Of a DNA stretch of 20,496 nt, positions 1-20,496 are shown piece by piece. Positions within the stretch are counted from its first letter, which is position 1. Each line of letters starts with the position of its first letter. This stretch comes from Elainellales cyanobacterium (GTDB lineage Bacteria > Cyanobacteriota > Cyanobacteriia > Elainellales > Elainellaceae), in assembly GCA_038204505.1 (NCBI GenBank), contig JBBRCV010000084.1, positions 1 to 20,496 on the forward strand. The letters are read 5' to 3'. The translations under genes and the position numbers were made by a program. The notes under the pieces were generated by a model. It was given only the letters and a program-made list of their open reading frames with translations, ran no database searches and was not told where the DNA came from.

Positions 1-227
1 GAAATCGTGTGCCTGATTTTGATGATCAACTGATGTTAATCGCAGCAGGATTATGGAACTTGTATTTAGAGGTAGCGTAAGTAGAACAAGAAGCCGGAAA
101 CCCTGTCCTCAAGCCAGTTTTATTACCCAACAAGTCTAATATGTTCAACGACCAAACTTGCAGGAAGAATTTCATCGACCGGGGTGCTCATACTGGCTTT
201 CTCTAGTTAATTCTGCTGTTGGCTATG

Positions 228-746
228 CTATTGGCTATCATGAGCCTGTCGTTGACTCCCTCGATACTGCTTTTGGCGATCGCCTAGATAACCTTGGTCT
301 TTCTGAAAACTACTGCGCTGACTACTGCGCTGACTACTGCCGTTCTGAGCCTGACGTTTTTTCTGAGTATTTTTCTGACTATCTCTCTGAATATCAGGGG
401 CAACAAATTCTTCCCGAATCCATCCTTTTAACTTAGATGAGTCGGCGAACTGTACGTGTTTCCAGATAGAGCCTTCATTGCTACCAACCTGTTCAAGCAC
501 GGTCACGCGATCGCCTCCTAATCCATATCCAACTCGCCGTTTTTCGATTCCTGGTTGAGGATAAACATTAATCTTAAAACTTGGCTCTGGAGCAACTAGC
601 ACACTCGGCTGATTCAGGCTTTGATTACTTTGATTGCTGCTTAAACTGCCATCTAAATTTCCATCTGCAAAGGCAAACGGCGCAAAAACGGTTAAGCTTA
701 GCGCGATCGCCATTAGAACCGCAATAATAAATGGTTTGAACGTCAT
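228..746 (-). CDS. small secreted protein with cleavable-looking signal peptide, possible SH3b-like fold, Gln/Ser/Arg-rich C-terminal tail
   Basis: 172-aa ORF. N-terminus MTFKPFIIAVLMAIALSLTVFAPFAFA-D has the n/h/c organisation of a signal peptide. The C-terminal SSQRSSQRSS is encoded by an in-frame 12-bp tandem repeat. No confident family assignment from sequence alone. Confidence 0.55.
   Translation of the reverse strand: MTFKPFIIAVLMAIALSLTVFAPFAFADGNLDGSLSSNQSNQSLNQPSVLVAPEPSFKINVYPQPGIEKRRVGYGLGGDRVTVLEQVGSNEGSIWKHVQFADSSKLKGWIREEFVAPDIQRDSQKNTQKKRQAQNGSSQRSSQRSSFQKDQGYLGDRQKQYRGSQRQAHDSQ
309..340. repeat. 2.7 copies of the 12-bp unit ACTACTGCGCTG, in frame within the secreted-protein gene (encodes SSQR repeats)
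   Basis: Read directly. Confidence 0.8.
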
Positions 747-796
747 AGTCTTTAACCGCTAATCTTTAGTTACGCTAATCTTTAGTTACTAACTTA

Positions 797-2152
797 TTAA
801 ACTTTTGTCTCTTGTTCGTATGCCAATTCTCCCATGATGTAAGTTGCCTCAACAGCCCGATCATCTCCCATGATTATCAGCGTAAATGCCAGCTCTGCTA
901 GCTCATCTAATGACATTGCTGTAGGCTCCGGGTTACGGAATGCCATCAAGGGTGTGGAACGCAAATTTAGCACAATAAAATCAGCTTCTTTACCAGGATC
1001 AAAATTGCCAATAGTATCCTCTAGCGACAGTGCTCTCGCTCCTCCCAACGTTGCTAAAAAGAGTGCTTGGAAGGCAGAAAGCTTTTGCTGTCGCAGTTGT
1101 GCCACTTTGTAAGCTTCGCTTGCCGTTTGCAGCAGCGAAAAGCTAGTTCCTGCTCCTACATCGGTTCCTAAACCAACTTTTACCGGATGTTCTGTTGATT
1201 TGGCTTGCTCAATTTTAAACAAACCGCTGCCCAAGAATAGATTAGAGGTCGGGCAAAAGGCGATCGCTGATTCAGCTTCCGACAGCCGCTTAAGCTCCTC
1301 ATCAGTTAGGTGTATGCCATGGGCAAATACAGAGCGGTTTCGCACTAGCCCAGCTTGATCATAGGCATCCAAGTAGCCGCTAGATTCTGGAAATAGCTCC
1401 TTTACCCACGCCACTTCATTCACATTCTCAGAGATATGCGTGTGTAGATAAACGTCTGGAAATTCATCCAGCAACTTTCCTGCTAAATGCAATTGCTCAT
1501 TTGTAGAAGTGATGGCGAACCGAGGCGTAACAGCATAGAGCAGCCGCCCGTTTTTGTGCCATTTCTGGATGAGGGCTTTGCTGTCCTGATACGAGGTTTC
1601 AGCGGTGTCTCTGAGCGAATCAGGAGCATGACGATCCATCATCACTTTACCTGCAATCATTCTGAGATTACGACGACTCGCCTCTTCAAAAAAAGCGTCA
1701 GTTGATACCGGAAATACCGTAGTAAATACTAGAGCCGTCGTTGTTCCATTTTTCAGCAGCTCATCTAGAAAAAAAGCAGCAACCTTCTGAGCATAAGCTT
1801 TATCGTTGAACTTACCTTCAGTCGGAAAAACATACTGATTTAGCCATTCCAAAAGCTGTTCGCCGTAAGCAGCAATAATTTCAGTTTGAGGAAAATGAAT
1901 GTGAGTATCAATAAATCCCGGCATAATCAGCCGCCCAGCACAGGAGATGATGGGCAACGCCGCATACCGCTCCTTGAGGCGATCGTAAGCTCCTAGCTCC
2001 TTAATCTTTCCGTTTTCCAGAATGAGCAATCCATCAGGAATATAACGAACGCTTTCTGATTCAGAACTGTAAAAGGGGTCATCAACAAAGTCCAGGAAAG
2101 AGCCGCGAAATGCCTTAAGGGAAGGTTCTTGGGATTGAGTAAAGTTTGGCAT
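797..2152 (-). CDS. guaD: guanine deaminase (amidohydrolase superfamily)
   Basis: 451 aa. N-terminal metal-binding block PGFIDTHIHFPQ and the later HTHISEN block are the hallmark His motifs of guanine deaminase/cytosine-deaminase-like amidohydrolases. The start is ATG at 2152. Sits in a cluster with a purine permease. Confidence 0.85.
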   Translation of the reverse strand: MPNFTQSQEPSLKAFRGSFLDFVDDPFYSSESESVRYIPDGLLILENGKIKELGAYDRLKERYAALPIISCAGRLIMPGFIDTHIHFPQTEIIAAYGEQLLEWLNQYVFPTEGKFNDKAYAQKVAAFFLDELLKNGTTTALVFTTVFPVSTDAFFEEASRRNLRMIAGKVMMDRHAPDSLRDTAETSYQDSKALIQKWHKNGRLLYAVTPRFAITSTNEQLHLAGKLLDEFPDVYLHTHISENVNEVAWVKELFPESSGYLDAYDQAGLVRNRSVFAHGIHLTDEELKRLSEAESAIAFCPTSNLFLGSGLFKIEQAKSTEHPVKVGLGTDVGAGTSFSLLQTASEAYKVAQLRQQKLSAFQALFLATLGGARALSLEDTIGNFDPGKEADFIVLNLRSTPLMAFRNPEPTAMSLDELAELAFTLIIMGDDRAVEATYIMGELAYEQETKV

Positions 2153-2223
2153 ATCAAATATATATACGCTACCATCTCTAATTCATTAGCTCTAATTCAC
2201 TAGAGAAATATTTTACTGCTCAG

Positions 2224-3348
2224 CTATCTATCCGGTTCTAACGCTGTGCTCTCAGCAGCAAGAGGCAATGATGCTTCTGAGCTGGCAAGATTTGCATTTG
2301 CTGGTGCGATCGCCCCAGTTCTCTTACTCGCAAACCTCCTGACAATTTCGTCGCGCTGGTTCACCAGATACACGCTAATCAGCGTTAAAACAACGCCGAT
2401 CCATTGCAGTCCAGACAGGGTTTCATCTAAAAGCAGGCTGCTAAACAGCAGGGCAAAAACTGGTGTTAGGAAGATAAGCGCACTGACGCTGGTCATGTTA
2501 CCATTTGCTGCCAAATAGAAAAATATTCCATACGTAATTGCTGTGCCAAACACCGTTGCATAGCCCAATCCAGCCCAGTCGCTGACGTGGAGGTTCACCA
2601 TCTGACTGTCCTCCCACATAAAAGACAGCGCCATCAGCGGCAGCCCACCCAGAATCATGTGCCAGCCCGTTGCTACCAGCGGATCAGCATGTTGCTTCAC
2701 ATAGTGAATAATGATGGTGCCAAAGGACATGGCTAGAGCCGCTAACAGCATTAGTAATTCGCCACTATTGAGCAGGTTTTGAACGTTGAATCCAGAAGCG
2801 ATAATCGGCTGCGAATTTGCCAGACTATCTTTGCTGCTCAGAACAGCCTGAACCGTATAAGGAACAGAAATTCCCAGATTTTGCAGGAGATTAAAGAACC
2901 AATAGCCGGGTAAGCCGCACAAGCAAATGCCTGCTAGCCCAATTCCTAAGCCTAGCCAGCCCCATAGCCCAATGAGTTCACCGAATAGAAACCTTGAGAG
3001 TAATGCCACGACCAAAGGTTGAGCATCAATCAAGATAGCTCCTATTCCTGCTCCTGTATGTACCAATCCCTCGGTGAGAAAGCCTTGAAAGATTGCTCCA
3101 TTGATCAGGGCAAATAAGCCAATCCACAGCCACGCTTGCCAGGTTTTGGGCTGGGGTCGCTTTAGCAGAGCCGCAACACCTAAGATTAAGACTCCTGCTG
3201 GCAAAAGACGAAATGCAGCGAGGAAGAGCGGCGTTGTATTAGGAAGAATGAACTTCATTACAACCATCGCTGTTCCTAAAAAGAAAAAAGGAGCAACTAG
3301 GAAGAGGGGCGATCGCGTAAAATCCGACTTTTCTGTTTGTATTTGCAT
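2224..3348 (-). CDS. EamA/DMT-superfamily transporter (10-TM, duplicated EamA halves)
   Basis: 374 aa, about ten hydrophobic helices in two similar halves. The pattern is typical of drug/metabolite transporter (EamA) proteins. Hydrophilic C-terminal tail. Lies between the permease and guaD on the same strand. Confidence 0.7.
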   Translation of the reverse strand: MQIQTEKSDFTRSPLFLVAPFFFLGTAMVVMKFILPNTTPLFLAAFRLLPAGVLILGVAALLKRPQPKTWQAWLWIGLFALINGAIFQGFLTEGLVHTGAGIGAILIDAQPLVVALLSRFLFGELIGLWGWLGLGIGLAGICLCGLPGYWFFNLLQNLGISVPYTVQAVLSSKDSLANSQPIIASGFNVQNLLNSGELLMLLAALAMSFGTIIIHYVKQHADPLVATGWHMILGGLPLMALSFMWEDSQMVNLHVSDWAGLGYATVFGTAITYGIFFYLAANGNMTSVSALIFLTPVFALLFSSLLLDETLSGLQWIGVVLTLISVYLVNQRDEIVRRFASKRTGAIAPANANLASSEASLPLAAESTALEPDR

Positions 3349-3485
3349 GGGCTGACATCACCGTTTCTGATGAAGGTTTTGATGAGAAGGAACGAACCTA
3401 TCGATCCAGGATTTAGGCAGGAGGTCTACCCCAAGAGATGCTAGGGGCTGCTTTTTTCATCAAGCCTCACCCCGTTGATAAACCA

Positions 3486-4925
3486 TTAACCTTTACTAAA
3501 CCGCAGCGTCATAAAGATGAACCGAGCGACAAAGATGCCTGCAATGATCCAAGTGCCCAGCGATACTTCATGCGCTTTGCCCTGGAACGCTTTGAGGAGC
3601 GGATAGGTAATAAACCCGATTGATAATCCTTCGGCAATGGAGAAGGTTAGAGGAATCATAAAAACTGTCAGGAAGGCTGGAATTGCCACCGCCATATCAT
3701 CCCAATCAATCTCTCTAATCTCCGACAGCATCATCGCTCCCACAATCACTAGCGTTGGTGTGGTGGCAAAAGCTGGGATGCCAGCAAAAAGCGGAATGAA
3801 AAATAGCGCCACCACAAATAAAGTGCCAATGACGATCGCAGTAAAGCCAGTTCGTCCCCCTTCAACGACTCCAGCCACCGATTCTATATAAACAGTGACG
3901 CTGGAAGTCCCCACTAAAGGACCAACGGTTGTGCCAATGGCATCCGCCATTAGCGCTCGGTTTGCACGGGGAAGCTGACCATCGGGACCAATGTAGCCTG
4001 CCCGCATTCCCACACCCGTCAATGTGCCAATAGTGTCAAAAATATCAACGAACAAAAAGACAAGCAGCACCGCGAACCAATCAATAAAGTTTTGACTATT
4101 GAGTTGACTCAGACCGCCGATCGCCTGTCCGAGCAGCGCCTGGGGAACCTCTGGAAATGCAAAGATACCTTTGGGCCAGGGCGTAACGCCTGAGATCCAG
4201 GCTAGGGCGGCAGTTGCAATAATGCCAATCAAGAGCGCTCCTCTAACCCGCCGCACCACTAAACCTGCGGTAATTAGTAGCCCGATCGCTGCCATCAACG
4301 TATTAGGTTCAGCGAAGCTGCCGAAGGCGGTTTTAGTGGCTTCGCTGGCTACAATTAAGCCCGCGCCCCCTTCTTTTACAGAACCCGACAGACCAATGTA
4401 GGCAATAAACAAGCCAATTCCACCTGCGGTCGCATGTTTAATTGAAGAGGGAATCGCTTGGATCAAATGGCGACGAACATCAGTGAACGTTAAAACGATG
4501 AATATTAGACCCTGAACAAACACGCAGGATAATGCCAATCGCCAATCGATCTTGAGTCCAATGACGACAGAAAAGGCAAAGAAAGCGTTGGTTCCCATAC
4601 CGGGCGCTAACCCAAAGGGATAGTTAGCAAAAAAGCCCATACACAAAGTAGCAACTGCCGCTGCGATCGCGGTAGCCACTGCCAGTTGAGAAAATAAATC
4701 GCCAGGTTTTTCCAGAAAAATGGCGTTCGACAAAATGATAGGATTCACCACCAGGACATATCCCATCGTCATAAAGGTGGTAATGCCTGCCAGAATTTCT
4801 GTTTTGAACCCTGTTTTGTAGAAATTAAACTTGAAGTAGTCCGCAATTGCGGCTTGCCAACCGCTGTAGGGTGAACCTTGAGGCGGCTCTGATCGTTCAA
4901 TGCCAGCATCTGTATCTGTATTCAT
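3486..4925 (-). CDS. NCS2-family purine permease, AzgA/PbuG-like (guanine/hypoxanthine/adenine)
   Basis: 479 aa. The N-terminus YFKFNFYKTGFKTEILAGITTFMTMGYVLVVNPIILS is the characteristic opening of AzgA-type xanthine/uracil-permease-family purine transporters. Multi-TM throughout. ATG at 4925 with GGAGA 13 nt upstream on the minus strand. Confidence 0.85.
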   Translation of the reverse strand: MNTDTDAGIERSEPPQGSPYSGWQAAIADYFKFNFYKTGFKTEILAGITTFMTMGYVLVVNPIILSNAIFLEKPGDLFSQLAVATAIAAAVATLCMGFFANYPFGLAPGMGTNAFFAFSVVIGLKIDWRLALSCVFVQGLIFIVLTFTDVRRHLIQAIPSSIKHATAGGIGLFIAYIGLSGSVKEGGAGLIVASEATKTAFGSFAEPNTLMAAIGLLITAGLVVRRVRGALLIGIIATAALAWISGVTPWPKGIFAFPEVPQALLGQAIGGLSQLNSQNFIDWFAVLLVFLFVDIFDTIGTLTGVGMRAGYIGPDGQLPRANRALMADAIGTTVGPLVGTSSVTVYIESVAGVVEGGRTGFTAIVIGTLFVVALFFIPLFAGIPAFATTPTLVIVGAMMLSEIREIDWDDMAVAIPAFLTVFMIPLTFSIAEGLSIGFITYPLLKAFQGKAHEVSLGTWIIAGIFVARFIFMTLRFSKG

Positions 4926-4941
4926 TAAACTAGCTTTCTCC

Positions 4942-4978
4942 TATTTGCTGGTGCATCTCTAGCCTTACCTAGCAAATA
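4942..4978 (-). promoter_or_regulatory. inverted repeat (TATTTGCTgG / CtAGCAAATA, 8-bp perfect core, about 21-nt spacer) in the permease leader immediately 5' of its Shine-Dalgarno
   Basis: Seen directly in the sequence. On the mRNA it would form a stem-loop ending about 4 nt before GGAGA. It could equally be a DNA operator. Confidence 0.25.
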
Positions 4979-5477
4979 CTTTTGCCGATAAAGCGTTACT
5001 TGGCTCAAATAATAGGAAGATTGTGAGACTCTAGCTGTTATTTTGAATACAATATTGCATTGAATTTAAAATCTTAATTGAACCCGCTCAGCTCAGAAAT
5101 TTTAACTACTTTATTTATGTACTTTGAAGATTCATATTGATATCTTTTACCAGCTTTATTTAGAAGCTGTCTATTCATCAATAATAGCCTCTATTGCCCA
5201 CTAATCAAGCTATTTGACTGTGATAAAACTATAAGTTGCTGTGCAATACCCATCAAATCTGCTAATGACAAACTATCAAAATGATGGCTTTTCTACAAAC
5301 GCTTCAAACGCTTCCTAACTTTGCCGTATTGAGGCTTAATTTTGTGATATTAATTGAACAGATGCGATCGCCGTATTTACTCTTCTAAAGTTTTCAACTA
5401 TACAAAACCGCCTCATACAATTTGCTATATATTTGCCAGGTATACTGTAGGTAGTTGAGCTATCTTACACACTGAAT

Positions 5478-6563
5478 ATGCTAGTAACACAACAATCTGT
5501 ATTGCGTCGATTCTGGTATCCAGTTGTTCCGATTGTGGACTTGTCAGATGGATTGAAGACATTTGAATTACTAGGCGAGAAAATTGTCCTCTGGCTAGAT
5601 TCAGACGAGAAACCCGTTGCTGCTCAAGATCGCTGTTGCCATCGATCTGCTCAACTTTCTCTAGGCACTGTGATTAACGGCAATGTCTCGTGTGCTTATC
5701 ACGGTTGGCAATTTGATAGCTGTGGCACCTGCGTGCATGTTCCACAACTCAAGCCAGATCAGGCAATTCCTCCTAGTTACAAAATCCAAACTTACCGCTG
5801 TATGAAACAATATGGCTATGTTTGGGTTTGTTTAGAGGAACCTTTTACTGATATTCCGGCGATCGCTGAAGCCACTGATCCAGCCTTTCGGCTCATCCAT
5901 GAGTTTTACGAACCGTGGCAATGTGCTGGATTACGAGTCATGGAGAACGAGTTTGATCTGGCTCACCCAACATTTGTTCACACCACGACCTTTGGTAGCG
6001 AAGACCATCCCATTCCCGATGTATTGGAAGTGACTGAGACGGAGTGGGGATTGCACGTACAAGGGACATTAGGCGTTGTCAATCCAGAGTTACAACAGCA
6101 AAATTTGAGCATGGATGAGCAACAAACGGTTCGTACTTTGGATATGACCTGGTTTATGCCGTTCACGGTGAGACTGCGAATTAATTATCCGAATGGAATG
6201 GCTCATATCATTGTCAATACGATGACTCCCATTAATGACTCAACTTCTCAAATGGTGCAGTTTTGCCTACGCAACGATACGGAGGCAGATACGCCCAGCC
6301 AGGATGTAATTGCGTTCGATCGGGCTGTCACTTTAGAAGACAAGCGAATTTTAGAATCGACCGATTATGATGTACCGCTAAGTCCAGGTCAGGAGCAGCA
6401 TATGTTCACTGACAAGCCCGGAATTATCATGAGAAAAAAGATAGCTGCTCTCCTTAAAGCGCATGATGAGGTGGAACATACCAGAGACAATAGTGAGAGC
6501 AGAGTCACAAAAATTTCTGATAAATCTGATAAAAATGGTGTTCCAATCAAGACTCTGCACTAA
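5478..6563 (+). CDS. Rieske [2Fe-2S] non-heme-iron oxygenase, PAO/Tic55/ring-hydroxylating alpha-subunit-like
   Basis: 361 aa. Rieske motif CCHRSAQL...(17)...CAYHGW, i.e. CxH...CxxH. Mononuclear iron motif NEFDLAHPTFVH, i.e. D-x2-H-x4-H. ATG at 5478. Confidence 0.8.
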   Translation: MLVTQQSVLRRFWYPVVPIVDLSDGLKTFELLGEKIVLWLDSDEKPVAAQDRCCHRSAQLSLGTVINGNVSCAYHGWQFDSCGTCVHVPQLKPDQAIPPSYKIQTYRCMKQYGYVWVCLEEPFTDIPAIAEATDPAFRLIHEFYEPWQCAGLRVMENEFDLAHPTFVHTTTFGSEDHPIPDVLEVTETEWGLHVQGTLGVVNPELQQQNLSMDEQQTVRTLDMTWFMPFTVRLRINYPNGMAHIIVNTMTPINDSTSQMVQFCLRNDTEADTPSQDVIAFDRAVTLEDKRILESTDYDVPLSPGQEQHMFTDKPGIIMRKKIAALLKAHDEVEHTRDNSESRVTKISDKSDKNGVPIKTLH

Positions 6564-6624
6564 TAAAATTCTCCTTGAGTTGTTAACATTCGATGCTGTC
6601 CCTTTTAGGGTGACTTTCCTGGTG

Positions 6625-6652
6625 CTTGTAGAGAGCGATCGCCCTCTACAAG
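6625..6652 (+). terminator. 9-bp perfect stem (CTTGTAGAG/CTCTACAAG) around a HIP1-containing loop, about 60 nt after the Rieske stop; no strong U-tract
   Basis: Inverted repeat visible in the sequence. The downstream context is only weakly T-rich. Confidence 0.25.
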
Positions 6653-6736
6653 AGCGTATTCCTGATCACTTTTAGAGCTGTGCAAGATATGGGATCATGG
6701 GTGGATAAGAAGCTTCAAGAGCTAGATTAACGGGTT

Positions 6737-7054
6737 GTGATTGTGTTCTCCAAAACTACTGCTTTAGAGTGGATTCAAACCAACATCCACATTGCCCTCT
6801 TGCTCTGTTTAACAGCATTCATTCTGGGAATGCTTACAGGTATTCTCGTGAGTCAGCAGATGCTCCAGAAACAGCGAACTAATTTCTCGGAAGAGAACCA
6901 GCAGGTAGAAATATCCTTACGGCAAAGTGAAGCCAAATTTAGGCGCTTTGTTGAATCAAATGTGATTGGCGTATATGTTGCTGATTTTAATGGAGCAATT
7001 TTTGAAGCTAACGATGCTTTCTTAGAAATGGTGGGTTACACACAAGACGGATGA
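6737..7054 (+). pseudogene. 5' fragment of a membrane-anchored PAS sensor gene (TM helix, coiled region, first ~45 aa of a PAS domain), truncated
   Basis: 105 codons from a GTG start. One TM (IHIALLLCLTAFILGMLTGILV), then FRRFVESNVIGVYVADFNGAIFEANDAFLEMVGYTQDG, which is the beginning of a PAS fold. The frame then stops. No continuation of PAS, HisKA or HATPase is found in any frame downstream. Confidence 0.5.
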
Positions 7055-7096
7055 CTTGCAGTAACCACTGTCATAAGCTACACAGGAAGTGCAATG

Positions 7097-7128
7097 TGAC
7101 ATCTATAGTCTTAGCAACACGTTATAAT
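7097..7128 (+). promoter_or_regulatory. candidate promoter for the toxin-antitoxin pair: consensus -10 TATAAT at 7123-7128, weak -35-like TGACAT 20 nt upstream
   Basis: Perfect TATAAT hexamer about 48 nt upstream of the toxin start. The -35 spacing is non-ideal. TTCAAG/CTTGAA inverted half-sites flank the region. Confidence 0.35.
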
Positions 7129-7175
7129 ATTTCAAGCATCTTCTGTTGGCTCAAGCACTCTGAAGGTTCTTCAAC

Positions 7176-7424
7176 TTGAAATACGAAGTTGTCTTAAAGC
7201 CGAAAGCCATTAAGGATTTGCAAAAGCTGCCGCTTAACACACAGACTCGGATTCTCGAAAAAGTAGAATTTGTCCAAAATGACTTGCAGGGAGATGTAAA
7301 GCATTTGACGAACTTCACTCCGGAATATCGTCTGAGAGTGGGCAACTACCGTATCTTATTCGAGATTGAAGATGGCAAGATCGTCATTTACCGTATCAAA
7401 CATCGTAGTGAAGCCTATTCATAG
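7176..7424 (+). CDS. type II toxin, RelE/ParE superfamily
   Basis: 82 aa: MKYEVVLKPKAIKDLQKLP...RILEKVEF...YRLRVGNYRILFEIEDGKIVIYRIKHRSEAY. This matches the canonical RelE/ParE pattern (xYxVxFsxxAxKdLkKL ... yRlRvGdYRiiYeidd...v.ilrIgHRkdvY). The apparent start is TTG at 7176, the first start codon after an in-frame stop, with GAAGG upstream. Confidence 0.8.
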   Translation: MKYEVVLKPKAIKDLQKLPLNTQTRILEKVEFVQNDLQGDVKHLTNFTPEYRLRVGNYRILFEIEDGKIVIYRIKHRSEAYS

Positions 7425-7436
7425 GAAGAGACAATT

Positions 7437-7637
7437 ATGCTTCAACTAAATCCTGAGTTTTTGAAGAAAAATGGTAAGCCTGAGTTTGTTGTGTTGCCCT
7501 ACGAGGAATTCCTACTATTGCAAGAACTGCTGGCTGACTTGGAAGATTTACAAGATTTGAGACAGGCAAAAATGGATGAGAAAGATGCACCTTCTGTATC
7601 TTTGGCGGAAGCAAAGGCAATGTTAAATCTGTCATAG
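7437..7637 (+). CDS. Phd/YefM-like antitoxin (short form), encoded downstream of its toxin
   Basis: 66 aa: GKPEFVVLPYEEFLLLQELLADLEDLQDLRQAKMDE resembles the beta-strand plus acidic-helix core of Phd/YefM (..kPvaVlvs.eeYe.L.EtLedledl...rea). The ATG lies 10 nt after the toxin stop, with AGGAAGAGA just upstream. Confidence 0.55.
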   Translation: MLQLNPEFLKKNGKPEFVVLPYEEFLLLQELLADLEDLQDLRQAKMDEKDAPSVSLAEAKAMLNLS

Positions 7638-7690
7638 CGCTTGAATTTAGACGGAAGCAGCAGTAGCCTAATCAGTCGTTGTGACGCAAA

Positions 7691-7729
7691 TTGATCGGTT
7701 GAGAAAGTATTTCAGTTTGATCGGTTGAG
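7691..7729 (+). repeat. two perfect 13-bp direct repeats TTGATCGGTTGAG (7691-7703 and 7717-7729) between the antitoxin and the next ORF
   Basis: Exact repeats read directly, 26 bp centre to centre. Far too long for chance in a 100-bp gap. Confidence 0.8.
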
Positions 7730-7740
7730 GCAAAAGGGTC

Positions 7741-8175
7741 GTGGGGTATATGGGAACAAGTATTTGCGATGAAATCGAGACTGCTCGTGATTGTGGAGTT
7801 GTGCACTGTCACATCATCAAAGAATTCCCTATGTCGCTTGACGAACTTGCTCCAAGATTTGGGTTGCTTTTTACGCCTCGCACGTATCGAGAAATTGGAA
7901 AGGAGCAAGCAGAGAAAGTTGCCAAGCGTATCCTTCATTGCGATTTAGCCTATGACTCAGAACTTATGGCGGAAAGGGAAGCAGAACAGCTAGCAAGTCG
8001 GTTTCTGGGATATTTTGAAGAAAAAGACACGCAGTATTACACGAATGGGGACTATTACATAACAGATGCTGGAAGTCAGGGTTGGCACCCAGCTACATCT
8101 GCGACACTTGACACAGGAATCCTTGTTGTTGCTAAGTCACAATCAGGATGTCTTTGGGTAGAAGATGAAGATTAA
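7741..8175 (+). CDS. hypothetical protein; C-terminal NGDYYITD...GCLWVEDED resembles SUKH/Smi1-Knr4-type immunity-protein motifs (tentative)
   Basis: 144 codons from GTG at 7741. ATG at 7750 or ATG at 7831 (MSLDELAPRFG...) are alternative starts. No catalytic motifs. Acidic C-terminus. Lies on the same strand after the TA pair, inside the AT-rich HIP1-free segment. Confidence 0.45.
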   Translation: MGYMGTSICDEIETARDCGVVHCHIIKEFPMSLDELAPRFGLLFTPRTYREIGKEQAEKVAKRILHCDLAYDSELMAEREAEQLASRFLGYFEEKDTQYYTNGDYYITDAGSQGWHPATSATLDTGILVVAKSQSGCLWVEDED

Positions 8176-8316
8176 GTCTTGCTTGTAATCTTTGTGTAGG
8201 TCGATTTTGTTGATAGCGATGCTGTACAACAACCTTATTGGAGCAGACTCACGAGATCTACATTATACGAGCCGCTTAATAAGAACGTTAGCTCTCTCTA
8301 AAGCTGACTGTCATAG

Positions 8317-8357
8317 GAGATGGGCAAAAATGAGAGCACTCAGAGTCTGCCCATCTC
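8317..8357. repeat. 10-bp perfect inverted repeat GAGATGGGCA...TGCCCATCTC with 21-nt spacer, between convergent genes
   Basis: Seen directly. Lies 50-90 nt past the flotillin stop on the minus strand. No U-tract on either strand. Immediately preceded by ACTGTCATA, which also occurs at 7067-7075. Confidence 0.5.
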
Positions 8358-8407
8358 AGGAATTTAGCAAGCTTTATCTAGGCTTCTGAAACGATGGGTT
8401 ACTCAGC

Positions 8408-10549
8408 CTATGTACCGACCTTTTCATCTGGCTTGGCAGATCCGTTGACGATCGGATCAAGGGGCAGCAGCGCCGGCTCAACCCATTGAGAAGACTGCTC
8501 AGGTGGAGTGGGCTGATTGGGATCAAAAGGCTTTTTGCCCGTTTGATTCCAGAGAATCATGGAGAGTAAGCCATCAACTAAGCCGTTGCCATTGCCGTTG
8601 TTACCGACCAAAACATCGGGGATCAGGCGAACGTGGCGATCGCCAATAATTTGCATCAACTGCATTGCTGTGTAGCTCTGCCCACCCAAGGCATCCACCC
8701 CAGCTTGATAGGTTTCTGCTTTAGCGTTTCCGGTTGCCCGAATCGCCTCAGCTTCCCCAGTTGCCTTCAGTCTGATCGATTCGGCTTCCCCAGTGGCTTG
8801 CTTAATCTGAGCATTGGCTTTGAGTTCGGCAATGGTGACACTTTGTTCAGATTGCACTAACTCTTGCTGAATATCTGCTAGCGCGGTTTCACGAACCAAC
8901 TGCTGACGCTGAGTTTGTGACAGTTGTTGAACTTCGTAGGTCTTGCGCTTTTCTTCGGCAAGTTTGCGCTCGGTCTGGGTTTGCATCAGCTCAGCAGGAG
9001 GTTGGATGCCGCCGATGAGGGTATCGATCGCCTGGACATCGTAAGTACGCAGAGCCGTTCTGATGTATCCTGACGCTTCCGCTTGCCGTTCGCTACGAGC
9101 ATTGAGAAAATCTAGCACCGTATAGTCTTGGGCTGAATTGCGGAAGTAGTTGCCAATACTGGGTTCTAAGACGTTATCCACCAGGTTTTGCATAGAGCCG
9201 ACGCGAGAAATCACCTTGGGCGCATCCAAAGCCCCCACATGAATAATTTGCGAGACTTCCAGGGCAAAGGCAAACCCGTCGTTAGAACGAACCGTTAGGG
9301 CTTCTAAATTGTCATCGTAGTGATGGCGCTCGGTTCGGTCTGCCCAGTTCAGCACAATATTGATGGTGGGCACAAGTTCCACTTTCATGACGCGGGTATT
9401 GATGGGGTGCTTGCCAGGATAAAGCGGTTCTACCCAAACTCCCTTATGCCCCACCCGGACTAAGTTGCCGTGGGTAAATGCGGCACCGCTAACATCATCG
9501 GGAGCATCGCCCACAAAGGACACGACAACTCCCACGTAGCCAATCGGAATTTCGGTCATGGGTACTTGCTCAACTCGGACAAACCAGGGGTTAAGGTTCC
9601 AAGAGCCAGACAGCAGAATTTGTTGCTGTAAGCCGCGTCGTCCGCCCTGTTGAATGAACTTCTGCCCGTTTTGAAAGTTATCGTGATCGGGGACGGTGGC
9701 TCCGGCAAGTTCTCCCGATTCAATCGGCATCCCATCTAGGGTAGAGACAATGCCCACTTTGTCGGGCTGCATAGAATAGACACGAAGCTGCTCTGGCTGC
9801 ATTCCTTGTTTTGCAGCATTTTCAGCCGTAACAACTTTGAATAATGCCGTGTTAAGGCGGTAAGTCCCAGCGGTTAGGAAGCCAAGCTGACGACCCTTCT
9901 CACCGCCATTCGTGAGGAACTTGCGTGCATCTTGGAAGTTATCGCAAGGGACGACTTTGCCCAAAAGTCTTTCTAGAGGAATGGAGGTGCCGTCGTTGGC
10001 AACGAGAAGCGCCACTTCGCCTTGGGGAATGACAAGGAGTGACTCTTTGCGAACGCTGAACTGCCAGGGCCAATAGCCCCAATGCCAGCCCGGAGCGAGA
10101 GTATCGGCTTGGTAGCCCGCTTCGCCTTCGAGGGCAATCAACCGACCAGGGGGCAGGCGGCGACCAGAGAAGGAGACTTTTTTCACCACAATGCCGACTT
10201 CGCGTTCGCTGACAATGACCAATCCACCGCAGGCTAGCGCGATGAAGATGCCACCTGCGATCGCCACTGGTAAAACCGCCCAGCCCAAGGGAAATCTGCC
10301 CAGTTGCGCCAGTTGAACCTGAGCCACTGGAACCGGAGCAACAGGCAATTTAATAACTTGGGCTGCCACAGAGGGGGGTGTTACAGAGGAGGCTGTTACA
10401 GAAATTTCAGGCAGCGGCGATGCCAGAGCGCGTTGGGGTGTGACACTTGAGGCGATCGCGCTGGAGGCGAGGAGGGCTGTAGCGAGGCGAATGAAGTGAC
10501 GAGATTTGCGAGATTTAGAGCGCATGGAAGAATTTGAAGCGATTTCCAT
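8408..10549 (-). CDS. flotillin-like SPFH/band-7 protein with an unusual signal-like, Ser/Thr/Pro/Ala-rich N-terminal extension
   Basis: The SPFH core and long C-terminal Ala/Glu/Gln-rich coiled coil (ATGEAESIRLKATGEAEAIRATGNAKAETYQAGVDALGG) are typical of FloT/YqiK flotillins. Residues about 32-75 are MEIASNSSMRSKSRKSRHFIRLATALLASSAIASS followed by an S/T/P/A/V-rich linker. A TM segment (FPLGWAVLPVAIAGGIFIALACGGLVIV) comes just before the SPFH domain. The six-frame ORF extends to 10642 but begins with TTG. ATG at 10549 (MEIAS) or ATG at 10525 (MRSKSRK) is more plausible. The end at 8408 is firm. Confidence 0.8.
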   Translation of the reverse strand: MEIASNSSMRSKSRKSRHFIRLATALLASSAIASSVTPQRALASPLPEISVTASSVTPPSVAAQVIKLPVAPVPVAQVQLAQLGRFPLGWAVLPVAIAGGIFIALACGGLVIVSEREVGIVVKKVSFSGRRLPPGRLIALEGEAGYQADTLAPGWHWGYWPWQFSVRKESLLVIPQGEVALLVANDGTSIPLERLLGKVVPCDNFQDARKFLTNGGEKGRQLGFLTAGTYRLNTALFKVVTAENAAKQGMQPEQLRVYSMQPDKVGIVSTLDGMPIESGELAGATVPDHDNFQNGQKFIQQGGRRGLQQQILLSGSWNLNPWFVRVEQVPMTEIPIGYVGVVVSFVGDAPDDVSGAAFTHGNLVRVGHKGVWVEPLYPGKHPINTRVMKVELVPTINIVLNWADRTERHHYDDNLEALTVRSNDGFAFALEVSQIIHVGALDAPKVISRVGSMQNLVDNVLEPSIGNYFRNSAQDYTVLDFLNARSERQAEASGYIRTALRTYDVQAIDTLIGGIQPPAELMQTQTERKLAEEKRKTYEVQQLSQTQRQQLVRETALADIQQELVQSEQSVTIAELKANAQIKQATGEAESIRLKATGEAEAIRATGNAKAETYQAGVDALGGQSYTAMQLMQIIGDRHVRLIPDVLVGNNGNGNGLVDGLLSMILWNQTGKKPFDPNQPTPPEQSSQWVEPALLPLDPIVNGSAKPDEKVGT

Positions 10550-10623
10550 ATCGATGATTCGGTTCACCCGAGGGGTATGTGACGAATACAACCTAGCACT
10601 TCTGTCTAGCTCTGGTAAATTTC

Positions 10624-12336
10624 TTAATTTTTGAGTAAACAATCTGCTTTAAGAACAATTAACTGCGGCGTTTTTAGGACTCGGCACTTCCGAGTTAGTT
10701 TTGACAATGCTGGGATTTTCCCCGCCTCTAACTTCGTTAAAGCTTCTGTAAATGCAGGTTGAAAGCTTCTTAGCCAGCTTTTAGGCTCGGTGGTCAAATA
10801 TTCTGGTCTGAATGTATCGCGGTGTAGTACCCAGAAATCGATGCCATATTTTTGAATAAATTGCTGAGTTTTACCTAAATCCTCGCTGTACTGCGCCTCG
10901 ATTAAATCAATAGTGCGCTGACGAATTTGGTTGTAGTAGCCCAGATGGAAGGGCAGGGCGTACTCTCTGCCGACGAGGAGCGATCGCTTTGCAAACGTTG
11001 GAATATTACTCGCTTCGTCTGCCAAAGTTGCAATCAAACTATCTTTGGGCTGCTGCTGAAAAAACTCGTACAGCGCAGTCTCTCCAGACACGATGTAGCC
11101 TGCTCTGGGAAAATGTCGGAAGAACGCTGGATAGAATACTACTGCGATGGTTAATCCAGCCGTTAACGATAGGATTGCGAATCTTTTGAAAGGGCGATCG
11201 CCCATCTGCTCACAGGCACGCAACGTCATATCTAGCAGGAGAATGAGAGTGATACCAGCGGCAAGGGCGATCGCAATTCTCCAGGTATGTCCGGTGTAGC
11301 GCGTCGGGAAAAAAAGTTTAAGAATAACTGCATGGGCAGCAAAGTACAGACCCAAAGCCACCGCCGCCATCTGAGGCAAAATCTTAATATCTGGACTCAC
11401 CTGCGCTGCCAACGGAAATCGAGTCGGTTTTTTCAGCAGCAGTGGTAACAGAAAACCTGTCCACACCAAAGGCGGCACAAACCGGGGCAGGATGCCGCTA
11501 TTAGAACCAACCAGCCAGAATTTCCAAGGATTAGGATCATAAAACGGATGCCTGCCGCCTGTCCAGAGTTCGGGCATGGTGCGGGCTTGAGCGGCGGTAA
11601 CGGTGGGACCAAATTCGGCAGAGGCAATGATGTAGGGCAGCATGGCGAGGAATCCTAGCCCCGTGATGATGGCAAATGTAATGAGCGATCGCTTCGTAAA
11701 ACTAGGCAGCCAACCTTTCCAATGGGCGAGGCGAACGAAGAGAATGCCCAGGGAAATGAATATGAGGAGCGGATAAAAGAGGGCTTGTAGGATGATAACG
11801 AAGGTGAGCGATCGCCAAGACCCGCGCAGCAAGTAATACAAAAACGCCAGCAGTAGAGGCGTAGCAAACGAGCGAGGAGCTGCCGCCGCCAAATCTTCCC
11901 GCAGCCATAGCCCTTGATTGAGCAACTGCATCGCCACAAACCCAGCCGCCGGAATTGGGAAAAGCTGGAGGCTGACTTTAAATCCATAAAACGTTAGGAG
12001 TAAACCTAGGGCGATCGGCAAAAGTTTACTAAACGTCAGCGGCTCTACTCCCAAATGCGCCATCAGTTGATAGACAGCCGCATATCCCAATGGCGCAATG
12101 GACTTGAAATAATCTGCGATCAAATCATTAGGAAACAATGCCGGATCAACAAACCGCTGCATCCAAAACACATACTCGCGCGCGTCATCCTGCACCACGA
12201 AAGCAGACTGAAAGGCTTGCCGCATTCCCAAAATGGCGTAGTAGGCGGAAAAGATGAGGCTTAAGCCTAACCAAAATCGTTCTAGTGCTTTGGTGCCGGA
12301 AGCGGTGACAAACTGGCGCAAACGGGAGAAGAGCAT
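10624..12336 (-). CDS. polytopic membrane protein, putative GT-C-fold glycosyltransferase (ArnT/PMT-like architecture)
   Basis: 570 aa. About 11-13 hydrophobic helices in the first 420 residues, then a roughly 150-aa soluble C-terminal domain. The first extracytoplasmic loop after TM1 carries an acidic DDAREY motif placed like the DE/DxD motif of GT-C enzymes (ArnT DEARY, PMT DE). ATG at 12336. The stop lies 74 bp upstream of the flotillin ATG, or overlaps it if the TTG start is used. Confidence 0.6.
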   Translation of the reverse strand: MLFSRLRQFVTASGTKALERFWLGLSLIFSAYYAILGMRQAFQSAFVVQDDAREYVFWMQRFVDPALFPNDLIADYFKSIAPLGYAAVYQLMAHLGVEPLTFSKLLPIALGLLLTFYGFKVSLQLFPIPAAGFVAMQLLNQGLWLREDLAAAAPRSFATPLLLAFLYYLLRGSWRSLTFVIILQALFYPLLIFISLGILFVRLAHWKGWLPSFTKRSLITFAIITGLGFLAMLPYIIASAEFGPTVTAAQARTMPELWTGGRHPFYDPNPWKFWLVGSNSGILPRFVPPLVWTGFLLPLLLKKPTRFPLAAQVSPDIKILPQMAAVALGLYFAAHAVILKLFFPTRYTGHTWRIAIALAAGITLILLLDMTLRACEQMGDRPFKRFAILSLTAGLTIAVVFYPAFFRHFPRAGYIVSGETALYEFFQQQPKDSLIATLADEASNIPTFAKRSLLVGREYALPFHLGYYNQIRQRTIDLIEAQYSEDLGKTQQFIQKYGIDFWVLHRDTFRPEYLTTEPKSWLRSFQPAFTEALTKLEAGKIPALSKLTRKCRVLKTPQLIVLKADCLLKN

Positions 12337-12417
12337 GGGCGATCGGAAGAGTGCCTTCTTAGTTTATAGGGTGAGGGATTCATTCAAAGACTGGAGACAG
12401 GAACGACTTCGCCAAGG

Positions 12418-12630
12418 TTAGGAATTATAACGACTGGCTCTTTCTGCGGCTCTGTGTTGGGGTTTTGTGTTGGCGATCGCTGCAATTTTCTCCCAATCTG
12501 CCTGCTCTAAAACCGCATCAAGCACGTCCGAAAGGTTGCAGTTCTGTTCGTAGGCAAGCTGTCTCAACATTTCGTGATGCTCAGGCTGAATATAAACGAC
12601 CTTCCTCTGAGTTTGTGCCATATATGCCAT
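12418..12630 (-). CDS. ribbon-helix-helix (CopG/Arc/MetJ-type) DNA-binding protein, candidate regulator of the adjacent R-M genes
   Basis: About 70 aa from ATG at 12630 (the ORF track extends to a TTG at 12669). RKVVYIQPEHHEMLRQLAYEQNCNLSDVLDAVLEQA is a beta-strand followed by two helices, typical of RHH proteins. No toxin gene lies downstream, so it is not a classical RHH antitoxin. Divergent from the methyltransferase, with a palindromic operator array between them. Confidence 0.6.
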   Translation of the reverse strand: MAYMAQTQRKVVYIQPEHHEMLRQLAYEQNCNLSDVLDAVLEQADWEKIAAIANTKPQHRAAERASRYNS

Positions 12631-12675
12631 ATATACTGTGCCTTTATCTTCCTCGTCATCATAGTTCAAAAATCC

Positions 12676-12716
12676 AATTAGCTATGTTGACAATTAGCTA
12701 ATTAGCTAGTTAAACT
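12676..12716 (+). promoter_or_regulatory. operator/promoter region: three copies of palindromic TTAGCTA(A) (12678-12684, 12694-12701, 12703-12709; the last two form the perfect 14-bp palindrome TAGCTAATTAGCTA at 12695-12708) interleaved with a consensus -35 TTGACA (12687-12692) and -10-like TAAACT (12711-12716) facing the methyltransferase
   Basis: All elements read directly. The operator overlaps the spacer of a TTGACA-18 nt-TAAACT promoter on the plus strand. On the minus strand it overlaps the -35 region of a TATGAT -10 box upstream of the RHH gene. Confidence 0.55.
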
Positions 12717-12860
12717 CTCACTATGTTAAAACGCAAGTACTGTTAGAGTTCGCAGCTTGAGAATTATGGTAAAACCTTATCTCAAGCCTCTAGAGTGAGC
12801 GGCGTTTCTAGAATCAAGTTGCCGCGATGGTTTTCTAATTCATAATTGCTACGTTTTCTT

Positions 12861-13913
12861 ATGAACCAAAGTGTTATTTCCCTATTTTCAGGTTGCGGCG
12901 GACTCGACCTAGGATTCCTGAAGGCGGGTTTTCCTATTACTTGGGCCAATGAGTACGACAAGGATATTTGGGCGACTTATGAAGCCAATCATCTCGACAC
13001 ATTTTTAGACCGCAGAGACATTCGGAAAATTAAGTCAGAAGAAATTCCCGATTGTATTGGTATTATTGGCGGTCCCCCTTGCCAAAGCTGGAGCGAAGCT
13101 GGTTCTCAGCGAGGCATAGAAGATGATCGAGGCAGATTATTTCTAGAATATGTTCGGATTTTAAAAGACAAACAGCCTTGCTTCTTTCTGGCTGAAAATG
13201 TGTCTGGAATGTTGCATGAGAAACATAGGCGAGCTATTCAAAATATTGTTTCGGCGTTTGAAGAAGCGGGTTATACAGTTTCATTTAAACTACTCAATGC
13301 AATGAACCACAATGTTTCCCAGGAAAGGAAACGAGTTATCTTTGTGGGTTACCGTGTCGATCTCAATAAACAGTTTGATTTCAACAGGGTTAATGTATCG
13401 CCTAAAATTCCCACTCTTAAAACCGCCATCTGGGACTTACAGGAGACCGCAATTCCTGCCTTAGCAACTAACAAAACAAATGCCGAAGCCTGTCTCTTCC
13501 CTAACCATGAGTATATGATTGGGGGCTTCTCCAGCATGTATATGTCTCGCAATCGGGTGCGATCGTGGGATGAGCCTTCATTCACGATTCAAGCAGGCGG
13601 CAGACATGCCCCATTGCATCCTCAAGCCAACAAGATGTTATTTGTGGAGAAAGACAAGTTTGCTTTCGATGAGCGATCGCTCTATCCATATCGCAGACTT
13701 TCTGTCCGAGAATGCGCCAGGATTCAAACTTTCCCCGATAATTTTATTTTTCACTATCGAGATCTTAGTGCAGCTTACAAAATGATTGGTAACGCTGTCC
13801 CTGCCAATTTGGGCTTTGCACTGGCTCAGGCAATTTATCAAGATCTATTCTCTAGCTCTGAAGCATCTCCGACCCTTACCCCACAGAAGCAACTGAGTCT
13901 TCAGATTGCGTAG
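12861..13913 (+). CDS. DNA (cytosine-5)-methyltransferase, M.HaeIII-like (predicted GGCC specificity)
   Basis: Conserved C5-MTase motifs: [67 protein letters not shown] and YKMIGNAVP. Block for block it matches my recollection of the M.HaeIII primary sequence ([35 protein letters not shown]). That is recollection, not a database search. The true start is probably ATG at 12861 (MNQSVISLF). The track start at 12846 is TTG. GGCC is about 25-fold depleted in the window. Confidence 0.9.
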
Positions 13914-13929
13914 CCTCCCATCTCAAGCG

Positions 13930-14718
13930 TTACTTTTTCTTTTCAATCATTAAGAAATATACTGTCCTGCGCTCAGACTCAGGAAAATTCTCGCGCCATC
14001 TTCGTTTGGTTTCCTTATGGGGTTTTGGTTGTCCAACAACATCCTTAAAAACCCAAGGCACATTCTCAACCTTGCGCGATATACTCCCTGCCCGAGTATG
14101 TTCAGAGTCACTTTCTTGCCCAACCCATTGCCTTCTAATTGCGACCTCAAGCTTAAATTTATATTGTTCAAAGTATTCATCGAAAGACCAGAGTAAAAGC
14201 TCATCTGCACTGTTGATTTTTTTGGGTGCTTCCAAAATAAATTCTGCGGGATGGGTTGAAGCTCCAAGATTCGGGCTTCCCTTCAGCATGAGAAACTGCA
14301 TCAGCGTCCTAAAATCTGGTTCTGAGAATAGGTTTTTCCAAGGTTGGTTTCTTTTAAGGAGTATCCCTTGATGAAACTTGTTAACTTCTCTATCAATGTT
14401 GGAGATGATCAGTTCAGGGTGAGTTAACCCCAAATCTGTGTACACCTCTAATAGGTTGGCTCTTTGCAAGCGATTAAAGGCAAAACTCCCGCCCGATTGT
14501 TTGATCGAAAGACCTCTACCGTTCAAGTAAATATCAGCTTTCTTACTGGCATGGGAAGTCGAAATCTGGGAGAGATCTTCTACCGAGTGAAGAGAGGTAT
14601 AGCGATCGCATCCCAAAATAGGAGCCGATATCTCCTCAACTAGCCCAATATGGTTCAACCGAACCTTGCCCAGGTTCAAAATTAAAAACTTACAAACCTC
14701 TAGCTCATTCCCTGCCAT
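13930..14718 (-). CDS. putative type II restriction endonuclease, cognate of the HaeIII-like methyltransferase (function inferred from position)
   Basis: 262 aa. ATG at 14718. Convergent with the MTase, with 16 bp between the stops. No transporter, enzyme or HTH motifs recognised. Candidate PD-(D/E)xK-like region KKADIYLNGRGLSIK. Basic C-terminus. Type II endonucleases diverge too fast to identify from sequence alone. Confidence 0.45.
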   Translation of the reverse strand: MAGNELEVCKFLILNLGKVRLNHIGLVEEISAPILGCDRYTSLHSVEDLSQISTSHASKKADIYLNGRGLSIKQSGGSFAFNRLQRANLLEVYTDLGLTHPELIISNIDREVNKFHQGILLKRNQPWKNLFSEPDFRTLMQFLMLKGSPNLGASTHPAEFILEAPKKINSADELLLWSFDEYFEQYKFKLEVAIRRQWVGQESDSEHTRAGSISRKVENVPWVFKDVVGQPKPHKETKRRWRENFPESERRTVYFLMIEKKK

Positions 14719-14891
14719 ATCCCTAATCCTGCTGCTAACCGTTTTATGTACATTGTCTAAAGTCTTAAAAATTTTCGATGAGAGTTCATATTACTCACTC
14801 CCACCGAAAACCTTCTGAGAACTGTTGAAGCTAAACGCTTAGAATGGTTTATGACCAATCTCGTCAGCAAATTTAATGAGGAGCGTTTTCC

Positions 14892-17468
14892 GTGGAGTCC
14901 CGTTACAACCCGGCAGAAATTGAGGAAAAGTGGCAAAAATTTTGGGCAGAGCAAGGGATGGACAAAACTCCTGAAGCAACTGACAAGCCCAAGTTCTATG
15001 CGCTGTCCATGTTTCCCTATCCGTCCGGCAACCTGCATATGGGACACGTGCGGAACTACACCATCACCGACGTGATTGCCCGTACCCATCGAATGCAGGG
15101 CGATCGCGTGTTACACCCGATGGGCTGGGATGCTTTTGGTTTACCTGCTGAAAATGCTGCTATTAAGCAAAATAGCCATCCGGCTCAGTGGACTTATCAA
15201 AACATCGCTCAAATGAAAACTGAGCTGAAGCGGCTGGGTTTGTCCTACGACTGGGATCGGGAGGTTGCGACTTGTTCTCCTGATTACTATCGCTGGACGC
15301 AGTGGATTTTCTTGGAATTCTTCAAATCTGGCTTGGCGTATCAAAAAGAGGCGGCAGTTAATTGGGACCCTGTTGATCAAACTGTGCTGGCAAATGAGCA
15401 GGTGGATAGCGCAGGACGAGCCTGGCGATCGGGCGCATTAGTCGAAAAACGTGTGCTCCGTCAGTGGTTCCTCAAAATCACCGATTACGCTGATCAGTTG
15501 CTCAAAGATTTAGATCAATTGGACGGATGGTCCGATCGCGTCAAGGTGATGCAAGAAAACTGGATTGGCAAATCCACTGGAGCACAGGTCGTCTTTACCA
15601 CCGAGGCAGGCGATGACTTGCCCATTTTCACCACGCGCCCCGATACGCTTTGGGGAGCAACGTTCATGGTGCTGTCGCCTGAGCATCCATTGGTAGAAAA
15701 GTTAACCACTCCTGAACAGTCTGCCGCTATCCAAACTTACAAAACTGCAACAGCAGCAGAAACCGATATTGAACGCACGGCTGAGAACCGCGAAAAAACT
15801 GGCGTTTGGACGGGCAGTTACGCCATCAATCCCGTCAACAGCGAAAGGATTCCGATCTGGATTGCTGACTACGTGTTGATGGGCTACGGGACTGGAGCGA
15901 TCATGGCGGTTCCTGCCCACGACCAGCGCGACTTTGAGTTTGCTCGGAAGTTCAATTTGCCTATTAAAGCAGTTGTGCAACCTACTGACCAAGCGTTATA
16001 CGGCGCAACGATGACCGAAGCCTATCCCGGCGATGGGGTGATGGTTAATTCTGGGGCATTGGATGGCGTGGCGGCGGGTAAAGCAGCGGGGCAGAGCGTT
16101 GAGGTGGCGATCGCCTGGTTAGAGTCACAAGGCAAAGGCAAGGGCACTTCAACCTATCGGTTGCGAGACTGGCTGATTTCTCGGCAGCGCTATTGGGGTG
16201 TACCAATTCCAGTGGTGCATTGTCCGAACTGCGGCATTGTGGCAGTTCCCGAAGCAGAGTTGCCCGTTGTTTTACCAGAAGCGGTAGAGTTCTCTGGAAA
16301 AGGCGCTTCTCCCTTGGCGCAGTTAGATTGGGTCAATGTGCCTTGCCCTACCTGCGGCACTCCGGCAAAGCGCGAAACCGACACGATGGATACCTTTATT
16401 GACTCGTCCTGGTATTTCTTGCGCTACCCCGATGCTAAGAACGAGCAGCAGTTGGGCAATCCGGCAATAGTGAACGATTGGATGCCAGTTGATCAATATG
16501 TGGGTGGCATTGAACACGCGATTTTGCACTTACTGTATTCGCGGTTCGTTACTAAGTTTTTGCGCGATCGCGGTTTCCTCAATTTCGATGAGCCTTTCAA
16601 ACGTCTGCTCACGCAAGGTATGGTTCAGGGCTGGACTTACATGAATCCCAACAAAAGTGGCAATGCCCAATGGATTCCTTCTGCGCTAGTCGATTCTAAA
16701 GATCCGAAAGACCCCGAAACTGGGGAGCCATTGGTTGGGTCTTTCAAAACCATGTCTAAATCTAAATACAACGGCGTTTCACCCGATGAAGTGATTAACA
16801 AATACGGCGCAGATACCGCCCGGATGTTTATCCTATTCAAAGCGCCTCCTGAGAAGGATCTGGAATGGGATGAAGCTGATGTAGAAGGGCAGTCTCGGTT
16901 TCTTAACCGGGTTTGGCGGTTGGTAGCAGAGTTTTCTGAACGAGGGACAACGGCAGAGAAGGCGATCGCAACTCTCTCAAAACCAGAAAAAGAATTGCGT
17001 TACGCCATCCACAACGCCATTCAGCAAATCACTGAAGATTTGGCAGACGACTATCAGCTCAACACCGCCGTTTCAGAATTGATGAAACTCAGCAACGCCT
17101 TGACTGATGCACCTTGCAAAGACTCCCCCATCTACACTGAAGGCATCCAAACCTTACTCAAACTCCTTGCCCCTTTTGCCCCTCACATGGCAGAAGAACT
17201 TTGGCACGGTCTAGGATACGCTGATTCAGTTCATCATCAACCCTGGTGCATCTTCGATCCCACTGCATTAGTAGTGGATGAAATCTCGCTGGTTATCCAA
17301 GTTATGGGCAAAACACGCGGAACTATCCAAGTGCCCTCCCAAGCTGACAAACAGGCGTTAGAACAATATGCCCGCGATTCTGAACTTGCCCAGCGCCACA
17401 TTGCTGACAAGGAGATTAAAAAAGTGATTGTCGTACCTGGAAAACTGGTGAACTTTGTGCTTGGATGA
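14892..17468 (+). CDS. leuS: leucyl-tRNA synthetase
   Basis: 858 aa. HIGH-class motif HMGHVRNY. The editing domain and the KMSKS variant TMSKS ([11 protein letters not shown]) are present. The N-terminus [15 protein letters not shown] is typical of cyanobacterial LeuS. GTG start at 14892 with GAGGAG 9 nt upstream. Confidence 0.95.
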
Positions 17469-17484
17469 CACCAGGAGAATTGGC

Positions 17485-18201
17485 ATGAAACCGCGAAATA
17501 TTAATCCTTTATGGGTCGGGGCTGCATTATCGACTTTGATCATTTCAGCCCTGACCGTCTATGCATTGCCTTTTTTCAAGACCCTTAATTCAAGCTCACC
17601 TGTCAGCAGTCCTGCGGTCTCTCCTTCTCTTTCCCCATCAGGTGTAGCCACCACCACAACCCAAGGTTCAAAGCAATTTCAGCCCGAAAGCCGAGTCATT
17701 CCGCTCAGTATTGAAGGACAGTCTGTAGAGGTCGAACTTAAGCTTTTTGACTTGGCTGATGTTCCGTTTACAACCTATGTGCCTGCAAAGGACTTCCAGA
17801 GCGATGTCGGTGGATCGGGAGAAGGGCAGGGCATTCGGTTCTACTTCAGTCCTACGGGCAAAAAGGATAAAGATGCCTATGTTCAAATGTTTATGCCCAG
17901 TTCACCTAATACTGTTGAAGATATCCGGCAGTTAATTTTAGGTGACGCGGGTGTTATGGCGAGCAACCAATGGGAGTTAGTCGATCGCACTGACGTAATT
18001 AGCTACCCTTGGGCAAAAGAAAAGCTGACTTATCAACAGCAAACTCAAGACATGGCTGGCGAGATGATTGTTGGCGCAATCTACATTGGAGAAGACAAAG
18101 GCAAGGCATTTTATATCCTGACCCACTATCCCGCAGAATACGCAGACGGCTTTGAACCGCGATCGGCAGTCATTTTAGAGAATTTGCAGTTTAGAGAATA
18201 G
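17485..18201 (+). CDS. hypothetical secreted or membrane-anchored protein with S/P/T-rich linker
   Basis: ATG at 17485 preceded by AGGAGA (the track start at 17455 is TTG). MKPRNINPLWVGAALSTLIISALTVYALPFF is a signal or anchor. A SSPVSSPAVSPSLSPSGVATTTTQ linker follows, then a roughly 170-aa globular domain of unknown family. Confidence 0.6.
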   Translation: MKPRNINPLWVGAALSTLIISALTVYALPFFKTLNSSSPVSSPAVSPSLSPSGVATTTTQGSKQFQPESRVIPLSIEGQSVEVELKLFDLADVPFTTYVPAKDFQSDVGGSGEGQGIRFYFSPTGKKDKDAYVQMFMPSSPNTVEDIRQLILGDAGVMASNQWELVDRTDVISYPWAKEKLTYQQQTQDMAGEMIVGAIYIGEDKGKAFYILTHYPAEYADGFEPRSAVILENLQFRE

Positions 18202-18215
18202 AAGAGGTTCACAAG

Positions 18216-19415
18216 GTGTTCATCCCCATTCTGTTTGCTCAAACCCCGCCTACTTTGGTTGATTCTATGAAAATTACCCCTGTTGCGGCTCTAGAACGTC
18301 TTTTTACCTCGCCCTCACCCAAAGCTGAGTGGTTCGCAGACTCCTTTCTCGGTCAAATTCCTTTGACTCAAATCGAGCAGCTTGTTACAGAGTTTCGGAC
18401 ATCGCTAGGAACTTATCAAGCGGTTCAACCCGACAACGGGGGATATTTAGTTCAGTTTGAAAAGGGAAAATTATCGGCTCAAATCTCGGTCAATGAGGCA
18501 GGGCTAATTACTGGACTATTATTGCAGCCTCGTGCAGATGCGATCGCCCCACCCCAAGCTATCAAACAGCTTCAAGCCCTCCCTGGTCAAACTAACCTGC
18601 TGATTCTCGAAGGCAATACCGAACTTGCCGCCCATAATGCTGATCGACCCCTTGCTGTCGGTTCCGCCTTCAAACTCGCTGTCCTTGCCGCATTGCAGGA
18701 CCAGATCAAAAAGGGCGACCCCTTCCGGGTATCTCGAAGGACTCGCTCCTGGCACGACGTTGTAGAACTCCGCCCTGAAGATAAAAGCCTGCCGAGCGGC
18801 ATTCTTCAAACCTGGTTCGATGGCGCACTTCTCACGGTACAAACCCTGGCAACGCTGATGATTTCTCAAAGCGATAATACTGCCACTGATACCTTAATTC
18901 ATCTGATGGGAAGAGAGGCGATCGCCCCTTTCGCTTCCCGTAACCGTCCCTTATTAACGACACGAGAACTCTTTGCTCTTAAAAATCCTGATAATGAGGC
19001 ATTGCTCAAGCGCTATCAAATAGGCGACATTCAGCAAAAACGCGAAGTTTTGGCAGAACTCGTATCTGCTCCAATGCCTGATGCTAGTCTCTTTGAAGGT
19101 AAACCAGTCACCCTTGAGATTGAATGGTTCTTTACTGCCCGCGAACTATGTGAATTGATGCAAAAGGTCGCAGATTTACCGCTCATGAGCGTCAATCCAG
19201 GCGGTGGCTTAGTTAATCCTGACCAATGGAAACGAGTTTCCTTCAAAGGCGGATCTGAACCTGGAGTGATCAATCTCACCACCTCGTTAGTCTCTCTCAG
19301 TGGCAAAACCTACTACGTTTCCGCAACTTGGAACAACCCAGAAGCTGCTCTAGATGAAACCAGTTTCCTAACTCTCTACAGCGGCATTCTTGAAGGATTG
19401 CGTACCCAGCGATAA
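18216..19415 (+). CDS. class-A beta-lactamase-fold serine hydrolase with ~100-aa N-terminal extra domain; no signal peptide
   Basis: SxxK (AVGSAFKLAV), SDN (ISQSDNTATD) and a K(T/G)G-like FKGGSE box appear in class-A order and spacing. The start is GTG at 18216 (AAGAGG upstream) or ATG at 18264. Begins 14 bp after the upstream ORF. Confidence 0.65.
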   Translation: MFIPILFAQTPPTLVDSMKITPVAALERLFTSPSPKAEWFADSFLGQIPLTQIEQLVTEFRTSLGTYQAVQPDNGGYLVQFEKGKLSAQISVNEAGLITGLLLQPRADAIAPPQAIKQLQALPGQTNLLILEGNTELAAHNADRPLAVGSAFKLAVLAALQDQIKKGDPFRVSRRTRSWHDVVELRPEDKSLPSGILQTWFDGALLTVQTLATLMISQSDNTATDTLIHLMGREAIAPFASRNRPLLTTRELFALKNPDNEALLKRYQIGDIQQKREVLAELVSAPMPDASLFEGKPVTLEIEWFFTARELCELMQKVADLPLMSVNPGGGLVNPDQWKRVSFKGGSEPGVINLTTSLVSLSGKTYYVSATWNNPEAALDETSFLTLYSGILEGLRTQR

Positions 19416-19428
19416 AAGGTTAGCAGGG

Positions 19429-20010
19429 TTATCCTTTCATCGCTTCTAGTAAAGCTGACAGCGCTTTATCTTCATGGGAATTAACTTGCCGATCTAACAG
19501 CGCAATGCCCACCGCTTTAGAAAGGGCGATCGCCGCCACATCTGGGTCTAGTCCCTCTATCAAAATCTCTAACGACTGCGGTACTTTCAACGCCGCCTTA
19601 ATTCCCAGCAACATCCCTTCCTCAAACCCCAACCTTTGCAACTGTGGAGCCAGCACCTCCCAATTAGCATCAGGTTCTCCCGCCTGAATCATGTACGCCA
19701 GTAGCCGTTGAAGCTTTCGTTCTTGCTGTTCCGTCATAACTGGAGGTAAAGATGGAGCGATCGCCTTTCCCTGATCCAGATTGGTCAAAATCTGCTGCCA
19801 ATCATGGGCTTCGCAGGAATTCGGCTTACCCACGGTCAAACAAACCTGAATCTTATTAGTCGTCGTATCTAACTGAGTGACCTGCGCCTGAACGCCTAAA
19901 AAGCCAAGCCACTGGGCGATCGTCGTCATCAGCGTTGAACGAGTCGCCTGACTGTTAGCAAGGAGGCGAATCTGAGTGCGAACCATTGGACTCACAAGTT
20001 GCGACAACAT
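19429..20010 (-). CDS. hypothetical protein (helical, TerB-like fold possible)
   Basis: 193 aa. ATG at 20010. No motifs recognised. Convergent with the hydrolase gene across a 13-bp gap. Confidence 0.5.
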   Translation of the reverse strand: MLSQLVSPMVRTQIRLLANSQATRSTLMTTIAQWLGFLGVQAQVTQLDTTTNKIQVCLTVGKPNSCEAHDWQQILTNLDQGKAIAPSLPPVMTEQQERKLQRLLAYMIQAGEPDANWEVLAPQLQRLGFEEGMLLGIKAALKVPQSLEILIEGLDPDVAAIALSKAVGIALLDRQVNSHEDKALSALLEAMKG

Positions 20011-20176
20011 AGGGCGACACAGGGGTATAAGAGTAAATTCAACCTACACATTAGGATAACGAAACCCTGGATTCTGGCAATTGTGCTACCAGAACGATTG
20101 CTGATTTTCCCAGGTGCATTTGGCAAGGCATTCTGGGAACAATCAACCTAACTGTCATCAAACATTTGCATCAGCT

Positions 20177-20496
20177 ATGACTAATTCCTCGTCTCAGCGG
20201 CGTGCCCTGGTCGTACAACACAACTTTTCGCCGTTCAATAACAAGCTGATCCAATCTGGCTATGCCAGTAAGGAACAGATGCAGCAAGCCCTAGTTGATA
20301 GCCGCAAAACAGGAAGACCCCTGACTGACGTATTGGCAATGATTACAGGGCAACAACTGCCCCCCGATCTGCTGCGCCAATACAAAAAGCAACAGCTCTT
20401 TGAACTCAAAATCCTCTACGGCGTTGAATCTCTCGACCCTGAAATCAGCCAAATTAACTCCAGTCAACTCACCCAGTTGATCGATGGACTCATCCC
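20177..20496 (+). CDS. 5' end of a pilB/gspE-like type IV pilus/T2SS assembly ATPase gene (N-terminal GspE-N/MshEN domain), runs off the window
   Basis: ATG at 20177. MTNSSSQRRALVVQHNFSPFNNKLIQSGYASKEQMQQALVDSRKTGRPLTDVLAMITGQQLPPDLLRQYKKQQLFELKILYGVESLDPE... matches the N-terminal domain pattern of PilB/GspE proteins. The track does not list it because it has no stop within the window. Confidence 0.55.
   Translation, partial: MTNSSSQRRALVVQHNFSPFNNKLIQSGYASKEQMQQALVDSRKTGRPLTDVLAMITGQQLPPDLLRQYKKQQLFELKILYGVESLDPEISQINSSQLTQLIDGLI

Follow-up and report, generated by a model that had tools for sequence, protein, structure and literature searches.

Microhomology-mediated, or illegitimate, deletions and rearrangements leave remnants in bacterial genomes that are recognized by one sharp junction with a few base pairs of microhomology, at which the 5' fragment of a gene is joined to an unrelated spacer and soon meets a stop codon, while relatives retain intact 'parental' arrangements. 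Deletions that remove chromosomal toxin-antitoxin (TA) modules are, according to one idea, counter-selected. Among the TA modules themselves, HigBA typically has the inverted, toxin-first gene order, which is also seen in cyanobacterial RelE-type loci (PMC4963859). The locus described here lies in a contig of an Elainellales cyanobacterium that was analysed over a length of 20,496 nucleotides (the window). Positions 7044-7047 of the window very probably mark a strain-specific junction of illegitimate recombination, at which the 5' end of a sensor-kinase gene (about 100 codons) was fused to the spacer before resident TA genes.

Conserved blocks on either side of a single break

Up to position 7047 the window is collinear with the metagenome contig L093, a locus of JAESFK010000064.1 (aligned stretch 140-7047, 78-85% nucleotide identity), and this left block holds amidohydrolase, EamA, permease and Rieske oxygenase genes followed by the 5' end of a kinase gene. 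Its right-hand end carries the following features.

5478-6563, plus strand: Rieske/VanA_C oxygenase gene (PF00355, PF19112), the last intact gene of the left collinear block
6737-7054, plus strand: stump of a TM-PAS-HisKA_3-HATPase_c sensor histidine-kinase gene, encoding a TM helix, a linker and the first ~40 PAS residues
7044-7047, no strand: probable recombination junction, AAGA, a 4-bp microhomology common to the kinase gene (L093) and the GGACT-relE spacer (L090, L091)

A word-based search with the stump as query matched only the stump itself; the L093 orthologue was reached via the neighbouring Rieske gene, which is 84.6% identical in nucleotide and 87% in amino acid sequence to L093 8001-9059 (an exact look-up of the Rieske protein returned no record). 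In the same place L093 carries an intact kinase of 432 aa (TM, PAS including PAS_9, HisKA_3 and HATPase_c) followed by a NarL-type REC-GerE regulator, which bears out the suggestion of a preliminary description of this DNA that a TM-PAS sensor-kinase gene had been truncated here. Stump residues 10-104 are 80% identical to the L093 kinase. Only the part from 6737 to about 7047 is derived from the kinase gene, the last codons (D, G, stop) coming from the former GGACT-relE spacer, and the left block ends about 310 nt into the gene. Its profile matches are partial (PAS_8 positions 1-38 of 65, PAS 2-39 of 113, TIGR00229 1-43 of 126), and complete PAS, HisKA_3 and HATPase_c domains, all three present in the orthologue, are absent. 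To judge from its sequence, the remnant would be unable to signal.

From position 7044 onward the window is collinear with L090, L091 and L122, which, like all the close relatives compared, are short metagenomic contigs. Window 7044-7714 is 97.2% identical in nucleotide sequence to L090 3039-3708, window 7175-9538 is 88.8% identical to L091, and window 7175-7637, 8340-10634 and 10625-12062 are 85-88% identical to L122. The order in this right block is a 132-bp spacer, relE, a phd-like gene, ORF144, a flotillin gene and ORF570, the last two on the minus strand.

7044-7175, no strand: spacer remnant, 132 bp of the 143 bp that ancestrally separated relE from GGACT (minus strand, lost here)
7067-7075, plus strand: left copy of ACTGTCATA, a chance match in the conserved spacer
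7176-7424, plus strand: relE/parE-family toxin gene, first of a toxin-first pair (82 aa, TTG start)
7437-7637, plus strand: short Phd/YefM-like putative antitoxin gene (66 aa), 12 nt past relE
7655-8292, no strand: ORF144-bearing segment, approximate extent (boundaries read from alignments), absent in L122
7741-8175, plus strand: ORF144, itself independent of the TA pair; its protein family is large and unannotated, and the predicted fold is Maf1-like
8215-8313, no strand: 99-bp segment missing in L084, where the ends of the deletion share ATAG
8307-8315, plus strand: right copy of ACTGTCATA, a chance match in the flotillin 3' flank
8317-8357, no strand: stem-loop between the convergent ORF144 and flotillin genes, with perfect 10-bp arms (8317-8326 and 8348-8357)
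8408-10642, minus strand: SPFH/flotillin gene (PF01145), the right-hand resident neighbour, with its 3' end at 8408

The relE-phd pair stands beside flotillin in L090, L091, L084, L087 and L122-L124 (85-97% nucleotide identity), and the stump adjoins it in none of them. Its left neighbours in L090, L091 and L122-L124 are GGACT (minus strand), a zf-HC2 anti-sigma factor, an ECF sigma factor and a T2SSE ATPase, so that the GGACT arrangement is common to one 97% relative (L090) and to relatives of about 88%. The flotillin gene itself is 87-89% identical in nucleotide sequence to those of L084, L091 and L122. No GGACT-flotillin site without the TA pair was found, and 80 GTDB flotillin loci had no neighbour genes in common with the window. 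Because relatives keep relE-phd by flotillin and none has the stump, the block is resident sequence, and the TA genes are long-term residents beside flotillin rather than insertions at this site.

The sole break in homology in the region, as located by alignments to relatives, is confined to 7044-7047. The BLAST alignment to L093 stops at 7047 and that to L090 begins at 7044; in a three-way alignment the window tracks L093 up to AAGA, and from AAGA onward tracks L090 and L091. In L090 the GGACT start codon is found 11 nt to the left of the junction. The length of the microhomology is read from L093, which is about 81% identical at the junction, and the true parent may differ. The window would represent the derived state, because both 'parental' states have intact genes and the truncated gene occurs in the window alone. 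A frameshift was considered as a cause of the stump, since the +1 frame reads DDLQ* where L093 has DDLS; it was rejected because the DDLQ* sequence is that of the GGACT-relE spacer in L090 and L091. The DDLQ/DDLS likeness is part of an imperfect microhomology or chance.

Routes to the junction

The reading preferred here is that AAGA (4 bp) was used to join the kinase gene to the GGACT-relE spacer. An in-frame stop two codons past the join would then have given the 105-codon stump, and the event would have lost or relocated the kinase body and the NarL-type response regulator on one side, and GGACT, the zf-HC2 anti-sigma factor, the ECF sigma factor and the T2SSE ATPase on the other. The relE-phd pair would already have been present, would have kept its upstream spacer and would not have caused the truncation. 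None of the kinase body, its regulator, GGACT, or the sigma and T2SSE genes was found anywhere within the 20.5-kb window, the one contig by which this strain's genome is represented. At this locus the strain thus lacks a PAS kinase/NarL regulator pair and an ECF sigma/anti-sigma pair, both of which its relatives have.

In its simplest form the event would be one deletion. Downstream of the junction point, L093 has no T2SSE, sigma or GGACT genes for 7.3 kb, and upstream of relE, L122-L124 have neither kinase nor regulator for ~4.9 kb, so the two loci are not close neighbours there and any deletion would span at least ~12 kb; the two parental loci are known from separate genomes, none of which shows both. 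The same two gaps also favour an inversion or translocation, by which the 3' part of the kinase gene with the regulator, and the GGACT/sigma block, would lie elsewhere in the genome and a reciprocal junction would exist. Nothing direct speaks against such a route, but a deletion requires one event and leaves one junction, as observed, and an inversion or translocation is a possible though somewhat unlikely origin. Homology-facilitated illegitimate recombination would instead have brought in spacer-relE-phd-ORF144-flotillin from a related strain; homology on the flotillin side would have anchored this DNA, and its other end would have joined illegitimately at AAGA within the kinase gene, so that recipient DNA was replaced. 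The short microhomology at the junction is typical of such events, ORF144 varies in presence among relatives, and L090 leaves the window sequence after phd; yet identity and composition run without discontinuity along 7044-12062 in comparison with L122 or L091, and the present data fit a simple deletion equally well. Import is improbable. An assembly chimera that wrongly joined two loci would likewise produce a contig whose halves match different reference contigs, as they do here, and the contig is of the metagenome type. Against this, a separately assembled Logan contig (L081, SRR19962014), which may share the window's reads, is 100% identical over 6291-8575, across the junction; the overlap of the parental sequences at the join, only 4 bp, is too short to be bridged in a k-mer graph; and an in-frame stop two codons on is what an illegitimate join into a non-coding spacer is expected to give. 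A chimera is thus very improbable.

The nine-base repeat and the composition of the interval

The features listed in the preliminary description (the stump, the toxin, the Phd-like ORF, the 144-codon ORF, the repeats and the gap in HIP1 sites) were all found where it had placed them. It had suggested a horizontally acquired cassette of about 1.24 kb, inserted at 7067-8315 and carrying relE, phd and ORF144, with destruction of the sensor gene; the 9-bp repeat that bounds it is taken here as a target-site duplication, and certain observations are in keeping with such an origin. The sequence ACTGTCATA occurs at two sites only in the window, 7067 and 8307; the GC content of the block is below that of GGACT and flotillin; and over long periods the TA pair does move, for it occurs in an unrelated context in L126 (80% amino acid identity) and on a conjugative Stanieria plasmid (58%). 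However, the block lies beside flotillin in relatives where the stump is absent, and a cassette acquired at this site does not account for that. No empty site, with stump and flotillin adjacent, was found among L090, L091, L084, L087 and L122, all of which carry relE-phd by flotillin. Nor does the 9-bp repeat bound an insert: the break falls 20 nt left of its left copy, and homology is continuous across both copies. At the left position L090 has ACTGTTATA and L091 has ATTGTTATG, and at the right position L087 has ACTAGCAGA, L091 has ACTAGCAAA and L122 has ACTGACAGA, so that, on these alignments, the 9-mer is ancestral on neither side. Past the right copy lies conserved flotillin 3' flank, not kinase sequence, and no transposase or integrase was found. 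The repeat had been given a chance probability of about 0.2, and two 250-bp flanks do share a 9-mer in 20% of shuffles; the 2.2-kb region also holds several exact repeats of 11-13 nt. An inserted cassette is scarcely credible on this evidence. Of the two causes of truncation that the preliminary description had offered, arrival of the block or a later deletion, the former is not supported and the latter is compatible with the data.

Composition had been a further reason to suspect an AT-rich insert. The interval is indeed lower in GC (42.5%) than flotillin on its right (52.8%), but the left flank is equally low (stump 41.2%, spacer 43.9%, Rieske gene 44.8%), there is no step at 7055, and 10.7% of windows of the same length have a GC content as low or lower, with the minimum at about 4500-5850. 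In relE and phd the low GC arises at codon position 2 (0.24 and 0.22), and GC3 (0.49 and 0.40) is inside the window's range. The codon-usage likelihood of the three genes falls at the 59th percentile of equal-sized chunks from other genes (log-likelihood -1.151 versus a null of -1.177 +/- 0.051), so that codon usage is typical of the window, a result the preliminary description itself had said would count against an insert. Codon usage and GC3 give no sign of a recent foreign origin of the block. As to HIP1, the stretch from 6635 to 8636 is the longest gap, as had been noted, but with 29 sites placed at random in 20.5 kb the largest gap reaches at least 2000 bp in 85% of placements (P=0.85). 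Thus a region of low GC with a HIP1 gap and a short repeat at its flanks can look like an insertion.

The toxin-antitoxin pair, ORF144 and the stem-loop

The toxin matches PF05016 with 52.1 bits (cut-off 23, E=1e-13) and PHROG 1213, a RelE-like toxin; its closest solved relatives are RelE3 (3bpq), aRelE (1wmi) and Rv2866, and it has at least 1999 homologues. The Phd-like ORF matches PHROG 2268, an antitoxin, reaches 26.3 bits in Pfam, where the cut-off is 29.8 and only profile positions 30-69 are covered, and 21.1 for TIGR01552, just past the cut-off of 20.8; it had no match among PDB sequences. It lies downstream of the toxin in L090, L091, L084, L122, L126 and the Stanieria plasmid pSTA7437.01 (62% amino acid identity), and a partner ORF of 65-66 aa follows the toxin by 9-19 nt in seven contexts, one of them a plasmid. 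These matches suggest that relE-phd is a type II TA module of the ordinary toxin-first kind, putatively an active one. A 42-codon ORF (7051-7179) that overlaps the relE start was considered as an upstream antitoxin and rejected; it is not conserved, because the spacer in L122 is only 81 bp. The 63-aa ORF upstream of the pair in L126 belongs to no credible family.

The spacer at 7044-7175 presumably carries the relE-phd promoter, although scans for consensus promoters and terminators over 6500-8600 gave no match. The rearrangement ended 132 bp before relE and left the TA operon whole, which fits the idea that loss of such modules is counter-selected; a single case proves nothing.

The segment bearing ORF144 is the sole gene-sized presence/absence difference inside the interval of the proposed cassette; L122 has in its place about 92 bp that include a HIP1 site. 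L090, for its part, leaves the window sequence at about 7714, 27 nt before its own end. The ORF144 family comprises at least 1182 clusters at 50% identity and has no Pfam or NCBIfam model. ORF144 gave no match in Pfam even at E<=5, in Foldseek or in a plasmid search; hmmsearch of PDB sequences returned nothing relevant, the profile matching no PDB chain, and the fusion partners of its homologues contain no known domains. The family behaves as a sporadic accessory gene, present in some relatives and missing in others between phd and flotillin, and found elsewhere beside an R-M system or a Tn7-like element. Its fold, predicted with confidence, resembles only that of Maf1, which represses RNA polymerase III in eukaryotes. 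ORF144 differs from Maf1 in being bacterial and about 140 aa long, in having its own invariant C-terminal GCLWVEDED motif, and in sharing 5-9% sequence identity with it. From the predicted fold it might be guessed, with considerable doubt, that the family is a prokaryotic Maf1 relative or analogue with RNA polymerase or another large partner as its binding target; literature searches on bacterial Maf1-like proteins found nothing relevant. ORF144 is the sole element here that might repay more work.

The stem-loop has a minimum free energy of -22.3 and -23.5 kcal/mol on the two strands (z about -2.9 on either) and recurs in L084, L087 and L091, the last of which has two compensatory pairs. It is probably a transcript 3'-end or terminator hairpin.

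Comparison with known systems

Several described systems can be set beside the locus. With toxin-first modules of the HigBA-like kind, such as ssl7038-ssl7039 of Synechocystis pSYSA (PMC4963859), it shares a RelE-superfamily toxin upstream of a small partner. It differs in that the toxin matches PF05016 and has RelE proteins as its best solved relatives, and in that the partner is not of the HTH/HigA type, being 66 aa long and covering only the C-terminal half of the Phd/YefM profile. The kinase remnant belongs with the NarL-class TM-PAS-HisKA_3-HATPase_c kinases that are accompanied by a REC-GerE regulator, as its identity to the N-terminus of the L093 kinase indicates, but the window copy is without about 60% of PAS, without HisKA_3 and HATPase_c, and without the regulator gene. 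In comparison with the remnants of illegitimate deletion or rearrangement described at the outset, whose sharp junction, short microhomology, early stop and intact parental arrangements in relatives all recur here, nothing is out of the ordinary. The region is one of ordinary genome decay, which otherwise matters little, and the locus stands beside those remnants as a clean, base-resolved case of a two-component sensor gene lost, very probably, through illegitimate recombination.

Gene content of the interval

The window is a complete NCBI contig of 20,496 bp, and its flotillin, by similarity, points to a Leptolyngbyaceae-like cyanobacterium. The preliminary description had located the genes, the 9-mer and the inverted repeat between the Rieske and flotillin genes correctly, and these features are listed below.

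Features of the Rieske-flotillin region
5478-6563, plus strand: Rieske/VanA_C oxygenase gene
6737-7054, plus strand: stump ORF of 105 codons, with a TM helix and the first ~40 PAS residues only
7067 and 8307: start positions of the two copies of the 9-mer ACTGTCATA
7176-7424, plus strand: RelE/ParE toxin gene (PF05016, E=1e-13)
7437-7637, plus strand: Phd-like ORF of 66 codons, 12 nt past relE; borderline profile match, restricted to the C-terminal half
7741-8175, plus strand: ORF144; no family match
8317-8326 and 8348-8357: arms of a 10-bp inverted repeat
8408-10642, minus strand: SPFH/flotillin gene, convergent to ORF144

A probable rearrangement scar in a sensor kinase gene

Scanning metagenomes with the Rieske protein led to a 126-kb contig, L093 (JAESFK010000064.1), that is collinear with window positions 140-7047 at 78-85% nucleotide identity and carries at the stump's place an intact 432-codon gene with PAS, HisKA_3 and HATPase_c domains, followed by a response regulator of the REC-GerE (NarL) type. 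Over residues 10-104 the stump shares 80% identity with the N-terminus of this kinase, confirming the earlier proposal of a truncated sensor gene. The alignment ends at window position 7047, and neither the rest of the kinase gene nor the regulator was found within the window. The Rieske homologue with the highest protein identity (90%), on contig L092 (JAABUQ010008630.1), has neither flank in common with the window, and therefore the Rieske neighbourhood is also variable among relatives. Sixty nucleotides past the Rieske stop, a 28-nt near-perfect palindrome with a HIP1 site at its centre (CTTGTAGAGAGCGATCGCCCTCTACAAG, 6625-6652) resembles a terminator-type hairpin formed around this site.

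To the right, looking up exact proteins and searching for homologues brought in related contigs of six kinds: L081 (Logan, SRR19962014; 100% identity to window 6291-8575, junction included), L090 (Logan; 97.2% to 7044-7714), L091 (JGI; 88.8% to 7175-9538), L084 and L087 (87-89%), and L122-L124 (ENA; 85-88% to 7175-7637, 8340-10634 and 10625-12062). In all of them relE-phd adjoins flotillin. In the contigs that extend into the left flank (L090, L091 and L122-L124), neither the Rieske gene nor the stump ever lies left of relE; that position is taken by a minus-strand GGACT gene and genes for a zf-HC2 anti-sigma factor, an ECF sigma factor and a T2SSE ATPase, none of which (0/4) was found within the window. 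This arrangement refutes the earlier model of a 1.24-kb inserted cassette.

The two sides meet in a three-way alignment of L093 (GGCTATACCCAAGATGATCTGAGC), the window (GGTTACACACAAGACGGATGACTTGCAG) and L090 (AAAAACTGTAAGACGGATGGCTTGCAG), in which the window matches the kinase gene as far as AAGA (7044-7047) and, from those four bases on, the GGACT-relE spacer. The GGACT start codon in L090 is 11 nt from the junction, and therefore 132 of the 143 spacer bases are kept in the window; the stump's final two sense codons and stop (GAC GGA TGA) are spacer sequence. Such a switch at a shared AAGA is characteristic of illegitimate joining mediated by microhomology, which would have cut the PAS-HisKA_3 kinase gene and fused its stump to the GGACT-relE spacer. 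Because both parental states have intact genes, and the GGACT state is common to the 97% and ~88% relatives, the window state is most likely derived and recent. Positions 7044-7047 are very probably a recent rearrangement scar, at which the kinase gene was cut short and abutted to a resident toxin-antitoxin (TA) module.

An assembly chimera is unlikely, because the independent contig L081 is identical across the junction and the join shares only 4 bases. As to the kind of event, L093 has no T2SSE, sigma or GGACT genes within 7.3 kb past the junction point, and the kinase and regulator are absent from ~4.9 kb before relE in L122-L124; if the ancestor carried both loci in collinear order, a deletion would have removed at least ~12 kb. 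The single junction in the window contig would look identical after an inversion or translocation, and another variant is that incoming DNA was joined by homology-facilitated illegitimate recombination; this contig alone fits all three. The rearrangement scar represents ordinary genome evolution of known kinds.

Boundary marks and composition

The 9-bp repeat had been proposed as a cassette boundary, and both copies differ in relatives. At the left copy, 20 nt into the conserved spacer, L090 has ACTGTTATA and L091 has ATTGTTATG; the right copy, in the conserved flotillin 3' flank, reads ACTAGCAGA (L087), ACTAGCAAA (L091) and ACTGACAGA (L122). A 9-mer shared by two 250-bp flanks has P=0.20 by chance, and exact 11-13-nt repeats are also present in the same 2.2 kb. 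The repeat is limited to the window strain, via independent substitutions, and marks no boundary. The inverted repeat forms a stem-loop (-22 to -23.5 kcal/mol, z about -2.9) that lies between two convergent genes and is conserved: L084, L087 and L091 retain it, the last with two compensatory pairs, and L122 has a different hairpin at its place. A structure at the 3' end of a transcript is its most likely identity. In the same ORF144-flotillin spacer, 99 bp (8215-8313) are missing in L084, with ATAG common to the deletion ends, and a 17-nt indel sets L087 and L091 apart from the window.

The statistical hints of insertion are at chance level. The largest gap between the 29 HIP1 copies in the window (6635 to 8636), earlier read as such a hint, carries no information, because 85% of random placements give a largest gap of 2 kb or more. 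The interval has 42.5% GC versus 47.1% for the whole window, and contrasts only with flotillin (52.8%); leftward, GC is equally low (stump 41.2%, spacer before the stump 43.9%, Rieske gene 44.8%), and 10.7% of equal-length windows have GC at or below that of the interval. The low GC of relE and phd traces to codon position 2, i.e. to amino-acid composition, and their GC3 (0.49 and 0.40) falls within the window range of 0.38-0.53; ORF144 has the lowest GC3 (0.35). No codon-usage deviation emerged: in a leave-one-out likelihood test, relE, phd and ORF144 together rank at the 59th percentile among chunks of equal size from the other genes.

The lowest-GC stretch of the window is at about 4500-5850, and its most AT-rich part is a 552-bp intergenic region (4926-5477, 34% GC) between divergent permease and Rieske genes. 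GC is also lower (41-44%) at 12846-14718, where a C-5 cytosine DNA methyltransferase gene (12846-13913, plus strand) adjoins a convergent 262-codon ORF with no family matches; the two may be a restriction-modification pair. Flotillin and ORF570 overlap in the window (10624-10642), versus an extra 251-codon gene (no Pfam match) between their homologues in L122 (8035-8790, corresponding to window ~10640).

ORF144

ORF144 is outside the TA module. L122 lacks it between phd and flotillin, having about 92 bp with a HIP1 site instead (L122 5464-5555 versus window ~7655-8292), and homologues unaccompanied by TA genes are present in Trichocoleus, next to an R-M pair of the NotI type, in Gloeobacter, and close to a Tn7-like element. 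A profile search yielded at least 1182 cluster representatives, with E<=1e-10 for 696, and the family has an invariant C-terminal GCLWVEDED motif; no model in Pfam, NCBIfam, PADLOC or PHROG matches, nor did Foldseek or sequence profiles give a match, and the family is a modest side lead, not a membership. Just upstream, an exact 13-nt direct repeat (TTGATCGGTTGAG, 7691-7703 and 7717-7729, 26 nt spacing), which L084, L087 and L091 keep only in part, could be a regulator-binding site. L090 stops matching at window ~7714, also just upstream of ORF144 and 27 nt before its contig end; this tail (3709-3735) has no match among the sequences compared, and the L090 strain may differ from the window downstream of phd.

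The TA pair

The toxin family comprises at least 1999 database proteins; among solved structures, the toxin is closest to RelE proteins of archaea and mycobacteria. The pair recurs between MatE and CobW_C genes in an unrelated chromosomal context (L126 4813-5456, with a 65-aa partner; amino acid identity 80% in the toxin and 88% in the partner) and on the Stanieria conjugative plasmid pSTA7437.01 (58% and 62%). In L126 an additional 63-codon ORF of no credible family overlaps the relE start by 4 nt. Given these varied contexts and its conservation at the present locus, the pair is thus mobile on long time scales, yet resident here throughout the lineage sampled. No TA-free GGACT-flotillin site was found among the loci searched, and an old acquisition would fit the pair's low GC relative to GGACT (51%) and flotillin (53%). 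The toxin-first order, with the same 65-66-aa partner, is kept in every context examined, a trait in common with HigBA-like modules of the RelE superfamily, for which this inverted order is known, cyanobacteria included (PMC4963859).

Follow-up and report, generated by a model that had tools for sequence, protein, structure and literature searches.

A Type II restriction-modification locus of an Elainellales cyanobacterium with a probable ribbon-helix-helix regulator gene and a phased palindromic box array

Introduction

Which protein controls the methyltransferase gene of a Type II restriction-modification (R-M) locus in which a small gene, probably encoding a ribbon-helix-helix (RHH) protein, occurs in place of the gene for the usual helix-turn-helix (HTH) controller (C) protein? 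The transcriptional control of R-M systems has been described in terms of HTH C proteins, HTH domains fused to methyltransferases, promoter methylation and antisense RNA, and RHH regulators are not mentioned in a recent review of the subject (2025 review). Our literature searches, which combined RHH, CopG and MetJ with R-M and also used the operator sequence, revealed no RHH-type R-M controller. The CopG gene found next to TaqIII serves plasmid partition, and DndE, with its RHH domains, represents a different case.

Here we analyse such a locus in a 20.5-kb stretch of DNA from an Elainellales cyanobacterium (the window). We consider it likely that, in this Type II R-M system of probable GGCC specificity, the methyltransferase promoter is under the control of a dedicated RHH repressor.

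Organization of the R-M locus

The locus contains three genes (Table 1): a C5 methyltransferase gene on the plus strand, a convergent gene for a 262-aa protein and a divergent gene for the small protein, both on the minus strand. All of the elements described in the initial annotation were found in the window, with slight corrections to their coordinates.

Table 1. Coordinates of the features of the R-M locus in the window
Feature	Coordinates	Strand	Evidence or remark
67-aa probable RHH regulator gene	12418..12621	-	Conserved MAQTQRK start, NCBIfam ORF56, AF2 and Foldseek
TATGAT, putative -10 of the RHH gene's own promoter	12658..12663	-	Read from sequence; equivalent TAnnnT elsewhere
TAGCTA box in slot 3 of the array (8-bp register), towards the RHH promoter	12679..12684	.	
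TTGACA, consensus -35 for the methyltransferase gene, in the middle of the box array	12687..12692	+	
Two tandem TAGCTA boxes forming the 14-bp palindrome TAGCTAATTAGCTA and filling the methyltransferase -35/-10 spacer	12695..12708	.	
TAAACT, -10 for the methyltransferase gene, at an 18-nt spacing from the -35	12711..12716	+	
Methyltransferase leader, about 144 nt	12717..12860	+	Contains 8-bp inverted repeat 12755-12762 / 12780-12787
M.HaeIII-like C5 cytosine DNA methyltransferase, probable GGCC specificity	12861..13913	+	Pfam, NCBIfam, PDB and PADLOC
262-aa candidate Type II restriction endonuclease	13930..14718	-	Convergent with the methyltransferase gene
456-bp block of RHH gene, operator and methyltransferase leader	12397..12852	.	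Comparison with L065

The methyltransferase, initially described as M.HaeIII-like, matched M.HaeIII over its full length (PDB 1dct, residues 4-326, E 3e-125), and further matches were obtained with Pfam DNA_methylase (4.5e-94), TIGR00675 (6e-77) and PADLOC MTase_II (1e-104). Methyltransferases 65-68% identical to it are paired with Pfam RE_HaeIII enzymes in three other loci (L004, L005 and L059), and sequence comparison indicates that the system is probably specific for GGCC. GGCC itself occurs only three times in the window, versus 76 expected; this depletion is consistent with an active R-M system but is not specific evidence of one, because it is common to all of the cyanobacterial loci examined, whatever their cassette (observed/expected 0.04-0.2).

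The convergent 262-aa protein, previously left unassigned, had no matches in sequence and profile searches of Pfam, NCBIfam, PADLOC and PDB, and a fold search with its model showed resemblance to the restriction enzymes HinP1I, MspI and HhaI. With an M.HaeIII-like methyltransferase and an adjacent protein of restriction-endonuclease fold, the locus qualifies as a Type II R-M system. The two genes are separated by 16 bp, and in all of the loci compared the endonuclease and methyltransferase genes are convergent and nearly abut, the endonuclease gene having no operator of its own.

Homologues of the 262-aa protein occur elsewhere in C-R-M operons. In the cassettes of Bacteroidetes and Ignavibacteria (L060-L062), an HTH_3 C gene lies upstream of the orthologous endonuclease gene, so that the proposed replacement of an HTH C protein by an RHH protein is illustrated within one endonuclease family, which has the HTH_3 gene in two other phyla. 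The RHH gene does not take the position of a C gene, upstream of and co-oriented with the endonuclease gene and associated with a C-box; it diverges from the methyltransferase gene, on the far side of which the endonuclease gene is convergent.

The small protein

The small ORF, as listed, spans 12418-12669 on the minus strand, and the start shared by 35 homologues is MAQTQRK at 12621; the product, initially given as about 70 aa, is thus 67 aa long. An in-frame alternative ATG at 12630 is the product of a 9-bp tandem duplication. As to the fold, the protein is probably RHH, with sequence and model scores that are concordant, none being significant alone. The NCBIfam profile ORF56 (RHH) matched the window protein with an E value of 8e-5 and 22.6 bits, under the family cut-off of 50, and matched all 35 family members at E <= 0.01. 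A PDB profile search also returned ORF56 (E 0.03), with 41% identity over 32 aligned residues spanning the strand and helices A-B. Pfam RHH_7 and Antitox_RHH were each matched by one of the 35 members (E 0.15), and no HTH family was matched in the Pfam and NCBIfam searches of the small protein.

Structure prediction, which had been suggested as a check on the fold, gave a topology that fits RHH, albeit with a pLDDT of 73: in the AF2 monomer, residues 1-15 are extended and helices are formed by residues 16-29, 33-43 and 46-69. The strand is absent from the model, as expected for a monomer, because the dimer partner is missing. Foldseek searches with this model had ORF56, CopG, AmrZ and NikA as top matches in a list dominated by RHH proteins, but every E value was above 0.5. 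The putative strand, TQRKPVY, is invariant.

The box array and the two promoters

Three palindromic TAGCTA boxes in an 8-bp register flank the consensus TTGACA, and the last two (12695-12700 and 12703-12708) form a perfect 14-bp palindrome, as had been noted from the sequence. TAGCTA occurs four times in the whole window, with 3.9 expected, and three of the four copies lie within 30 bp. In the genome loci, the boxes, read in the RHH orientation, start at 0, 8, 24 and often 32, and the middle slot is TTGTCAA. The array is not a chance occurrence, because 55 of 60 loci, drawn from several cyanobacterial orders, have kept the tandem boxes in phase and the matches cluster upstream of the RHH start: 70 of the 71 occurrences of the tandem-box pattern in 450 kb of loci were located no more than 200 nt upstream of an RHH start codon, and none was found at an endonuclease promoter. 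The residue at position 15 of the protein, in the putative strand (Q, L or K), showed no clear correlation with the form of the boxes (TAGCTA or TAGCCA). Phage origin of the operator was rejected, since the operator 21-mer had no matches in viral contigs.

The TTGACA-18-TAAACT promoter proposed for the methyltransferase gene proved to be the best promoter-like match in 12350-14950, with a score of 10/12. The TATGAT assigned to the RHH gene was also located (minus strand, 36 nt before the RHH ATG), and in other loci TAnnnT (mostly TATACT) is present at the equivalent spot, where it directly follows the last box and precedes the RHH ATG by 35-45 nt. The family consensus of the methyltransferase promoter is TTGACA-17-TTTAAT. 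In the cassettes with a 396-aa methyltransferase, the ATG lies 6 nt after TTTAAT, a distance that fits a leaderless transcript from this putative promoter. A strict -10 search, for TAnnnT 16-19 nt after TTGACA, was positive in only about 12 loci; the -10 is non-canonical in most loci, without the conserved A at position 2, and its assignment outside the window is tentative because the conserved hexamer is TTTAAT. Exact TTGACA was found in 46 of the 51 loci with an intact divergent methyltransferase versus two of the nine without, and thus decays where the methyltransferase is lost.

Conservation and separability

In about 51 of the 60 genome loci, the RHH homologue is divergent from an adjoining C5 methyltransferase gene. 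A metagenome search with the 21-nt operator alone gave 19 matches, 17 of which had an RHH gene 55-110 bp away; 16 of these 17 had a C5 methyltransferase on the other side. About 70 cyanobacterial loci thus combine the RHH gene and the TAGCTA array with a C5 methyltransferase promoter, a count that overstates independence because the loci are phylogenetically related. The accompanying enzymes are diverse, the methyltransferases belonging to at least four lineages and the convergent nucleases to at least five families (the 262-aa family, Pfam RE_HaeIII, RE_Eco47II and two unannotated families). Beside these varying enzymes, the small protein and its operator remain constant, which argues that the RHH protein, and not a methyltransferase, reads the boxes.

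The locus had been described as a three-gene unit. Although the three genes are all present, they need not occur together, since the R-M genes and the RHH/operator block can be separated. In a close relative (L065), the flanking methyltransferase and membrane protein genes are kept and 89 unrelated bp replace the 456-bp block; the methyltransferase there is 90% identical in protein sequence, yet has neither RHH gene nor operator. In Hyella, the same endonuclease/methyltransferase pair is found without the RHH module. The RHH module is thus dispensable and separable from the R-M genes, and in Pseudanabaena strains it is the R-M cassettes that are swapped beside a constant RHH.

Proposed control circuit and alternatives

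From the observed gene identities, architecture and conservation, we infer a circuit involving binding, repression and an effect on the endonuclease, in which the RHH protein most likely represses both the methyltransferase promoter and its own. RHH dimers would bind the 6-bp palindromic boxes, spaced 8 bp centre to centre, two of which lie between the -35 and the -10 of the methyltransferase promoter and one (two in many relatives) just upstream of the putative -10 of the divergent RHH promoter. On entry into a naive cell, the strong methyltransferase promoter would fire, because no RHH protein would be there. As the protein accumulates, cooperative occupancy of the array would bring the methyltransferase down to a maintenance level and limit the synthesis of the RHH protein itself. 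Since the endonuclease gene is convergent, almost gapless and without an operator, lower methyltransferase transcription would relieve interference from convergent transcription or antisense RNA on the endonuclease gene, and restriction would be delayed.

A broader idea, which we regard as possible but doubtful, is that the RHH gene and operator form a shared portable expression platform for cyanobacterial R-M cassettes. The operator and -35 would be fixed, swapped cassettes would be joined exactly at box 1/-10, one regulator type would govern several R-M systems per genome, and a resident RHH protein would pre-repress incoming methyltransferases. If so, RHH-type systems could show incompatibility or exclusion, by a route opposite to the premature endonuclease activation caused by C proteins.

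The RHH gene and operator may instead be a resident, host-inherited autoregulator beside which cassettes insert and are exchanged; methyltransferase control would then be incidental, with no establishment circuit, and the RHH protein may also control its downstream gene. RHH sequences track host lineage rather than cassette type: the Pseudanabaena RHH proteins are 88-89% identical whether the neighbouring methyltransferase types match or differ, and identical ones flank different cassettes. An empty site (L047) keeps the operator and RHH gene, with the cassette boundary exactly at box 1; orphan RHH genes in L040 and L045 retain boxes; and 13 Pseudanabaena loci have an RlaP-like nucleotidyltransferase gene 4 bp downstream of the RHH gene. 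Because the RHH protein follows host lineage and persists at empty sites, its primary role could be something else. However, the methyltransferase -35 lies inside the array, so that no cassette at the site can avoid being under the operator; the RHH-operator-methyltransferase arrangement is found repeatedly, in different taxonomic orders and in unrelated chromosomal surroundings; and L066, a relative from the window's own lineage without the R-M genes, also has no RHH gene. We consider incidental control unlikely; this explanation overlaps with the repressor circuit and does not exclude it.

Activation in place of repression appears improbable. The RHH protein would then bind within promoter spacers and remodel them as MerR does, thereby turning on either the methyltransferase gene or the RHH gene. 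Read towards the RHH gene, TTGTCA is about 20 nt from the -10, with boxes between, an over-long spacer of the kind corrected by MerR, and classical C proteins activate at low concentration (2025 review). The methyltransferase promoter, however, needs no activator, given its consensus -35 and its spacer of 17-18 nt. To our knowledge, activation by spacer twisting is not known for RHH proteins.

It is very improbable that the array is read by another factor, such as a host regulator or the methyltransferase itself, with the small ORF being unrelated or not DNA-binding, even though the RHH fold scores are sub-threshold and two unrelated metagenome contigs have the same 21-mer in front of an ArsR-like gene and of sufC. 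The small ORF is the only gene constantly adjoining the array, array conservation is lost together with the ORF in L009, and the methyltransferases vary in family while the boxes do not. The boxes contain AGCT, and GGCC and GGNCC are absent from them, so that they are not targets of these methyltransferases. Promoter methylation as a means of control was rejected on similar grounds, the boxes being unchanged beside methyltransferases of differing specificity families.

It is scarcely credible that the small gene encodes a stray RHH antitoxin, or is what remains of a plasmid partition or copy-control system, with no link to R-M, in spite of its closest sequence relative being a plasmid copy-control RHH protein (ORF56), since its association with C5 methyltransferases is far too consistent and, in keeping with the initial view that it has no toxin partner, its neighbours are the divergent methyltransferase gene and, 81 bp downstream, the gene for a conserved 570-aa membrane protein, with no toxin, ParA or replication gene beside it in the window or in 59 genome loci.

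Comparison with known regulators

In its proposed role, the RHH protein would resemble C.PvuII, C.AhdI, C.Esp1396I and C.Kpn2I, which are small, dedicated, autoregulated DNA-binding proteins of Type II R-M loci. In both cases the operators are repeated palindromic sites overlapping promoters and, of homologous R-M systems, some have the regulator and others do not; as with C proteins, identical RHH operators could permit cross-talk between systems. The C proteins of Esp1396I, Kpn2I and EcoRV also repress the methyltransferase promoter (2025 review). C proteins are of the Xre-type HTH, whereas the window regulator is a probable RHH protein without an HTH match; the C gene is upstream of, and co-transcribed with, the endonuclease gene, whereas the RHH gene is divergent from the methyltransferase gene; and the RHH loci have no C-box or operator at the endonuclease gene. 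The predicted main action of the RHH protein is methyltransferase repression rather than endonuclease activation, and its operator logic would be that of phased 8-bp boxes.

A second parallel is offered by M.SsoII, M.Ecl18kI, M.MspI and M.EcoRII, methyltransferases that carry an HTH repressor domain at the N-terminus: negative feedback on their own promoter is exerted from a divergent intergenic operator, with promoter competition (2025 review; PMC2760811). The RHH circuit would share these features, but with a separate 67-aa repressor of another fold, and the divergent partner here is the regulator gene, not the endonuclease gene.

MetJ, omega (pSM19035), CopG and Arc are RHH repressors whose dimers line up on short repeated sites, each site taking one dimer. 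MetJ reads its operators as tandem 8-bp palindromic boxes and omega uses arrays of 7-bp repeats; for omega and CopG, the sites overlap the promoters of the operons that encode them. The TAGCTA array, with at least two short palindromic boxes at an 8-bp period over a promoter, has the same period and symmetry as the met boxes. The box sequence is different from those of the four repressors, the target is an R-M methyltransferase gene, and the small protein has an extra basic C-terminal helix in its model (residues 46-69); its sequence showed no significant similarity to MetJ, Arc or omega. Both in sequence and in structure, its nearest relative is ORF56 of the Sulfolobus plasmid pRN1 (PDB 2k9i / 3ft7), itself an autoregulatory RHH protein, but one that controls copy number in an archaeal plasmid with no R-M context and whose family score here falls below the cut-off.

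If the repressor circuit is correct, R-M control would have a second, unrelated controller fold, wired to the methyltransferase and not to the endonuclease, a case of convergent evolution of control circuits. It would represent an alternative design, a timer that represses the methyltransferase and is coupled to convergent transcription, and would help to explain the turnover of R-M cassettes in cyanobacterial genomes. The 67-aa repressor and its operator of about 40 bp would be usable as a genetic part in cyanobacteria, and the three unannotated candidate endonuclease families flagged here would be relevant to the transformability of cyanobacterial strains.

The methyltransferase leader

A search of the entire window against Rfam gave zero matches, and no structured RNA was thus found in the control region or leader. 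The 144-nt leader contains a second promoter-like site, TTGCCG-16-CATAAT (12819-12846), which, judged by its sequence, could serve as a bypass of RHH control. The leader is partly conserved in L001.

Organization of the locus and its control region

The three-gene block lies between a membrane-protein gene and leuS, and its G+C content (41-45%) is below that of the flanks (48-54%). The window is cyanobacterial DNA, as its HIP1 octamers show: there are 29, where 0.35 would be expected, and each of the three genes contains one. The methyltransferase also matched Pfam DNA_methylase (4.5e-94), TIGR00675 and PADLOC MTase_II.

Features of the locus, its control region and its flanks
Feature	Position	Strand	Remarks
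Conserved cyanobacterial membrane-protein gene	10624-12336	-	Flank of the three-gene block
Small ORF	12418-12669	-	Conserved start MAQTQRK at 12621, giving 67 aa
TATGAT	12663-12658	-	36 nt ahead of the ATG of the small gene
TAGCTA boxes	12679, 12695, 12703		Copies 12695 and 12703 make up TAGCTAATTAGCTA
TTGACA	12687-12692	+	18 nt from TAAACT
TAAACT	12711-12716	+	Directed at the methyltransferase gene
Methyltransferase leader	12717-12860	+	144 nt
8-bp inverted repeat	12755-12762 / 12780-12787		Partly kept in a related genome locus, L001
TTGCCG-16-CATAAT	12819-12846		Second promoter-like site
C5 DNA methyltransferase	12861-13913	+	Aligned with M.HaeIII over residues 4-326 (PDB 1dct, E 3e-125)
262-aa protein gene	13930-14718	-	ORF; endonuclease candidate
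leuS	14892-17468	+	Flank of the three-gene block

The initial annotation had described box copies, a palindrome, a TTGACA-18-TAAACT promoter and a TATGAT element in the control region, and sequence reading and a promoter scan showed this description to be accurate, since the boxes, the promoter toward the methyltransferase and TATGAT were all found as placed. The TTGACA-18-TAAACT promoter was the top match of the scan in 12350-14950 and has its spacer filled by two tandem TAGCTA boxes, with the third box 15 nt upstream of TATGAT. TAGCTA occurs just once more in the whole window, so its total is at chance level and its clustering is not. The methyltransferase leader, which holds the inverted repeat and the second promoter-like site, is unusually long; most relatives have 0-70 nt.

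The 67-aa protein is probably of the ribbon-helix-helix type

The start MAQTQRK is common to all 35 aligned homologues of the 67-aa protein, in which T7-Q-R-K10, Y13, P16, H18-H19, C31 and S34-D-V-L-D38 are invariant. In the window, a perfect 9-bp tandem duplication (TGCCATATA twice, 12616-12633) spans the start codon and creates a second in-frame ATG (MAYMAQ...), absent from every homologue. The protein had been annotated as ribbon-helix-helix (RHH); profile, AF2 and Foldseek signs all agree with this assignment but each is weak, making it probable only. The NCBIfam family ORF56, made up of RHH proteins for plasmid copy control, matched with E 8e-5, under the family cut-off, and matched all 35 members at E <= 0.01. 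ORF56 was also the best PDB match (2k9i / 3ft7; E 0.05 by sequence and 0.03 by profile), the alignment spanning a putative strand VYI and helices A-B. In the AF2 monomer (pLDDT 73), an extended N-terminus precedes two RHH-length helices and an extra C-terminal helix, and the top of its Foldseek list comprised ORF56, CopG, AmrZ, NikA, AvtR, CdbA and RHH antitoxins, every E value being non-significant. No HTH family of Pfam or NCBIfam was matched.

One operator design beside diverse restriction-modification genes

Members of the RHH family (120 clusters, 58-93% identity) turned up in cyanobacteria only, and a genome scan located 59 loci in Leptolyngbyaceae, Pseudanabaena, Chroococcidiopsis, Nostocales, Coleofasciculus, Halothece and others. 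With the window counted, about 51 of 60 loci have, no more than a few hundred bp from the RHH start, a divergent C5 methyltransferase gene; these enzymes are HaeIII-like (65-86% identity), Eco47II-type (~34%), of a 396-aa type (~27%) or, in L044, of at least one more type. The gene converging on the methyltransferase belongs to the 262-aa family (6 loci), Pfam RE_HaeIII (3), Pfam RE_Eco47II (7), or one of two unannotated families, c5 (~288 aa, 14 loci) and c3 (220 aa, 9 loci). The c5 proteins (for example, L022 145-1011) pair with HaeIII-like methyltransferases and c3 (for example, L025 2-661) with the 396-aa methyltransferase; neither family matched Pfam or PADLOC, and both are candidates for unannotated restriction endonucleases. 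Two loci have, instead of a converging gene, a GmrSD-type gene 3' of the methyltransferase gene on the same strand (L028 and L036 1021-2726, a Type IV nuclease gene downstream of a HaeIII-like methyltransferase). Further variants included co-directional RHH and methyltransferase genes (L012), 700-aa methyltransferase fusions with Eco47II-type endonucleases (L015 and L017, ~1784-3906), a 30-aa RHH remnant adjoining a second methyltransferase (L013 1807-1896), and two RHH-linked cassettes per genome in at least two metagenome-assembled genomes (L002 with L058; L044 with L054).

We found a single intergenic design across methyltransferase and nuclease types. Read in the RHH orientation, it runs box, box, ATTGTCAA, (box), box and a -10 (mostly TATACT), with box starts at 0, 8, 24 and 32, all strictly in 8-bp register, and with the ATG ~55 nt past the core; in the methyltransferase orientation, the consensus is TTGACA-ATTGGCTAATTAGCTnn-TTTAAT. 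The loci, 450 kb in total, contain 71 copies of the tandem-box pattern; 70 lie just upstream of an RHH gene, and endonuclease promoters have none. When the 21-nt operator by itself was searched for in metagenome contigs, 19 matches were obtained. An RHH gene adjoins 17 of them, with a C5 methyltransferase opposite in 16 of the 17; the other two lie on unrelated, AT-rich contigs, near an ArsR-like gene and sufC, respectively. Viral contigs gave no match to the operator. The two unrelated copies are exact (L077 3912-3932, 33 bp upstream of the ArsR-like HTH gene; L087 209-229, upstream of sufC), on apparently non-cyanobacterial contigs that lack an RHH or methyltransferase gene in the vicinity, and may be chance matches or another regulator's sites.

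Two observations support TTGACA/TTTAAT as the methyltransferase promoter. Exact TTGACA is retained mostly beside an intact divergent methyltransferase (46/51 loci versus 2/9 without one; Fisher 6e-5, locus kinship ignored), and in six cassettes of the 396-aa type the ATG lies exactly 6 nt past TTTAAT, as expected of a leaderless mRNA.

Proposed control and comparison with known controllers

Control of the methyltransferase and of its own gene by the RHH protein, proposed from the position of the palindromes, is supported by comparative genomics. In the best reading, the protein would repress both promoters, because two boxes in the 17-18-nt spacer, beside a consensus -35, would shut out RNA polymerase, boxes three and four adjoin the -10 of the RHH gene, and the box period fits RHH precedents. 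The 6-bp palindromes with their 8-bp period correspond to the side-by-side arrangement of MetJ dimers on met boxes, and omega and CopG are further precedents of RHH arrays over promoters.

The endonuclease gene has no operator in the loci compared. It is convergent with the methyltransferase gene; the intergenic distance is -29 to 30 bp in most loci, and no terminator-like site separates the two. Five nuclease families share this layout, whereas the orthologous cassettes under an HTH C protein are co-directional. From these features we infer, as the least supported step, that turning down the methyltransferase would free the endonuclease gene from convergent interference and delay restriction.

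In proposed function, the RHH protein would resemble those C proteins (Esp1396I, Kpn2I) by which methyltransferase genes are repressed, as well as HTH-methyltransferase fusions (SsoII, Ecl18kI); it falls outside the C-protein family in fold, gene position and operator type. In searches of the literature, including one by operator sequence, no RHH-type controller of restriction-modification (R-M) systems was found, and a 2025 review of R-M biology mentions none. The RHH-operator-methyltransferase unit is confirmed as an observation and its controller role is supported at the level of sequence comparison; what would be new is an RHH-type controller, repression of R-M methyltransferase genes by C proteins or HTH-methyltransferase fusions being already known.

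Endonuclease and target specificity

The 262-aa protein had no match in Pfam, NCBIfam, PADLOC or PDB by sequence or profile. Its family has >300 members in several phyla and a predicted fold resembling HinP1I, MspI and HhaI, though without a PDB sequence relative. One Bacteroidetes and one Ignavibacteria contig carry a homologue within an operon of HTH_3 (67-68 aa), R and C5-methyltransferase genes, the classical C-R-M layout, and on the strength of this setting the 262-aa protein is accepted as the predicted restriction enzyme of the window. Within the family (window; L060-L064, L088, L089), there are three kinds of regulatory setting: an RHH gene, an HTH C-protein gene, or neither of them. 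In L063 / L064 (4001-6548, non-cyanobacterial contig), the homologue converges on a methyltransferase-Vsr operon adjoined by a DndB-like gene and preceded by an unannotated 97-aa gene, which may represent yet another kind of small regulator.

The specificity is likely, but not proven, to be GGCC: the methyltransferase resembles M.HaeIII over its full length, and its relatives in L004, L005 and L059 are paired with Pfam RE_HaeIII enzymes. GGCC occurs 3 times in the window against 76 expected, a depletion equal in all cyanobacterial loci with any cassette (O/E 0.04-0.2, ~10- to 25-fold, in the whole window and L001-L059). Pseudanabaena loci are also depleted of CCGG and several 6-bp palindromes.

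Separability of the RHH/operator block

Comparison of loci showed the RHH/operator block to be separable from the R-M genes. One metagenome relative (L065) has the same membrane gene and a methyltransferase 90% identical in protein sequence, with 89 unrelated bp instead of window 12397-12852 (RHH, operator and leader); another (L066) has the membrane gene and neither R-M nor RHH. Hyella has the 262-aa enzyme and methyltransferase with no RHH or boxes. Orphan RHH genes with boxes kept were found in L040 and L045, and L009 has lost both methyltransferase and boxes. In Pseudanabaena, the RHH gene, operator and downstream genes are constant, with one or two differing R-M cassettes in the interval from scpB to the operator, identical RHH proteins beside different cassettes, and strain-to-strain homology restarting at box 1 or 8 bp before it; L047 represents an empty site, with only 8 bp from the scpB flank to the operator. 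In 13 Pseudanabaena loci (L020-L037 and others, ~4001-5314), 4 bp separate the RHH gene from a 365-aa RlaP-like nucleotidyltransferase gene (PF10127) downstream of it, a spacing suggesting an operon, so that RHH may co-regulate a non-R-M gene there.
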